A DNA stretch of 64,000 bases from Candidatus Poribacteria bacterium (lineage in GTDB: Bacteria > Poribacteria > WGA-4E > WGA-3G): positions 4,288,001 to 4,352,000 of the forward strand of contig OZ240248.1 of NCBI GenBank assembly GCA_965198235.1, written 5' to 3'. A model generated the notes under the pieces. The model had not been told where the DNA came from. It was given only the letters and a program-made list of their open reading frames with translations, and searched no databases. Below, one piece after another: positions 1 through 64,000 of the stretch (within the stretch, counting starts at the first letter, position 1; every line of letters begins with the position of its first letter). The translations under genes were made by a program, and so were the position numbers.

Positions 1-1358
1 ACAACACCGTTCTCTAACGCCAGATAACCCTCTATATGCTCAAACGGAAGAATGTATTTAAAATCCCAATTAGCCGAATCAGGTGTCCCTCCCCATGAAC
101 CCGGACGACTTGCGAGAACAGTATTCGGTTCTATCATCTGCGCTGATGAAAGTGCTTCTTTAGCGTCTCTGTCCATCAGATAGTAGGTTTGAACGTGATA
201 GCCGAGATGCCATAGTGCTAAAACAATCAGGATTCCACCAAAGGCATAGTCAACGAATCTATGAAAGCTAAAACTAAAGAACGGAAGCAGCGCGAGTAAA
301 ATATAGATATGTATCCGATCGCTGATCCACATACCACCAGAGCGCAAACTCCACGGGGATTTGAAATAGATGAAGGTTAGTATGAGAGCAATCAGCAAAA
401 ACGCGTCCGTCCGATCCACAATTGCGGTAACACCTCCATACCCTCCGCTTTCCGATTTCGACGAGGCACGGAGCGCATAGATTTTGCGTACCCTGTCGAT
501 TATGGTGAGCAAAAAGGCGATAGTAAGCACAACGAGGAGAAGGTTGCCTATTAGGATATGGGCATCCCGAAAGGAGACAATGGAACCGATGGAGAGAAAG
601 TACTTCATTAATCCTTCAAAACTCCTATGGAAACCACCTCCCTCTCGTTTCACAAGATAGTAGGACAACAGGATTACATAAGCAGGGAGCATAGAACCCA
701 AGAAAAGCAAGATAGGTTTCAGCTGCGTAGCTAACCGCACACGAGGAGATTCTAAGACTTCATAAATATAGAGGAAAACACCGAGGAACGTTAGGGATAC
801 TGTAAGCAGGGCGTAGGATTGAAAGTGCGTGAGATAGACAACTGTGAGCCATACATAGACCGTGACAAACGCTCTCGGACTGAGTTTATCCTTGCATCGC
901 CACCACCCCCCAAGTGCGAAAAAAAACAGTGAAACACTCAAAGCGAAGTTATAGAACCCCATGTGAAGCAAATAGTTATAGGCAAAAATGAAACCGACCA
1001 AGCAGAAGAGCGTCTTACTTTTCTGAATACCGTTGAGGAGATAGAGGAGGGAAAGCGGTAGGAGTCCTATGCAGAGGCTAAAAAATATCTTTTCGCATAC
1101 AAGCGGCGGAAAGATATACATGAGACCTGCCATCAGTGCGTGGGATGTCCAATTCGGAAAAAGCGTCGGATTAAGTTCGTAAACTTCCCGCAGCATGTAG
1201 TTTTCGTGATTGTGATATACCTTTAAGACGTGTGCGTTATGGGCATGGGCTGGTCCATCCTGAGTGCAGGTATATTTGAACAGCCAAACGGGCAGAATAT
1301 GCACCACCAAAAGCACAATCACGACAATGTGCTGGATAGATAATCGACGCGCCTTCAT
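1..1358 (-). CDS. Polytopic membrane protein, possible GT-C-fold glycosyltransferase (runs off left edge)
   Basis: Not in ORF track. Hand translation from ATG at 1358 gives MKARRLLSIQHIVVIVLLVVHILPVWLFKYTCTQDGPAHAHNA..., open to the edge, with many hydrophobic segments and a QDGPxH loop after the first TM helix. Confidence 0.6.
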   Translation of the reverse strand, partial: MKARRLSIQHIVVIVLLVVHILPVWLFKYTCTQDGPAHAHNAHVLKVYHNHENYMLREVYELNPTLFPNWTSHALMAGLMYIFPPLVCEKIFFSLCIGLLPLSLLYLLNGIQKSKTLFCLVGFIFAYNYLLHMGFYNFALSVSLFFFALGGWWRCKDKLSPRAFVTVYVWLTVVYLTHFQSYALLTVSLTFLGVFLYIYEVLESPRVRLATQLKPILLFLGSMLPAYVILLSYYLVKREGGGFHRSFEGLMKYFLSIGSIVSFRDAHILIGNLLLVVLTIAFLLTIIDRVRKIYALRASSKSESGGYGGVTAIVDRTDAFLLIALILTFIYFKSPWSLRSGGMWISDRIHIYILLALLPFFSFSFHRFVDYAFGGILIVLALWHLGYHVQTYYLMDRDAKEALSSAQMIEPNTVLASRPGSWGGTPDSANWDFKYILPFEHIEGYLALENGV

Positions 1359-1545
1359 AATTGTCTCGCTCTTAGACAGCCACCTTTTGCATAAATAGAA
1401 CCGAATGTTGCTATTCTACAAGAACTGAGCCGCGGGGTCAATAGAAATCGTGAGGACATAGAGTTTATACAAATTGCTCCGCTGCTGGCGCGGTTTGACC
1501 TCCCCTAACAGCGGAGCGTATTACAAACAAATGTAACTGTATAAA

Positions 1546-2388
1546 CTAAAATGCGGTTTGAGTTCGTGTATCTTCTGCCTGCGTGTCACTCGAAGATGCA
1601 GCTTCTTGATTCTCGGGTTCCTCAGGTGCTGGAACTTCGCTCTCCTGGGAAGCCATCGTTAATTGCTTTATACGCTCGCACAGTTCATCTAACAACTGTG
1701 GTGACGTTTCGGCTGCCTTCAGTTCAGCAGAAAGCTGCGTCCACTGCATCTCGCTCATATCGTTCCGAGATTCCACACCATATTTACGTTTGATGTAATT
1801 CCAGAGATCTGCCTTATCGATGCCTTTCCCTTCAAGCGGTCCCGCCAGATTGTTAGCGATTGCAAAAGCCGCTTTTTGGGCGTTAGCGATATTTCCACCA
1901 CCCTGTTGTAACTGCGGTTGTTGCGTCGCATTACCACTCCCTGTTTTTCGGTTCAGATAGAAATTCAGTACCTCGCGGATGACCGGCACGGGTATCAACT
2001 GTTTAATTGCGTTGCGTTGCGCTTTATGAATTGCTTTGGTGAACGCGAACGGATCGGAGCGTCCGCCAGCCATCTTCAGTTGCTCATACGCGCCGTAACG
2101 AGACGAACCCGTGATTGTATCGACTGCTTTCGCAGTAGCAATCCAAGAATGCTCGCGTTCCTCATAATCGATCTCTTCGATCTGGATACCGCCCCGGCGA
2201 TTTGCGGCTTCGTTAATACCGGCTAAGGTCAACCCTTCAACAGTACGACCACCCTGTTTGAAGGAATAGACATAATCCTGAATCGTCTGTCCAGTCATCA
2301 ACTCAATGATAGCCTGGTCATCCACCTGATCGACGACCTCATATTCAGCGGCAACTGGAACCATTTCGTTGTTTTTTTCTTCAGCCAT
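1546..2388 (-). CDS. Putative Rad52/Sak-like single-strand annealing protein
   Basis: N-domain ends in AFTKAIHKAQRNAIKQL helix typical of SSAPs; Q/G linker; small helical C-domain (YIKRKYGVESRNDMSEMQWTQL); acidic tail; GGAGG RBS. Confidence 0.5.
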   Translation of the reverse strand: MAEEKNNEMVPVAAEYEVVDQVDDQAIIELMTGQTIQDYVYSFKQGGRTVEGLTLAGINEAANRRGGIQIEEIDYEEREHSWIATAKAVDTITGSSRYGAYEQLKMAGGRSDPFAFTKAIHKAQRNAIKQLIPVPVIREVLNFYLNRKTGSGNATQQPQLQQGGGNIANAQKAAFAIANNLAGPLEGKGIDKADLWNYIKRKYGVESRNDMSEMQWTQLSAELKAAETSPQLLDELCERIKQLTMASQESEVPAPEEPENQEAASSSDTQAEDTRTQTAF

Positions 2389-2404
2389 GATGTCCTCCGA
2401 TTTT

Positions 2405-2459
2405 TAAATATACAACCTAAATATACAATTAGTATAACATATCATTAGATATATATCAA
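2405..2459 (-). promoter_or_regulatory. Sigma70-type promoter with downstream 11-bp direct repeat (possible operator)
   Basis: Minus strand TTGATA-17-TATACT (2459-2431); TAAATATACAA repeated at 2405-2415 and 2418-2428. Confidence 0.55.
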
Positions 2460-2472
2460 AAAAAAATGCTAT

Positions 2473-3282
2473 TTAATCGTCGGCAATGCCCGTAGTGATC
2501 TCGACCTGTTCTTTGTCTGTTACGATCCGTTCAATGTAGAGTGTGAACGTATACGTCTGATGGTTTTCGTATTTTTGAAGGTTTGAAGGAAAGAAACCAC
2601 CCCCTGCCACATCATCTACAATCCAAAATGTCACGTTTCTATTATTCGTGTCAAGCGTCATCGCGCCTGAATAATTTTTTACCAATTCGGGGTCTACATC
2701 ATCTCGAATCCCCAGCAGTTCATTTAGCCTCTTAAGTGAAACGGTCTCATTGTGAAGGCGCACTGTTTTTCCGACATAAGTTTGACCAGCAGCCACAATC
2801 TGTTCAAGTGTCGTGTCGATAACTTCAACATCCGCTTTCGCGGTGTGTTCAGGAACATCAGACCAAATGGTGAAGAAACGCTCTCCGTCTGTAGTTGTGC
2901 CCTCGGAAATATCTTTTATAAGGAGTGTGAAAGTGTAAGTTGTATGACCCCGAATATGTCCGAGATCGCTCCCCATGTAATTTGAATAATAGTGGCGCAG
3001 AAACTTAGCGTTCGAGTCTGTGATGAAAAAACGGACTTTATTGTGATGCGTAAACAATTCTAACGTTGGGGGAACCCCATCAGCACTCGGATAAATTCTG
3101 CCAGCAGCGGTAATCGTAACCTTCTGTCCCTTGTATTTTGAGTTGATGCCGTTTACTGCAACATCGCTGACAATATCAGTGAGTGTGACAGGTTCGACGT
3201 TGAGGGTTTTCGGATGAAATTTCGCACAACCCCCAAATATAAAAATAGCAAAGCAAGCACATAAAGATGTAAAAAGTTTCAT
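2473..3282 (-). CDS. Lipoprotein with two tandem homologous (OB-fold-like) domains
   Basis: Signal peptide with lipobox IFGGC; internal duplication TLTDIV..YKGQKVTI..HTTYTFTLLI vs TLEQIV..YVGKTVRL..HQTYTFTLYI. Confidence 0.6.
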   Translation of the reverse strand: MKLFTSLCACFAIFIFGGCAKFHPKTLNVEPVTLTDIVSDVAVNGINSKYKGQKVTITAAGRIYPSADGVPPTLELFTHHNKVRFFITDSNAKFLRHYYSNYMGSDLGHIRGHTTYTFTLLIKDISEGTTTDGERFFTIWSDVPEHTAKADVEVIDTTLEQIVAAGQTYVGKTVRLHNETVSLKRLNELLGIRDDVDPELVKNYSGAMTLDTNNRNVTFWIVDDVAGGGFFPSNLQKYENHQTYTFTLYIERIVTDKEQVEITTGIADD

Positions 3283-3283
3283 G

Positions 3284-3418
3284 TTTTTTAATTATACCTT
3301 GCGGTTAAATAGCGTGTGTTAGAACTATCAGATGCGTTCCTTAAATCTGAAGAAACACCCAGGCAATACGCAGAAATACCCAAGCAAAAACACCCTGCGC
3401 CGTTGTTGCAGGCTACCG
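3284..3418. repeat. REP/MITE-like repeat, family A
   Basis: End motif TTTTTAATTATACCTTGCGG (to 3304) and core CCTGCGCCGTTGTTGCAGGCTACCG (3394-3418), identical to 16626-16650 and near-identical to 17232-17256. Confidence 0.8.
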
Positions 3419-3572
3419 TTTGGTTTAAGAATTATAACGACTTCTATTTAACATGTCAAATTATACGGGAAACTCATCCAATTCGCTCAAAAAACATCAC
3501 TCTATAAAGTTGATCTTCATTCCGAATTCTGCTATAATAGCAATAAACCAAGCATCGGAGCATTGACGAACA

Positions 3573-5177
3573 GTGATAACTCCACTTCTCCACATGCAAG
3601 CAATTACCAAAGACTTTCCCGGCGTGCGTGCCTTAGATAACGTCTCTTTCGAGGTGCATCCGGGTGAAATTCATGCCTTGTGTGGAGAAAACGGCGCGGG
3701 CAAATCAACATTGATTAAGATTCTCGGCGGCGTTTACCCATCCGGAACCTACGAGGGACAACTGCACATTAATGGAAACGAGCAGCAGTTCCATACCGTG
3801 CGCGACGCAGAACACGCCGGGATCGCCGTTATTCATCAGGAACTGGCGCTTATTCCAGAGATGACGGTCGCCGAGAATATCTATCTCGGCAAAGAGCCGT
3901 GCCAATTTGGCACTATTGACAGGCATCGTCTCTATCACGAAGCGGATGAACTCCTCTCGCAGTTCGGATTGGCGATTCCACTCCATAAACCCGTCCATGA
4001 ACTCGGTATCGGACAACAACAACTCGTAGAAATCGCGAAGGCCTTAGGGCGTAGTTTGCAAGCCCATATTGAGCAGCGACGCAGCTTGCAAGCCAACATC
4101 AACACGTCAAGCAATGCACTGTTACTTGTGCTTGACGAACCGACAGCCGCCTTGACCGAGAGCGAGGTAGACATCCTCCAGCAAATTTTGACCCAACTTC
4201 AAGAAAAGGGTGTAGCCTGTATCTACATCACCCATAAACTCAAGGAAATTTTTCAAATCGCTGACCGCGTGACGGTGCTACGGGACGGCAAAACCGTCGC
4301 AACGCAATCCATTAAATCATCTGAATGCACCGAAGAAATGCTCATTTCACAAATGGTCGGACGCGAGTTAACCGCTCTCTTTCCGAAAAGGCGAACAATC
4401 TCTACCCTTGAAAACGGGTCAAGCCAAGAAGATGTAGCCCTCCGAGTGGAAAACTTAAGCACCTATCCCTCAGAACCGCCGCAGCTTGAAGACATAAATT
4501 TTCAGGTGCGACGCGGGGAAATCCTCGGCATCGCAGGCTTAATGGGCGCAGGAAGGACAGAATTGATTAGTACCATTTTCGGTGCTTACGACGGTAGATG
4601 GAGCGGAGAAATCGTTATAGATGGTGCCGCTGTTCAGATTCACTCCCCGCTCGAGGCAATACAGCACGGAATGGCACTCGTCAGCGAGGATCGGAAACGC
4701 TACGGCCTCCTCTTAGACGTAGATGTCGTTCGGAACATAACGCTTGCGAGTCTCGATTCATCGTCAGACATCACGTCACACGGGATAATCAATGATAACG
4801 AAGCACTTAAAACAAGTGAGTACTACGTAGATTCCCTCCAGATTAAGACAACTTCGCTCGAAGTCCCTGTGAACCACCTCAGCGGTGGAAATCAACAGAA
4901 AGTCGTTCTCGGCAAATGGTTGATGACACATCCGAAGGTGCTATTTCTCGATGAACCGACACGCGGCATTGATGTCGGTGCGAAAGCAGAAATTCACATG
5001 CTGATGGCAAAACTCGCACAAGAGGGTGTCGCAATCGTGTTTGTATCCTCCGAGCTCCCAGAAATCCTTGGTATGAGCGATCGGGTCATGGTCCTACATG
5101 AAGGCAAGATCACGGGTGAATTCATCAACGATAATCTGACACAAGAGGAAATTTTGCGATGTGCAGCCGGAGCCTGA
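3573..5177 (+). CDS. xylG: Monosaccharide ABC transporter ATP-binding protein (XylG/RbsA type)
   Basis: Two ABC domains; GENGAGKST, LDEPT, LSGGNQQK motifs; substrate not proven. Confidence 0.85.
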   Translation: MITPLLHMQAITKDFPGVRALDNVSFEVHPGEIHALCGENGAGKSTLIKILGGVYPSGTYEGQLHINGNEQQFHTVRDAEHAGIAVIHQELALIPEMTVAENIYLGKEPCQFGTIDRHRLYHEADELLSQFGLAIPLHKPVHELGIGQQQLVEIAKALGRSLQAHIEQRRSLQANINTSSNALLLVLDEPTAALTESEVDILQQILTQLQEKGVACIYITHKLKEIFQIADRVTVLRDGKTVATQSIKSSECTEEMLISQMVGRELTALFPKRRTISTLENGSSQEDVALRVENLSTYPSEPPQLEDINFQVRRGEILGIAGLMGAGRTELISTIFGAYDGRWSGEIVIDGAAVQIHSPLEAIQHGMALVSEDRKRYGLLLDVDVVRNITLASLDSSSDITSHGIINDNEALKTSEYYVDSLQIKTTSLEVPVNHLSGGNQQKVVLGKWLMTHPKVLFLDEPTRGIDVGAKAEIHMLMAKLAQEGVAIVFVSSELPEILGMSDRVMVLHEGKITGEFINDNLTQEEILRCAAGA

Positions 5178-5218
5178 AAGCTTTATAACCTCAACTTCAC
5201 GCGAAATCGCAACGACAA

Positions 5219-5719
5219 ATGGAAAACAGAAATCAGACCTTTAAAACAGAAAGCCCAGAGGAAACGCAAATCCTCGGTGAAAAATTGGGCAAAACGCTCA
5301 AGCAGGGCGATGTCATCGCACTCGTCGGGGACCTTGGTACTGGCAAAACCTGTTTGACACAAGGCATCGCACGCGGCATCGGCATCGCGCCAGATGAGGT
5401 CGTCAACAGCCCTTCCTATATTCTGATTAACGAATACAATGGGGCAATACCGATCTATCACATCGATCTGTACCGACTCGAAGACAGCGAGGAGATCGCC
5501 GAACTCGGACTTAGCGAATATATAGAAGGCGATGGAATTTGTATCATTGAGTGGGCAGAGCGGATGACAGACACACTGCCTGATACCTGTATAAAGATAC
5601 ACATAACGCTTGCAGACGCAAACGCCTCACACGGCGGTGAAGTCTATGAGTCTATACCACAAAACCCTGAAGATGAAAACATCCGACACATCGAAATCCA
5701 ATATCCTATATCTCGATAG
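5219..5719 (+). CDS. tsaE: tRNA threonylcarbamoyladenosine biosynthesis ATPase TsaE
   Basis: GDLGTGKT, VNSPSY, YHIDLYRL, IEWAE motifs. Confidence 0.95.
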   Translation: MENRNQTFKTESPEETQILGEKLGKTLKQGDVIALVGDLGTGKTCLTQGIARGIGIAPDEVVNSPSYILINEYNGAIPIYHIDLYRLEDSEEIAELGLSEYIEGDGICIIEWAERMTDTLPDTCIKIHITLADANASHGGEVYESIPQNPEDENIRHIEIQYPISR

Positions 5720-6944
5720 TGGTTCGGGCATCGGGGGTGGACAACGAAGCCTCCTGCTTTTGCTCAATCTATTAGATAAGGATCGCTTTACGCCTTTTGT
5801 GGGGTGCCTTGGCGATAGCCCTTTTGCCGCGGAAGCAGAAAAGACTGAGGCAAGTGTCGTCCCACTGTCTCTACCCGCCGCGCACAACAAAACCGATTCT
5901 TCATATAGTACTTCGATTAGGCAGGTCTGGCATGAGCGTGCCCGTGCGTATCTCGTCGGAGATTTCTCGGCTAAAAGGGATAAGAGTCGGCGATTTACCT
6001 TCCGCGATTTACTTGAAGACTTCCAGCAGCTTGGGGTTATCCTCCAACTCCATCGGATGGTAAAGCGGCATGCGATTGATCTCATTCACGCAAACTCGCT
6101 TTCGGTGGCACTGCTCGGCGGCATCGTTGCGAGGATAAACCGTATCCCCATCCTGATGCACAAACGCTACGCTACTTCCTATGGCATTTTGGATCGGATC
6201 TGCGAAAGACTTTTGCACCGCGTGATTCTCGTCTCGGAGGCAACACGCTGGAATTTTGCGCCTACAGCAAAGCAGACGTTAATCTATAATGGTGCCGACT
6301 TAGACGCTTTTCAAGCATCCCCAAAAGAAGTGGAAACCCTCCGAGCAGAACTCCTTCCCGATGCGTCTGACGCTTCAATACTCACCGGAGTCGTGACTCG
6401 GATTACACCAGAGAAAGGTATCCACTTTTTAGTCAGAGCGATAGCAGAACTCAAAGGGCTTTCCTCAATGACTGGGGCAGACATTAAACTTCTTATCGTC
6501 GGCGGTCCTTACTTCCAAAAAGATGTTGACTATATGAACGAATTAAAACAGGAGGTCGTAGATTTAGACGTTGAAGGCTCCGTCGTTTTCACTGGATTCC
6601 TGCCGGATACGCGGGTTGTCACAAGCCTGCTCGACATCGTGTTGGTGCCATCTATTATCCCAGAAGCATGCCCGCGCACCATCATTGAGGCGATGGCAGT
6701 CGGCAAACCGGTCATTTCCACACCACTCGGCGGGAGCAAGGAACTCGTCACACCCGAAACAGGGATCTTAGTGCCACCTGAAGACGCATCGGCGATTGCG
6801 GATGCTATCGCAACGCTGGTAACCAATCAAGAACAATTGAAAGCAATGGGAAAAGCCTCCCGCAATCGTGCCGAGCAGTTGTTTAGCAGCGAAAAGAACA
6901 CCGCTTTGACGGAGGCTGTCTACGCTGAACTGCTAACAGCATGA
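5673..6944 (+). CDS. Glycosyltransferase family 4
   Basis: GGGQRSL N-terminal motif, RITPEKG, EACPRTIIEAMAVGKPVI; start set at ATG 5673. Confidence 0.9.
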   Translation: MKTSDTSKSNILYLDSGSGIGGGQRSLLLLLNLLDKDRFTPFVGCLGDSPFAAEAEKTEASVVPLSLPAAHNKTDSSYSTSIRQVWHERARAYLVGDFSAKRDKSRRFTFRDLLEDFQQLGVILQLHRMVKRHAIDLIHANSLSVALLGGIVARINRIPILMHKRYATSYGILDRICERLLHRVILVSEATRWNFAPTAKQTLIYNGADLDAFQASPKEVETLRAELLPDASDASILTGVVTRITPEKGIHFLVRAIAELKGLSSMTGADIKLLIVGGPYFQKDVDYMNELKQEVVDLDVEGSVVFTGFLPDTRVVTSLLDIVLVPSIIPEACPRTIIEAMAVGKPVISTPLGGSKELVTPETGILVPPEDASAIADAIATLVTNQEQLKAMGKASRNRAEQLFSSEKNTALTEAVYAELLTA

Positions 6945-6965
6945 TAAGAGGTCTCCGCGTTCCCA

Positions 6966-6989
6966 GTAGGAGCGATCTCCGAATCGCGA
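6966..6989 (+). repeat. GTAG-headed REP-like palindrome
   Basis: GTAGGAGCGATCTCCGAATCGCGA, second copy GTAGGAGCGATCTCCTGATCGCGA at 30801. Confidence 0.7.
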
Positions 6990-7055
6990 ATTCTTCTGTA
7001 CAATGCACAAATAAATAAAAACTGCATGTCTCTGCCATACTAAAAAGGAGTTATC

Positions 7056-8069
7056 ATGAGAGAGAAAACGATTAGTCCGGGGCAAGGTGCACAAGCGAGC
7101 CAAGGACAAGTGAGACAAGTGTCCCAGTTGTTTGGTGAAGGCATCGGCGACACCGCCGAATGGGTCGAGATCCACCGCACCAGCGATGAATGGGAAGTGA
7201 GACTTATCCAAGCCACTTTGAGCGCACAACAAATCCGATGCCGCCCCATCGAATTAAAGGAGGAACGCCAAACTGTCCTCCTCGTCGAACCTGAACATCA
7301 GGTAACAGCAATGGAACTGATAAGCCGCATTGACGCAATCGTCACAGATAATGAAATAGCGGCACAATCCGAAGAAACAGCGGAAGCACTCAAGCAACGC
7401 GATATGACCGTCGTTCAGGAAGACACAAGCCAACAGGTGGACCCCGGCGATTCGACAGAACTCGTCTTTGCCGAACGCGAAGACATCGGCAGTGTCGTCT
7501 ATGTGCCTGGAAAGGGATACGAACTCCGCGCCGGTCCTGAACCGTACATCACCGTACCAGAGGGCGACTGGGAAGAGTTTACTGACTTTAGCGCGCAACG
7601 TCAGGAGTTCGTAATACTTCTGCGCCACGAATACCCCGACCTCTTCGAGTGGATTCAAGAGGGAAAACTACTCGCAGAATTCATCCGTCTCATCGAGATG
7701 ACGTATCAAGAGGGCGCGCCGCCCCTTCCACACCGATCCAGCAATGCTACTGATGAAGAACTCGATGCGACCCCTTACCATCCGCTTGCTCAATTGAGTC
7801 TCACTGTCGCCGTGATTTCGCTCATTGCAGTGCTTTTTCAGATCCCGTGGCAGGTAAACCTCGTGCTGGCAGTTGTTGCTGTGGCATCGGCGGTCGCCGC
7901 CAAATACCAGATCGATGTCAGTGACGGAAAATCAACAGGTGTTCCGATGGCTCTGAGCGCGATTGTGCTTGCGTGTCTCGTTGTAGTCTTTGCGTGGTGG
8001 CTGGATCAGCGTCCGGAACCGGTAGAACCGGCGAATCCATCCGTCCGTGAATTTATTGACGATCGGTAG
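7056..8069 (+). CDS. Hypothetical membrane protein with DUF2007-like N-terminal domain
   Basis: AGGAG RBS; WVEIHRTSDEWEVRLIQATLSAQQIRC resembles DUF2007; three C-terminal TM helices. Confidence 0.55.
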   Translation: MREKTISPGQGAQASQGQVRQVSQLFGEGIGDTAEWVEIHRTSDEWEVRLIQATLSAQQIRCRPIELKEERQTVLLVEPEHQVTAMELISRIDAIVTDNEIAAQSEETAEALKQRDMTVVQEDTSQQVDPGDSTELVFAEREDIGSVVYVPGKGYELRAGPEPYITVPEGDWEEFTDFSAQRQEFVILLRHEYPDLFEWIQEGKLLAEFIRLIEMTYQEGAPPLPHRSSNATDEELDATPYHPLAQLSLTVAVISLIAVLFQIPWQVNLVLAVVAVASAVAAKYQIDVSDGKSTGVPMALSAIVLACLVVVFAWWLDQRPEPVEPANPSVREFIDDR

Positions 8070-8176
8070 AGCGAGCAACACCAGTTATCCATTCATATCC
8101 AGGAACAAAAACGTATTGATTTCTTGTATAAAATGTAGTATACTTTTTCAAACCCAGCATAAGAAGGAAATACATC

Positions 8177-8845
8177 ATGCAGGAGATAACACTCTCCGAA
8201 ATACAGCAAATTTGTCACGAACGGGGTATCAACACACTTTGCCATTTTACCCGGATAGAGCGTTTACCTAGCATTTTACACCGTGGGCTACTAAATCGTA
8301 ATTTTCTAGAGACACTTCCTTCAAAAATTAGACCCCAATTTCCTGATCCAAATCGAGATGATGGATACAAAGATGCAATTTGCTTGAGCATCAGCTTCCC
8401 AAACTATAGAATGTTTTTCAGTAAAACAGGGCATACCAACCAACGCGAATGGGTCGTTTTGCTGCTTGACGCGAGAATATTATGGGAAAAGGATTGTGCG
8501 TTTTGCCACCAGAATGCGCGCTTTGAACCTGTACTCGGTGTTCGATTGGGGGACAGGAAAAAACTCGCGTCATTAAAAAGAATGTTCCAGAATTGGGATT
8601 TTCACGCAACAGGTTTAAGGTACCAACGTCAGCAAATACCTGATAATTATCCAACACACCCTGAAGCGGAAGTTCTTGTATTTGACTCAATTCCAGCAGA
8701 GTACATCAACGAAGTCCACTTCTATGATGACACTGCTTTGCAAACGTGGCTGAAGGACAATCCAGGAACTTATTCTCCAAAGTTTTACGCTAATCGGCAA
8801 TATTTTGGACCTAGATGTGATTACAAAATATGGCAAAATCAATAA
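8177..8845 (+). CDS. darT: DarT-family DNA ADP-ribosyltransferase toxin (DUF4433)
   Basis: LCHFTRIERLPSILHRGLL, AICLSISFPNYRMF and catalytic PEAEVLV motifs. Confidence 0.8.
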   Translation: MQEITLSEIQQICHERGINTLCHFTRIERLPSILHRGLLNRNFLETLPSKIRPQFPDPNRDDGYKDAICLSISFPNYRMFFSKTGHTNQREWVVLLLDARILWEKDCAFCHQNARFEPVLGVRLGDRKKLASLKRMFQNWDFHATGLRYQRQQIPDNYPTHPEAEVLVFDSIPAEYINEVHFYDDTALQTWLKDNPGTYSPKFYANRQYFGPRCDYKIWQNQ

Positions 8846-8872
8846 CATGAATATTAGCAGGAGCCAAGTATA

Positions 8873-9583
8873 ATGGCAAAACGCCCTATTTTTACTCCCA
8901 ATCTCAACAAATTTCCGTATGTTGATGCGATAGATATAGAGTTTAAATGGCACTCTGGCTTTGCAAAATTGCAGTTGCAAAAGTCCATAGCATCTTTGCA
9001 TGAAGCCGCCGAAAAACTGAATAAGATCTCTCCAATTTTGGAAATATCGGGAAAATCTGCGTCGGACTTAGGGATTAGCTTGAGTGCATTTAATCTGTCA
9101 TTGAAAACACCAAACGGTCAGAGAATGAGTGTCGAGTGTGCATATCAGGGAAGCAAAGTGTTTGAAAATGGCGGTCCCTACCACGAACTCTATTTGGCCT
9201 CAAGTCGAGAAGCGAAAACGGATGAACGGTTAAAGAATTCAGGGGAATTAATTGCTTTCAACTTCTGCGGAGAAGATTTCCCTATTGAACCCAAAACGGC
9301 TTTCTATGACTGGCTGTATATGACCGCGCTGTCGGAGAAAAAAACAGATTTTGTGAAAGAACTCGGGGTGTTTCAAGGTTTTTCAGACATCGTCTTCAAC
9401 CCTAATCGCTCGCTCAACTGTCAAGCACATGCAGCTGCTTTATTTGTTGCTTTGTCCAAAAACGAATTGATCAATGAACAGATACTTCAAAACAAAGAGC
9501 GTTACTTGGCACTCATAACAGGCAAAGCACAATTCCCATCAGTCCAACCAACTCCACGCCAACTTACTCTATCGTTCCGGTAA
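8873..9583 (+). CDS. DarT1-associated NADAR-type antitoxin (DUF6977-like)
   Basis: MAKRPIF start, LEISGKS..LSAFNL, SVECAYQGSKVFENGGP, AFYDWLY, FNPNRSLNCQA; directly downstream of darT. Confidence 0.75.
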   Translation: MAKRPIFTPNLNKFPYVDAIDIEFKWHSGFAKLQLQKSIASLHEAAEKLNKISPILEISGKSASDLGISLSAFNLSLKTPNGQRMSVECAYQGSKVFENGGPYHELYLASSREAKTDERLKNSGELIAFNFCGEDFPIEPKTAFYDWLYMTALSEKKTDFVKELGVFQGFSDIVFNPNRSLNCQAHAAALFVALSKNELINEQILQNKERYLALITGKAQFPSVQPTPRQLTLSFR

Positions 9584-9844
9584 ATGCGTTTAAACAGGAA
9601 ACATCAAAGGACATTGAAGGCTATTTTTAGCACACAGATCCCTGCCACGTTGCAATGGCGGCGGATTGAAGCCCTCTTCATAGCACTTGGTGCCACAAAA
9701 GAAGAAGGACGCGGATCTTCTGTGACCTTCAAACTAAAGGAGGAGCATGCTACGTTTCACCGACCTCATTCTCAAAAAGAGGCAAAACGGTACCACGTAC
9801 GCGATGCGCGAGATTTCCTTAAAAAAGTAGGAATAACACCATGA
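9584..9844 (+). CDS. hicA: HicA-family mRNA interferase toxin, copy 1
   Basis: LQWRRIEALFIALGA..EGRGSSV..TFHRPH; ATGA overlap with next gene. Confidence 0.85.
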   Translation: MRLNRKHQRTLKAIFSTQIPATLQWRRIEALFIALGATKEEGRGSSVTFKLKEEHATFHRPHSQKEAKRYHVRDARDFLKKVGITP

Positions 9845-10095
9845 AAACAATAACACACAGAGGATTTACAGCAGAAATCATCTATAGTCAAGAAGATGAG
9901 TGTTTTGTGGGCCATGTTGTCGATCCTAGTGATGATATTATAGGTTTCCACGGAAACACAGATGCTGAGTTGCGTGCTGCCTTTGAAGACGTAGTGGATC
10001 TTCACATCAAGGTCAAAGAGCAACCAGAAAATCCGTCGCAAAAGCACGTCGCTAGCAGGATCCTAGCACGCCTACGACAAGCCTTCAATTTGTAG
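9841..10095 (+). CDS. hicB: HicB-family antitoxin, short form, copy 1
   Basis: HRGFTAEIIYSQEDECFVGHV..IIGFHG..ELRAAFEDVVD; lacks usual C-terminal DNA-binding domain. Confidence 0.8.
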   Translation: MKTITHRGFTAEIIYSQEDECFVGHVVDPSDDIIGFHGNTDAELRAAFEDVVDLHIKVKEQPENPSQKHVASRILARLRQAFNL

Positions 10096-10240
10096 CAGAG
10101 ACCCACACCGCTCGTTCTTGAGAAGTAATTTTATTGGACCAAGTACAGATGTGGTTACTGCCTTACCGGCTTTTCTGATGCAAATACAGTATACCTTTCA
10201 TAATTCAGCCAGAGGTAGTGCTTGTGAGCGGAAGGCAGCC

Positions 10241-12187
10241 ATGTCAGAAAAAAGACAATCCCAAATCGGAACTGGAGCTGAAACAACCTCGCTCCTTCCG
10301 CCGCTCGCCATCGGTGTGGCTCTGATCCTTCTCAATGCATATTGGATCGCATTAGTCAGCGGTATCCACCACTCTTTGAATCCTGCCTATGCCTCTCTGT
10401 TTATCGCCCCAATCGTCAACCTCTTTTTTGCGGTGCTGATCAATACACTGCTAAAGCGGATTCGTCCACAACTCGCCCTGAGCCGTGCCCAACTTCTCTT
10501 AGTCTATCAGATGTTGGTAATGCTTTGTGTGGTCTCCGGGCACAATCCGATGGACTTCATTCTGGGAATCCTCGCGCATCCGTTCTGGTTCGCCACCTTT
10601 GAAAATGAATATGCAACCCTCTTCCATAGGTATATCCCGTCTTGGTTAACGGTTGAAGATAAAGGTGCACTCACCGGTTTCTTTGAAGGAAACTCGACCC
10701 TATACACACCAAGACACCTGTTAGCATGGATAGGTCCTGTGCTGCTCTGGTCGTTTGTCACGTTCATCCTCTTTTTCATTTTGATGTGTTTCAACAGCAT
10801 CCAGCGTTTGCAGTGGAGCGAACGGGAACGACTCAGCTATCCGATTGCACAACTCCCTATAGAGATGACCACCCCACGTTTTTTTTCAAGAAGATTACTG
10901 TGGCTGGGGTTCAGCATCTGTGCAGTGATAGAACTCCTCAACGGACTCCACTTCCTTTACCCCTTTGTGCCCGGCGTGCCTCTCAAAATACCCGACTTTG
11001 GGGCGACACTCTTTACGACGAAACCTTGGAGCGCGATTGGATGGTTACCCCTCTTCTTTTACCCTTGGGTCATCGCGCTGACGTTTTTCGTGCCGCTCGA
11101 ACTCTCGTTTTCAGTCTGGTTCTTTTTTCTGTTTACAAAATTTCAGTTGATTGTAGGGAGCATCGGCGGCTGGAAATCGCTGCAAGGTTTTCCGTATTAC
11201 AATCAACAAGGAATTGGCGCGTGGTTGACGCTCGCGATTCTAATCCTATGGACAAGCCGTAAGCACCTCAAAACAGTATTTACTACAGCTTTGAAGTCCT
11301 CTGACAACGGCATCGCCGCTCACAAAAACGAACCGTTTCAATATCGCACCGCTCTACTCGGCATCTTAGTCGGCACAACAATCCTCGTTATCATCTTCCA
11401 TCAGGCGGGTATGTCTGTCGGAATTCTCCTCGCCTTTCTATGTCTCTACTTCCTCATGTCCATCGCCATAACGTATGCAAGGGCAGCAGTCGGTGTGCCA
11501 TATCATGAAGTCATTTGGACGCATCCACAACTGATGATCGTCTCGGTTTTAGGGGTCCGACGGACGGGTGCGGCGAACCTGACACTTTTCTCTTTTTTGT
11601 ATCCCTACGTTCGCGACAACGTCTCGCATCCAATGCCGAGTCAGTTAGAAGGGTTCAAAATGGCGGAGCGCGCACCAGTTTCGCAGAAAAAGATGGCGAT
11701 CGTTATGATAGTCGCCCTATTGGTTGCCACCCCTGTCTCTTTCTGGGCATATTTGCATCTCATCTATCAACACGGTGCCGTGCGAACTGAGGGGTACATT
11801 ATCGGTATCGGCATTGAAACTTTTGAACGTTTGCTACTGCCGTGGTTACAACAACCCCATGCTACAGATAGCACAGGATTGAGTTTCACGGCATTCGCCT
11901 CGCTGTTCACGTTGGGATTAATGTTCCTGAGAAGACAGTTTATTTGGTTTCCTTTCCACCCAACGGGCTACGCACTCGGTTTATCAGCAGGAATGGTTTG
12001 GGTCTGGAGCGCAATCTGTGTCGGTTGGATCATCAAGGCGGTCCTACTCAAATTCGGGGGGTTGCGAATCTATCGGAAGGCTGCCCCATTCTTTGTTGGG
12101 GTGATTTTGGGTGACTTTCTGACCGGAACGTTTTGGAGTTTAGTGGGTGCCATTTTCGGGATACCAGTATATCGGGTCTGGTATTAA
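10241..12187 (+). CDS. DUF6785/DUF6784-type polytopic membrane protein (putative transporter)
   Basis: QWSERERLSYPIAQLP and WFPFHPTGY motifs, many TM helices. Confidence 0.7.
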   Translation: MSEKRQSQIGTGAETTSLLPPLAIGVALILLNAYWIALVSGIHHSLNPAYASLFIAPIVNLFFAVLINTLLKRIRPQLALSRAQLLLVYQMLVMLCVVSGHNPMDFILGILAHPFWFATFENEYATLFHRYIPSWLTVEDKGALTGFFEGNSTLYTPRHLLAWIGPVLLWSFVTFILFFILMCFNSIQRLQWSERERLSYPIAQLPIEMTTPRFFSRRLLWLGFSICAVIELLNGLHFLYPFVPGVPLKIPDFGATLFTTKPWSAIGWLPLFFYPWVIALTFFVPLELSFSVWFFFLFTKFQLIVGSIGGWKSLQGFPYYNQQGIGAWLTLAILILWTSRKHLKTVFTTALKSSDNGIAAHKNEPFQYRTALLGILVGTTILVIIFHQAGMSVGILLAFLCLYFLMSIAITYARAAVGVPYHEVIWTHPQLMIVSVLGVRRTGAANLTLFSFLYPYVRDNVSHPMPSQLEGFKMAERAPVSQKKMAIVMIVALLVATPVSFWAYLHLIYQHGAVRTEGYIIGIGIETFERLLLPWLQQPHATDSTGLSFTAFASLFTLGLMFLRRQFIWFPFHPTGYALGLSAGMVWVWSAICVGWIIKAVLLKFGGLRIYRKAAPFFVGVILGDFLTGTFWSLVGAIFGIPVYRVWY

Positions 12188-12259
12188 CATCATAACAGAT
12201 ATGACACAATTTCTCCAACCCAACTCACTCTACTCTTCTGGTAAACTCAAATTTTTAAG

Positions 12260-12288
12260 TTGACACTTCAACCGGTATATGGTAAAGT
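12260..12288 (+). promoter_or_regulatory. Sigma70 promoter of hicAB copy 2
   Basis: TTGACA-17-TAAAGT preceded by TG. Confidence 0.55.
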
Positions 12289-12318
12289 TAAGAGTCAAAG
12301 TACACCCACGGTTAGCGT

Positions 12319-12585
12319 ATGAATGTCCGTCTAAACAAAAAGCATCAAAAAACACTGGAGGCTATTTTTGGTACACAAATCCCATCCACGTTGCAGTGGC
12401 GGCGGATTGAAGCCCTTTTCGCAGCACTTGGTGCGACAAAAAAGGAGAGAAAAGGCTCTGGTGTAGTTTTTCAACTGAACGAAAAAAGAGTTACATTCCA
12501 CGTCCCTCCTCCTCGGAAAGAAGCACAACGGTACCAAATTAGGCGCGCACGAAATTTTCTAGAAGAAGTAGGAATAACTCCATGA
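12319..12585 (+). CDS. hicA: HicA-family toxin, copy 2
   Basis: Clear paralogue of 9584-9844; FHRPH changed to FHVPP. Confidence 0.8.
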   Translation: MNVRLNKKHQKTLEAIFGTQIPSTLQWRRIEALFAALGATKKERKGSGVVFQLNEKRVTFHVPPPRKEAQRYQIRRARNFLEEVGITP

Positions 12586-12833
12586 AGACAATGACATACA
12601 AGGGATATACTGCTGAAATCCACTACAGTGACGAAGATGGTTTTTTCGTCGGCGATGTTGTGGGCATTGACAATATCATTTGTTTCCACGGAAATACCGA
12701 CGAAGAACTACGTATTGCTTTTGAAGACGTGGTAGATCTCTATATTGAGGCACTGGAGGAACCAGAGAATCCGCCGCAAAAGCACTATGCGTGGAGGCTT
12801 CTGTCGCGTCTACGTCAAGCATTCCATCTATAA
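12582..12833 (+). CDS. hicB: HicB-family antitoxin, short form, copy 2
   Basis: YKGYTAEIHYSDEDGFFVG; paralogue of 9841-10095. Confidence 0.8.
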   Translation: MKTMTYKGYTAEIHYSDEDGFFVGDVVGIDNIICFHGNTDEELRIAFEDVVDLYIEALEEPENPPQKHYAWRLLSRLRQAFHL

Positions 12834-12893
12834 AAGCAGAGGGTTTGCTCCGTCCATTATCGGAATAAAACCACGAAAATAAGGAATTTACCG

Positions 12894-13592
12894 GTGAAAA
12901 CATGTCTCATTGTTTTTGCTAAGAATCCGGTGCCGAACCAAGTCAAGACGAGGCTCGTCCCAACCCTCTCACCGGAACAAGCGGCAACATTGTATACGGC
13001 GTTCCTCACAGATTGGTGCGAAACACTCGCCAAACTCCGCGGTGTGGACCTAATCATCGCCTATACACCCGCAGAGGCACGCCACGATTTACAAGCGTTA
13101 ATCGGAGACGACACCATCTACATCCCGCAAATAGGCACTGACCTCGGGGAACGACTCGCCTCAGCAACACAGTGGGCAGCCGAACACAGATACACGAAGA
13201 TTTTACTCGTCGGGTCCGATAGCCCGACACTACCGATTTCATATATCTCAAAAGCATTTACACTGCTCGACTCGCGGGACATCGCCATCGGACCGAGTAC
13301 AGATGGCGGTTATTACCTCATCGGCTTTTCTGTGGATACCTTGGAAACAACAGTCCCTCACATATTTGAGGAAATCGCGTGGAGCACAGCGGATGTTTTT
13401 CAACAAACCGTAGCAAGTATCCGTTCGCTAAAGGCAACCTTAGGGCTCCTACCGCCGTGGTATGATATAGATACGGCTGAAGATTTGGCGTTTCTGCACG
13501 CACACATATCAGCGATGCGACTCGCGGGCGAAACAATCCAAGCCGTCAGAACAGAATCTCTACTGACAGATTTTCTAACTATGGGAATCTGA
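12894..13592 (+). CDS. DUF2064/TIGR04282 family glycosyltransferase-like (CofC-like) protein
   Basis: FAKNPVPNQVKTRL, QIGTDLGERL, GSDSPTL, GPSTDGGYYLIG, DIDTAEDL. Confidence 0.85.
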   Translation: MKTCLIVFAKNPVPNQVKTRLVPTLSPEQAATLYTAFLTDWCETLAKLRGVDLIIAYTPAEARHDLQALIGDDTIYIPQIGTDLGERLASATQWAAEHRYTKILLVGSDSPTLPISYISKAFTLLDSRDIAIGPSTDGGYYLIGFSVDTLETTVPHIFEEIAWSTADVFQQTVASIRSLKATLGLLPPWYDIDTAEDLAFLHAHISAMRLAGETIQAVRTESLLTDFLTMGI

Positions 13593-13734
13593 GCTGTGCT
13601 CCATTACATTCCGCACAGGTTTGTGTTAAAGTTGCCAACCTTTTGAAAGGTCCAGAGGTTCTCGCCTGAGCTGAAACCATCGTGGAACGATGCTCAGATT
13701 TGATAAGTTAAAAAAAGGAAAAGGAGAATTAATA

Positions 13735-14466
13735 ATGGGACAATTAGATGGAAAATTTGCAATTGTGACCGGTGGAAACAGGGGAATCGGAAGAGGGATT
13801 GCGAGAGGGCTTGCCGCTGAGGGAGCAAATCTCACAATCGCCGCAAGGGACGCGGATCTCCTTGAAGAAACCGCTAACGAATTCCGCGCAAACGGCACCA
13901 AAGTGTTGACTGTCCCCACCGATGTAACGGACGAGGAACAGATCAAAGCACTCTTTGAAAAAGCGATGGACGAGTACGGTCGTTTGGACATCCTCGTAAA
14001 TAACGCAGGGGCATTCAATGGGGGTCCCATAGGTGAACTCGCAACGGAGGATTGGGATTGGGTTATTAATGTAAATCTCCGTGCGCCGTTTATCTGCACA
14101 CGCGAGGCATTTGCAATTATGAAGGCACAAGGTGAAGGTGGACGTATCATCAACGTCGGGAGTATCTCTGCCCATCGTGTCCGGCCCCGTACAGCCCCCT
14201 ACAGTGCCAGCAAATTCGGCATCTGGGGACTAACACAGGTGACAGCATTAGAGGGAAGACCTTACGGTATCACAGCGGGTTGTTTGCAACCCGGTAACAC
14301 CTATGTAGAGCGACATCAGAACCGTCCACAGGAACCTATGGAACCGATGATGGACGTTGATGATCTCGCGCAAGCCGCTGTTCTCATGGCGACGCTCCCG
14401 CCGAATATCAATATGTTGGAAGCAACAGTCCTGCCGATCGGTCAACTTTATGTCGGACGAGGATAA
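13735..14466 (+). CDS. Short-chain dehydrogenase/reductase
   Basis: TGGNRGIG, NNAG, YSASK; AGGAG RBS before ATG 13735. Confidence 0.9.
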   Translation: MGQLDGKFAIVTGGNRGIGRGIARGLAAEGANLTIAARDADLLEETANEFRANGTKVLTVPTDVTDEEQIKALFEKAMDEYGRLDILVNNAGAFNGGPIGELATEDWDWVINVNLRAPFICTREAFAIMKAQGEGGRIINVGSISAHRVRPRTAPYSASKFGIWGLTQVTALEGRPYGITAGCLQPGNTYVERHQNRPQEPMEPMMDVDDLAQAAVLMATLPPNINMLEATVLPIGQLYVGRG

Positions 14467-14486
14467 CGCATAACCGGAGACAAATT

Positions 14487-15707
14487 ATGAAAGTCAACCG
14501 GACCCAATTTATGGAAGAAGGGTATCTCGTTTTCCGAGAGGTGGTCCCGCCGGAAGAACTGGACGCGCTTCGGGAAAGTTATGAATTAATGGTATCGCGC
14601 CAGCGAGAAATCTGGGCGAGAGAACGCGGACCGAACGAACCACCGGGTGGTGTATGGGAGACTTCGCCACAACCGCGTCTACAACTCGGACACAACCCAC
14701 TCGCAGGGCTCGTCGATGAAAAAACAGCAAGTGCTGTCGAAATCTGGGCACACGAGAACATGCAAGGGGTCAGCAGTGAACTGCTCGGTGAGGAAGACGC
14801 AGGCGTTACTGAGATGATGCTCATGTGCAGTCCAGTCAAAGACTGTGGACCCGCCACTTGGCATCGCGACCATCATCCTATTGATACCGCCCCCTTACAA
14901 GGCTATATCGACGATATTGTGGAGACGGGACCTCGCTACGTTCAGTGGAATCTCTCACTCTACGACGATAACGTACTGTGGGTGCTACCCGGCAGTCATC
15001 TGCGGGTGAATACTGAGGAAGAAAACGAGCGGCTGTTGGCAGATCCGAAAGTGCCGTTACCCGGTGCTGTTCAAACGCACCTCAACGCTGGTGACGGTGC
15101 CGTTTACATTCTGCCGATCTTGCATTGGGGAAGCAACTATAGTCGGAAGATGCGCCGCACGATTCACGGGGGGTTTTCAAACCACACCCACTATCAAGCA
15201 TTTGACTACATAGATTATCTGTCACCGGAAGTGCGAGAGATGTTCGATCGGTGGCACGAGCGCAGTCATCAGATGCTGGTATGGACGGATAATGCTCTTC
15301 GAGCTGCTATAGAAAAGGATGCCGCTGCCTACCACACGGCACTTGAAAACCTACATCCGGGCAGAGGTGAAAAGGGGAAGATGCTCTCAACCGTCTTTTT
15401 GTGCAAAGCCGCCTGTTTCGTGGCACTCAAACACGGCTATGAACTCCCAGAAATCCCAGATGACCTTCGGAATCGTGGCAAGAGCTTCCACGCAATCACC
15501 CTCAATTGGGGACCCCCCTTCGCCGAACGATTCACGAAAGAAGAAGCAGCTACGTTGTGGAAAAGGTTTAAGCCGCTTGACGCGCTACTCAAAACCGACG
15601 AAGAACTGTATCTACCGGGTTTTCAATCCGGTCCGATGCATTACTATTTCAATGAGATGCCCGCTAATTTCGGTGTCGCAGACTTCATTAAAACGTGGGA
15701 GTTATAG
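14487..15707 (+). CDS. Phytanoyl-CoA dioxygenase family (Fe/2OG) protein
   Basis: FMEEGYL, WHRD, VLPGSH, LHWG motifs. Confidence 0.85.
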   Translation: MKVNRTQFMEEGYLVFREVVPPEELDALRESYELMVSRQREIWARERGPNEPPGGVWETSPQPRLQLGHNPLAGLVDEKTASAVEIWAHENMQGVSSELLGEEDAGVTEMMLMCSPVKDCGPATWHRDHHPIDTAPLQGYIDDIVETGPRYVQWNLSLYDDNVLWVLPGSHLRVNTEEENERLLADPKVPLPGAVQTHLNAGDGAVYILPILHWGSNYSRKMRRTIHGGFSNHTHYQAFDYIDYLSPEVREMFDRWHERSHQMLVWTDNALRAAIEKDAAAYHTALENLHPGRGEKGKMLSTVFLCKAACFVALKHGYELPEIPDDLRNRGKSFHAITLNWGPPFAERFTKEEAATLWKRFKPLDALLKTDEELYLPGFQSGPMHYYFNEMPANFGVADFIKTWEL

Positions 15708-16496
15708 CGGTAAACCGAGCATCCCGCTGAGATAGAAATAAGCTTCCTCGGTATAGCGCGGCAGATTTTCTGGATCTTCAACTTCCAACTCCAACGTCAG
15801 GTCGCCTTGGTAGCCGACTTCTTGGAGCGTTTCGATAATCTGTTTGAGCTTGAGTTCACCACGCCCAATACCGACAGATACGGTGCCGAGATGATCCTTG
15901 AGATGCACTGCATAGATACGGGAACTGAATTGACGAATTGCGGCAAGTGTGTCGACACCCGACGAGTGAAAATGTCCTGTATCTATGCAGACCCCTACTC
16001 TTTCGTCGGGAATAGCGTCTAAAACCGTTTGGAAATCCTCCGGTTGTTCAAGCACATTCCCGTGATGTGGTTCAAGCGTCAACTTGATTTGACTCTCTGC
16101 TGGCATGCGCTGTAACACTTCGCTCACGCAGGAGGCAACCCTGTCCAATGCACCGGGTTCTGTTCTCGGTTGTGCCCCACTCGTTGTCAGGTGTGTTGCA
16201 CCGAGTCCTTCGGCGACCTCAACACATCTCGCGATCGCCCCTGCGCGTGCGTCAACATCGGCACTGTCCTGTCCACCCCATCCGGGTGGATAGAGTCCTG
16301 CACACTTCATACCGGATGCGTCAACCTTTGCCTTCATATCGTCTATGTCAAGAGCATGAGCAGCGTCAACACTCCAGATGAGCGGTCCATGAATTTCCAT
16401 CAGTCGGTAGCCGATCTGTGGTGCGTATTCCAAAGTTGCGGCGACCTCATCTTCGGCGTAGCCGCGGTAACAGATAGAAGCACAAATAATGTCCAT
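15702..16496 (-). CDS. Sugar phosphate isomerase/epimerase (xylose isomerase-like TIM barrel)
   Basis: LEPH, DTGHF, VHLKD, LELE metal ligands. Confidence 0.85.
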   Translation of the reverse strand: MDIICASICYRGYAEDEVAATLEYAPQIGYRLMEIHGPLIWSVDAAHALDIDDMKAKVDASGMKCAGLYPPGWGGQDSADVDARAGAIARCVEVAEGLGATHLTTSGAQPRTEPGALDRVASCVSEVLQRMPAESQIKLTLEPHHGNVLEQPEDFQTVLDAIPDERVGVCIDTGHFHSSGVDTLAAIRQFSSRIYAVHLKDHLGTVSVGIGRGELKLKQIIETLQEVGYQGDLTLELEVEDPENLPRYTEEAYFYLSGMLGLPL

Positions 16497-16533
16497 ACGT
16501 TTCAATATTGGCTTACAAACTTCGCCAATCTCC

Positions 16534-16761
16534 TTTTTAATTGTTCGCAAAGCGTTTAATTTTTTAATTGTTCGCAAAGCGTTTAATGAAGTAATTAGTC
16601 TATTGACGGTTTTCTCTCATATCCGCCTGCGCCGTTGTTGCAGGCTACCGTCTTAAGTTAATTTTCGTAACCGTAGCCCGTAACGGAGTGGAGGGCGGAG
16701 TTAAGGAGAGGATGTCTATGATTCAAATTCACGTCGTTTCCCCGCAAGGTAAAATTAAAAA
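16534..16761. repeat. Family A repeat with 27-bp tandem duplication at left end and REP doublet
   Basis: TTTTTAATTGTTCGCAAAGCGTTTAAT x2 (16534-16587); core at 16626-16650; oppositely oriented GTAGCCCGTAAC unit near 16673; right end CCGCAAGGTAAAATTAAAAA. Confidence 0.8.
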
Positions 16762-17172
16762 ATGATTCAGCAAATCGAAATAACCTTACCCGAATACCCG
16801 CGCGGTTTCCATCTCGTCACAGATGAGATTATGAAATCGCTCGATGAATTGCCGAAAGAAGGTATCCTGCACCTCTTTATTAAGCACACCTCAGCAGGTT
16901 TGACCATCAACGAAAACGCAGACCCGACGGTACGTGAAGACTTTGCCAACAGTTTCGACCGTCTCGTTAAGGAACGCGAACCGTTCTATAAACACACAAT
17001 AGAAGGCGATGACGATATGCCAGCGCATATCAAAGCGTCACTCGTCGGCTTTACCGTCTCCGTCCCAATTACCAACCATCGCCTTAATTTAGGCATATGG
17101 CAGGGCATATACTTGTGCGAATTCCGAAACAGCGGTGGCAGACGAAATCTAACAGCAACACTTTACTTTTAA
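16762..17172 (+). CDS. yjbQ: YjbQ/UPF0047 family protein
   Basis: HTSAGLTINENADP, DDMPAHIK, LGIWQGIYLCEFR. Confidence 0.92.
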   Translation: MIQQIEITLPEYPRGFHLVTDEIMKSLDELPKEGILHLFIKHTSAGLTINENADPTVREDFANSFDRLVKEREPFYKHTIEGDDDMPAHIKASLVGFTVSVPITNHRLNLGIWQGIYLCEFRNSGGRRNLTATLYF

Positions 17173-17256
17173 TTATTCCTTGCGGTTCGGTTAGGTCAAT
17201 TGGGTAAATAACGTCACTCGCCGTATATCCGCCTGCGCCGTTGTGGCAGGCTACGG
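17167..17256. repeat. Family A repeat copy
   Basis: TTTTAATTATTCCTTGCGG (17167-17185) plus core CCTGCGCCGTTGTGGCAGGCTACGG (17232-17256). Confidence 0.8.
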
Positions 17257-17298
17257 TCTCGTTGCTATATTATGGGTGGATGTCGTTCCTAAGTAGGA

Positions 17299-18060
17299 TT
17301 ACGACAAAGCACTATAGAGTTCTATATGTCGTTGCAGCACTGCATCTGAATCCGGCGGGTTAATAACCTCAATAGAGACGAACCCGTCGTATCCATCCTG
17401 TGCGAGAAGCGTAAGCGAATCTTTTTCCGTGTCTGGCAAGGGTCCACTGTCGCCGAAGTTGACATGCGCATGCCGCACTTTGCCGCGCAGATGCACATAA
17501 GCGACATTGATCGATTCCCCATGTCGAACATGATGTGCAGCGTGCCAATTCGCAAAGGTGTTCTGTGCCCCTGCTCGGTGTAAAGTCTCGGTTACGTAAC
17601 TGGCGATGAGATTGCCATGTGTCTCTAAACAGAGTGCGACCCCTGCTTCGCCTGCCAAGCCGTCGCAAGCACGAATGCCTGCCGCTTCCCAATCCAAAGT
17701 CTGGGACACCTCAACAGGTGTTTCTGGCACCCGATCCCCGAAAATCCGAATATTCTTTGCGCCCATCGTCTCGGACAAGTCAATATACCGTTTAAGTAGA
17801 TCCACCTGTTCGGCGCGTTTTTGCGCGTCCGGATCTATGAACCTCACCCCAGTCGCAATGCAGGAGAGTTCAATACCGCTATCGGCAAAGCGGCGGCGCG
17901 CATCCTGAAGTTGCTGCGGTGTTGAATCCAACTCCACGCCGTGTCCGTGATCCCATTCCACGCGGAGTTCTAAGTGTTCGTAATTGTAGTGTTTCGCTTT
18001 GTCAATGAGTTCCGCCAGTGTTAACGGCGGACACACAGACGACATAAAACCAAATCGCAT
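17299..18060 (-). CDS. Sugar phosphate isomerase/epimerase family protein
   Basis: HLELR, IRIFG, LETHG, GYDGFVSIE. Confidence 0.85.
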   Translation of the reverse strand: MRFGFMSSVCPPLTLAELIDKAKHYNYEHLELRVEWDHGHGVELDSTPQQLQDARRRFADSGIELSCIATGVRFIDPDAQKRAEQVDLLKRYIDLSETMGAKNIRIFGDRVPETPVEVSQTLDWEAAGIRACDGLAGEAGVALCLETHGNLIASYVTETLHRAGAQNTFANWHAAHHVRHGESINVAYVHLRGKVRHAHVNFGDSGPLPDTEKDSLTLLAQDGYDGFVSIEVINPPDSDAVLQRHIELYSALS

Positions 18061-18088
18061 GTAAGCCTCCAGTTTTGTTAGGTTAACC

Positions 18089-21000
18089 TCAATTTCCAAT
18101 ATATGAACTGCCGTCTCCCCGCTTTCTAACGTTGATCTTGACGGGCAAACGTCTCGTTAACTCCTGAATGTGGCTGATGAGAAAGATACTTCGTCCTTGC
18201 GTACGGAGTCCTTCCAATGCGGCGATAGCAATGTCAAGCGTTTCGGTATCAAGCGTGCCGAAGCCTTCATCAAGGAAGAGCGAATTGAGTTGCGCGCGTC
18301 CGCGACTCAGATCGGCGAGCGCGAGTGCCAAAGCGAGACTCGTCAGGAACGATTCTCCACCAGAGAGCGTTTCAACAGGACGTTCTTCGTTGGCATTCCA
18401 CCTGTCAATAACAGTCAAATCACCGATCCCCTCAACTTTAAGTTGGTAACGCTCAGAGGTGAGGTAGCGCAACTGCACGTTGGCGATACTGCCCATCTGC
18501 TTGAACATAATCTCCAGAGCAAAATCGCGCAAGTCATTTCTCGGAATCGTGTCATGTAACCGCTGCCAACGCTTCAATTCCTGCTCAGCTGCTCTCATTT
18601 CATCACCAAGCGACTCACGTTTTTCGAGATCGCGTTTCAAGTCTTTGATTTTCTGTTGTTGTGCACCAACTTCCAGTTGTGCTGCTTGGAGTTGTTTTCC
18701 AATTTCTTCTACTTGGGCTTCAATCCGCGCTAATGCCTCCGGATCGAACGGCGTTTCCTCAAACCGGGTTCGCAACTTGGTAATCTCTACCGCAAGCTGC
18801 TGCTTTTCGTTCTCATGCACATCAATTTGGTCGGTGAGTTCTTGGATCTGCGAATCATCTCGGAAAGCGTTGTCGTGTGCTTCTGGTGAATCAAATCCTG
18901 CCTTACTTAACTTCTCAAAGTAAGCATCGCGCGCTATTTCAAGTTTTTCGGCGGATTCTTCATACTGTTCCGCACAATGCCTATGAGTAGTCTGCTTTTG
19001 GGTGAGTAACTTTTGACTGTTCTGCAATTGCTGTTGGGCTGCATCGCGCCTGCTCTCTTTCGACTGCAGTTCCGTCTCTAACGTCTCAATAGCAACGTTA
19101 ATCTCATTCTCCGTTTCCAATCCGTCAGTTTTCTTGCGAACAGTGTCCAAAAATGCTTCTCCTTCGCGTCGATACTCGTCTATTTCGGCTCGCAATTTCT
19201 CGTGATCCCTCTGCAACCTCTCAAAGTTGTGCTGGTCTGTCTCAATTTTAGTATTCAGCAGATTAAGTTTCGCCTTTGCACTATCCCGTTCATCCTTTCG
19301 CTTCTCAACCTCCTCAATCCTCTCGCTAAACTGCTCTTTAGCATTTTCAGGGGAGATGTCGTGAAAAGCCTCCGGTAGCAATTTCCAAAAACGCTTTTCA
19401 GTAGATGTAATGTCAGTTTTCAAGTCCTCAAGAGCATCGCTGATATCCTGCAACTCTTCCTCAGTTTTTTCCAAGGCCTCTTTCTCTCGCTGAATGCCGC
19501 TCTCGCAAGTTTCAAATTGTTGTACTGCCGTTTGGCAAGCATGCGATGCCTGTATATGTGCTTGCTCGGCTTCCCTGAGGTTATCAATAGCAGTATCCGC
19601 CTCCTTAATCTGCTCGACTATCCACTCTGATGAAATATCAGGGTCCGGATATATCTCCTGCCATTCCGCGAGAAACTGTGCTATCTTGTGGTCCTGCAGT
19701 GCCGCTATTTCCGCCTCACAATCTTCAATTTGCTCAGCAGTGTTGCGTCTATTCTGTTGAGTTTGAACCTGTCTCGTTTGCAGAGCCTGCCTCTGCTCCT
19801 GCGCGGCTTGTGCCTCAACTTTCGCACTTTCTAATGCCTTTTCAGCGTCTTGCAGTCGTTCCTCGTCTTCAGGTTCTACGGCATCAGCGGACGGATGCTC
19901 CGTTGCCCCACACACCAAGCAGGGTTCTCCGGCGTGAAGATGCTGCCGAAGTTGATTGATTGGGTTTGCCAAAAGCGCGGATTCTCGCGCCGATTCACAA
20001 CGTTCAACTGCTTCTTCCAGATGCTGAGATACCTGCGCTTGGCTCGTCAATTCGGCTTCGATCTGTCCAAGTTCTGTGTCCAACGCTGCTTTTGCCTTGT
20101 TTAATTCGCGCAAATGATTTTTGGAGTTCGTCAAGTCATCTGCCGCTGATTCAATTTTTTGCGCAATAGGCTGTGCTTTGGTAGCCTTCTGTTTTCGGGT
20201 ATTCCATTCTTCCCGAGTGCCAGTTGCCAGCAGTGCATTCAGTTCAGCAGAGGCTTCTTCTAACGTAGCCTCTGCATCTGTCTTTTCCGCAAGCCCTTCT
20301 TCAAGAGTCTTAGACAATTTTTCAATTCCACGTTTTGACGACGACACTTTCTTTTCGTGCTGCGCTTTGTTCGCCGAAACCGTTTCCAACTGCTTTTCTT
20401 GTGAACCGAGTTCTACCAAAAGACCTGTTGCTTGGTTGAGGCAGTGTTGTCGATTTGACGGAAGCGGATTCTCATCTAAGAAGGTTTGCGCCGACTGAAT
20501 CTGTTCTTCCAACTGAGCTCGCTCAGTTTGTCTGCTGTCCAATTGGCTTGACAACCCTTTAATCTGTTCACCCAAGTTTTCCAAATCTGGAGTCCGTTTC
20601 CCTGCCTCCGTAAATCGATTTTCTGCTCGTTCTACATCTGCTTTTGCTTCTGCGTAGACCGCTACTTTCCGATCGCGTTCAGTGGATGCGGTCTGATACG
20701 CCTCCTCTTTTTTATCAAAATCGGCTTGGTCGGTTTTAACTTGCGCCTCTGCATCCGTTTTCTCCGTCGTTGCTACACGAAGTAACTCCTCTGCATCTTT
20801 CAGCTCCGATTTCGCGATATCGGACACCTGTTTTTCAGGACGCAGACCATTCGCACGCTGCGCTCGTTCCCGTTCTTCCTCAAGATTATCAATCTCCGTT
20901 TGCTGCTCCGAGAGTTCCGTTTGACGTTTTTCTGAGGACTGGAGTCTTGCAAAATCCTCTTTCCGCTTCGCTTCCCGCTCCATCTCCTCCTGAATCTCCT

Positions 21001-21685
21001 TGCTTTGTAGCACTAATGCCGCAACTTCCTGTTGTTGTCTATCAAGTTCCGCCTCAGCTTGTGTGAGTTGTTCGCGAGACACTTCGGGAATAGTGCCAAG
21101 TTTTTGCAAAACCTCCTGATGTTCAGCCTCAACCGCATTCACCTTGTCATTTAACGCTTGTCTGAGTATGTCATAGATGTGGATGCCCGCGGTCGCCTCC
21201 AAAATCGTCCGCCTATCTTCTCTGCTTGCTTTCAAAAACGCAGCGAACTCACCTTGCGCCAACATGACAGAGCGTCTGAAAGCATTGAAATCAAGCCCTA
21301 AGATAGATTCTACTTCTTGAGCAACCTTAGTTGTGATTAAGTCCCCAGATTCATCATACAATCGACCTTGAGGAGAACCTTTACCACTAATAGACCAAGT
21401 GGCATGATAACGCTTGCTATTTGCCTCAAAATAAACTTCAGCGAACCCCTCGGTTTCTCCATGACTGATCAGATGCCGCGGATGTTGGTTTTTCGTTCCA
21501 TGCAAGCGCGGCGTTTTTCCGTAGAGGGCGACGCAAATTGCGTCCAACAAAGTCGTTTTCCCGGCACCGGTTGGGCCGGTAATTGCTACAAGTGATGCAT
21601 CACCCAATGGCGAACTTTCAAAGTCCAGATCAACTTCCTGACGAAAACTATTCAGATTTTTAAGCTTCAGTTTACATAATTTCAT
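18089..21685 (-). CDS. sbcC: SbcC (Rad50-like SMC ATPase)
   Basis: GPTGAGKT, coiled coil, CLVCG zinc hook, LSGGE, FLDEGFGTLD. Confidence 0.95.
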   Translation of the reverse strand: MKLCKLKLKNLNSFRQEVDLDFESSPLGDASLVAITGPTGAGKTTLLDAICVALYGKTPRLHGTKNQHPRHLISHGETEGFAEVYFEANSKRYHATWSISGKGSPQGRLYDESGDLITTKVAQEVESILGLDFNAFRRSVMLAQGEFAAFLKASREDRRTILEATAGIHIYDILRQALNDKVNAVEAEHQEVLQKLGTIPEVSREQLTQAEAELDRQQQEVAALVLQSKEIQEEMEREAKRKEDFARLQSSEKRQTELSEQQTEIDNLEEERERAQRANGLRPEKQVSDIAKSELKDAEELLRVATTEKTDAEAQVKTDQADFDKKEEAYQTASTERDRKVAVYAEAKADVERAENRFTEAGKRTPDLENLGEQIKGLSSQLDSRQTERAQLEEQIQSAQTFLDENPLPSNRQHCLNQATGLLVELGSQEKQLETVSANKAQHEKKVSSSKRGIEKLSKTLEEGLAEKTDAEATLEEASAELNALLATGTREEWNTRKQKATKAQPIAQKIESAADDLTNSKNHLRELNKAKAALDTELGQIEAELTSQAQVSQHLEEAVERCESARESALLANPINQLRQHLHAGEPCLVCGATEHPSADAVEPEDEERLQDAEKALESAKVEAQAAQEQRQALQTRQVQTQQNRRNTAEQIEDCEAEIAALQDHKIAQFLAEWQEIYPDPDISSEWIVEQIKEADTAIDNLREAEQAHIQASHACQTAVQQFETCESGIQREKEALEKTEEELQDISDALEDLKTDITSTEKRFWKLLPEAFHDISPENAKEQFSERIEEVEKRKDERDSAKAKLNLLNTKIETDQHNFERLQRDHEKLRAEIDEYRREGEAFLDTVRKKTDGLETENEINVAIETLETELQSKESRRDAAQQQLQNSQKLLTQKQTTHRHCAEQYEESAEKLEIARDAYFEKLSKAGFDSPEAHDNAFRDDSQIQELTDQIDVHENEKQQLAVEITKLRTRFEETPFDPEALARIEAQVEEIGKQLQAAQLEVGAQQQKIKDLKRDLEKRESLGDEMRAAEQELKRWQRLHDTIPRNDLRDFALEIMFKQMGSIANVQLRYLTSERYQLKVEGIGDLTVIDRWNANEERPVETLSGGESFLTSLALALALADLSRGRAQLNSLFLDEGFGTLDTETLDIAIAALEGLRTQGRSIFLISHIQELTRRLPVKINVRKRGDGSSYIGN

Positions 21686-22854
21686 TGTTCCTCCGAAACC
21701 ATTTGTAATAATTCATTGAAAGTTCGCGCTAAATTATCATCCGGCGGTTCACCTTCAAACCTCGACTTATGAAATTGCTCAAAGATTTCTTCGGGACGCT
21801 TCATATCTTCAACAGATATCTCGGGACCACGCGTTGTCTCCGGCAGCTCAACTTCAACAACCAAAACCTCTCCACCCCGATCACTGAAGACTTGGCGTAT
21901 CTCATCACTGATGCCGACCCTCGGTGTGTCTAATGTCAACTTGACCTGGATGTACTTGCCCTCCCAGTTCCCCGTCATTGCCGCTGACAAAACGCAATTC
22001 TCATTACCTTCAACAGTACACAATTCCTTGAAAACGGGGATCTCAATTTCTTTATCTTGGGTCAGTGAGCCATCGTCAGACACCTCCATCAGATACACTT
22101 TCTTGCGATACTCCGCTTCGTTAAACCTCAGCGGAATCGGCGAACCTGAATACCGAATTGGATAATCGGTACCCTTGATCGTCTGTGGCCTATGAAGATG
22201 CCCGAGGGCAACATAATCCACACCCTCTGGGAAATCACTGGCGTGAATAGCAGTAGCACCCCCAATCTGAATATTTCGCTCAGAATCGGTTACTTTCCCA
22301 CCTTGAACGAAGAGATGTCCCATTAAAATTTTAGGGAGTTCTACAGGCATACATGCGACACAATCGGCGTAGAATGCCTTAAGCCACTCCCGATACCGAT
22401 CGTTTCTTTCTGCCTCCGTTTGATATGAGAAATGTCGAAGCTCGCTTTCTAAGAGGTATGGAACAGCCGCAACCATGACGCGCGGGTTGTCGGGTGGAAA
22501 CAGTAAAACACATTTGGCAGGCTCGGTGGTAAGTCCAACAACGTAAATTCTGCCCATTTCGAGAAATTCCCGTGGGGCTTCCAAGTGTCGCGCAGAATCG
22601 TGATTACCCGCTGTAATCACCGCGTATGCATCAGTTTCATCAAAAAGACGATAGAGAAACCGATAATAGAGGTTTGTTGCTTCTGCTGACGGAAGGGAGG
22701 TATCAAAAATATCGCCTGAAACGAGGAGGAGATCGACTTTACGTTTCTGAATTGTTTCAAGGAGCCAGTCCAAGAATTGTTCGTGTTCGTCAAGTCGGGA
22801 ACGTTCGTGGAGTCGTTGGCCGATGTGCCAATCGGCGGTGTGCAGAATTCTCAT
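21682..22854 (-). CDS. sbcD: SbcD (Mre11-like nuclease)
   Basis: MRILHTADWHIG, GDIFD, GNHDS, ALGHLH, YSGSP. Confidence 0.95.
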   Translation of the reverse strand: MRILHTADWHIGQRLHERSRLDEHEQFLDWLLETIQKRKVDLLLVSGDIFDTSLPSAEATNLYYRFLYRLFDETDAYAVITAGNHDSARHLEAPREFLEMGRIYVVGLTTEPAKCVLLFPPDNPRVMVAAVPYLLESELRHFSYQTEAERNDRYREWLKAFYADCVACMPVELPKILMGHLFVQGGKVTDSERNIQIGGATAIHASDFPEGVDYVALGHLHRPQTIKGTDYPIRYSGSPIPLRFNEAEYRKKVYLMEVSDDGSLTQDKEIEIPVFKELCTVEGNENCVLSAAMTGNWEGKYIQVKLTLDTPRVGISDEIRQVFSDRGGEVLVVEVELPETTRGPEISVEDMKRPEEIFEQFHKSRFEGEPPDDNLARTFNELLQMVSEEQ

Positions 22855-23081
22855 ATTTTTCGTAAGTTTACCACCCGTTGTAGATTGTTTCGCGGATCTA
22901 ATAGGCATTATCGTAACAAATCCCAAGCCTTTTTTCAAGCAAATTAACCATTGCAAAAAAATACGGGGCATGATAGACTAAAAGCCATTCTGAAGTCATT
23001 CGCTTTTGACGTTCGCTGTCTACGACGAAAAAACAATATTTTCCCATCACTGGCAGCAGGTGGGAGTAAGGAGTTAGACCT

Positions 23082-24284
23082 ATGAGTAACAACGGACGGA
23101 CCTTAACCGCAGAACTGAAAGAAATGGAAGTCTACGGCGAAACGCGGGTCGGGTGGGATGAGAATACACCCGTCAATGAAACCGTCGATGCGGAAGGAAA
23201 TCTTTTCCCCGGCAAAAGAGGATTTGGTGTAGCAGATCCCAATTCACCCAAACGCCGTGTCTACGACGATACGGAGGTCGAAGCATTACGTGAAAAACTA
23301 CACGAGCACAACGGCATTCACGGACTTGAAATCTGCGAACCCCACGAAACCAAGAAAATCGCTCGAATCTTCCATCGCGATGGTTTCGCTGTCGTTAAAG
23401 ACCTCCTCAACGCCGAGCAACTCGCACGCTGGCGAGCAGGATGCGCCGAAGCACTTCGTGACATCCTCTCAATACCCGGACCAGGGGACAGAAAATACAT
23501 AGCCGAAACCGGACGCCTACCACATCGCTATAGCTACGGCACCTCTTCCGCTTCAAGACAGATGCTGCACCACTCCGCTTGGGCAAGCATGATAGATCTA
23601 CCGACAACAACCCCCATCGTCACAGAAATTTTCGGTTCTTCAGATTATCGTGTCTGGGGTTCAGGTGGAGACCTCTGCCTCCCCGGTGCAGTAGAGTATC
23701 AACACTTGCATCCCGACGGCAGGGATCCACAGCACCTCTCCGAAGCACGCATCAAGCAAGCAGAACTCCTCGGTGTTCAACTCCATAGAGATGACAACGG
23801 AAACCTTGATGTCCCATCAGAAAAGATGATTATGGAAATGACACCGCCGACCGTAACCATTAACTTCGTCATGTGTGATCTGACTTGGGAAAACGGTCCG
23901 ATTCGTCAGATTCCAGGGACACATACACTGCAACAGAATCCGCCGCCTCCGGGCGATGAACCCGATTGGATGAAACATTCAACGCTCGTCGGTGCGACAG
24001 CTGGTTCCGGTGTGTTCCGAGATAATCGCGCATGGCACGGTGCAACTCCCAATCTCTCAAAAGAGATTCGCGCATTGCCTAATGTCGAGTACGCCTCACC
24101 GTGGCGTTCACAACACGGTTTCAGCAGGATTATGCCGCACGAAATTTGGGAAACCTTGACACCACACGCTCAGAAATTATGTGATTGGATCAAAGCGGAC
24201 CCAGGTGTCTGGCCCCCCGGTGCCGGTATTATGCATCCGCTCGCAAGCAAGCGCGCAGAAGCAGCAAAAGGACGGAACAGTTAA
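23082..24284 (+). CDS. Phytanoyl-CoA dioxygenase family protein
   Basis: FHRDGF, QHLHPD, NGPIRQIPGTH, WHGA. Confidence 0.85.
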   Translation: MSNNGRTLTAELKEMEVYGETRVGWDENTPVNETVDAEGNLFPGKRGFGVADPNSPKRRVYDDTEVEALREKLHEHNGIHGLEICEPHETKKIARIFHRDGFAVVKDLLNAEQLARWRAGCAEALRDILSIPGPGDRKYIAETGRLPHRYSYGTSSASRQMLHHSAWASMIDLPTTTPIVTEIFGSSDYRVWGSGGDLCLPGAVEYQHLHPDGRDPQHLSEARIKQAELLGVQLHRDDNGNLDVPSEKMIMEMTPPTVTINFVMCDLTWENGPIRQIPGTHTLQQNPPPPGDEPDWMKHSTLVGATAGSGVFRDNRAWHGATPNLSKEIRALPNVEYASPWRSQHGFSRIMPHEIWETLTPHAQKLCDWIKADPGVWPPGAGIMHPLASKRAEAAKGRNS

Positions 24285-24300
24285 CAGGAGGAAACAGGAT

Positions 24301-25341
24301 ATGTTAAACTGGGGCGTTATGGGTGCAGGTGGCATCGCGTATGTCTTCTGCAACGGAATACGTTTTACAGACTCCGGGCAGATTCTTGCCGTAGCGAGTC
24401 GTACCCAATCCCGTATGGACAGGCTCGTCAACGATTATTCGATTCCGCGTCAATACAACGATTACGCTGATCTGCTGACGGATGACGACATTGATGCTGT
24501 CTATATAGCGACAATTCATCCACTTCATGCGGAGTGGGCGATAAAGTGTGCCGAGGCAGGAAAACATCTGCTCATTGAGAAACCGATCAGCATGAACCAC
24601 GCCGAAGCCGCGGCTATGGTAGACGCAGCACGCGAAAATGACGTGTTTCTCATGGAAGCCTTTATGTATCGTTGCCATCCACAGGTAGCAAAGGTGGTTG
24701 AACTGATACAGGACGGCACGATCGGTGATGTTCAAGTCATCCGTGCGACGTTCGGCTACCGTTCGGGTTTCAACCCGCAGAGTCGGATCTATAACCATGA
24801 AATGGGAGGTGGTGGTATCCTTGACATCGGAGGCTATACCGCTTCAATGGCTCGGAAAATCGCAGGTGCAGCGGTGAATGAACTGTTTCTGGATCCGATC
24901 TCTGTAAAAGGAAACGGGAAAGTCGGTCCTACGGGTGTTGACCATATCGCAGCTGCGACCCTGAAATTTGAGAACGACATTATCGCGGAGATAATTTGTG
25001 CCGTTGAATGCAGTTACGGAAGTAGCGTTATCGTCTACGGCACGGAGGGAACGCTAACGATTCCGAACCCATGGCTGCCATCATCGCCTTGCCGAGGTGC
25101 GAGGACCCCGTTGCCACCTGACACAACTTTCCCCGCGACGCAACTTATCATCCAATCGTCCCAGAGCAGAGAAACCACCGAAGTGACAATCGCTGCTGAT
25201 AGGGATCTGTTTACTTACGAAGCGGATACGGTAGCCAACCATATCGCAGATCGGCAAGCACCGGTGATGTCTTGGAACGACACGCTCGGTAACATGCAAC
25301 TGCTGGACGCTTGGCTCGCAGAGGTAGGCGTTGTTCATTAA
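24301..25341 (+). CDS. Gfo/Idh/MocA oxidoreductase
   Basis: WGVMGAGGIA, EKP, GGGILDIGGY. Confidence 0.9.
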   Translation: MLNWGVMGAGGIAYVFCNGIRFTDSGQILAVASRTQSRMDRLVNDYSIPRQYNDYADLLTDDDIDAVYIATIHPLHAEWAIKCAEAGKHLLIEKPISMNHAEAAAMVDAARENDVFLMEAFMYRCHPQVAKVVELIQDGTIGDVQVIRATFGYRSGFNPQSRIYNHEMGGGGILDIGGYTASMARKIAGAAVNELFLDPISVKGNGKVGPTGVDHIAAATLKFENDIIAEIICAVECSYGSSVIVYGTEGTLTIPNPWLPSSPCRGARTPLPPDTTFPATQLIIQSSQSRETTEVTIAADRDLFTYEADTVANHIADRQAPVMSWNDTLGNMQLLDAWLAEVGVVH

Positions 25342-25389
25342 GAAGTATGCAGGACGTAGAATTCCACAATCATTCAGGAGTTACTATCG

Positions 25390-26601
25390 ATGGTGAGAGA
25401 CGAAATTTTTCAGGAACGCGTTGTCCGGGTTGAAAAGCCGTCGGCGCACTTTACACTACTTCGTAACGCCGATGGCGATTTCCTCGGCGTGTCTGACACT
25501 AACGAACTCGCAACTTTTGACTATACCGACGATAAAGCGATATGGGAACAGGTCAAAGGTGCCGATGCTTACCGCCACGTCGTCACGGATATTCAACTCG
25601 AAGCCGAATCCCCTGACGCTGAGAACGGCTGCTATCTTCGTCATAATGGGGATCCACTCGCGAGTGACGGCAGCGTAGGAAACGAAGGTGCCGTGTTCTC
25701 CGTTGGACACGGTCCGGCACACCTGCCATCCGAATATCTGGAATCATTCAAGCAAAATGGATGGGCATGCCTCCCATCTATCATCGCCCTTGATATTGTC
25801 GAAGAGTTGGAACGGGTAAGTGGCACCGGTCGCTGGGAAGATGGAACCTACGATCGAAGTATTCCTCCGTTGAATCAGACCGCAGCGGTGGCAAAAATTG
25901 CAACGGAACCCGTCTCCTTGTGGCTCATGCGGCAATACATGCAGACGCAGGAAATCCGGCTTGGACATTCTCCGAGTTTCGCCATACTCCTCAAAGACGA
26001 CGGCAAGCGGAACGTTCAAGGTTGGCACTCAGATTTTCCTTACCTCTGGGGCATTGCCGGTAGTGAGGTTGTCAATCGAATACCGGTTCACAAGGTCGAT
26101 GGTTTGGTCATGGGTGTCCAGCGTAATCTGTGCGTCTCAGAATTCCGCAAGGAAAACGGGGCGACCTGTTTCAAACTTGGATCCCACATACTCGGTCAAG
26201 GTCCGCCGATAGAGTGGGGAAACGGAAATGCCTCCAGGCAGGAAGACTACCGTGAGTCCAAAGGATTGCCATACACCGGACCGGATGCAGATGTGGTCGA
26301 GGCACCGCCGGGTAGCTACATCGTCTACGATTCTCGGATTTGGCATCGCGCTGGCGTAAATCGCACGCCGCATAAGCGCGCCGCGATGTTGCAGGCGGTA
26401 ATTCCGATGTACATCATGCCGTTCATGGATACAAGTCGTCCGTACAAAGACTTTATCCACAGCCCCTTGGCAGAAGAACTGACTGCGCTTGAGCATAAAG
26501 AACTTGAGGCGATCATGGTAAATAAGATGGTTGGACCACAGGGGCATCTGGCAATCACCGTTGACGAAGAATTGACTGAGAAAATACGTCCACCTCAGTA
26601 G
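25390..26601 (+). CDS. Phytanoyl-CoA dioxygenase family protein with extra N-terminal beta-rich domain
   Basis: FKQNGW, GWHSD, NGAT, WHRAG; about 110 aa N-terminal extension. Confidence 0.8.
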   Translation: MVRDEIFQERVVRVEKPSAHFTLLRNADGDFLGVSDTNELATFDYTDDKAIWEQVKGADAYRHVVTDIQLEAESPDAENGCYLRHNGDPLASDGSVGNEGAVFSVGHGPAHLPSEYLESFKQNGWACLPSIIALDIVEELERVSGTGRWEDGTYDRSIPPLNQTAAVAKIATEPVSLWLMRQYMQTQEIRLGHSPSFAILLKDDGKRNVQGWHSDFPYLWGIAGSEVVNRIPVHKVDGLVMGVQRNLCVSEFRKENGATCFKLGSHILGQGPPIEWGNGNASRQEDYRESKGLPYTGPDADVVEAPPGSYIVYDSRIWHRAGVNRTPHKRAAMLQAVIPMYIMPFMDTSRPYKDFIHSPLAEELTALEHKELEAIMVNKMVGPQGHLAITVDEELTEKIRPPQ

Positions 26602-26629
26602 CATCATTAAGCGCGAAGGAGACAAAGAT

Positions 26630-27844
26630 ATGCGGAAAGCCAAGATTGCATCCGTAGGTTGTGGTTGGGTCGCAAAACGTTGGCATCTGCCAACAATCGC
26701 TGAGTTGACGAAAAGAGGGGATCTGGATTACATAGCCGTATGTGACGCAGACGCGGATACCGCTCGCGAAGCCGGTGAAGAGTACGGTCTACCTTACTAT
26801 ACGGATGTCGAGGAGATGCTGGAAAAACACAGTGACATCGACGTTGTAGACATCAGCACCGGCGATTATACACATCATCCTATCGCGAAGATAGTCGCTG
26901 AACACAAGATGCACCCGATCGTCGAAAAACCGATGGCACCCACCCTCGCCTGCTGTGATGTGATAATAGACAGTTGCAAAAAAAACGGGGTCCATTTTGA
27001 GGTCGCCGAAAACTATTTTCGGATGCCGGGGGATCGAATCATCATAAAACTCATTCAGGAAGGTGTGCTTGGTGACATTGTGCGGGTTCACTTTATCGAA
27101 CCTTCCGGACGTAGGGGGTTTGTGCACGGAGCAGGAAAGCCGCGCGGCATAGAGTCGCCTATCTCAACATTTACTTCCCACTCCGGCGTTTGCATTGACA
27201 TGGGCGTTCACCGGATGTCCCAGATTCGGTTTTATGCCCAAAGCGAACCGAAGAGAATCACCGGAATCACCAAGCAATTCGTTCCGGGACCCAACAGAGT
27301 TTACGAAGATTGGGGTCACGCGGTTATTGAATTTGAAAGCGGTGCTGTTGGTGTTTATGAAACCTCTCAGGTCGGGGAAGAAACGATTAAGTACAGACAG
27401 ATTATGGGAACGAAAGGCGTGATAACAGATGTCGATTACTGGACACCTGATTTCCCGCTGCGTGCTCTCGTCAACGGTGAAATGCAGGATATTCCGATCG
27501 AAACGGAACGGCATCAGGTTGACGGAGTAGACGTTCTTTCCAGAATCATCGTGCATACCGATCCACAGATTGTTTATGAAAACCCTTTCAGAGCTTACGC
27601 AATAGACGATTGGAACGTCGGAACCGCTGAGGAGATTATGACGATAGCGAGGGCGGCACTCACAGGAGAGCCACCGGAGTACGGCATCGGCGGCAGGAAA
27701 GATGTAGAGATGTGTATCGCTTTATATGAATCCTCACGGACGGGAATGATGCCCATCGACCTCCCGATAACGGAAACGACCGGCTATGAGCAGATGGTCC
27801 ACGACGAATTCCGCCAAAAATTCGGACACACCATTGATGCATAA
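26630..27844 (+). CDS. Gfo/Idh/MocA oxidoreductase
   Basis: VGCGWVA, EKPMA, AENY, DMGVH. Confidence 0.9.
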   Translation: MRKAKIASVGCGWVAKRWHLPTIAELTKRGDLDYIAVCDADADTAREAGEEYGLPYYTDVEEMLEKHSDIDVVDISTGDYTHHPIAKIVAEHKMHPIVEKPMAPTLACCDVIIDSCKKNGVHFEVAENYFRMPGDRIIIKLIQEGVLGDIVRVHFIEPSGRRGFVHGAGKPRGIESPISTFTSHSGVCIDMGVHRMSQIRFYAQSEPKRITGITKQFVPGPNRVYEDWGHAVIEFESGAVGVYETSQVGEETIKYRQIMGTKGVITDVDYWTPDFPLRALVNGEMQDIPIETERHQVDGVDVLSRIIVHTDPQIVYENPFRAYAIDDWNVGTAEEIMTIARAALTGEPPEYGIGGRKDVEMCIALYESSRTGMMPIDLPITETTGYEQMVHDEFRQKFGHTIDA

Positions 27845-27894
27845 TGGTATCTATTTACAGAACCAGTTTTTCCAATTCAAAGTAGGGCGGTTTC

Positions 27895-28206
27895 ATGAAG
27901 ATTAGGAATTTAATTCGGTAATGTGGAGGGTCCATCGTCTGAACTGTGATTTCTCTGATTCAGGACTTACGCAAATTGAGCACACGGTGGTAGATTTTGC
28001 CTTTTAAACCCCCTAAATCCCCCTTATCAGGGGGACTTATGAACGCGCTGCGTAAATCCTATGATTATATGATTTATGTGATGAGAGAACTTCTTGGTTT
28101 AGAATCTCGCTTACAGGATTACCGAAATATTTATTTAAACTTCATATAACGGCACTATAAGCACTATTTAGTTCCGTAGGTTGGGTTGAGCCTCGCGAAA
28201 CTCAAT
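27895..28206. repeat. Nested cluster of MITE/REP-like elements
   Basis: Outer IR ATGAAG..TTCGGTAAT / ATTACCGAA..CTTCAT; inner IR AGGACTTACGCA / TGCGTAAATCCT; central CCCCCT..AGGGGG hairpin; REP GTAGGTTGGGTTGAG at 28176. Confidence 0.7.
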
Positions 28207-28361
28207 TTCCTTCCCATAGCAGGCTTACTCCGTTTTACTTTTCTACTTAACCCCTAAAACATAACAACGCCAGCAGCCATGAAAAAACTTTGCAAATTTT
28301 TCTAATCCATTATATACTTTTTACGGCAAAGGCAATACTTCAGAGAAAAAGGAACACGCGC

Positions 28362-28820
28362 ATGAACATTCTCGTTCTCCACGGACCGAACCTACATCTC
28401 CTGGGAAAACGCCAACCCGAAATCTACGGACACCAAACGTTATCAGACATCAACGCTATGCTCGACCGACACGCAGCGGCATCGCCTCACGCGATTACAC
28501 TCAAAATCTTTCAATCCAATCACGAAGGCGAACTCGTTTCTATCATCGGAGACCACATCGACTGGGCTGACGGTATCTTGATTAATCCTGCAGCCTACAC
28601 ACATACCAGTGTCGCCATCCGAGATGCTCTCTCTACCGTCGCACTACCCGTCATAGAGATTCATCTCTCTAACATTTACGCCCGCGAAGAATTTCGGCAT
28701 CATTCCTACATATCAGCAGTTGCTGTCGGTGTCATAGGTGGTTTCGGAACACATAGTTACACCCTTGCTCTTGAAGCAATAATCCAAATCTTACAACAAA
28801 AACTTGAACCATCGAAATAA
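28362..28820 (+). CDS. aroQ: Type II 3-dehydroquinate dehydratase
   Basis: [47 protein letters not shown]. Confidence 0.97.
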
Positions 28821-28851
28821 TAACACATCATCAAAAAGAAGGAATCCCTCT

Positions 28852-29997
28852 ATGGCAAAAAACCCTTTCATACCGTTTAGTCGCCCTTGGATTGATGATA
28901 CCGAAATCGAAGCCGTCAGTCAAGTCCTCGCCTCCAAATGGATTAGCACGGGGACCAGAGTGCGCGAGTTTGAACGTGCTTTCGCCGAATACCTCGGTGT
29001 TAAGCACGCGATCGCTGTGAGTTCCTGCACCGCCGCTTTGCATCTAAGCCTCGTTGTAACTGAGATCGGTAGCGGCGATGAGGTTATCACGACCCCTTAC
29101 ACCTTCACAGCGACCGCTGAAGCGATCCGATATGTCGGTGCTAAACCCGTCTTCGTGGACATCAACCCCGATACCTTGAACATCAACATAACCAAGATTG
29201 AGCAGGCGATAACCTCTCGCACGAAGGCGATACTACCCGTACATTTTGCCGGTCTCCCCTGTGATATGGATGCGCTATTGGACATCTGCCAAAACCACAA
29301 CCTCGTCCTTATCGATGACGCTGCCCACGCCATCCCGACCCAATACAAAGGACAACACATCGGCAACATCGGCGACTTGTCCGCATTTAGTTTTTATGCG
29401 AACAAAAATCTTACTACAGGAGAAGGCGGTATGATTACCACGAACAGCGACGCATTCGCCAAACCGCTCCGCACGATGCGGCTCCACGGAATCGACAAAG
29501 ACGCTTGGGCGCGTCAGTCACAGCGTGCCATCTGGCGATACAACATTGCTACTGAAGGTTATAAATACAACATGACCGATATTCAAGCAGCGATGGGGTT
29601 ATGCCAACTCATGAAACTCAACAAACAGCATGAACGCCGCCGAAATTTCGCGCAGGTCTATCAAACGGAACTCGCAAATTTTCCGCAAATAAGCACGCCG
29701 GTTACACCGGATAATCCGAACGAGCATTCGTGGCATCTCTACATTATCCAACTCCACACAGGCAATCGGGATGAATTCATAGAATCCCTACGCGAGGCAA
29801 ACATTGAATGCAGCGTTCACTATATCCCGTTACACCTCTTCGAGTTTTATCAGGAGCAATACGGCTACCGTGTCGGCGATTTCCCGTGTGCTGAGGCAGC
29901 ATTTGAACGCGTCGTGAGTCTACCTCTCCACCCCGGATTAACCGAAGAGAAGATTCACATCGTAATTGACACGATAGGAAAAACTTTAAGTTCATAA
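28852..29997 (+). CDS. DegT/DnrJ/EryC1/StrS PLP-dependent aminotransferase
   Basis: SSCTAALH, DDAAHA, SFYANKNLTTGEGG, GYKYNM. Confidence 0.92.
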   Translation: MAKNPFIPFSRPWIDDTEIEAVSQVLASKWISTGTRVREFERAFAEYLGVKHAIAVSSCTAALHLSLVVTEIGSGDEVITTPYTFTATAEAIRYVGAKPVFVDINPDTLNINITKIEQAITSRTKAILPVHFAGLPCDMDALLDICQNHNLVLIDDAAHAIPTQYKGQHIGNIGDLSAFSFYANKNLTTGEGGMITTNSDAFAKPLRTMRLHGIDKDAWARQSQRAIWRYNIATEGYKYNMTDIQAAMGLCQLMKLNKQHERRRNFAQVYQTELANFPQISTPVTPDNPNEHSWHLYIIQLHTGNRDEFIESLREANIECSVHYIPLHLFEFYQEQYGYRVGDFPCAEAAFERVVSLPLHPGLTEEKIHIVIDTIGKTLSS

Positions 29998-30240
29998 TCA
30001 TGTTCCGGAAACTAAAGAACGGGCAATGAATTGCCCTACTACAAACGGGCTTTGGGTTCATAATCATGCTCCAGAAATCCTCGGCGGGTACTGTGGTTCA
30101 ATATACCCTTAAGACGGCTGAGGCATCGCGTAGGTTGGGTTGAACGCAGTGAAACCCAACACTCTATCAAAGGCGTGGATACACAGAAAGCCCAAAAATC
30201 CGCGAAATCTGTGAAATCCGCGAGAATCCGCGATTCAGAC
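29990..30240. repeat. Cluster of three repeat families
   Basis: ~22-bp direct repeat (29990-30011, 30056-30077) around REP GGGCAATGAATTGCCCTACTAC; REP GTAGGTTGGGTTGAACGCAGTGAAACCCAAC (30130-30160); 9-bp-period element ending ATCCGCGATTCAGAC at 30240. Confidence 0.75.
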
Positions 30241-30271
30241 GATACAGACATAACACCACTTCAGCAAGAAG

Positions 30272-30841
30272 ATGGACACACCTAACCCAGCCAACACTAC
30301 CCTCTACCAAATCATCCCCAGCGAAGTCTGTTTCTCGTGTGATGTCTGTTGCCGATTTTTAGAAGTAGATAGCCCCCTCGCGCCCATCTTCACAGCAACA
30401 GAGACGGAAAAAGCCATCACACACGGTGCTGATCCCGCGCTGTTCCGTTCACAAGCAGACGGAAAAAGTGCACAGATCCAGCTAAAACCGCACAACGATT
30501 TCTACATCTGTCCCTTTTTTGAACCAGAGACGAGTCACTGCACCATCTATCCGATTCGTCCGCTTGACTGCCAACTCTATCCGTTTGCACTAATGCTCAG
30601 CGCGGATGGAAACGAGGTCGTGCTCGGCGTAGACACCCTCTGTCCATTTGGCGAAACACATCTCGAAACGGAAGCCTTTCAGAAGCACATCCACCACGTC
30701 ATCAATTACGTCGAATCCGAATCGGTCACGGCGCAGATAATCGCCAACTGGAACTTGATCGGTGATTACCAAGACACCGTGGCAATTGTCCATACGCTCA
30801 GTAGGAGCGATCTCCTGATCGCGATGCTTCAGAAAAACTGA
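30272..30841 (+). CDS. YkgJ-family cysteine cluster (Fe-S/Zn) protein
   Basis: CFSCDVCC, CPFF, CTIYPIRPLDCQLYPF. Confidence 0.85.
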   Translation: MDTPNPANTTLYQIIPSEVCFSCDVCCRFLEVDSPLAPIFTATETEKAITHGADPALFRSQADGKSAQIQLKPHNDFYICPFFEPETSHCTIYPIRPLDCQLYPFALMLSADGNEVVLGVDTLCPFGETHLETEAFQKHIHHVINYVESESVTAQIIANWNLIGDYQDTVAIVHTLSRSDLLIAMLQKN

Positions 30842-30844
30842 CAG

Positions 30845-31750
30845 ATGCAACTTCAACCGCTAACCCTTAATGACAAGCCAATTTTTGACGAATACGCACA
30901 TCAGACATACACGCGTCTTTCCAACTATGCCTTCGCGCCACTCTACGTATGGAAAGAGCATTTTCAGTTTTATTGGGCACGACTCGCGGAACATCTATGC
31001 ATCTTCGCAAAACAGGGTGAAGACTATTTCATGCCGATTCTACCGATACCGTGCGATCCTGAAAACCGCACCTACCGAAATGTTATTCGCATGGCATATC
31101 AATTTATGTTAGAATCAAATCGGAATCCACACATCGCCAGAATCGAAAATGTTCCACAGAAGCTGCGGACTTATTTTGAAAAGGACGGATTCCGTGCCAC
31201 CTTGAAAGAGACTGAATACCTTTATGAAACAGTCGTACTCAGCGAGTTGAGCGGCAATCGCTTCAAGAGTAAGCGGAACGCCTATAACGCCTTTATTGAG
31301 CGTTATCCCTCGGTAGAATTTAGCCGCTACTGCACTACCGACCGCGATGCGTGTTTAGCACTCTATAACGCGTGGCACACTGCACGTGCAGCGAAATGCG
31401 ATGACGCAGTCTATTGCGCGATGCTTGAGGATTCTCGATCGGCGCACCGAATCGCGATCGCGCATGCGGAAGCACTCGGACTTCTCGGCAGGATTGTCCG
31501 TATTGATGAGGAAATCAGAGGCTATACCTTCGGATATCCACTGAATGCGGATACATTTTGTGTGCTATTTGAGATTACAGACCTTGGGATAAAAGGGCTC
31601 GCACAGTTCATCTACCGCGAGTTTTGCAAGGAATTGACGGACACCTACAGATGGATGAACGCGATGGACGATTCAGGATTAGAGAACCTAAAACGTGTCA
31701 AACGCTCCTACCATCCCAGCCAACTGCTTCTGTCATACAATATTGTGTGA
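30845..31750 (+). CDS. DUF2156 / aminoacyl-phosphatidylglycerol synthase C-terminal-like protein
   Basis: EYLY..LSELSGNRFKSKRN, NAMDDSGLENLKRVKRSYHP. Confidence 0.8.
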   Translation: MQLQPLTLNDKPIFDEYAHQTYTRLSNYAFAPLYVWKEHFQFYWARLAEHLCIFAKQGEDYFMPILPIPCDPENRTYRNVIRMAYQFMLESNRNPHIARIENVPQKLRTYFEKDGFRATLKETEYLYETVVLSELSGNRFKSKRNAYNAFIERYPSVEFSRYCTTDRDACLALYNAWHTARAAKCDDAVYCAMLEDSRSAHRIAIAHAEALGLLGRIVRIDEEIRGYTFGYPLNADTFCVLFEITDLGIKGLAQFIYREFCKELTDTYRWMNAMDDSGLENLKRVKRSYHPSQLLLSYNIV

Positions 31751-31765
31751 CGGGAAATTAAAAAA

Positions 31766-32533
31766 ATGAAATCAGCACTTATTTTCCTCAATGGTTATTA
31801 CGACACACGGCATCTCGATTTTTACTGTCAAGAGATCGAAACCGCAGTGGAAAATGGTGTTCCGCTCATCTGTGCCAACGGAGGCATCCGTATATTTGAT
31901 GAATTAAATCGGGATACGGATATGTCGCTTATCCCTGATGTTCTTATCGGTGACATGGATTCGGTCCCACATCGGGGTTACAAACCCCTCCCACAAGAAG
32001 AACAGCCCCTCCCACAAGAAGGGCAGACCCTTCCACAAGCAAAGCAGATCGTTCAGGAATGGGTAGGAAAAACAGACAAAGATTACACCGATGGACAACT
32101 CGCCGTAGACTACGCCCTGGAACAGTCCAACTGCCGACATATCATCATCTACGGCGGTTTACCGCGTCCAGCAGAATATGAAACAGACCAGTTCCTTGGC
32201 AACCTCAAACTGATGCGTTTTGGGCATTACCGGGTATCCGCAGGTGAACCTTACACAGCCGAGATGCGGGATCCGAGACAAACAATCCACTACGTGCTAT
32301 CAGCAGTGCGTTTAACCCGAAAAAACAGCCGACTGCAACGCGTCTCTCTCATTGCGGAATCTCCGAACGTCATCGTCGAAAAGAGCGAAAATCTACGTTG
32401 GGACTTGGCATCACTACACATCCATCCCGATTTAACAAACGCCCTTCGCAACGAATTCGTAGAAGGTGCGGAATCGGCAACCGTCCAATTGACTGACGGA
32501 TCTGCCCCCGTCTACGTGATTCACAACTGGTAA
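31766..32533 (+). CDS. thiN: Thiamine pyrophosphokinase-like protein with repeat-derived insertion
   Basis: LIFLNG, ICANGG, DVLIGDMDS, DKDYTDGQLA; divergent C-terminus. Confidence 0.65.
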   Translation: MKSALIFLNGYYDTRHLDFYCQEIETAVENGVPLICANGGIRIFDELNRDTDMSLIPDVLIGDMDSVPHRGYKPLPQEEQPLPQEGQTLPQAKQIVQEWVGKTDKDYTDGQLAVDYALEQSNCRHIIIYGGLPRPAEYETDQFLGNLKLMRFGHYRVSAGEPYTAEMRDPRQTIHYVLSAVRLTRKNSRLQRVSLIAESPNVIVEKSENLRWDLASLHIHPDLTNALRNEFVEGAESATVQLTDGSAPVYVIHNW

Positions 32534-33486
32534 CCGAGTACCTTCTTGAGCGTTTCCGTGTCCAGATTCGCACCGCTCATCACCATTACCACGCGTTTCC
32601 CCGCCAGTGTATCCGCGAGTTTATGCGCTGCTGCTATCGGAGACGCGCCTGCACCTTCCGCCAAGTTGTGTGTCCACCGCAACGCCAAACGGATGCCTTC
32701 TTCAAGTTCCGCCTCGCTGAGCAGAACAATGTCGTGAATGCCTTTTTTGATAATGGACAGTGGCAACGAAAACGGCGTACGGGTCGCAAGTCCATCGGCA
32801 ATGGTATCGCAAGAATCGGTTTCTACACGCTTTCCCGTCTTCCATGAACGGTAGATAGCCGGCGCATTTTCCGCTTGCACACCAATGATCTTGACCTCCG
32901 GATTAATCGCTTTAGAAACTGTAATAGCACCACAGCAACCGCTCCCACCGCCAATAGGCACAATGATTGCGTCCACGTCTGGGAGACTCTCAAAAATCTC
33001 AAGCGAATAGGTGCCGACACCGTGGAAAAGCGCAGATTCCAGGCACGGATGAACGTAGTAAAGTCCGCGTTCCGCTTGAAGCGTTTCACACAGCGCAAGT
33101 GCTTCGTCAAAATCGGCACCGTGTTCAATCAGTTCCGCGCCAAACGCTCGCATCGCGCTGTTTTTTTCAGGGTTATTCCCGTGTGGCACAACAACGGTAG
33201 CCTTGACACCATACTGCGCCGCAGCGTAGGCGATCGACTGTCCATGATTCCCGCGTGTCGCCGTCAGAACTCCCTTTTCACGTTGCGCTTGCGGTAGGTG
33301 GTGCATGAAATTGATGCCGCCGCGCACTTTAAAACTACCCGTTGGGTGATGGTTTTCGTGCTTGATGTATGCCTGAAATCCGAGTCGTTCGGACAATTCT
33401 GGATAGTGAACCAAAGGGGTGGGCTTTAAAAATCGTGATACGACGGATCGCGCTGCAATAATTTCCTGAAGGGTAATGGATTTCAT
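32521..33486 (-). CDS. Threonine/serine dehydratase family PLP enzyme
   Basis: KHENHHPTGSFKVRG, TRGNHG, PIGGGSG, SGAN. Confidence 0.9.
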   Translation of the reverse strand: MKSITLQEIIAARSVVSRFLKPTPLVHYPELSERLGFQAYIKHENHHPTGSFKVRGGINFMHHLPQAQREKGVLTATRGNHGQSIAYAAAQYGVKATVVVPHGNNPEKNSAMRAFGAELIEHGADFDEALALCETLQAERGLYYVHPCLESALFHGVGTYSLEIFESLPDVDAIIVPIGGGSGCCGAITVSKAINPEVKIIGVQAENAPAIYRSWKTGKRVETDSCDTIADGLATRTPFSLPLSIIKKGIHDIVLLSEAELEEGIRLALRWTHNLAEGAGASPIAAAHKLADTLAGKRVVMVMSGANLDTETLKKVLGYQL

Positions 33487-33541
33487 TTTTTACTCCAATG
33501 TATTTTAAAAAGTCGTAGGACTCATGTAATTTGTCAGAATT

Positions 33542-33654
33542 TATGGTAAATTTTAGAAATATGTAGACATTTCAGTGAATAGCGGATAGAGAAACGTCCT
33601 CCCATCGCTGGCGAGGTTGCCAACCTCACAACCGACTGCTGACAACTGATAACT
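33542..33654. repeat. Partial MITE-like element (TATGGTAAA end), REP hairpin and short heptamer repeats
   Basis: TATGGTAAATTTTAGAAATATGTAGACATT matches ends of 63043-63169; CGCTGGCGAGGTTGCCAACCTC hairpin; CTGACAA-CTGATAA heptamers. Confidence 0.6.
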
Positions 33655-33749
33655 TTAAATAGGACCTTGCAAACCTATAAAATCTATGATAATATGATAA
33701 CATACCTCAATGCACATATTCAAAAGTAATGTACAGAAAGGAAACGCAC

Positions 33750-34691
33750 ATGGCACAAGAATGGCATTCCACAGCGTTAGAAATTGATGAAACCGAGGAC
33801 CTCATTGAGGCCTGCTATCAGAACGGATGGACGGATGGACTCCCCGTCGTTCCACCGACACCTGAACGCGTCGAACGCATGCTCAGCGGAATAGATCGGG
33901 ACCCGGAGGAACTCATTGCAGCAGTCCCTCCAAAATGGGGCAGAGCGACAGTCGAAAAGGTCGCGATTAACGCCGTCATGGCAGGATGCAAACCCGAATA
34001 TTTACCGCTTATCCTTACTGCAGTGGAAGCGATGACAACCGAGGAGTTCAACCTCCACGGCGTTCAGGTCACGACATCACACGTTGGGCCGATGCTCGTT
34101 GTGAACGGACCTATCCGAAAGCAGTTAGAAATCAACGACGGATTCAATCTGTTTGGACAAGGATGGCGAGCAAACGCAACAATTGGTCGCACGTTACGGC
34201 TCATCTGTACCAATATCGGCGGCGGACTGCCCGGTGAACTTGACCGCTCGGCATTCGGACACGCCGGAAAATATACCTGTTGCATCGCTGAAAAAGAGGA
34301 GGCAAGCCTTTGGGATCCCTTGCATGTCGAACGCGGTTTCCGAGCTGGCGATAGCACTGTCACCATCTTTGCGGGTGCCGGTCCCCAAACCGTTAACGAC
34401 CACGGTAATAACACCGCAGAAGGCATCCTCAGCACAATTGCGCACAACATCACCGCCCCCGGCAACAGTAGCGGCCAAACGCTTCTTGTCATAGGCGTTG
34501 AGCACGCAAAGACCATCTCAGAAGACGGGTTCAACAAAGCCGACATCCGGCAGTACATCGCTGACACCACAAAGCAGTACTCGACAGAGGATCTGCTGCT
34601 GATGGTAGCAGGTGGACCGGCAGGAAGATGGACGATTGTCGTTCCCGGATGGGGTTCACCGACCTCTCGTGCTATCACATTGGCAGTATAA
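33750..34691 (+). CDS. Conserved hypothetical protein (GWTDGLPVVPPT family, related to UGSC-associated proteins)
   Basis: GWTDGLPVVPPTPERVERML, KVAINAVMAGCKPEY, RANATIGR. Confidence 0.65.
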   Translation: MAQEWHSTALEIDETEDLIEACYQNGWTDGLPVVPPTPERVERMLSGIDRDPEELIAAVPPKWGRATVEKVAINAVMAGCKPEYLPLILTAVEAMTTEEFNLHGVQVTTSHVGPMLVVNGPIRKQLEINDGFNLFGQGWRANATIGRTLRLICTNIGGGLPGELDRSAFGHAGKYTCCIAEKEEASLWDPLHVERGFRAGDSTVTIFAGAGPQTVNDHGNNTAEGILSTIAHNITAPGNSSGQTLLVIGVEHAKTISEDGFNKADIRQYIADTTKQYSTEDLLLMVAGGPAGRWTIVVPGWGSPTSRAITLAV

Positions 34692-34860
34692 ACCAAGTTA
34701 GAAATTAATCTCTTGACTGTGCTTCTCTTTGATAAATTAAAGTCGAAATTTTTTGCCGAATATTTTCTTGCAAATCGGCGAAAAATGTGGTATCCTTTTT
34801 AAGTGAGAGAATAAGAAACCCAGATCTGTTTTCTGACGTTATAGTAAAGGAATAGATACG

Positions 34861-35289
34861 ATGGACACAAGAACACTGTCTTTGCCGATCAGCACACTGG
34901 ATTATAAGCAACCCGCCGCCGTGCAAGTCGGATCCCCTGTTTCTGTCGTCATTGATATGATGCAAGAGGGAGGAAGAGGGTGTGTTCTCGTCGTTGATGA
35001 GGATGAACAATTAGTTGGAATCATCACCGAACGGGATCTGCTCCAGCATGTGAGCGGGCAGCGCGCCGCACCCGCGGAATTTAAGGTCGAACAGGTGATG
35101 ACAGCGGACCCAGAGACACTACGCGCCAGTGACCCTATTGCCTTCGCACTAAACCTGATGCATCTTGGTCACTTCCGGCACCTACCTCTCTGTGTTTGGG
35201 ACGACCAAGGAGAGGCATACCCCATCGGAATAATTTCAACCCGCGATATCTTAGAACATATCGCCATATTTATAGAAAACCAGGCGTAG
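34861..35289 (+). CDS. CBS domain protein
   Basis: LVGIITERD, VMTADP, FRHLP. Confidence 0.9.
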   Translation: MDTRTLSLPISTLDYKQPAAVQVGSPVSVVIDMMQEGGRGCVLVVDEDEQLVGIITERDLLQHVSGQRAAPAEFKVEQVMTADPETLRASDPIAFALNLMHLGHFRHLPLCVWDDQGEAYPIGIISTRDILEHIAIFIENQA

Positions 35290-35300
35290 GAGGCGTAACC

Positions 35301-35834
35301 ATGCTATATGACTTGGCAATTGACGAAGAATTAGAGCAGATGGACGAAGACGCTGCGTTAAGAGCATGGAACACGCAAGAGATTCAGGTTTCGCTAAAAG
35401 ATCTGATGCGTCCCGTCATTAAGATTGACATCAACTCCAGCACGAATGAGGCTATCGATTTACTCCTTGCTAACGAAATCGGCGCAGCACCTGTTGTTGA
35501 GAACGATTATCTCCGCGGGATATTTAGTGAGCGAGACGTACTCAACAAAATTCTCAATAAACAAGTCGGGGACTTGGACGACAGTCGCGTTAAAGAATTC
35601 ATGATCGCAGATCCGCAGACAGCACAAGCGGAAGATACACTGAACACCGCCATTCTCCACATGGCACGGGGCGGTTACCGACACGTCCCTATTGTTGATA
35701 CGGAAAATCGCCCGATTGGTATGGTATCCATTCGTGACGTAATCTCCTATCTTGTTGAGGAATTTCTTCAAGAAGTCTTAACACTACCACCGAAACCTGT
35801 TCGAGATGCGCTGAAAGCCCGAGAGGGTGCCTAA
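35301..35834 (+). CDS. CBS domain protein
   Basis: GIFSERD, GYRHVPIVD, GMVSIRD; AGGAGG RBS before ATG 35301. Confidence 0.9.
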   Translation: MLYDLAIDEELEQMDEDAALRAWNTQEIQVSLKDLMRPVIKIDINSSTNEAIDLLLANEIGAAPVVENDYLRGIFSERDVLNKILNKQVGDLDDSRVKEFMIADPQTAQAEDTLNTAILHMARGGYRHVPIVDTENRPIGMVSIRDVISYLVEEFLQEVLTLPPKPVRDALKAREGA

Positions 35835-35859
35835 ATGCCTCTAAACTTTTCATATTTTT

Positions 35860-35927
35860 TAGGTGCGGTTGCCAAACACGTACCTGTCTTCTAATCTCTT
35901 GTAGGTGTCTTTACCAAACACGCACCT
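35860..35927 (+). repeat. Tandem pair of degenerate REP-like units
   Basis: TAGGTGCGGTTGCCAAACACGTACCT and TAGGTGTCTTTACCAAACACGCACCT. Confidence 0.55.
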
Positions 35928-35946
35928 ATCCTAAAAAAGGACGATT

Positions 35947-37803
35947 GTGATGCGCAAGCCAGTAGAGCAAATCGAGGAAGCGACAATCCTATTTGCTGGC
36001 GACTCCGGCGATGGGTCGCAGACCATTGGCACACAAATGACTGAAACCACCGCCCTCATTGGGAACGATGTCGCCACGCTACCCGATTACCCCGCTGAGA
36101 TTCGTGCACCCGCCGGGTCGTTAGCTGGAATATCCGGGTTCCAACTCCACTTCTCAAGCGAACAAATTCACACCCCCGGAGATCTCTGCGATGTTCTCAT
36201 CGCGATGAACCCCGCCGCTTTAAAGGTACACCTCGACAAACTCAAGCCCAACGGCATCCTGATTGTAAATATAGACAATTTCGCGCGCCGCAATTTACGC
36301 CTCGCAGGATATGAAGAAGATCCACTCGAAGATGATAAACTTACGAAGTATCAAGTTTTCCGTGTCGAATTAACACAACTCACTCGAAAAGCACTCGAAA
36401 CAACGCAATTAAGCGTCCCAGAAATCGACAGATGTAAAAACTTTTTCGCACTCGGTATGATCCTCTGGCTCTACAATCGTCCAATGGAATATACGATGAA
36501 GTGGATCAAAGCGAAGTTCGCGAGCAAACCACAGTATGTAGAATCTAATATTCTTGCACTCCGCGCTGGGAATACTTACTGCGAAGCTACCGAGCAGTTT
36601 GCCGTCTCCTATGATGTCAAACCCGCCGTCTTTGAACCTGGGACCTACCGGAACATCGAAGGCAATATGGCAACGGTGCTTGGACTTGTCGCCGCTTCGC
36701 ATCAGTCCGGTTTACCCCTCGTTTACGGGAGTTACCCAATCACACCCGCAAGCGATATTCTCCACGGACTCGCACAATATCGGAATTTCGGTGTCGTTAC
36801 AATGCAGATGGAGGATGAGATTGCCGCCGTCGGCGTTGCAATCGGTGCATCCTTTAGCGGTGCACTCGGTGTGACCGGCAGTAGTGGACCGGGGCTTGCG
36901 CTTAAATCGGAAGCGATTAACCTCGCCATGATTGCTGAACTTCCACTCGTGGTGTGTAACATCCAGCGTGCGGGTCCCTCAACAGGCATGCCAACAAAGA
37001 CGGAACAGTCGGACCTCTTGCAGATGTTCTACGGCAGGAACGGCGAATCTCCGCTGCCTATCATCGCTCCCTCACGTCCGTTCGATTGCTTCGAGACCGT
37101 CTACGAAGCGTGTCGCATCGCTGTGAAATACAGGACCCCAGTGATTTTCCTCTCCGACCTCTACATCGGGATGGGAGCTGAACCGTGGAAGATTCCGCAA
37201 CTCTCCGAACTACCGGAAATTAGACCCGACTTCGCAGTGAGCGCAGATACCCGCAACGGGTTTGAACCTTATCTACGCGACCCAGAAACCTTGGCGCGTC
37301 CGTGGGCGAAACCCGGCACCGCCGGCTTAGAGCATCGCATCGGAGGGTTAGAGAAATCAGATGTGACGGGACACGTCAGTTACGATGCTGAAAACCACCA
37401 ACGGATGATAGAAATCCGAGCGGAAAAGGTCGCACGCATCGCCGATGAGTTACCACCGACGGAGGTTTTCGGCGCACAAGAAGGTGACGTTCTGCTCCTT
37501 GGATGGGGAGGTACCTACGGCGCAATCCGAACCACAGCAGAAAACTGTATCGCCGAAGGACTCCCAATAGCACACGTCCATCTCCGACACCTCAACCCCT
37601 TCCCTAAAGATTTAGCCGACATTCTACAGAGATTCAAAAAGATTTTAATTCCTGAACTAAACAGTGGCCAACTCCTCCAACTCATTCGTAGCACCTATCT
37701 CATTGATGCAATCGGGTTTAACAAGGTGCAAGGGCAACCCTTCCATGTTTTTGAGTTGACATCGAAAATTGACGAGATACTTGAAGAAACAGGGGACGCT
37801 TAG
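35947..37803 (+). CDS. korA: 2-oxoacid:ferredoxin oxidoreductase alpha subunit
   Basis: FAGDSGDG, YPITPAS, EDEIAA, SGPG, QRAGPSTGMPTK; substrate not proven. Confidence 0.92.
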   Translation: MMRKPVEQIEEATILFAGDSGDGSQTIGTQMTETTALIGNDVATLPDYPAEIRAPAGSLAGISGFQLHFSSEQIHTPGDLCDVLIAMNPAALKVHLDKLKPNGILIVNIDNFARRNLRLAGYEEDPLEDDKLTKYQVFRVELTQLTRKALETTQLSVPEIDRCKNFFALGMILWLYNRPMEYTMKWIKAKFASKPQYVESNILALRAGNTYCEATEQFAVSYDVKPAVFEPGTYRNIEGNMATVLGLVAASHQSGLPLVYGSYPITPASDILHGLAQYRNFGVVTMQMEDEIAAVGVAIGASFSGALGVTGSSGPGLALKSEAINLAMIAELPLVVCNIQRAGPSTGMPTKTEQSDLLQMFYGRNGESPLPIIAPSRPFDCFETVYEACRIAVKYRTPVIFLSDLYIGMGAEPWKIPQLSELPEIRPDFAVSADTRNGFEPYLRDPETLARPWAKPGTAGLEHRIGGLEKSDVTGHVSYDAENHQRMIEIRAEKVARIADELPPTEVFGAQEGDVLLLGWGGTYGAIRTTAENCIAEGLPIAHVHLRHLNPFPKDLADILQRFKKILIPELNSGQLLQLIRSTYLIDAIGFNKVQGQPFHVFELTSKIDEILEETGDA

Positions 37804-37833
37804 CCCCTAACGCCAAAAGGCGGTAAACAAATC

Positions 37834-38886
37834 ATGAGAAGCAAAAGAACCAGAACTTCACGCATTCCCGCTGGGGCACCTACCCTCTCCAAAAAGGACT
37901 TTGTATCCGACCAAGACGTACGCTGGTGTCCCGGTTGCGGCGATTACTCCATTCTCGCTCAGACCCAACGTATTATGCCGGAACTCGGCATCCCGAAAGA
38001 AAACATCGTCTTTATCTCCGGTATCGGGTGTTCGAGTCGGTTTCCATATTACATGGACACCTACGGCTTCCACACCATCCACGGTAGAGCCCCAACGATT
38101 GCCTCCGGTGTAAAAATGGCGAACCCCGACCTCTCTGTGTGGGTTATCACAGGGGATGGTGATGCGCTCTCAATTGGTGGCAACCACTTCATCCACCTGA
38201 TGCGCCGCAATTTCGATGTCAACGTTCTGCTCTTTAACAACCGCATCTACGGACTTACGAAGGGACAATACTCACCGACATCCGAACAAGGGAAACGGAC
38301 AAAGTCTACCCCTCTCGGTTCAGTGGATACACCCTTTAATCCGATTAGCCTCGCATTGGCTTCCGGTGCTACATTCGTGGCACGCTCGCTGGATAGAGAC
38401 CCAAATCACCTCCGAACCATCATCAAGTCAGCGTTTGAACACAAGGGCACGTCCTTCATCGAAATCTACCAAAACTGCAACGTGTTTAACGACGGAGCCT
38501 TCTTTCAATACACGGAAAAAGAAACAAAGGCTGACCACACGGTGATTCTGGAGCATAACGAACCCCTCGTTTTCGGAACAGAACACGATAAGGGTATCCG
38601 CCTGAACGGCTTCGAACCCGAAGTCGTCAAAACCACAAATGGCGAATACTCCACTGAGGATCTCATCGTCCACGATCGGTACGCCGAGAACACCACCTTA
38701 GCGAACTTCCTTGCACGGATGAGCGACGCGCCTGACATGCCGGACCCCATCGGCATCTTCCGCAGTGTTCGACAGCCCTGTTACGAAGACCTGATGACGA
38801 ACCAGGTCCGCACCGCAAAAGAGCGCATGGGCGATGGCAACCTCGAAGCACTCCTCAACGCCGGCGAAACGTGGACTGTGACGTAG
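37834..38886 (+). CDS. korB: 2-oxoacid:ferredoxin oxidoreductase beta subunit
   Basis: WCPGCGD, SGIGCS, GDGDALSIG, YGLTKGQYSPT. Confidence 0.92.
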   Translation: MRSKRTRTSRIPAGAPTLSKKDFVSDQDVRWCPGCGDYSILAQTQRIMPELGIPKENIVFISGIGCSSRFPYYMDTYGFHTIHGRAPTIASGVKMANPDLSVWVITGDGDALSIGGNHFIHLMRRNFDVNVLLFNNRIYGLTKGQYSPTSEQGKRTKSTPLGSVDTPFNPISLALASGATFVARSLDRDPNHLRTIIKSAFEHKGTSFIEIYQNCNVFNDGAFFQYTEKETKADHTVILEHNEPLVFGTEHDKGIRLNGFEPEVVKTTNGEYSTEDLIVHDRYAENTTLANFLARMSDAPDMPDPIGIFRSVRQPCYEDLMTNQVRTAKERMGDGNLEALLNAGETWTVT

Positions 38887-38904
38887 TTTGGCAGGATTCC
38901 GACA

Positions 38905-39678
38905 ATGAAAATTTACATTCTAACCGACTTAGAAGGGGTTGCGATGGTATCCCGCTTCAGTCAAACCCGTGAAGAAGGTCCCCAGAAACAGACAGCCATG
39001 AAATTATTGACGCAGGAGTTAAATGCTGCTGTTGATGGCATTCTTGATGTGGATGCAGACGCAGAAATTGTGGTCTGGGATGGACACGGGACTGGCGGCA
39101 TTGATGTGCTCGAATTTCATCCGAAGGCGAAACTCATAGCGCGGGGTCCTATCCGTCCGCCCTACTATCTTGACACGACCTATGACGCGCTCTTTTTCTT
39201 AGGACAACACGCCATGGCAGGCACGCCAAACGCTCCGTTGAGTCATACGTATTCTTCTTTGTCAATTGAATACTACAAACTCAACGGGAAAATGATCGGA
39301 GAATTCGGATGCCGTGCAGCACTCGCAGGCACTTTCAATGTCCCAACGGTTTTCATCTCTGGCGACGATAAAGCGGTTGCAGAAGCGAAGCAACTTATAC
39401 CCAACATTTATGGCGTTGAAACCAAACAGGGGCTCGGACAGGAACTCGCGTTGCATCTATCACCGCAGCGGTCGCGAGAACTGATTCGAGAGGCTGCCGC
39501 GGATGCTTGCCGACATATCACTGAGATTGCCCCATTGAAAATCGATCCACCTTATACGTTTGAAGTCCGGGTGCTTGAAGGTAAATCAATTGATCGGTAC
39601 CTGCAACAGGGCGCGGTGAAGATTGATGATCGCACCGTCAGTTGGCACAGCGATGACCTTTACGCCCTGTCTATTTAG
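38905..39678 (+). CDS. M55 family D-aminopeptidase (DppA-like)
   Basis: MKIYILTDLEG, DGHG, GQHAMAG, LSHT, GEFG, SGDD. Confidence 0.9.
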   Translation: MKIYILTDLEGVAMVSRFSQTREEGPQKQTAMKLLTQELNAAVDGILDVDADAEIVVWDGHGTGGIDVLEFHPKAKLIARGPIRPPYYLDTTYDALFFLGQHAMAGTPNAPLSHTYSSLSIEYYKLNGKMIGEFGCRAALAGTFNVPTVFISGDDKAVAEAKQLIPNIYGVETKQGLGQELALHLSPQRSRELIREAAADACRHITEIAPLKIDPPYTFEVRVLEGKSIDRYLQQGAVKIDDRTVSWHSDDLYALSI

Positions 39679-39679
39679 C

Positions 39680-42600
39680 ATGTCAAACCAGAACACATCT
39701 CTCCAGTCCGGCATCCGAGATAACCTTCGCCGTGGAACAGTTTATGAATTCTTAGCACAAGAAATCAAAAACGGCTCCCTTCTCTCCGTTGTATCCGCAT
39801 ACTTCACCATCAACGCCTTTGAGGCACTGCAAAAACCGCTGAACCAAATAGACAATCTCCGCTTTCTGTTTGGCGACCCGGATTTTATCAAAAGTCTCGA
39901 CCCGAGTAATACCGAGAAAAAAGCGTTTGGAATTACGGACACAGGCTTGGAACTCAGTAAGCAACTCCAACAGAAACCGATCGCGAAAGCCTGTGCCGAA
40001 TGGATAAAAGAGAAGGTCGAAATCCGATCAACACGAGAATCAAACCTCCTCCACGGGAAAATGTATCACATCGCCAATAATGGTGTTGAAAAGGCGATCA
40101 TGGGCAGCTCGAACTTCACCATGCGCGGTTTAGGGTTAACGCAGGAAAGCAACAACATTGAACTGAATCTGGAGGTGGATAGCGACCGCGACCGCAGCGA
40201 CCTGAAAGCATGGTTTGATGAAATCTGGAATGACAACAAACTCGTTGAAGATGTCAAGGGGAAAGTCCTCGCTACATTAGGACAGATAGGCAAAGATCAC
40301 GCGCCAGAACTCATCTATTACAAAACCCTCTACGAACTTTTTCGTGATGAGATCGAAACACGGAAAACTAACGATCAAACCCTTGAAGACACGCATCTGT
40401 ATGACACCAAAATCTGGGAAACGTTGTATGAGTTTCAGAAAGAGGGCGTGAAGAGTGTGATTGCCCGTCTATTACGGCACAACGGCTGTATCTTAGCAGA
40501 CAGCGTCGGTTTAGGAAAAACCTACACGGCACTCGCGGTTATCAAATTCTTTGAATTGCGAAACGAACGTGTGCTCGTCCTATGTCCTAAAAAACTGCAT
40601 GACAACTGGGCACTCTATCCCGCCTATAACTCGCAAGACACGAATCCATTCCTTGATGACAAGTTCGGCTACACGCTGCTGTCGCATACCGACCTCTCCC
40701 GTTACACGGGTGAATCCGGTGGCGTTAATTTGGAAAATTTCAATTGGCGTAATTTCGACATGATAGTGATTGACGAATCACACAATTTCCGCAACGACAC
40801 CAAACCTACCCGTGATGACGACGGCAACTTCGTCCGACACAGTCGCTACACACGGCTTTTGGAGGAGGTTATCAAGAAAGGCACGAAAACAAAGGTGCTG
40901 ATGCTTTCGGCAACACCGGTAAACACCTCGCTCACCGACCTTCGTAATCAGATTTACCTGATGACCGAAAAACGTGAGGATGCCTTCAGGAAAAGTTTGG
41001 GGATCGGTAATATCCGTTCAATGCTACAGCAAGCACAAAAGGCATTCAAGACATGGGAGGAGGACGGAGAAGAGAACGGGAAAAAAGACAAAGCGAAGTT
41101 GCTGGAAACACTCGGTGCCGATTTCTTCCAATTGCTCGGGGGTGTCTCTATCGCCCGTTCCCGACGGCATATTAAAACCTTCTATGCCGACGAAATAGAC
41201 CGGATCGGAGACTTCCCGACACCGCAGAAACCAGAAAATTTCCACCCACCGACCGACTTGACAGGTGAACTCTCCTACAAAGCCTTAGCAGATCAGATAG
41301 GCGAGTTTACACTCTCCATCTATCAACCTTCCAGTTATGTCATCAGCGAGGCAGCGAAACAGCGGTTAGCAGACGAAAAACAGAAATTTCGTTTCAACCA
41401 AGCAGATCGTGAGCGATTCCTTATCGGCATGATGCAGACCAACTTTCTTAAGCGTTTGGAAAGTTCCGCACACTCCCTCTCGGAAACGCTTGAGCGCACC
41501 GTCGGCAAAATTGACGCTATGCTGAAGAAGATTCACAAATATGAACAAAATCCACGTATACAAGACGCACAAGCCGACGTTCTACCTGATGGCGATGAAG
41601 ACGATGAGGAATTTTTGATTAACCGAGCGCGGAATCCTTATCACCTCAGTGAGTTGGATTGCACCCGCTGGAAAAAAGATCTCATCAAAGACAAACAGAT
41701 CTTAACCGCCGCGTGGGACAAAATCAAATCCATCACACCCGCCCGGGATGGCAAACTCAAAGCAATCAAGGCGCGTATTAGAGACAAGGTACTAAACTCA
41801 ACGACTGACAAGGACGGAAAAACCAACCGCAAATTGTTAGTCTTCACGACCTTCAAAGATACGGCGGTCTATCTCTATGAAAACCTGTCAGATATTGCGG
41901 CTGAATTAAACCTGAACATGGCGATGGTTTCAGGAAGCAGCACATACACCACCTGCGGACGAAACAACTTCAACGCTATCCTAACCAATTTTGCTCCGCG
42001 TGCGCGAGGACGTAGCGATAGCACAAGCGAGGACGTTGATCTCCTCATCGTCACGGACTGTATCTCAGAAGGGCAAAATCTTCAGGACTGCGATACGGTA
42101 CTGAACTATGACATCCACTGGAACCCTGTCCGTATTATCCAACGCTTTGGGAGAATTGATCGAATCGGCAGTCGTAATACTACGGTGAAGATGATCAACT
42201 ACTGGCCCACCGAAGACATGGAGGTTTACCTCCGTTTACAAAGCCGCGTGGAATCCCGTATGGCACTCGCCGACGCAGCCGCAAGCGGTGATGACGACCC
42301 GCTGAATGAATTCACTTATGAACAGGCACAGATGGAACTCAATTTCCGTGATGAGCAATTGAAGCAGCTCCGCGAAGATGTCTTAGACCTCGACGACCTC
42401 TCCGACGGAATCGTCATGAGCGATTTTACGTTTGATTACTTCTTTGCCCAATTGCTAAAGTATCTCGAAAGAAACAGGGCGGAATTAGAAGCCACACCGA
42501 AGGGGGCGTACGCCGTCACTACCAACGAAAACAGTCCGACAGAAACCGGTGTCATCTTTTTCCTCCAGCAACTTAATGCCACGACGGATATTGAGAAAAA

Positions 42601-42973
42601 GACACCGAGTCCCATCTACCCTTATTATACTGTCTACATCCGTAAAAACGGCGACATCCGTTACGGATGTGCAAACGCCAAACAGGTGTTAGATCTGTTT
42701 GAAGCGTCGGTTGTCGGAAGAAGCGATGAATTGCCAGAGTTGTGTCTCCAATTCGACCAAGAGACACAAAACGGCAAGAATATGGAAGCGTATAATAAAC
42801 TTCTGAACGCCGTCATTGCTCACATCACACGATCACATCAAAAAACGCAAACCCAAAACTTGGGCAGAGGTGGCACGCGCGGTTTCAAACTACCAGTCGC
42901 ATCCGAAGCCCCCAGGGACTCCAGCGATTTTGAACTGGTAACGTGGCTAATCATCACAACACGACCATCTTGA
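39680..42973 (+). CDS. PLD-nuclease / SNF2-type helicase fusion (restriction subunit-like)
   Basis: HGKMY..GSSNFT PLD motif; ADSVGLGKT, IDESHNFRN, LSATP, SEGQNLQD, QRFGRIDRIG. Confidence 0.9.
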   Translation: MSNQNTSLQSGIRDNLRRGTVYEFLAQEIKNGSLLSVVSAYFTINAFEALQKPLNQIDNLRFLFGDPDFIKSLDPSNTEKKAFGITDTGLELSKQLQQKPIAKACAEWIKEKVEIRSTRESNLLHGKMYHIANNGVEKAIMGSSNFTMRGLGLTQESNNIELNLEVDSDRDRSDLKAWFDEIWNDNKLVEDVKGKVLATLGQIGKDHAPELIYYKTLYELFRDEIETRKTNDQTLEDTHLYDTKIWETLYEFQKEGVKSVIARLLRHNGCILADSVGLGKTYTALAVIKFFELRNERVLVLCPKKLHDNWALYPAYNSQDTNPFLDDKFGYTLLSHTDLSRYTGESGGVNLENFNWRNFDMIVIDESHNFRNDTKPTRDDDGNFVRHSRYTRLLEEVIKKGTKTKVLMLSATPVNTSLTDLRNQIYLMTEKREDAFRKSLGIGNIRSMLQQAQKAFKTWEEDGEENGKKDKAKLLETLGADFFQLLGGVSIARSRRHIKTFYADEIDRIGDFPTPQKPENFHPPTDLTGELSYKALADQIGEFTLSIYQPSSYVISEAAKQRLADEKQKFRFNQADRERFLIGMMQTNFLKRLESSAHSLSETLERTVGKIDAMLKKIHKYEQNPRIQDAQADVLPDGDEDDEEFLINRARNPYHLSELDCTRWKKDLIKDKQILTAAWDKIKSITPARDGKLKAIKARIRDKVLNSTTDKDGKTNRKLLVFTTFKDTAVYLYENLSDIAAELNLNMAMVSGSSTYTTCGRNNFNAILTNFAPRARGRSDSTSEDVDLLIVTDCISEGQNLQDCDTVLNYDIHWNPVRIIQRFGRIDRIGSRNTTVKMINYWPTEDMEVYLRLQSRVESRMALADAAASGDDDPLNEFTYEQAQMELNFRDEQLKQLREDVLDLDDLSDGIVMSDFTFDYFFAQLLKYLERNRAELEATPKGAYAVTTNENSPTETGVIFFLQQLNATTDIEKKTPSPIYPYYTVYIRKNGDIRYGCANAKQVLDLFEASVVGRSDELPELCLQFDQETQNGKNMEAYNKLLNAVIAHITRSHQKTQTQNLGRGGTRGFKLPVASEAPRDSSDFELVTWLIITTRPS

Positions 42974-43079
42974 CTTTTTATAATAGTACATGGTATTATA
43001 TTTCAAACATTGATGTAGATGCTGATTGGTTCAACCTCGCGTAGCCACTTATCGCTTATAGGTAGACGAAAAATCGTCA

Positions 43080-43418
43080 ATGCGTAACGCACGTCCGCGG
43101 ACAATAAATTTTTACCAGATTCCAAACGGTCCTGAACCTTTTACAAGATGGTTACTTTCAATTCGGGATACAAGCATACGACGGATTCAAGCGCGAATTA
43201 TTGTTATTGAAACCGGCAATCTTGGCGACCATAGATCTGTAGGTGATGGGGTTTGGGAACTACGACTTGACTTCGGACCAGGCTATCGTATCTATTATGG
43301 TGAAGTAGATAACACAGTTGTTCTGCTCCTCTGTGGAGGCGACAAGTCTTCGCAGAGACGGGATATAGAACGCGCAAAAAACTATTGGAAAGAATACAAA
43401 GAGAGGCACAAACAATGA
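43080..43418 (+). CDS. RelE/ParE-superfamily toxin (addiction module killer type)
   Basis: GNLGDHRSVGDGVWELRLDFGPGYRIYY..LLLCGGDKSSQRRDIERA. Confidence 0.9.
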   Translation: MRNARPRTINFYQIPNGPEPFTRWLLSIRDTSIRRIQARIIVIETGNLGDHRSVGDGVWELRLDFGPGYRIYYGEVDNTVVLLLCGGDKSSQRRDIERAKNYWKEYKERHKQ

Positions 43419-43804
43419 AAATCTACGGAACATGGCATGCTTTCCTCATTGAACAACTCAAGGAAAAAGAAGATGTGGGAGGGTTTCTCGATGCAGTCAT
43501 CGAAGAATATCAGATCCACCGGAATCTCGCCACAGTTCAATTGGCTCTTCAGTATGTCGTTGAAGCACAAGGCGGAATTTCCGAACTCGCCCCAAAAATA
43601 GACATTGAACCACAAGTACTCTCGGAAATGTTAGATAGCACTAAAACACCAAAGACTGACACGCTTAGAACCGTACTCATTGCTTTGGGATGCCATCCTT
43701 CAATTAAGTCTTTAGAAACTGTAAATACCCCTACTGCAGCCGCAACTGATGGATCTGCAGTTGCACCCATAGAGGCTGTAGACCCTAACCGTAACCTTGA
43801 TTAA
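43415..43804 (+). CDS. HTH antitoxin (addiction module antidote type)
   Basis: ATGA overlap with toxin; ALQYVVEAQGGISELA..PKTDTLRTVLIALG. Confidence 0.8.
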   Translation: MKIYGTWHAFLIEQLKEKEDVGGFLDAVIEEYQIHRNLATVQLALQYVVEAQGGISELAPKIDIEPQVLSEMLDSTKTPKTDTLRTVLIALGCHPSIKSLETVNTPTAAATDGSAVAPIEAVDPNRNLD

Positions 43805-43942
43805 TACCACGTTTCAATAAAGGAAAGAGGGATACACGCCTGAATAGAACTGCATAAGTCGTTAGAACCTATTCACAAATAGTTGAAAATAATAGGGGCT
43901 GGCACACACTGCCACCCCATTTTTTATAGGAATTACAGCATA

Positions 43943-46900
43943 ATGAACAAGGAAGCGATCAAATCTACCTTAGCAGCCATATCCGCTGGTGATCTTTTGG
44001 AAAAATCAAAAGACCTCTTGGCAACTTTAGGTTACTGTAGTGAACGGACGCTTGAACTTTCAGGAACCGTGGACGATTTCATTCAGGAATTTGAGGCACT
44101 GAATCCAAACACCAAGACTGAACAGGAATTCCGCAACAACGCCGAATCCGTGAAACTCGTGTTCCAGTTTACCAGCGACGAAATCGCTGATGACCTGCAG
44201 CAGACGCTTTTTGAATCCGCTTCTTTCGACAAGGGAAATACAGACAGTTTTCTTTTCTGTGCGGTTGAATTAAAGGATAACAATTATTCACGGACCAAAT
44301 ACGCCGAGTTTACACGAGAAATCAATAAGCGATTGGGCGCGCCGACTGTGGTGTTATTCCGCGTTGTAAATCGTCTGATCGTCGCTTTTGTCGGTCGCCG
44401 TCCACACAAGGCTGACACAGATCGCGATGTCCTGGAGCAGGTCACACTGATTAAAGACATCCGCCTAAACAATCCGCACCGTGCACATCTGGACATTCTG
44501 TCCGAACTCTCACTTGAAGAATGTGCTACGTGGATGGATGCCAACAGAAAACCAAAAAACTTCGACGGTTTGCTGGCAGCGTGGCTCGCCAAACTGGACA
44601 CCGAAGAACTCAATAAGCAATTCTATCGGAAACTGTTCGCATGGTATGAATGGGCAGTAGAGGAAGCGAAGTTTCCAACAGATGAAAACCGCGTTTTGGA
44701 ACCGGCGGAACATGTCATCCGCCTCATCACACGCCTGCTCTTTATCTGGTTCATCAAGGAAAAAGGACTGGTCGCCGAGGAGTTGTTTAACAAATCACAA
44801 ATCCAAGGACTGTTGAAAGAGGATGCCTTCGATAACGGTGATTCCTACTATCGTGTTGTGTTACAAAACCTCTTTTTCGCCACGCTCAACACCGAGATAG
44901 GCAATCGAAAGTTTAGCACCGTTGGCTACTCCACTCATCGTGATTTCTCACGGTACCGTTATAAAAATCAGATGCGCGACCCTGACAAACTATTGGGCAT
45001 GTTTGTTACAATACCTTTCATCAACGGTGGTTTGTTCGATTGTCTGGATAGCTGGGAAGCAACGGGTGAAGATAGTTACCGTATAGATTGCTTTTCCGAC
45101 AAACAGTACAAGAAACTGTCCATCCCGAACCGTCTCTTTTTTGACAACGTCCGAGGGCTGCTTCCCTTACTTGAGCATTACAAATTCACCGTTGAGGAAA
45201 ACACACCGATTGAGCAGGAGGTGGCACTTGACCCAGAATTGCTCGGCAGAGCATTTGAAAATCTACTCGCTGCCTATAACCCGGAAACCGGTGCAACGGT
45301 GCGTAAACAGACCGGATCCTACTACACCCCGCGTGCTATTGTCGATTACATGGTGGAAGAAGCGTTAGTCGCTACGTTATCCCAAAAATGCGACCCAACC
45401 GATGGCGACACCAAACTGTGGGATGAACGTTTACATTATCTCCTCGACTATGCCCAAACTTTCGATGATGCCAACGAATGGTTTGATGATCTTGAGACAG
45501 ATGGAATTGTCCGAGCAATTTCCGAACTCAAGATACTCGATCCGGCAGTCGGCTCTGGAGCGTTCCCAATGGGAATGCTGCACAAACTGACGCTTGCACT
45601 GCGGAGACTTGACCCAGACAACAGCCGATGGGAAAAGTTACAGAAGGAACGCGCGATACAACGAGCAGAAATAGCGTTTGATACACAGCACGACCCAACG
45701 CGGCGTGAAGAACTCATCGAAATCGATGAAACCTTTAAACGTTACCGAGATTCAGACTTCGGACGGAAGTTGTATCTAATCCAAAACAGCATCTTCGGCG
45801 TTGACATCCAACCCGTGGCGTGCCAGATTGCTAAACTCCGATTTTTCATATCTCTCGCAATCGAGCAGGAACCGGAGCAAGACGCAGAGAACTTCGGTAT
45901 CAAACCGTTGCCGAATTTGGAGACGCGCTTTATCGCGGCAAACACACTGATAGGGCTCACAGCACAACGGATGCTGACAAGTAACACCGCGCGAGATTTG
46001 GAACAGCAACTGAGCGACAACCGCGAGCGGCATTTCCACGCCACCGCTCGTCAGCGTAAACGTGAATGCAAGCGAAAAGACGAGAAATTGCGCCGGGAAT
46101 TGGCAGCGGAATTAAAAAGCATGGGTATGCCCGACAATGATGCTGAAAGGATTGCTCGTTGGGATCCTTATGACCAAAACGCCACAGCCAATTGGTTTGA
46201 CTCGGAGTGGATGTTTGGAATCATTGACGGGTTCGATGTCGTAATTGGCAATCCCCCATATATTAATATTGAGAATCTTCCTATTGCAACCAAGGATTAT
46301 CTGTTCAATAACTATCGATCCTGTCAAGGAAGAACTGATATTTACATTGCTTTCCTTGAAAAATCTATTTCTATCCTTAGTGTCAAGGGAATTATGGGTT
46401 TCATTCTTCCTTACGCTTTCGCTATGCAAAAATACGGCGAGAAAATGCGTCAGATCCTGATAGAAAATCATACTATTCGGGAAATCGTGGATGCCAGTAG
46501 TTACAGAATTTTTGAGAACGCTGTTGTGTATAACATCATCTTGACAGTTGGTAATCATAAAGTGCAAGACCATACGAAAGTCCGCTTACATCACAGCAAT
46601 GCAGATTTTGACGAGCGTGGAGGCGAGGAATTCTTGATTGATCAACACACCTTTGCAAAACTCAAAGATTCTCGCTTTGAAACCAACACTCATGTATTTG
46701 ACAGTATCGAGATAAAAGAAAAGATATGGCGGAGCTCCGTTCGTTTCGACCAGATTTGCCTTGTTGCCTACGGTGCTCGACTCAATCACCGATCAAAAAA
46801 GTTGGGAAAAACGCACTATATCAGCCGGTCTCCAGTTTCAGTCAGCAAGAGGTTTTGCGAAGGAAAGAGCATTGAACGTTACTCGTTTGCTCAGGTGGGT

Positions 46901-47437
46901 TGGTTGAACTATAGACCAGATGAACACTACAACCCGATGTTTCCAGAGTTGTTTGAAAACAAGAAACTAATGTTCATCAATGTTGTGAAAGATCGGTTGC
47001 GCTTCGCTTATGACGATGAAGGTTTTTACAACAGTCACACAGTTGTAAATTGCGTCCGATTGGATTTGCTTTTAGGCGTATCCCATGTCTCCGCACGTCG
47101 CGCGGTCCGAAGTGTTGATATCAATCTCGCCAAGAAGTATGATTACAAATTTCTTCTGGGAGTTCTAAATTCTAACTTTATGAACTGGTACTTCCGTAAC
47201 TTCTTAAGCGAGGGGCTACACTTTTATCCGAATGATGCCAAAGCGTTGCCTATCCCTGATGTAGCACCTGAACAACAAACTCCTATTATTGAACTTGTGG
47301 ATCAAATCCTTGATACCAAACGGGATAACTCGGATGCAGACACTTCTGTTTTTGAAAATAAGATTGACAAACTGGTATACGTCTTATACGGCTTAACCGA
47401 CGATGAGATTGCGATTGTGGAGGATGCGGTGGAGTAA
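43943..47437 (+). CDS. Eco57I/Type IIG-like N6-adenine DNA methyltransferase with TaqI-like target recognition domain
   Basis: LNGGLF-like FINGGLF, TGSYYTP, ILDPAVGSGAF, FDVVIGNPPY, C-terminal IDKLVYVLYGLT. Confidence 0.9.
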   Translation: MNKEAIKSTLAAISAGDLLEKSKDLLATLGYCSERTLELSGTVDDFIQEFEALNPNTKTEQEFRNNAESVKLVFQFTSDEIADDLQQTLFESASFDKGNTDSFLFCAVELKDNNYSRTKYAEFTREINKRLGAPTVVLFRVVNRLIVAFVGRRPHKADTDRDVLEQVTLIKDIRLNNPHRAHLDILSELSLEECATWMDANRKPKNFDGLLAAWLAKLDTEELNKQFYRKLFAWYEWAVEEAKFPTDENRVLEPAEHVIRLITRLLFIWFIKEKGLVAEELFNKSQIQGLLKEDAFDNGDSYYRVVLQNLFFATLNTEIGNRKFSTVGYSTHRDFSRYRYKNQMRDPDKLLGMFVTIPFINGGLFDCLDSWEATGEDSYRIDCFSDKQYKKLSIPNRLFFDNVRGLLPLLEHYKFTVEENTPIEQEVALDPELLGRAFENLLAAYNPETGATVRKQTGSYYTPRAIVDYMVEEALVATLSQKCDPTDGDTKLWDERLHYLLDYAQTFDDANEWFDDLETDGIVRAISELKILDPAVGSGAFPMGMLHKLTLALRRLDPDNSRWEKLQKERAIQRAEIAFDTQHDPTRREELIEIDETFKRYRDSDFGRKLYLIQNSIFGVDIQPVACQIAKLRFFISLAIEQEPEQDAENFGIKPLPNLETRFIAANTLIGLTAQRMLTSNTARDLEQQLSDNRERHFHATARQRKRECKRKDEKLRRELAAELKSMGMPDNDAERIARWDPYDQNATANWFDSEWMFGIIDGFDVVIGNPPYINIENLPIATKDYLFNNYRSCQGRTDIYIAFLEKSISILSVKGIMGFILPYAFAMQKYGEKMRQILIENHTIREIVDASSYRIFENAVVYNIILTVGNHKVQDHTKVRLHHSNADFDERGGEEFLIDQHTFAKLKDSRFETNTHVFDSIEIKEKIWRSSVRFDQICLVAYGARLNHRSKKLGKTHYISRSPVSVSKRFCEGKSIERYSFAQVGWLNYRPDEHYNPMFPELFENKKLMFINVVKDRLRFAYDDEGFYNSHTVVNCVRLDLLLGVSHVSARRAVRSVDINLAKKYDYKFLLGVLNSNFMNWYFRNFLSEGLHFYPNDAKALPIPDVAPEQQTPIIELVDQILDTKRDNSDADTSVFENKIDKLVYVLYGLTDDEIAIVEDAVE

Positions 47438-47439
47438 AT

Positions 47440-47564
47440 TGTCTGAATCGCGGATTACACGGATTGCGCAGATTTCACGGACTTTTGGGATTTGCATCAT
47501 CCGTGTCAGTAGGATAAGTTGTCTGAATCACGGATTACACGGATTACACAGATTTCACGGATTT
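47440..47564 (+). repeat. Left repeat array of GxxExxY locus (2 x 45 bp, 9-bp internal period)
   Basis: TGTCTGAATCGCGGATTACACGGATTGCGCAGATTTCACGGACTT (47440-47484) and TGTCTGAATCACGGATTACACGGATTACACAGATTTCACGGATTT (47520-47564). Confidence 0.9.
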
Positions 47565-47627
47565 CAACCTGTGCTACATATACCCCTTGTGATTCAGATA
47601 GTCATAAGAATGAGGGATACTGCAAAA

Positions 47628-48035
47628 ATGAACAATAATCTAAAACATAAGGATGTAACTCAGAAGATTATCGGAGCTGCCTTTGAAGTACATAAGTTTT
47701 TAGGGAGCGGTTTCCAAGAGGTAATTTACCAACGAGCATTGGCATTTGAAATGAGGAAAGCAGGACTGGAGTTTGCCCGGGAAATTGAGCAGGATATTTT
47801 CTATAAGGATTTTCCAGAACCTATCGGCACACGTAGAGCAGATTTTGTGGTCGCAGGAAATGTGTTGGTGGAATTAAAGGCTATTACGGCATTAAAAGAT
47901 GTGCACGAGGCACAACTTTTAAATTATTTGAAAGCGTATCGGTTAGAAATCGGTTTATTACTCAATTTCGGGTCAAAGAGTTTGGAAATCAAAAGACTGA
48001 TTCTTACACAACCCACTCGCAGATTCAAGAGCTAA
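47628..48035 (+). CDS. GxxExxY protein (PD-(D/E)xK nuclease family)
   Basis: IIGAAFEVHKFLGSGFQEVIYQRAL, RADFVV..VELKA, QLLNYL, GLLLNFG. Confidence 0.95.
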   Translation: MNNNLKHKDVTQKIIGAAFEVHKFLGSGFQEVIYQRALAFEMRKAGLEFAREIEQDIFYKDFPEPIGTRRADFVVAGNVLVELKAITALKDVHEAQLLNYLKAYRLEIGLLLNFGSKSLEIKRLILTQPTRRFKS

Positions 48036-48059
48036 CGGAAGCAATAAAACAGCCTCTTC

Positions 48060-48373
48060 AATCCGCGTCATCTGCGTAATCCGTGATAATCCGCGATTCT
48101 GACAAATACACTCCCAATGATATAACAGAGCAAAACATGACACATAAGCCAGAAAGATAACCCCAATTAGAGAAACCCAAAAATCCGCGTCATCCGTGAA
48201 AATTCGAGATTCAGACAGACGCGCAGAGCAGTTCCGTGACAGCGACTCTTTCAATCCGCGTCATCCGCGTCATCCGCGTCATCCGCGATTCAGACAATAG
48301 AGAGAACCCGCCTCCAAACTTCAAGATTTCTCAATCTGCATCTGCGTCATCCGTGACAATCCGCGATTCTGAC
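48060..48373 (-). repeat. Right repeat array of GxxExxY locus (4 copies, inverted relative to left array)
   Basis: Copies at 48060-48104, 48182-48217, 48253-48296, 48333-48373, each ending GATTC(A/T)GAC. Confidence 0.9.
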
Positions 48374-48458
48374 TTGTTCGCAAAATTGAGATTGCTAAAC
48401 GAGTGCATACATGGTATGATTTAACATTAGAGGGAATCCGCATCGTGGAGAACAGAAT

Positions 48459-48653
48459 TTGAACGCGCAAAAAACCGAACTGAACAGGATTTTGGAGATA
48501 ATCGGTAGAATAGCGGAAACAACTGCCGATGGCGACTACATTTACCGCGGTGAACCTCAACACTATGAGGAAGTATCCTCAAGTCTGTGGCGTGAATGCA
48601 GAAAAGAAGGAGACATAAAACATGCAAACACGGACAGATCAGGCATCTTATGA
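48459..48653 (+). pseudogene. N-terminal fragment of an FRG-domain protein
   Basis: DYIYRGE..VSSSLWR matches the start of FRG domains; frame ends after 64 aa, overlapping the TPR ORF. Confidence 0.6.
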
Positions 48654-49428
48654 AAACGCCATCCAGCACTATAACAAAGCAATTGAACGGAGACCCACCT
48701 TTGCCCAAGCCTATAACTATCGAGGCATCGCTTATGGCAATATAGGCGAAATTGACCGAGCCATTGAAGACTTTAATACAGCGATAAGACGCAAGGAAAA
48801 CTATGCCGAAGCCTACAGTAACCGTGGTGGTGCCTATCGTCTCAAAGGTGACTATGACCGCGCCATCAAAGACTGTAACACCGCGATAAGACTGGACCCC
48901 AATTTAGCAGAGGCATACAACATCCGTGGGGTGGCTTATCGACTCAAAGGCGAGTTTGACCTCGCCGTTGAAGACTATAACACCGCGATAGAACTTAATC
49001 CAAGTTTTGCTTATGCCTATTACAATCGAGGCATCGCCTACCAAGAAGAAAGACACGAGTTTGATCGCGCCATCAACGACTATAACAAGGCAATAGAGCT
49101 GAGACCAGACCTTGTCCATCCCTACAACAACCGCGGTAACGCTTACTCCCAAAAAGGCAAATATGAATTTGCCATCAAAGACTATGATAAGGCGATACAA
49201 CTCAAACCCGATTTACCAGAAGCACATTACAATCGCGGTATGGCGTTTTTACACTTACAAGAATGGAAAAAAGCCAAATCAAACCTGACTGATGCAAGAG
49301 ACATGCAAGAAAATATCATCATTGAGAACTTTGGTAAAGACTACGGAAGCATTGCAGACTTTGAGCACAAACATAATGTTAAACTACCGGAAGACATTGC
49401 CGCAATGCTAACTCCCCTACAGGTATAG
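48622..49428 (+). CDS. Tetratricopeptide repeat protein
   Basis: About six 34-aa repeats AYxNRGxAY..AIxDYNxAIxLxP. Confidence 0.9.
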   Translation: MQTRTDQASYENAIQHYNKAIERRPTFAQAYNYRGIAYGNIGEIDRAIEDFNTAIRRKENYAEAYSNRGGAYRLKGDYDRAIKDCNTAIRLDPNLAEAYNIRGVAYRLKGEFDLAVEDYNTAIELNPSFAYAYYNRGIAYQEERHEFDRAINDYNKAIELRPDLVHPYNNRGNAYSQKGKYEFAIKDYDKAIQLKPDLPEAHYNRGMAFLHLQEWKKAKSNLTDARDMQENIIIENFGKDYGSIADFEHKHNVKLPEDIAAMLTPLQV

Positions 49429-49454
49429 CACAGGTATAGCAGCGAAACAAAAAC

Positions 49455-49521
49455 TGTCTCCTTAACGGATTACCTGATGTTACAGATTATCAATCCGCGT
49501 CATCTGTGGCATCCATGATAA
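49455..49521. repeat. Degenerate head-to-head pair of the 9-bp-period repeat without a gene
   Basis: TGTCT..ACGGATTACCTGATGTTACAGATT followed by CAATCCGCGTCATCTGTGGCATCCATGATAA. Confidence 0.6.
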
Positions 49522-49593
49522 ACTACAACGATCTGCGCAATTGGCATAAATTGCAAACGCATGCTATAATTTAAAATATAGAAAAGAAAATGA

Positions 49594-50475
49594 ATGGCAA
49601 ACTTTGATACCATCACGAAAACACAGGCGCGGACACATCCCATGGATTTCGTTAACCTCTGCTTTAAATTTGAGCAGCGGGATGTAGACTTTTTGGAGAT
49701 TATTACGCCTGAGCAGCCGACGGTTGAAATGCATCAGGCAGATATGCTTATCAAAGTGCGGCTCAGTGGTGAAGAGGTCCTGATACATTTCGAGTTTCAA
49801 ACGACTAACAGTTCCGATCCCGAAATGGCACTTCGGATGGCAGGTTATATCGTCCGAACGGTTGAAGCCTATAGGTTACCCGTATATTCCAGTGTCATCT
49901 ACCTTCGTCCCGATGCAGGTAGGAGTGATCCAGGACACTATGTGCAAGACATAGCAGGGCATCAAATCTTCATTGAATACCAAGTACTCCGTCTGATTGA
50001 AATGAATGGCGAACATATCCTTGATGCGAAGCCAGCAGGGTTAATCCCTTTCACACCTTTAATGAAACGTCCAGCAGATGTGAGTGCGGAGGAATGGCTA
50101 CGCCGCTGTGTTCAAATAGCGGATAGTATTGATGTGCCGAACAAACCAGTGTATCTCGGAAGCCTTGCAGTTTTGGGCAATTTAGTGTACGCGCCAGAAA
50201 CGATTTTGAACATTATTTTGGAGGAAACCATGCATCAACCTTCTATCGTCGAATACTTAGCAGAAGAGGCACATCAACAAGGGGCGAGAGAAACCGCTCG
50301 CGAGGATATCCTTGAGGTACTCTCACTCCGATTACAACCGGACACGCTGGACACCTTCAAACCGAGACTCGATGCCATTGAAGACTTGCAACACCTTAAG
50401 CGGCTGCTTCGCGCTGCAGCACTTGCTGACACGCTGGAAGACTTTATGCAAGTTTTGGACACAAACCAAAACTGA
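49594..50475 (+). CDS. Rpn family recombination-promoting nuclease / putative transposase
   Basis: ADMLIKV..LIHFEFQT, MALRMAGY, PVYSSVIYL; typical helical C-terminus. Confidence 0.8.
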   Translation: MANFDTITKTQARTHPMDFVNLCFKFEQRDVDFLEIITPEQPTVEMHQADMLIKVRLSGEEVLIHFEFQTTNSSDPEMALRMAGYIVRTVEAYRLPVYSSVIYLRPDAGRSDPGHYVQDIAGHQIFIEYQVLRLIEMNGEHILDAKPAGLIPFTPLMKRPADVSAEEWLRRCVQIADSIDVPNKPVYLGSLAVLGNLVYAPETILNIILEETMHQPSIVEYLAEEAHQQGARETAREDILEVLSLRLQPDTLDTFKPRLDAIEDLQHLKRLLRAAALADTLEDFMQVLDTNQN

Positions 50476-50492
50476 CACATTAGACTTTACTT

Positions 50493-51614
50493 ATGGAAAC
50501 TTTTGACTGCGAACTAAAACAACAGGTCATCTTCGGTGACAACACGATTGAAAGACTCAGTGAGCTGACCCGTTCACTCGGAGGTAGCCGCGTCCTCATC
50601 GTGACAGATGCCGGTATCGAAAAGGCAGGCATCCTCGCGAGAGCCGTCTCAGCACTGCAAAGCGACAGGATCGCCGCTTATGTTTTTGCCGATGTTACTC
50701 CCAACCCGACGACAGAAGATGTTGATGCTGCGCTTGCGGTCGCGAAAACCAACGCACCGATAGACCTCATCATCGGACTCGGCGGCGGCAGTTCAATGGA
50801 TTGTGCGAAAGGCGCAAACTTCCTGCTCACAAACGGCGGAAAGATGGAGGACTACTGGGGCACAAATAAGGCAACACAACCGATGCTCCCCTCTATCGGC
50901 ATCCCGACGACTATCGGCACCGGCAGCGAGGCACAGTCCTTCGCACTCATCGCACAGGCAGATACACACATCAAAATGGCGTGTGGCGATAAAAAAGCAC
51001 GATTTGGCACTGTCCTTTTAGATGCGACGCTCACCAAAACCTTGCCGAGACCGATCGCCGCAATCACCGGTATAGACGCGATCGCACACGCTGTTGAAAG
51101 TTTTGTCTCAACCAGACACAACCCGATGTCCCAGATGTTCGCACGGCATGCATGGGAGTTGCTAAACACCCACTTTGAGGCATGCCTTGAATCCAACGGT
51201 TCCAAAGCCCGAAGCAAAATGCTGTTCGGTGCTTACCTCGCTGGACTCGCAATTGAAAACTCGATGCTGGGTGCCGCACACGCCTGCGCTAACCCTTTGA
51301 CAGCCAGATACGAGGTCATCCACGGCGTTGCCGTCGCGTTGATGTTACCCCACGTCATCCGATTCAATCGCACTGTCGCAGGAGAAGCCTATCGTGAACT
51401 GTACCCGGACGGCGACTTAGCAGACAGAATTACAGCACTCAAACAGATTGGCAATTTACCGAACAGACTTCGGGATTACCCCGTTCAATACACCATAGGA
51501 ACAGCAGACATACCGACATTGGCAAAGGAAGCGGCGACACAGTGGACAGCACAGTTCAACCCGCGTCCCCTCAATATTAGAGATTTTCTGAAACTTTATG
51601 AACAGGTTTATTGA
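50493..51614 (+). CDS. Iron-containing alcohol dehydrogenase
   Basis: GGGSSMDCAKG, PTTIGTGSE, DAIAHAVE, HACA, HGVA. Confidence 0.92.
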   Translation: METFDCELKQQVIFGDNTIERLSELTRSLGGSRVLIVTDAGIEKAGILARAVSALQSDRIAAYVFADVTPNPTTEDVDAALAVAKTNAPIDLIIGLGGGSSMDCAKGANFLLTNGGKMEDYWGTNKATQPMLPSIGIPTTIGTGSEAQSFALIAQADTHIKMACGDKKARFGTVLLDATLTKTLPRPIAAITGIDAIAHAVESFVSTRHNPMSQMFARHAWELLNTHFEACLESNGSKARSKMLFGAYLAGLAIENSMLGAAHACANPLTARYEVIHGVAVALMLPHVIRFNRTVAGEAYRELYPDGDLADRITALKQIGNLPNRLRDYPVQYTIGTADIPTLAKEAATQWTAQFNPRPLNIRDFLKLYEQVY

Positions 51615-52791
51615 AATACAAGCCCCAAAGGGCAATCCTAATTATCTCAAGTTAAAAGCTACGGCACAACGGCGTGTGCCTGCTACCTTTCTAATTTTCC
51701 TATTGTTCCTCGCCTCACACGCAACTTTCGGCAACTGGGTAAGTTTCCGTGGTAACCCACAACTCACGGGTGTCGCAGATTCCCAACTCCCCGAAAATCC
51801 CCAATTGCGCTGGACTTTTCAGGCAGGAGATATGATTGAGTCTACTGCCGCAGTCGTCGATGGCACAGTCTACGTTGGCGCGTTAGATGGAACCCTCTAC
51901 GCAGTCGACGCACAAACCGGCGAAAAGAGGTGGACGTATCAGGTAGAAGGAGCGATCAAAGCCTCGCCATCTATTCACAACGGAGTCGTCTACTTCGGTG
52001 ATGGGGATGGGATTTTCCATGCGGTGGACATTAACACCCAAGAAACGAAATGGCAGTTCACTACGGAAGGTGAAATCATATCATCAGCAAATGTCGTTGG
52101 CGACCGCGTGCTGTTCGGCTCGTATGACGGATTCCTCTACTGTCTCAACCAAGAAAACGGAGAGCTGGTCTGGAAATTAGAGACTGAAGGCTACGTCCAC
52201 GGCACCCCTGGGGTTTGGACACACGTCGCAAGCGATTCTGGCAAGGCAGAGAACTTCGCGATTGTCACCGGATGCGACAGTTATCTCCGCGTTATCAATA
52301 TTGACGACGGGACACAGACGCAACAGGTAAATCTCGGCGCGTATGTCGGTGCAAGTCCAGCGATTTCAGAAAACCGCGTCTATTGTGGCACGTACGGCAC
52401 CGAAATATTGGGAGTTGCCTTAGACACTGGGGAGATTGCATGGCGGTATCGGCATCCCAAACGCAGATTCCCATTCTTCGCTTCAGCCGCCCTCACGGAA
52501 GACAGCGTTATCATCGGAGGACGCGATAAGATGGTGCATGCGCTCTCACAGGCGACCGGCGAGTCGCTATGGACGTATACCGCTAAATCCCGTATTGAGT
52601 CTTCCGCCGTCATTGTTGGCAGGCGCGCCTTCTTTGGAACAACCGGCGGGGTGTTTATCGCTTTAGATATTACGACTGGGGAATCGGTCTGGGAATTCGC
52701 AACAGGTTCGTCTATCGTCGCCTCACCCAGCGTTTCCGACGGTAGAATTTATATCGGGACCGAGGACGGCATCCTGTATTGCTTTGGATAG
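51598..52791 (+). CDS. Exported PQQ-like beta-propeller repeat protein
   Basis: Signal-like segment, WVSFRGNPQLTG, repeated LYAVDAQTGEKRW / SSP motifs; true start uncertain. Confidence 0.85.
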   Translation: MNRFIEIQAPKGNPNYLKLKATAQRRVPATFLIFLLFLASHATFGNWVSFRGNPQLTGVADSQLPENPQLRWTFQAGDMIESTAAVVDGTVYVGALDGTLYAVDAQTGEKRWTYQVEGAIKASPSIHNGVVYFGDGDGIFHAVDINTQETKWQFTTEGEIISSANVVGDRVLFGSYDGFLYCLNQENGELVWKLETEGYVHGTPGVWTHVASDSGKAENFAIVTGCDSYLRVINIDDGTQTQQVNLGAYVGASPAISENRVYCGTYGTEILGVALDTGEIAWRYRHPKRRFPFFASAALTEDSVIIGGRDKMVHALSQATGESLWTYTAKSRIESSAVIVGRRAFFGTTGGVFIALDITTGESVWEFATGSSIVASPSVSDGRIYIGTEDGILYCFG

Positions 52792-52821
52792 ATTAGTTCT
52801 CAAGAATGGATTCATCAAGCG

Positions 52822-53018
52822 GAAACTTCTCAGTAATCAGCATCAGCGGATCTTTCTTCGCGACTACCCTGTAGGTGCGACTGAGGAACGGCTTCGATTC
52901 GAGATGCCCAATGGCATCCGGTAGATCTACGGCTCGCTCAACTCCCCACCACAGCAAATCGCGACGCGTTTCCCATATAGTTCTTTTTCACACCTCATAC
53001 GTATCACTGAAGCCTCTT
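52822..53018 (-). ncRNA. Candidate 6S RNA-like rod-shaped ncRNA
   Basis: 5' GAGGCTT/TCAGTGAT pairs with 3' ATTACTGA/AAGTTTC; A-rich internal bubble; TCGCGAT/GTCGCGA, CTGTGGTG/CACCTACAG and apical GATGCC/GGCATC stems; perfect promoter upstream. Confidence 0.6.
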
Positions 53019-53024
53019 TTACGA

Positions 53025-53053
53025 ATTATACATCTGCTACCACAACCTGTCAA
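53025..53053 (-). promoter_or_regulatory. Consensus sigma70 promoter
   Basis: Minus strand TTGACA-GGTTGTGGTAGCAGATG(17)-TATAAT. Confidence 0.85.
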
Positions 53054-53060
53054 CATAGAA

Positions 53061-53090
53061 TTGGCATGATTCATCGTTTCATGCTATAAT
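53061..53090 (+). promoter_or_regulatory. Divergent promoter for radical SAM operon
   Basis: TTGGCA-18-TATAAT with extended -10 TG. Confidence 0.55.
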
Positions 53091-53250
53091 AATGTGAACT
53101 TATACGAATGTGAGTTTGACTAAGAATCAGAGGAAACCGCCACAATACATTACGCCTGCAGTTCTAACGATGGATAGGTCACGGCAAGCCGAAGAAAGTG
53201 CTATTACTTCGCAGTGAGAATAGAAACTGGACTCACGTTATACGAACGTT

Positions 53251-54660
53251 ATGCCCCACATCTCGTGCCGCAGGATTGCGAAAATGCCGATACGCGTTCA
53301 AGGCAAAGGAGCATCAATAATGCCTGAAACAAAACCGGAACCTGCAACGGCAGGCATAGATTCAAAAGACACAACCGTAGGAAGCGTTTTCGTCTCCAAC
53401 TACCCGCCGTATTCCATATGGGGCGAATCCGATGTACCAGAAGTACAGCGCGCGCTTGGTGAACAGCCGCGCCCAAATGCCACACTGGGGCTATACCTCC
53501 ACATCCCTTTCTGTCGCAAGCGATGCAAATTCTGCTATTTCCGCGTCTATACCGATAAAAACAGTTCGGAAATCGACACGTATCTGAACGCACTTGCGAA
53601 AGAGGTCGAACTTTACAGCGCACAACCCGCAATCACAGGCAGACCTCTGAGATTCGTCTATTTCGGTGGTGGGACCCCTTCCTACATCAGCGTCAAACAC
53701 CTAACGGCTCTCGTTGACAGGATAAAACGGGTGATGCCGTGGGATGCTGCCGAAGAGGTCGCTTTTGAATGTGAGCCGGGCACCTTGACAGAAAAGAAAG
53801 TAGAGGCGATCAAAGGGATCGGTGTAACCCGACTGAGCCTCGGCGTTGAGAATCTGAATGACGAGATCCTCGCTGAAAACGGTAGAGCACATCTTTCTAA
53901 AGAGGTGTATCGCATTGTCCCGTGGATAAAGACGTTGGCGTTCGATCAGGTCAACATCGATCTCATCTCAGGCATGATAGGTGAAACGTGGGAGAGTTGG
54001 CGAGAAACCGTCAAAAAGACCATTGAACTTGATCCGGACAGTATTACCGTCTATCAGTTGGAATTGCCGTTCAACACCGTTTATTCTAAAGACATTCTCG
54101 GCGGTGACACACTGCCGGTCGCAGACTGGAAACTGAAACGTGAATGGCACCAATACGCCTTTGAACAGTTTGAGCAAGCCGGTTACGCACAATCCAGCGC
54201 ATATACAGTGCTCAAGAGAGACAAACACTGCCAATTCGTCTATCGCGATGCCGTATGGCAGGGCAGCGATATGATAGGCACAGGTGTCGCCTCCTTCTCA
54301 CATCTCAGCGGAATCCATTTCCAGAACGCACCCTCATGGGGAGACTACCTCAGCCATCTTGAGGAAGATAGGATCCCAGTTTACCGAGCACTGAAACCAA
54401 CGGAAACGGAACGGTTGACGCGGGAGATGATACTACAACTCAAACTCGGAAAGATCAGACCTTCCTACTTCAAAGTGAAGTTCGACGCAAACATCCTCGA
54501 TACTTTTGCCGAACCCTTCGAGAAACTGCAAAACGACGGCATGTTGCGTGTCAACGCCGCATCAGACGAAATTCAACTGACGCAACGCGGACTGCTCCAA
54601 GTCGATAGCCTGCTCCCGGCGTTCTATGCCCCTGAATACCAGAACACGCGATACACCTAG
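53251..54660 (+). CDS. HemN-like radical SAM enzyme
   Basis: LYLHIPFCRKRCKFC, YFGGGTPS, RLSLGVE, NIDLI; true start probably a downstream ATG (MPETK). Confidence 0.9.
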   Translation: MPHISCRRIAKMPIRVQGKGASIMPETKPEPATAGIDSKDTTVGSVFVSNYPPYSIWGESDVPEVQRALGEQPRPNATLGLYLHIPFCRKRCKFCYFRVYTDKNSSEIDTYLNALAKEVELYSAQPAITGRPLRFVYFGGGTPSYISVKHLTALVDRIKRVMPWDAAEEVAFECEPGTLTEKKVEAIKGIGVTRLSLGVENLNDEILAENGRAHLSKEVYRIVPWIKTLAFDQVNIDLISGMIGETWESWRETVKKTIELDPDSITVYQLELPFNTVYSKDILGGDTLPVADWKLKREWHQYAFEQFEQAGYAQSSAYTVLKRDKHCQFVYRDAVWQGSDMIGTGVASFSHLSGIHFQNAPSWGDYLSHLEEDRIPVYRALKPTETERLTREMILQLKLGKIRPSYFKVKFDANILDTFAEPFEKLQNDGMLRVNAASDEIQLTQRGLLQVDSLLPAFYAPEYQNTRYT

Positions 54661-54663
54661 GAC

Positions 54664-55911
54664 ATGGATACAAGAACACAATTACACCGCCTCCGTGAGA
54701 TGCTCGCTCCGGTGTTGGATACCAACGCCTTTTACAAACAAAAACTCACCGAAGCCGGGGTCACGCACCCAAACGACGTACAATCATTCGTAGACTACCG
54801 GCAGCTTCCGTTTACCACAAAGGAAGAACTCAGCACCGATCAAGTATCGCATCCACCCTACGGCACGAATCTCACCTTTCCATTGGATCGATATACTTGT
54901 CTCCACCGTACTTCAGGTACAACAGGTTCGCCACTGCGATGGTTGGACACAGCTGAGTCGTGGGATTGGTGGGGAAAATGCTGGGGAGAAATCTATCGTG
55001 CCGCTGGCGTAACCGCAGCCGATCGACTTATGATCGCCTTTTCGTTCGGTCCCTTTATCGGTTTCTGGAGTGCCTACCACGGTGCGCAGCAACTCGGAGC
55101 CCTCACAATCCCAAATGGAGGCATGACCTCCGACCAACGGATACGTGCTATTCTTAGCAACGATGTGACGGTGCTAATCGCTACGCCGACGTATGCGCTG
55201 CGGCTTGCTGAAGTCGCAGAACAGGATGGCATTGATCTACCTAAAGAAGCCTCAATTCGGGTGACAATTCACGCAGGTGAGCCGGGAGCGAGTCTACCGG
55301 CTACGAAACACCGTATTGAAAGCCGTTGGGGGGCGCGTGCGTACGACCATGCAGGCGCAACGGAAGTCGGTGCATGGGGCGTTATGTGCGAATCGCAAGC
55401 GGGTGTCCACCTCAACGAAGGCGAGTTTATCTGTGAAGTGCTTGATCCAGAAACTGGAAACCTCGCAGACGAAGGCGAATTAGTGATTACGAATTTAGGA
55501 CGTGTCGGTATGCCTGTCATCCGTTACCGGACGGGAGACTACGTCAAACTTAAACCAGCACCGTGTGAATGCGGTAGGCAAAGTCGCGTCCTTGATGGCG
55601 GCGTTATTGGACGATTAGACAAAGCCGTCATCATCCGCGGTCTGAATGTATATCCTGCTACGCTCGAAAACATCATCCTCAAGTTTCCGGACGTTCGCGA
55701 GTTCGCGGCACGTGTTTACGGAACGGGAACGCTCGATGAACTCGAAATCCAGATTGAATCCACAAATCCACGTCCTGCTGATACTGCCACTGCCGTCATC
55801 GCTGCGATTCGAGATGTTTTAGGTTTGCGTGCCGTAGTGAAAGCGGTCCCGATTGGAACTTTACCGAGGTCCGAACTTAAGTCAAACCGATTGACCGACG
55901 AACGGCTATAG
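54664..55911 (+). CDS. Phenylacetate-CoA ligase family (ANL) enzyme
   Basis: LPFTTKEEL, RTSGTTG, AGEPG, GATE, RYRTGD, GRLD. Confidence 0.9.
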   Translation: MDTRTQLHRLREMLAPVLDTNAFYKQKLTEAGVTHPNDVQSFVDYRQLPFTTKEELSTDQVSHPPYGTNLTFPLDRYTCLHRTSGTTGSPLRWLDTAESWDWWGKCWGEIYRAAGVTAADRLMIAFSFGPFIGFWSAYHGAQQLGALTIPNGGMTSDQRIRAILSNDVTVLIATPTYALRLAEVAEQDGIDLPKEASIRVTIHAGEPGASLPATKHRIESRWGARAYDHAGATEVGAWGVMCESQAGVHLNEGEFICEVLDPETGNLADEGELVITNLGRVGMPVIRYRTGDYVKLKPAPCECGRQSRVLDGGVIGRLDKAVIIRGLNVYPATLENIILKFPDVREFAARVYGTGTLDELEIQIESTNPRPADTATAVIAAIRDVLGLRAVVKAVPIGTLPRSELKSNRLTDERL

Positions 55912-55931
55912 TACGCTCTCTCAACTATGTG

Positions 55932-55961
55932 TTGACGCGTGCTGCAACCTTACGTTATAAT
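55932..55961 (+). promoter_or_regulatory. Sigma70-type promoter for the small-gene insert
   Basis: TTGACG-18-TATAAT. Confidence 0.5.
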
Positions 55962-56056
55962 TGTTGTAAGGAAATTCCTTCAGCAAGTGCGCTGCAATTG
56001 CGACTTGCCTCTTCCAGCAGAAACAATTTAACTGCTAAAATGTTAGGAGAATTACG

Positions 56057-56326
56057 ATGTCATATTCTGATGATACCTCTGAAATTATCGCTGCCCGCGG
56101 CGAAGCACTCTATCAGCAAAACATACGTGACAACGTTGAATCCCTGCACAAAGGAAAGTTCTTGGCAATTGACATCAAAACAGGTGACTATGCAATTGCT
56201 GATGAAGATTTGGTAGCCACAGACAACCTTCTTGCCAAGCACCCTGATGCGACCATTTACGGTTTGCGAATCGGGTTTCCAGCTGCTTATCGGATCGGCT
56301 TTAAAGTTTCGTCCCCATCGCAATGA
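56057..56326 (+). CDS. Small conserved protein (DUF5678-like) coupled to aspartic protease
   Basis: GEALYQQNIR..GKFLAIDIKTGDY..LRIG; AGGAG RBS; ATGA overlap with next gene. Confidence 0.65.
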   Translation: MSYSDDTSEIIAARGEALYQQNIRDNVESLHKGKFLAIDIKTGDYAIADEDLVATDNLLAKHPDATIYGLRIGFPAAYRIGFKVSSPSQ

Positions 56327-56691
56327 TTATAGGAAGAATTACAAATAATCAAGAAGCCATCATTGAATTGGAAATTGTTGGCTTAAATCAGCGAGAGAAG
56401 ATTGAAGTCGTCATTGACACAGGCTTTGATGGCCATTTGACCCTGCCGGGTGATTTAATTAACCGTATTGGTCTCCGACGGGCAGGTCGTCGATACGCAA
56501 TCCTTGGTGATGGAAATATAGTAGCCCTTGAACTATACCGTGCGAAAGTGTTATGGCATGGCGAAGAACGCGAAGTCCCTATTCTACGAACAGACGGTGG
56601 ACCACTGGTCGGAATGGCATTGCTTAAGGGGAATCGCGTGATTTTAGATGTTGTAACAGATGGCGATGTCAGAATTGATGTTTTATCCTAA
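56323..56691 (+). CDS. Clan AA (retropepsin-like) aspartic protease
   Basis: VIDTGFDGHLTLP catalytic motif, PLVGMALL. Confidence 0.88.
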   Translation: MIIGRITNNQEAIIELEIVGLNQREKIEVVIDTGFDGHLTLPGDLINRIGLRRAGRRYAILGDGNIVALELYRAKVLWHGEEREVPILRTDGGPLVGMALLKGNRVILDVVTDGDVRIDVLS

Positions 56692-56709
56692 TACGAGGCG
56701 AAACCTAAA

Positions 56710-56907
56710 ATGGCGAATGAACTTGACGAAATTCGTAGAATTCGACGAAAAATTTCAGCGCGGTTCAACCACGATGTCAGCAAACTGGTCGCGCACTATC
56801 AAGCATTAGAGCAAAAATATCGGAAGTCTGGCAAATATAAATTTGTGGATCCACCACCCGAGAAGCCTAAATCCACCGAATCAGATGATGAAAAAGCGGC
56901 AGATTAA
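56710..56907 (+). CDS. Small hypothetical protein
   Basis: GAGG RBS; LDEIRRIRRKISARFNHDVSKLVAHYQ resembles small proteins seen near TA loci. Confidence 0.55.
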   Translation: MANELDEIRRIRRKISARFNHDVSKLVAHYQALEQKYRKSGKYKFVDPPPEKPKSTESDDEKAAD

Positions 56908-56956
56908 CCTCGGATCCTTAAAACTTGAAGTAATCTTCCTTACAGAACACGCGTAA

Positions 56957-58219
56957 ATGCATATACACCCTAACCACGACACTATCGTTATCGGGGGCGG
57001 ACCCGCTGGAAGCACCGTGGCAACGCTTGTTGCGGAACAAGGTCATCGCGTCCTGCTGCTTGAACGGGAAGCTGAACCGAAATTCAGAATCGGAGAATCG
57101 CTGATTCCCGCCACCTACTGGACTTTCAAACGACTCGGCATGCTCGAAAAACTGCGGACAAGCCATTTCCCACAAAAGTACAGTGTGCAGTTCTACTCTC
57201 GCACCGGCAAAGCCTCCACTCCGTTCTACTTTTTTCAAACCAACCCACATGAAAGTGCCGTCACATGGCAGGTCCTACGGAGTGAGTTCGACCAGATGCT
57301 CTTGGACAATGCCAAAGAAAAAGGCGTAGAAATCCGCAGGGGGATAGGCGTGCGAGAAGTCCTTTTTGAAGGGGACACAGCAACCGGCGTCGTTACGCAG
57401 CACACAGACGGCACCCGTGAAACCCTTAACGCCACCGTTATCGTGGATTCCACCGGGCAGCGATCCCTCATCGGAAGGCAGCTGAACCTAAATACGACAG
57501 AACCGAACCTCAAAATGGCATCGCTCTTTACACACTACGAAGGCGGACATAGAGACGAAGGCATTGACGAAGGTGCGACGCTCATCCTACACACCGAAGA
57601 GAAAGATTCTTGGTTCTGGTCAATCCCACTCCCCTATAATCGCACAAGCATCGGGGTTGTAGGCGAGCTGGACTACCTACTCCAGAACCGAAGAGATGTT
57701 GACGGCAAACTCAATGCCCAAAAAATTTTCACCGAAGAACTCGCGAAGTGCGCACCATTGCAACAACGGCTTGAAGGCGCGAACCAGCTTTTTCCGATCC
57801 AAAGCACGAAAGATTTCTCCTACCGTGCCAGCCGTATCGCAGGCAATAACTGGGTGCTGATAGGCGACGCATTCGGATTCTTGGATCCTGTCTACTCGAC
57901 AGGACTGTTTCTGGCACTCAAATCTGGTGAGATGGCGGCGGATGTAATCATCGAAGCGTTCCATAAGAATGACTTCTCCGAAGCGCAGCTCGGAAGTTTC
58001 GGACCTGCGTTTGTAAAGGGAATGGAGGCATTTCGGAAACTCGTCTACGCTTTTTATACAAAGGAATTTAGTTTCGCGCGGTTCCTGTCAGAATATCCAG
58101 AGCATCAGGGAGGCATCGTTGACATCTTGAGTGGAGACGTGTTTAGAAAAGACGTAACGCACATCTTCCCTGCAATGGCAGAGATGTGCCCATTTCCACC
58201 TGAAGTGCCGCTCAATTGA
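56957..58219 (+). CDS. Flavin-dependent halogenase-like oxidoreductase
   Basis: GGGPAGS, FRIGESL, FPQK lysine, WFWSIP (WxWxIP), GDAFGFLDPVYSTG. Confidence 0.8.
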   Translation: MHIHPNHDTIVIGGGPAGSTVATLVAEQGHRVLLLEREAEPKFRIGESLIPATYWTFKRLGMLEKLRTSHFPQKYSVQFYSRTGKASTPFYFFQTNPHESAVTWQVLRSEFDQMLLDNAKEKGVEIRRGIGVREVLFEGDTATGVVTQHTDGTRETLNATVIVDSTGQRSLIGRQLNLNTTEPNLKMASLFTHYEGGHRDEGIDEGATLILHTEEKDSWFWSIPLPYNRTSIGVVGELDYLLQNRRDVDGKLNAQKIFTEELAKCAPLQQRLEGANQLFPIQSTKDFSYRASRIAGNNWVLIGDAFGFLDPVYSTGLFLALKSGEMAADVIIEAFHKNDFSEAQLGSFGPAFVKGMEAFRKLVYAFYTKEFSFARFLSEYPEHQGGIVDILSGDVFRKDVTHIFPAMAEMCPFPPEVPLN

Positions 58220-58225
58220 TCCGGA

Positions 58226-58248
58226 GTGGGAGGGCTTTGTAAGCCCGA
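58226..58248 (+). repeat. REP-like hairpin
   Basis: GTGGGAGGGCTTTGTAAGCCCGA, inverted homologue at 31970-31996. Confidence 0.7.
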
Positions 58249-58275
58249 AACAACCATAACCTATAGGAGACTCTC

Positions 58276-59301
58276 ATGAAATCAATCCTGTCCTATCTAT
58301 CGATTCTCTGCGTTATACTCGCCATCGGGTGCGATAATGCTTCAAAACGCAACACCGCTCAAGATGAGAAGGGTGATACATCCGCTGAGTTAGTAAACGA
58401 TAATTCCACAAAACGCCGCTATATCAGCATCGGCACCGCCCCCGCCGGTGGCGCATTTTTCGTCGTCGGCTCCGCAATCGCCGAAGTGGTTGATGGTAAC
58501 GTTACAGAAGCGAACTGGGAAGTGACCGCTGAAGCCACTAAAGGCACACAGGAGAACATCCGTCGTATCGTGAACAGTGAACTGGAATTCGCGCTCGCCA
58601 ACGCCGCAATCTCCTATTTTGCCGTGCGCGGCGAAGGCGCGTGGGCAACCGAACACACTATCCGTAACGTCATGACACTTGCTCCCAATGTTGGATTATT
58701 CCTTACGCCGCAGTCCTCCGATATCCGTGGCATCCGAGACTTCGCCGGTAAACGGATTGTTGTTGGACCGGCGGGTGCAGGTTTCGAGTACTTCCTTAAA
58801 CCGATACTGGCGGCACACGGTATCACCTACGACGATTTCACACCGATCAACAGTACTTATATTGGGGCAGTAGATTTGTTAGCGGACGGTTCCGTCGCCG
58901 CCGCGTTCGTCGGCGGTGCGATCCCAACACCAGCCGCTATGCAAGCCAGCACGTCTCAAGACATATTCTTCATTCCGTTCGACGACACAGCGAAACAGTC
59001 TCTCTTTGCAGACTATCCCTTCTTTAACGCTGTAACTATCCCTGCCAATACCTACAAAGGACAGACGGAACCGTTCGCGAGCATGAACGTGGGCGCGATG
59101 CACCTCATCACCGCTGAGAACGTAGATGAAAACACGGTTTACGAATTCACGAAGACTTTGTATACACACCGGGCGGAAGTCGTGAAACGGCACGGTGCGG
59201 GCAAAGCCATTAACCCGAAAAATGTCGTCAAAGACACAGGCACACCTTTTCATCTGGGTGCCATTCGTTTCTACCGAGAAATCGGCATCTGGAACGAATA
59301 A
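58276..59301 (+). CDS. TAXI family TRAP transporter solute-binding lipoprotein
   Basis: Lipobox LAIGC, SIGTAPAGG, TKGTQENI, PFHLGAIRFYRE. Confidence 0.9.
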   Translation: MKSILSYLSILCVILAIGCDNASKRNTAQDEKGDTSAELVNDNSTKRRYISIGTAPAGGAFFVVGSAIAEVVDGNVTEANWEVTAEATKGTQENIRRIVNSELEFALANAAISYFAVRGEGAWATEHTIRNVMTLAPNVGLFLTPQSSDIRGIRDFAGKRIVVGPAGAGFEYFLKPILAAHGITYDDFTPINSTYIGAVDLLADGSVAAAFVGGAIPTPAAMQASTSQDIFFIPFDDTAKQSLFADYPFFNAVTIPANTYKGQTEPFASMNVGAMHLITAENVDENTVYEFTKTLYTHRAEVVKRHGAGKAINPKNVVKDTGTPFHLGAIRFYREIGIWNE

Positions 59302-59431
59302 AAACACTCTCTTCCATTTTTTGAAAAATCATGCACCCTTTTCGTCTCCAAACCGCGTCATTAACAACAAAGGAAATGGAAATCTGCAACATTTTAGCGG
59401 CTCGTTTGTAGTAATAATACGCGCATAGAGG

Positions 59432-59537
59432 GACCGGAAATAGGGTCTTCTCGGTCAAGAAATATGCTTGCCTGAAATGTCCCTATTTCCGGTCGGCTTC
59501 GGTCTGTGGGAGACTGTTCTCTTTTCAGACCGAAGTC
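59432..59537 (+). promoter_or_regulatory. Structured leader with two adjacent long hairpins
   Basis: GACCGGAAATAGGG/CCCTATTTCCGGTC (14-bp perfect) then GGCTTCGGTCTG/CAGACCGAAGTC. Confidence 0.5.
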
Positions 59538-59569
59538 TCATTCGCGTCCCAGAAAAAGAAAAACGTGAT

Positions 59570-61309
59570 ATGAAAGATGTTCTGCGACTTCTGTCATATA
59601 TAAAACCGTATTGGCATTTCCAAGTGCTTTACATTCTTTGCCAGCTCGGCTACTTTGGCGGGTTTATCGTTCTCCCTTGGATTGAAAAGATTCTGATTGA
59701 CGATGTCTTTCTCGCAAAAAATGCCGATAAACTGCTGCCCACTTGCGGACTTTGGATGCTGATAGCATTTGGCATGTACCTCTTTACACTTGGGTTCGCC
59801 TATTTTCCCATAAAGGTCTCACAAAATGCCGCGAAAGACATCGAACTCCAAGCCTACCACCATCTCCGTAGATTAGGGTTCAAGTTCTATGACACACAGC
59901 AAACCGGCAATGTCATGGCACTGTTCACGTCAGACACACCAAAGGCGATAGAGGGATTTCAGATATTTGCCAGCGACTATCCGACAAACACCATCCTGCT
60001 CATTGTTACCATCCCTGTCGTCATGCACGTCAGTTGGCAGTTATGCCTTCTCTCACTGCTCCTCGTCGGTGTGACTGTCTTGATGCCTATTTTTTTAAAC
60101 AAATCCCTTAATCGAATCGGGGAAGAAGTTCAAGAACAAAACGCTGTGCTGTCAAGCAACCTACAAGAAAGTATCGCCGGTTCCCGAGAACTCAAGGGAT
60201 TGGGAAAAGAACTTTACGATCTAAAAAACATCCATCACTTCCTGAAACAACTTGCGACAATTCGCATCAAACAGGTAAAGATCCAAAAGGTAGGGGATAT
60301 CTCAGTCATCTGGTGGCTAAGCAATGCGCTGGTGTTTCTGGTGGGAGGCGGGTATGTCTTACAAGATGCTATGACCGTGGGAGAACTCGTTGCAGTAGTC
60401 ATGTGGTTCAATGCCCTGCAACGTCCCGTGCACTTTCTCGTAATCCTGCATCTCAGCATTCCATCAGTCATGGCGGCTGCTCGCCGAATTTTCGCGTTCT
60501 TTGACGAACACGAGGAAGAACCGCAAGACGGGACACTGATCACGCAAATTGAGGGCAGCGTTCAATTCTCCGATGTCTCCTTTGAATACAGTGAAGCACA
60601 ACCCGTTTTGAAACGGATTCGTTTTCAAGCAGAACCCGGCGAAACAATTGCCATCGTTGGACCCAGCGGTGCTGGTAAGAGTACCTTGGTTAGCCTAATT
60701 CCGCGCTTCTACGAACCCCAACACGGTAATATCCTCATTGATACCACACCGATTGATACAATTCAAATTCAATCGTTACGCTCACATATCGGCATCGTTT
60801 TTCAAGATCCATATCTATTCGCTGAGAGTATCGCCTATAACATCCGTCTGGGTGCGGAAGACCCAGACGTAGTAACACACGAAGAGATAGTCACCGCCGC
60901 AAAGTTAGCAAACGCACACGACTTCATCATGAATTTCCCTGAGCAATATGAGAGTGAAGTCGGTGAGCGCGGGGTTCAGTTATCCGGCGGCGAGCAACAA
61001 CGGGTTGCCATTGCCCGCGTGCTCATCAGAGACCCCAAAATCCTCATTCTCGATGAGGCTACCTCGTCTCTGGATGCAGAATCCGAGGGATTGGTCCAAG
61101 AAGCACTCACACGCCTCATGAAAGGACGCACCAGTTTCGTCATCGCTCACCGACTCTCAACCATCTTGAACGCTGACAAGATTCTCGTACTTAGCGATGG
61201 AGAACTCGTTGAATCCGGCACGCATGTTGCGTTGATTCAACGGAGCGGTGTATACTACGATCTATTCCAGAAACAGTTCGCAGGGATGCAAAAAGGGGAC
61301 GTAACATGA
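59570..61309 (+). CDS. ABC exporter, fused TMD-NBD (MsbA-like), subunit 1
   Basis: Six TM helices, GPSGAGKS, LSGGEQQR, LDEATS, IAHRLST. Confidence 0.92.
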   Translation: MKDVLRLLSYIKPYWHFQVLYILCQLGYFGGFIVLPWIEKILIDDVFLAKNADKLLPTCGLWMLIAFGMYLFTLGFAYFPIKVSQNAAKDIELQAYHHLRRLGFKFYDTQQTGNVMALFTSDTPKAIEGFQIFASDYPTNTILLIVTIPVVMHVSWQLCLLSLLLVGVTVLMPIFLNKSLNRIGEEVQEQNAVLSSNLQESIAGSRELKGLGKELYDLKNIHHFLKQLATIRIKQVKIQKVGDISVIWWLSNALVFLVGGGYVLQDAMTVGELVAVVMWFNALQRPVHFLVILHLSIPSVMAAARRIFAFFDEHEEEPQDGTLITQIEGSVQFSDVSFEYSEAQPVLKRIRFQAEPGETIAIVGPSGAGKSTLVSLIPRFYEPQHGNILIDTTPIDTIQIQSLRSHIGIVFQDPYLFAESIAYNIRLGAEDPDVVTHEEIVTAAKLANAHDFIMNFPEQYESEVGERGVQLSGGEQQRVAIARVLIRDPKILILDEATSSLDAESEGLVQEALTRLMKGRTSFVIAHRLSTILNADKILVLSDGELVESGTHVALIQRSGVYYDLFQKQFAGMQKGDVT

Positions 61310-63063
61310 AAGACGTTCTGCGACTGTTGTCGTATCTAAAACCGTATTGGTATTTCCAACTGCTCTTTATCTTCTGCGCACTGGGCAACTCAGGCTGTAG
61401 TCTCATTTGGCCCTGGCTTCGGAAAATTCTGATCGACGACGTCTTTATCGTAAAAAACGCTGAACTGCTGCTGCCTACCTGCGGATTCTATGCACTGACA
61501 GCAGTCGGTATGTACTTCTTCCGATTTGGAGCCGCTTATTTCCCCGCGAAGGTTTCAGAGAATGGAGGGAAAGACATTCAACTCGAAGCCTACCACCACT
61601 TACGCAAATTAGGATTCAAATTTTACGACACGCACCAGACTGGAAAAGTCATGGCAACCTTCACATCAGACACGCCAAAAGCGGTGCAAGGATTCAATCT
61701 CTTTGCTGGTGATTATATCATAAACGGTATCATGCTCGTTGTAACACTCGGTATTATTACATACATCAACTATCAGTTGTGTATTCTCTCTTTATTACTT
61801 GTCGCCGTAAACATTATCATTCCCGCCGTTTTAGATAAACCGCTCAGTCGAATGAGTGAGGAAATCCAAGAACAGAACGCGCTACTATCGAGCAAACTAC
61901 AGGAAAGCATTGCAGGCTCTCGCGAACTCAAAGGATTAGGAAAAGAATTTTATGATTTACAGAACCTCCGCCAGTTTATCGAACGGCTCATCGCAATCAG
62001 CATCAGGCAGGGACTCATCCGGCAGGCGGGTGGTGGGTTTACCATCATTCTATTCTGGTTAGCCCAAGGTCTCATATTTTTGATAGGCGGCGGTTACGTC
62101 CTGCGCGATGCACTCACCATCGGCGAACTGCTTGTTATCATACACTACTTTGGCAACGTGCATACGCCTGTGTCACAACTTATAAAACTCCACCTCGGAA
62201 TACCATCGATCATGGTTGCGGCTCGGCGTATTTTTGTGTTCTTCGATGAACACGAAGAAGAATCGCAAGAAGGAACACCAATAGAACATGTTGAGGGACG
62301 TGTCCAATTTTCCAATATCTCCTTTGGATATAACGAAGCGGAACCCATTTTACAAGAAATGAACTTTCAAGCGGAACCCGATGAGACAGTTGCATTAGTT
62401 GGACCCAGTGGCGCAGGTAAAAGTACCCTGATTAGTTTAATTCCACGTTTCTATGACCCACAGCAAGGCAGTATTTTGATAGACACCATCCCCACCAAAG
62501 AGATCCAAATTCAGTCCCTACGCACCCATATCGGTATCGTTTTTCAAGATCCGTACCTGTTCGCTGAGAGCATCGCCTACAATATCCGACTGGGCACCGA
62601 AGACCCAGAAGCAGTAACACACGAGCAAGTTGTCGCCGCCGCAAAATTAGCAAACGCACATGACTTTATCATGAATTTCGCAGAACAGTATGAGACCAAA
62701 GTTGGTGAGCGCGGCGTTCGACTCTCTGGCGGTGAGCAGCAACGGATCGCTATCGCGCGGGTGTTGATTAGAGATCCCAAAATCCTCATTCTCGATGAGG
62801 CTACATCATCCTTGGATGCCGAATCCGAGGCACTCGTCCAAGAGGCGCTCACACGCCTCATGAAAGGACGAACCAGTTTCGTCATCGCACACCGACTCTC
62901 AACCATTTTAGATGCTGACAAAATCCTCGTTCTCAAAGAGGGTAGGCTCGTTGAAACCGGTACACATGCCGGACTGATTCAACAAGGTGGTGTCTACCAC
63001 GACCTATTCCAGAAACAGTTCGCAGGAATACAAGTAGGCAACTATGGTAAAATCCACAATTAA
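61306..63063 (+). CDS. ABC exporter, fused TMD-NBD, subunit 2 (tandem paralogue)
   Basis: Same MKDVLRLLSY start and motifs; 4-nt overlap with previous gene. Confidence 0.92.
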   Translation: MKDVLRLLSYLKPYWYFQLLFIFCALGNSGCSLIWPWLRKILIDDVFIVKNAELLLPTCGFYALTAVGMYFFRFGAAYFPAKVSENGGKDIQLEAYHHLRKLGFKFYDTHQTGKVMATFTSDTPKAVQGFNLFAGDYIINGIMLVVTLGIITYINYQLCILSLLLVAVNIIIPAVLDKPLSRMSEEIQEQNALLSSKLQESIAGSRELKGLGKEFYDLQNLRQFIERLIAISIRQGLIRQAGGGFTIILFWLAQGLIFLIGGGYVLRDALTIGELLVIIHYFGNVHTPVSQLIKLHLGIPSIMVAARRIFVFFDEHEEESQEGTPIEHVEGRVQFSNISFGYNEAEPILQEMNFQAEPDETVALVGPSGAGKSTLISLIPRFYDPQQGSILIDTIPTKEIQIQSLRTHIGIVFQDPYLFAESIAYNIRLGTEDPEAVTHEQVVAAAKLANAHDFIMNFAEQYETKVGERGVRLSGGEQQRIAIARVLIRDPKILILDEATSSLDAESEALVQEALTRLMKGRTSFVIAHRLSTILDADKILVLKEGRLVETGTHAGLIQQGGVYHDLFQKQFAGIQVGNYGKIHN

Positions 63064-63169
63064 GTGTACATTGGAGAGATAGCAAGGTTAGGAAACCTCG
63101 CCAACGGAGATGGTGCGTTTACGTCCGATCTCTCGCGAAAATGTCTATTTATTTCTCGGTTTTACCATA
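63043..63169. mobile_element. MITE-like element with ~30-bp imperfect terminal inverted repeats
   Basis: TATGGTAAAATCCACAATTAAGTGTACATT ... AATGTCTATTTATTTCTCGGTTTTACCATA with internal AGGTTAGGAAACCT hairpin. Confidence 0.65.
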
Positions 63170-63274
63170 AATCATTGGCATCACCGAAATTACTTAACAT
63201 AAGTTGAAAAAGTGCTTGACTTTAACGCGTCTTTTCTGATAAAATTGTAAAAATGATTATAAGGAGAACCGGAA

Positions 63275-64000
63275 ATGGAACTAACCTTTGAAAAAGATGA
63301 CCTCTTGCACTCTTTGCAAGTGCTACAAGGCGTAGCGAGCGGGCGCACGACCCTACCTATTCTTTCAAACGTGCTTATCCAAGCCGCTGATGGGAAAATT
63401 GAATGTATCGCCACAGATCTGGAGGTCGGGATTAAGATCAAGGTGGAAGGTGCCATTCAAGAAGACGGGGGAATCACCGTCTCTGCCAAAAAGTTGGCAG
63501 ACATTGTCAAAGAATTGCCCGAAGACAAACCGATACACTTCGCAACGACAGCAAATGACCGGGTTGAAATCACTTGTGGGAACGGCGTTTATAAAATCAT
63601 TGGACTTCCGGACGAAGAATTCCCACAATTGCCTTCTGTTGACGGAGACTCATTAACTATCGACGGACCTATCCTGCGTGATCTACTCCACAAAACCGAA
63701 TTTGCCGCCGCAACGGAGGATGTCCGCTACTTCCTAAACGGACTCTACTTTAATTTCCTTCCAGATAAAACGGAAGTCGTTGCAACTGATATGAGATGGC
63801 TCTCACTCGTACGCTGTGAACTGCTCACGTCGTCGGAGAACGTAAAAGGGTTCATCATCCCACTCAAAGCCGTTAAAGAGATCGCTCGCACTTTTGCTGA
63901 ATCTGAGGAAGTACAGATCTCAATTTTTGAAAATCAGATTCTCTTCGCTGATGAGAACGCTACCTTAACCACGCGGCTCGTAGAGGGGGATTATCCGCCA
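63275..64000 (+). CDS. dnaN: DNA polymerase III beta clamp (runs off right edge)
   Basis: Not in ORF track. Hand translation MELTFEKDDLLHSLQVLQGVASGRTTLPILSNVLI..ATDLEVGI..RYFLNGLYF..VATD..TRLVEGDYP; AGGAG RBS. Confidence 0.95.
   Translation, partial: MELTFEKDDLLHSLQVLQGVASGRTTLPILSNVLIQAADGKIECIATDLEVGIKIKVEGAIQEDGGITVSAKKLADIVKELPEDKPIHFATTANDRVEITCGNGVYKIIGLPDEEFPQLPSVDGDSLTIDGPILRDLLHKTEFAAATEDVRYFLNGLYFNFLPDKTEVVATDMRWLSLVRCELLTSSENVKGFIIPLKAVKEIARTFAESEEVQISIFENQILFADENATLTTRLVEGDYPP

Follow-up and report, generated by a model that had tools for sequence, protein, structure and literature searches.

Why should a gene for a small putative nuclease lie between two sets of oppositely oriented repeats? 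This is the question raised by positions 47440-48373 of the window, by which we mean the whole 64,000-nt stretch of Candidatus Poribacteria DNA analysed here. Two forward repeats lie 5' of the gene and four inverted repeats 3' of it, with their caps pointing outward on both flanks (Table 1); an earlier note on this DNA had described this layout, and both the sequence itself and a repeat finder confirmed it. Each copy consists of a cap TGTCTGAATC and three to four tandem units of 9 bp (hence N9) and has no internal palindrome; hairpins are formed by doublets only. Copy 1 begins 2 nt past the stop codon of a methyltransferase gene, 35 nt separate copies 1 and 2, and the inverted copies 3, 4, 5 and 6 are separated by 77, 35 and 35 nt, all of these gaps being unique in the genome. 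Taken in their two orientations, the six copies are mutually 74-94% alike, and the repeat finder reported two arm pairs, 47438-47481 with 48255-48298 (82% complementary over 44 nt) and 47519-47563 with 48253-48297 (80% complementary over 45 nt). A sigma-70-like promoter scan of the leader upstream of the gene gave no match. The three gene-less copies that the earlier note had placed elsewhere in the window are a mixed group: one is a good inverted N9 copy, one is a degenerate doublet and the third is of a different, related type (C7).

Table 1. Features of the GxxExxY locus and gene-less repeat copies elsewhere in the window
Feature	Position	Strand	Remarks
Short solo copy, related C7 type (GTCTGAACTGTGATT...)	27937-27965	+	C7 flanks another GxxExxY clade in relatives
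Solo N9 copy, gene-less	30190-30240	-	Adjoins GTTGGGTT...AACCCAAC hairpin element
Type IIG-like / Eco57I-type DNA methyltransferase	43883-47437	+	3' end is the left insertion boundary
Repeat copy 1, N9	47440-47484	+	Cap TGTCTGAATC and 4 units
Repeat copy 2, N9	47520-47564	+	90% identity to copy 1 over 50 nt
63-bp leader	47565-47627	+	From inner forward copy to start codon; unique in genome
GxxExxY gene, 135 aa, PD-(D/E)XK nuclease fold	47628-48035	+	
Repeat copy 3, N9, inverted	48060-48104	-	Cap outward; pairs with copy 2 in RNA fold
Repeat copy 4, N9, inverted	48182-48217	-	Shorter, degenerate; 80% to reference
Repeat copy 5, N9, inverted	48253-48297	-	Four perfect CGCGGATGA units; pairs with copy 1 in RNA fold
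Repeat copy 6, N9, inverted	48333-48373	-	Outermost right end
Degenerate gene-less doublet	49455-49521	.	Left cap weak, right cap absent

The 135-aa product matches the GxxExxY family TIGR04256 (3.1e-39, 133.9 bits, cut-off 35) and PF13366 (PDDEXK_3; 1.8e-37, 128.7 bits, cut-off 22), the latter being its sole Pfam match. The motif residues G28, E31 and Y34 and the putative catalytic residues D72, E82 and K84 are invariant in 78 aligned homologues, as they are in a smaller alignment of eight. When an AF2 model of the protein (pLDDT 78.4, pTM 0.73) was compared with known structures in VIA-align, restriction-endonuclease-like folds aligned best and the best rows were all PD-(D/E)XK proteins (3ijm, Z 7.2; BglII, 7.0; BpuSI, 6.8; Hjc, 6.3; Cas4, 6.2), with Z values that are middling throughout their range of 7.2-6.1. 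Foldseek with the same model returned nothing from the PDB at E <= 0.001, a PDB sequence search returned nothing at E <= 1, and PADLOC matched the protein to no defence family. Profile searches gave only PD-(D/E)XK family matches and none to the known transposase classes (DDE, serine, tyrosine or HUH). As an orphan family, PF13366/GxxExxY is very widespread; a table in the 2012 survey of the PD-(D/E)XK superfamily (PMC3424549) enters its function as 'Unknown'.

The earlier note had suggested a partnership of nuclease and repeat resembling that of RAYT genes and REPs, built around a PD-(D/E)XK enzyme, and had proposed asking whether the repeats are any more common beside GxxExxY genes than elsewhere. 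We made this comparison in 41 + 61 related genomes, where tblastn gave 62 rows, of which 10 fragments shorter than 110 aa were dropped to leave 52 intact genes; a gene was scored as flanked when a cap-plus-unit repeat lay at most 350 bp upstream or 450 bp downstream. All 52 genes are flanked, 44 of them on both sides and 34 with outward-pointing copies on both sides. Among 3819 control ORFs from this genome, any repeat was found at 292 (7.6%) and repeats on both sides at 14 (0.37%). The enrichment therefore stood. Moreover, the repeats are of three types and the proteins of three clades, and repeat type tracks protein clade. In a maximum-likelihood tree N9 marks one clade of 33 rows (support 100/99), E8 marks six rows of clade B and C7 marks 12 rows of clade C; the labels change three times on the tree (the minimum is 2), against a mean of 17.4 when labels were shuffled, and none of 200 shuffles came as low. 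Seven genomes hold two GxxExxY clades, each with its own repeat type. At eight of the 33 clade-A loci there is no outward upstream copy and the flanks are direct, not inverted.

The ends are also conserved far beyond these relatives. Homologue loci were found in Bacteroidota, Chlorobiota, Latescibacterota, Cyanobacteria, Spirochaetes, Fibrobacterota, Nitrospirae and other phyla, and the GxxExxY proteins are 54-83% identical across phyla. At 76 loci, mostly from other phyla, we searched within 300 bp of the gene for GTCTGAA together with at least three GAT cores spaced 7-11 nt apart. This motif lies near the gene at 63 of the 76 loci and points outward on both sides at 38; of 141 control windows, shifted by 1050 bp, 11 had the motif near and one had it on both sides. 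Flank-to-flank inverted-repeat scores had a median of 21 against 11 in the shifted controls, and 39 of the 76 loci exceeded the control maximum. Shifted windows were used here in place of a control of mismatched pairs (95th percentile 24), which was set aside as unusable because similar ends are common to loci from different phyla. The period of the units is 9 bp in 88 of 110 loci, and across loci from many phyla the GxxExxY gene is the only conserved protein-coding sequence between the ends.

Within this genome the repeat is far more abundant than the gene. On the main contig the cap TGTC[TA]GAATC has 42 + 54 occurrences, where base composition would predict about 10.5 per strand, and reversed-pattern controls for the repeat search gave 0 in all 61 genomes. 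The genome holds some 80 N9 copies, mostly solo single ends, and two PF13366 genes above the cut-off; 68 of 80 N9 caps fall outside long ORFs, even though ORFs cover 85% of the contig. Both genes are bracketed by repeats, the second by one forward copy (C1:2715444) and two inverted ones (2716067 and 2716142). The two gene copies are only 82% identical, so there is no sign of recent self-copying in this genome. No close forward-inverted N9 pair was found in the genome apart from those around the two GxxExxY genes, and the solo copies are thus not classical two-ended MITEs. Other forward-inverted pairs, up to 6 kb apart, enclose unrelated contents (a formamidase, an IS3-type integrase, Asd, a type ISP R-M gene, a YhgA-like gene, an ankyrin gene and others), and no other consistently bracketed gene was found.

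In the genus as a whole the gene is patchily distributed (30 of 61 genomes) and its presence goes with higher repeat numbers. Genomes with an intact clade-A gene carry a mean of 23.6 N9 copies (n=25) and those without it 11.7 (n=36); the corresponding values for assemblies of at most four contigs are 28.1 (n=12) and 14.2 (n=16). Since the genomes are kin, tests of this association overstate its significance, and since N9 and E8 counts are themselves correlated (Spearman 0.59), part of it may reflect general repeat load. The data do not support the idea that solo repeats strictly need a cognate gene in the same genome, the repeats being abundant where the cognate gene, or any PF13366 gene, is lacking: G068 has 50 E8 and 12 N9 copies and no PF13366 gene, G063 has 30 and G016 has 40 N9 copies without a clade-A gene and G014 has 54 E8 copies without a clade-B gene.

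Comparison of orthologous sites revealed that the whole block of gene plus ends is polymorphic for presence and absence. In the sister species G064 and G052 the junction of hsdM and hsdS, which share an ATGA overlap, is empty, 3 bp lying between the anchors, whereas in this genome the same junction carries a clean insert of 719 bp, made up of a repeat, the leader, the gene and two inverted repeats; its left junction is the same in four further genomes with a filled site (G060, G014, G012 and G020). At both of its junctions the insert shows the cap core TTCAGA(CG), a sequence that belongs to the element's own cap and that the empty site lacks; no target-site duplication was evident at this one filled/empty pair. 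The 3' end of the methyltransferase gene shows five states across the genomes compared: no repeat (G007), a cap remnant (G074), a two-unit solo copy (G069), a gene-less doublet of 90 bp (the sister species G063), and the array with the gene seen in this window. The doublet in G063, with a predicted folding energy of -28.7 kcal/mol (z -7.3), is followed by DNA matching 48373-48433 of the window; its right half is the counterpart, at the same site, of copy 6. In G063, G022 and G069 the repeat cap provides the stop codon of the methyltransferase. Joints between a forward and an inverted copy in metagenome contigs (for example 47481 to 48060) were rejected as evidence of excision because their sides are shorter than 45 nt, the likeness is 90% and the communities are mixed, so that they may derive from other loci or organisms.

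Taken together, the constant presence of repeats at 52 of 52 genes in relatives, the co-variation of repeat type and clade, the retention of the ends across phyla and one filled/empty site give the partnership strong comparative support. Our favoured explanation, which we consider probable, takes 47440-48373 as a compact selfish cassette, the iterated ends being recognised by the nuclease encoded between them; it would be comparable to REP-RAYT or IS-MITE systems, though its enzyme is different. In such an element a small PD-(D/E)XK nuclease gene (GxxExxY) would be bounded by terminal inverted copies of the repeat that its product recognises, each with a conserved cap (TTGTCTGAAYC) and three to four iterated 9-bp units with a GAT core. 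Several protomers would bind the iterated units, and the enzyme would cut at or near the cap. The resulting breaks could lead host repair to copy or move the gene-plus-ends block into new intergenic sites or operon junctions, possibly by homing-like copying, possibly by cut-and-paste. Gene-less single ends and doublets would then be leftovers, or non-autonomous derivatives that spread.

Other readings of these data deserve consideration. The locus might belong to a domesticated RAYT-like system, in which a low-copy host nuclease creates, trims or maintains dispersed repeats, the gene itself being immobile and the repeats having a host function, such as a role in mRNA stability, termination or chromosome structure. 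Two genes against some 80 N9 copies, the concentration of caps outside long ORFs and the higher repeat numbers where the gene is present would all suit such a system, as would the single-copy state described as typical of RAYTs (PMC5581495), and the very strong conservation of the protein could also mean a host-useful function. However, the patchiness of the gene within the genus, the filled and empty states of one operon junction, the persistence of repeats in gene-less genomes and protein identities of 74-83% across phyla, which fit horizontal spread better than vertical descent, lead us to consider domestication unlikely. Less probable still is a passive cassette, whose ends are acted on by a different recombinase or transposase, with its gene elsewhere, and whose nuclease is cargo of unrelated function, such as an accessory of R-M or defence. 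The direct repeat TTCAGA(CG) at both hsdM/hsdS junctions would fit site-specific recombination by another enzyme, being what is seen in site-specifically recombined cassettes, and solo repeats are plentiful in G068, which has no PF13366 gene. Both gene copies of this genome adjoin R-M genes, as do seven of the 52 loci when scanned widely. Most contexts are, however, not defence-related and the protein has no PADLOC match; the earlier note's placing of the locus in a defence island holds locally, with an HKD+SNF2 helicase and the type IIG-like methyltransferase upstream, but not as a general property of the family. Cargo, moreover, would not need a unit type that co-varies with its clade, would not be the only conserved protein between the ends in many phyla, and would not be alone in being consistently bracketed in this genome.

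The repeats might also act as RNA and not as DNA sites. In that case the inverted flanks would pair in a transcript, and the long stem so formed would either undergo processing, like that of intervening sequences that carry an ORF, or shield the inserted ORF from the operon around it. In a predicted fold of 47430-48385 the ORF is indeed enclosed by pairing of copy 1 with copy 5 and of copy 2 with copy 3 (z -4.2), 50 of 72 loci are co-directional between two same-strand neighbours, and metatranscriptome contigs are identical to 47879-48172 and 48231-48900, an origin in RNA libraries that does not prove transcription. Yet direct flanks at eight of 33 clade-A loci and solo copies that are mostly unpaired single ends do not suit a stem, Rfam matched no family in the region, and pairing in RNA leaves unexplained why unit sequence follows protein clade; we judge an RNA-level device very unlikely, and the pairing may be a mere secondary adaptation of a DNA element. 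The suggestion in the earlier note that the repeats form a repeat-spacer array giving rise to small RNAs, as in CRISPR, found no support. The gaps that would supply guides are similar in length (35, 35, 35 and 77 nt) and unique in the genome, but the repeats run in both orientations with a likeness of only 74-94%, the gaps are tandemly duplicated in relatives (e.g. L022 and L010), 47430-48400 has no match in 50,697 phage and 72,556 plasmid records, and neither an Rfam family nor, among ORFs scanned between 33.7 and 55.9 kb, a cas family was found, all of which makes this origin scarcely credible.

On the reading as a selfish cassette, the GxxExxY element is apparently an undescribed kind of selfish DNA; the searchable literature, outside subscription journals and bioRxiv supplements, held no description of the GxxExxY-repeat association. 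Conserved, clade-matched repeat ends give an orphan family a concrete and testable candidate DNA substrate. Should the block be mobilised by the nuclease, this would represent a new enzymatic route to transposition or homing, in one of the smallest autonomous elements known, and would account for a class of intergenic repeats, made of short tandem units, that is abundant in many phyla. We put forward as a plausible possibility, with less confidence than the cassette itself, that a new class of autonomous mobile elements, the smallest known (~470-650 bp), relies on GxxExxY as its only enzyme: a PD-(D/E)XK nuclease of 120-140 aa would recognise the iterated 9-bp units of the inverted ends around its gene and would drive the spread of the element across more than 10 phyla, with specificity set in part by residue 102 (Glu with TGAT units; Lys, Arg, Val or Gln with GGAT units). 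For genome annotation it is relevant that these cassettes split operons, here hsdM/hsdS and the methyltransferase 3' end, and give stop or start codons to neighbouring genes.

How does this element compare with known systems? It shares with CRISPR short repeats that alternate with unique gaps of roughly constant length beside a nuclease-family gene, and differs in its two orientations, imperfect repeats and duplicated gaps in relatives, and in having neither cas genes nor protospacer matches. PD-(D/E)XK homing endonucleases exist, for example I-Ssp6803I, and like them GxxExxY is a small nuclease gene, patchily distributed in a way that suggests horizontal spread, at sites that are occupied or unoccupied (the G063 doublet; the empty hsdM/hsdS junction). 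In contrast to them, it lies outside any intron or intein and has long iterated inverted ends, and the empty ATGA overlap, which contains no repeat, indicates that insertion is not simply a matter of homing into a copy of its own repeat. The ends of IS21, Tn7 and Mu-type elements begin with TGT and carry iterated subterminal binding sites. GxxExxY elements likewise have terminal inverted ends that start with TGT and continue in iterated short units, with a single small gene between them, gene-less derivatives and insertion into intergenic or operon junctions. They depart from IS elements and MITEs in having no DDE, serine, tyrosine or HUH transposase and no evident target-site duplication at the one filled/empty pair, in gene copies that are 82% identical within a genome and not near-identical, and in gene-less copies that are mostly single ends, with one doublet seen (G063). 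In organisation there is a likeness to REP/REPIN-RAYT (TnpA-REP) systems: there too, inverted short repeats flank a low-copy nuclease-type gene and recur at many places in intergenic DNA, the type of repeat changes with the lineage of the gene, and doublets can fold into hairpins. Here, however, the enzyme is a 135-aa PD-(D/E)XK protein and not an HUH tyrosine transposase, the repeat is a cap followed by a non-palindromic series of 9-bp units and not the GTAG/CGTC-tagged palindrome described for REPs (PMC3733652), and the gene is patchy with near-identity across phyla, in a block of gene plus ends that is polymorphic for insertion.

The GxxExxY gene of the window lies between forward and inverted copies of a repeat, here named N9, and both the sequence and a repeat finder matched the layout proposed in the earlier note almost to the base (table). 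The outer side of each copy is a cap, TGTCTGAATC (or TGTCAGAATC), and inward of it stand three to four units of 9 bp that read CGCGGATGA / CACGGATTA; the repeat is of the GTCTGAATC/GGATTAC type. The repeat finder gives 80-82% complementarity of the outer arms over 44-45 nt. The ORF matches PF13366 (PDDEXK_3, 1.8e-37) and TIGR04256 (GxxExxY, 3.1e-39), both far over cut-offs. A 1184-aa Eco57I / type IIG-like methyltransferase gene stops 2 nt before the first cap, and an HKD+SNF2 helicase (PADLOC 'HKD+Snf2', 2.7e-106) is encoded upstream of it, which puts the locus on the margin of a small defence module. For the GxxExxY protein itself PADLOC gave no match. The helicase (HKD(PLD)+SNF2, PADLOC C3a139, with DrmD-like matches too) and the methyltransferase, separated by two small unassigned ORFs, are a candidate two-gene module; the methyltransferase scores 2e-61 against REase_MTase_IIG and 95 bits against PglX, the latter far below the PglX cut-off. 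Downstream of the repeats, a 64-aa ORF overlaps a TPR gene. Segments matching window 48340-48600 and 48604-49500 lie ~550 bp apart in many sister genomes, and G000, the genome carrying the window, has therefore probably lost sequence from the gene that precedes the TPR part.

Features of the two GxxExxY loci of G000 and states of the methyltransferase 3' end (the window's own site) across related genomes
Feature	Position or genome	Strand	Basis or description
N9 forward repeat copies, ~45 bp	47440-47484, 47520-47564	+	sequence and repeat finder
GxxExxY ORF, 135 aa, between forward and inverted copies	47628-48035	+	PF13366 and TIGR04256 profile matches
N9 inverted repeat copies	48060-48104, 48182-48217, 48253-48297, 48333-48373	-	sequence and repeat finder
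Candidate defence module	39623-47437		helicase and methyltransferase
64-aa ORF	48459-48653		
TPR gene	48622-49428		
Second GxxExxY gene of G000	C1 (main contig):2715603-2716010		forward copy 2715444; inverted copies 2716067 and 2716142
Methyltransferase 3' end, state 1	G007		no repeat; ATGA overlap to TIR-domain gene
Methyltransferase 3' end, state 2	G074		cap remnant
Methyltransferase 3' end, state 3	G069		two-unit solo
Methyltransferase 3' end, state 4	G063		90-bp forward-plus-inverted doublet, then DNA as in window 48373-48433
Methyltransferase 3' end, state 5	window (G000)		arrays plus gene

Using the cap plus first unit as an anchor and allowing one mismatch, we counted 80 N9 copies in G000 (5.17 Mb, 2 contigs), together with 46 copies of a sister type, E8, which has the N9 cap and AGGATT units, and 22 of a third type, C7, GTCTGAACTGTGATT. 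Long ORFs make up 85% of the contig and hold 12 of the 80 N9 caps, 5 of the 46 E8 caps and 1 of the 22 C7 caps. Only two PF13366 genes in G000 score over cut-off; their proteins are 82% identical, and the second gene is bracketed like that of the window. Almost all solo copies are single ends, and there is no close forward-inverted N9 pair in the genome besides those around its two GxxExxY genes. At C1:359707-359760 a solo N9 copy runs directly into an inverted bare cap (...GGATTTTCAGACA); the resulting 53 bp have TGTCTGAA / TTCAGACA at either end and possibly represent a minimal two-ended form. C7-type caps cluster at C1:1355587-1377747, several of them 230-900 bp apart, in this genome that has no clade-C GxxExxY gene. 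Genome-wide, 14 or more solo N9 copies are followed, each time at the same distance, by a second dispersed element with the hairpin GTTGGGTT...AACCCAAC (window 30120-30175), a pattern suggestive of composite repeats.

Among relatives, 21 of 41 at order level have PF13366 genes, as do 30 of the 61 genus genomes. The 58 loci that we fetched gave 62 tblastn rows, from which 10 fragment rows shorter than 110 aa were dropped, leaving 52 intact genes. Every one has a cap-plus-unit repeat close by (limits, 350 bp on the upstream and 450 bp on the downstream side); repeats stand on both sides of 44, and in 34 these face outward on both. For 3819 control long ORFs of G000 the figures are 292 (7.6%) with any nearby repeat and 14 (0.37%) with repeats on both sides, and thus the association with GxxExxY genes as against other genes, on which the earlier note had staked its proposal, held. 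The 52 proteins fall into three clades on a maximum-likelihood tree, and flank type tracks clade: N9 flanks all 33 proteins of clade A (support 100/99), E8 six of clade B and C7 twelve of clade C. The tree requires three label changes where the minimum possible is two, the extra change being a single tied locus (L013), while shuffled labels require 17.4 on average and none of 200 shuffles fell as low as three. In each of seven genomes with genes of two clades, either clade has its own repeat type, so that co-location in repeat-rich islands alone fails to explain the pattern. The clade C element is very compact, ~470 bp from cap to cap, its ORF starting within the final unit of the upstream repeat and ending inside the downstream one.

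The arrangement extends to other phyla. A one-genome-per-species scan, of which we kept the best 80 of 589 relatives, returned as nearest named records Candidatus Poribacteria MAGs, at 82-83% identity; the 80 also include proteins of 54-80% identity from Bacteroidota, Chlorobiota, Latescibacterota, Spirochaetes, Fibrobacterota, Nitrospirae, Calditrichia, Cyanobacteria (Nostoc, Mastigocoleus, Limnoraphis) and others. At the 76 loci with enough flank (four were dropped), the best flank-to-flank inverted match had a median score of 21 versus 11 in windows shifted by 1050 bp, and 39 exceeded the control maximum of 20. An end motif, defined as GTCTGAA with no more than one mismatch and, after it, three or more GAT cores spaced 7-11 nt apart, occurs within 300 bp at 63 of 76 loci versus 11 of 141 controls, and outward on both sides at 38 versus 1. 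The end consensus is TTGTCTGAAYCAYGGATT, and the 9-bp unit period is found at 88 of 110 loci with recognisable ends. Cap and architecture thus go together with the protein, conserved across a very wide phylogenetic span.

Our neighbour scan covered 101 of 148 neighbour ORFs at 52 of 76 wide loci. Restriction-modification genes adjoin seven of the 52, histidine-kinase genes precede nine, and the remaining neighbours are ordinary genes such as purA, trpC, prfB, pheT, valS and MacB-type permeases; both neighbours are on the strand of the nuclease gene at 50 of 72 loci. The typical position of the cassette, gene plus repeat ends, is thus within an operon and in its direction, with no tie to defence islands. 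The nine loci at which the cassette follows a histidine-kinase ORF (HisKA / HATPase_c) are all Bacteroidota-type (L080, L081, L085, L087, L090, L091, L095, L096 and L097), marking either a common ancestral site or a favoured target.

Filled and empty sites were found at two places. In two relatives (G064 and G052) an ATGA overlap joins the type I genes hsdM and hsdS, the latter going on with ...GTTATCCTGAATATAAA. The same anchors stand 719 bp apart in G000, and the DNA between them comprises, in order, a bare cap core, one forward repeat, the leader and gene, and then two inverted repeats, the first partial and the second full; the left junction recurs in G060, G014, G012 and G020. The cap core TTCAGA(CG) stands in direct orientation at both insert ends and is absent from the empty site, so no classical target duplication is seen there. 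The ATG from which the displaced hsdS (L025:1962-3254) now starts lies between the two inverted copies; the gene reads in frame through the outer copy (MDDNKIREIRLIRENPRF...) into its native N-terminus RRYPEYK, and the repeat thus donates a start codon and a 17-aa leader. The second place, the methyltransferase 3' end, exists in five states (table). The G063 doublet forms, as single-stranded DNA, a hairpin with an energy of -28.7 kcal/mol (z -7.3). In G063, G022 and G069 the stop codon lies inside the cap (GTC TGA; L036:2440-2460, L034:2715-2730 and L032 ~1525). The last codons after the conserved ...IVEG are replaced by the repeat in these three genomes.

Association, clade co-variation and insertion polymorphism were each tested independently in this analysis, and we regard a selfish nuclease with its own ends as the probable nature of the cassette. 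Across the genus, N9 counts are about twofold higher with an intact clade-A gene (23.6 versus 11.7; 28.1 versus 14.2 in near-complete assemblies). Genomes without the gene carry up to 40 N9 copies, and the top four E8 counts (54, 50, 40 and 37) all belong to genomes in which no intact clade-B gene occurs; in one of these, G068, there is no PF13366 gene whatever. Either the repeats outlast the gene, or something else spreads them, or nucleases of one clade act on more than one repeat type by way of the shared cap; N9 and E8 counts correlate across the genus (rho 0.59). These gene-less copies and this correlation, with the single-ended solos and the direct rather than inverted flanks at 8 of 33 clade-A loci, limit the selfish-cassette claim.

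A domesticated, RAYT-like role for the nuclease seems rather doubtful to us, and a passive cassette moved by another recombinase unlikely. That the repeats serve as an RNA-stem device we hold to be quite improbable. The CRISPR-like array that the earlier note had offered as an alternative is almost certainly not what these repeats are. We found no description of a GxxExxY gene-repeat association in the searchable literature, and the one survey listing PF13366 enters its function as unknown where the family appears (PMC3424549).

In 78 aligned homologues G28, E31, Y34, D72, E82 and K84 are invariant. Among 80 loci with clear units, 49 have G and 29 have T immediately 5' of the GAT core, and the protein column covarying best with this base is position 102 (YLKAY; adjusted mutual information 0.61): all 29 TGAT loci have Glu there, the GGAT loci K/R/V/Q. 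This is a lead only, since phylogeny confounds the test, although clade B (GGAT, Val/Gln) and clade C (TGAT, Glu) are sisters. Foldseek and a PDB sequence search with the nuclease gave no significant match. An AlphaFold model (pLDDT 78.4, pTM 0.73) shows an alpha-beta core as in the restriction-endonuclease fold, and the middling VIA-align scores establish this fold class and no closer function: the nearest structures are PD-(D/E)XK proteins, namely 3ijm (Z 7.2), BglII (7.0) and the BpuSI nuclease domain (6.8), followed by Hjc (6.3), Cas4 (6.2) and TnsA (4.6).
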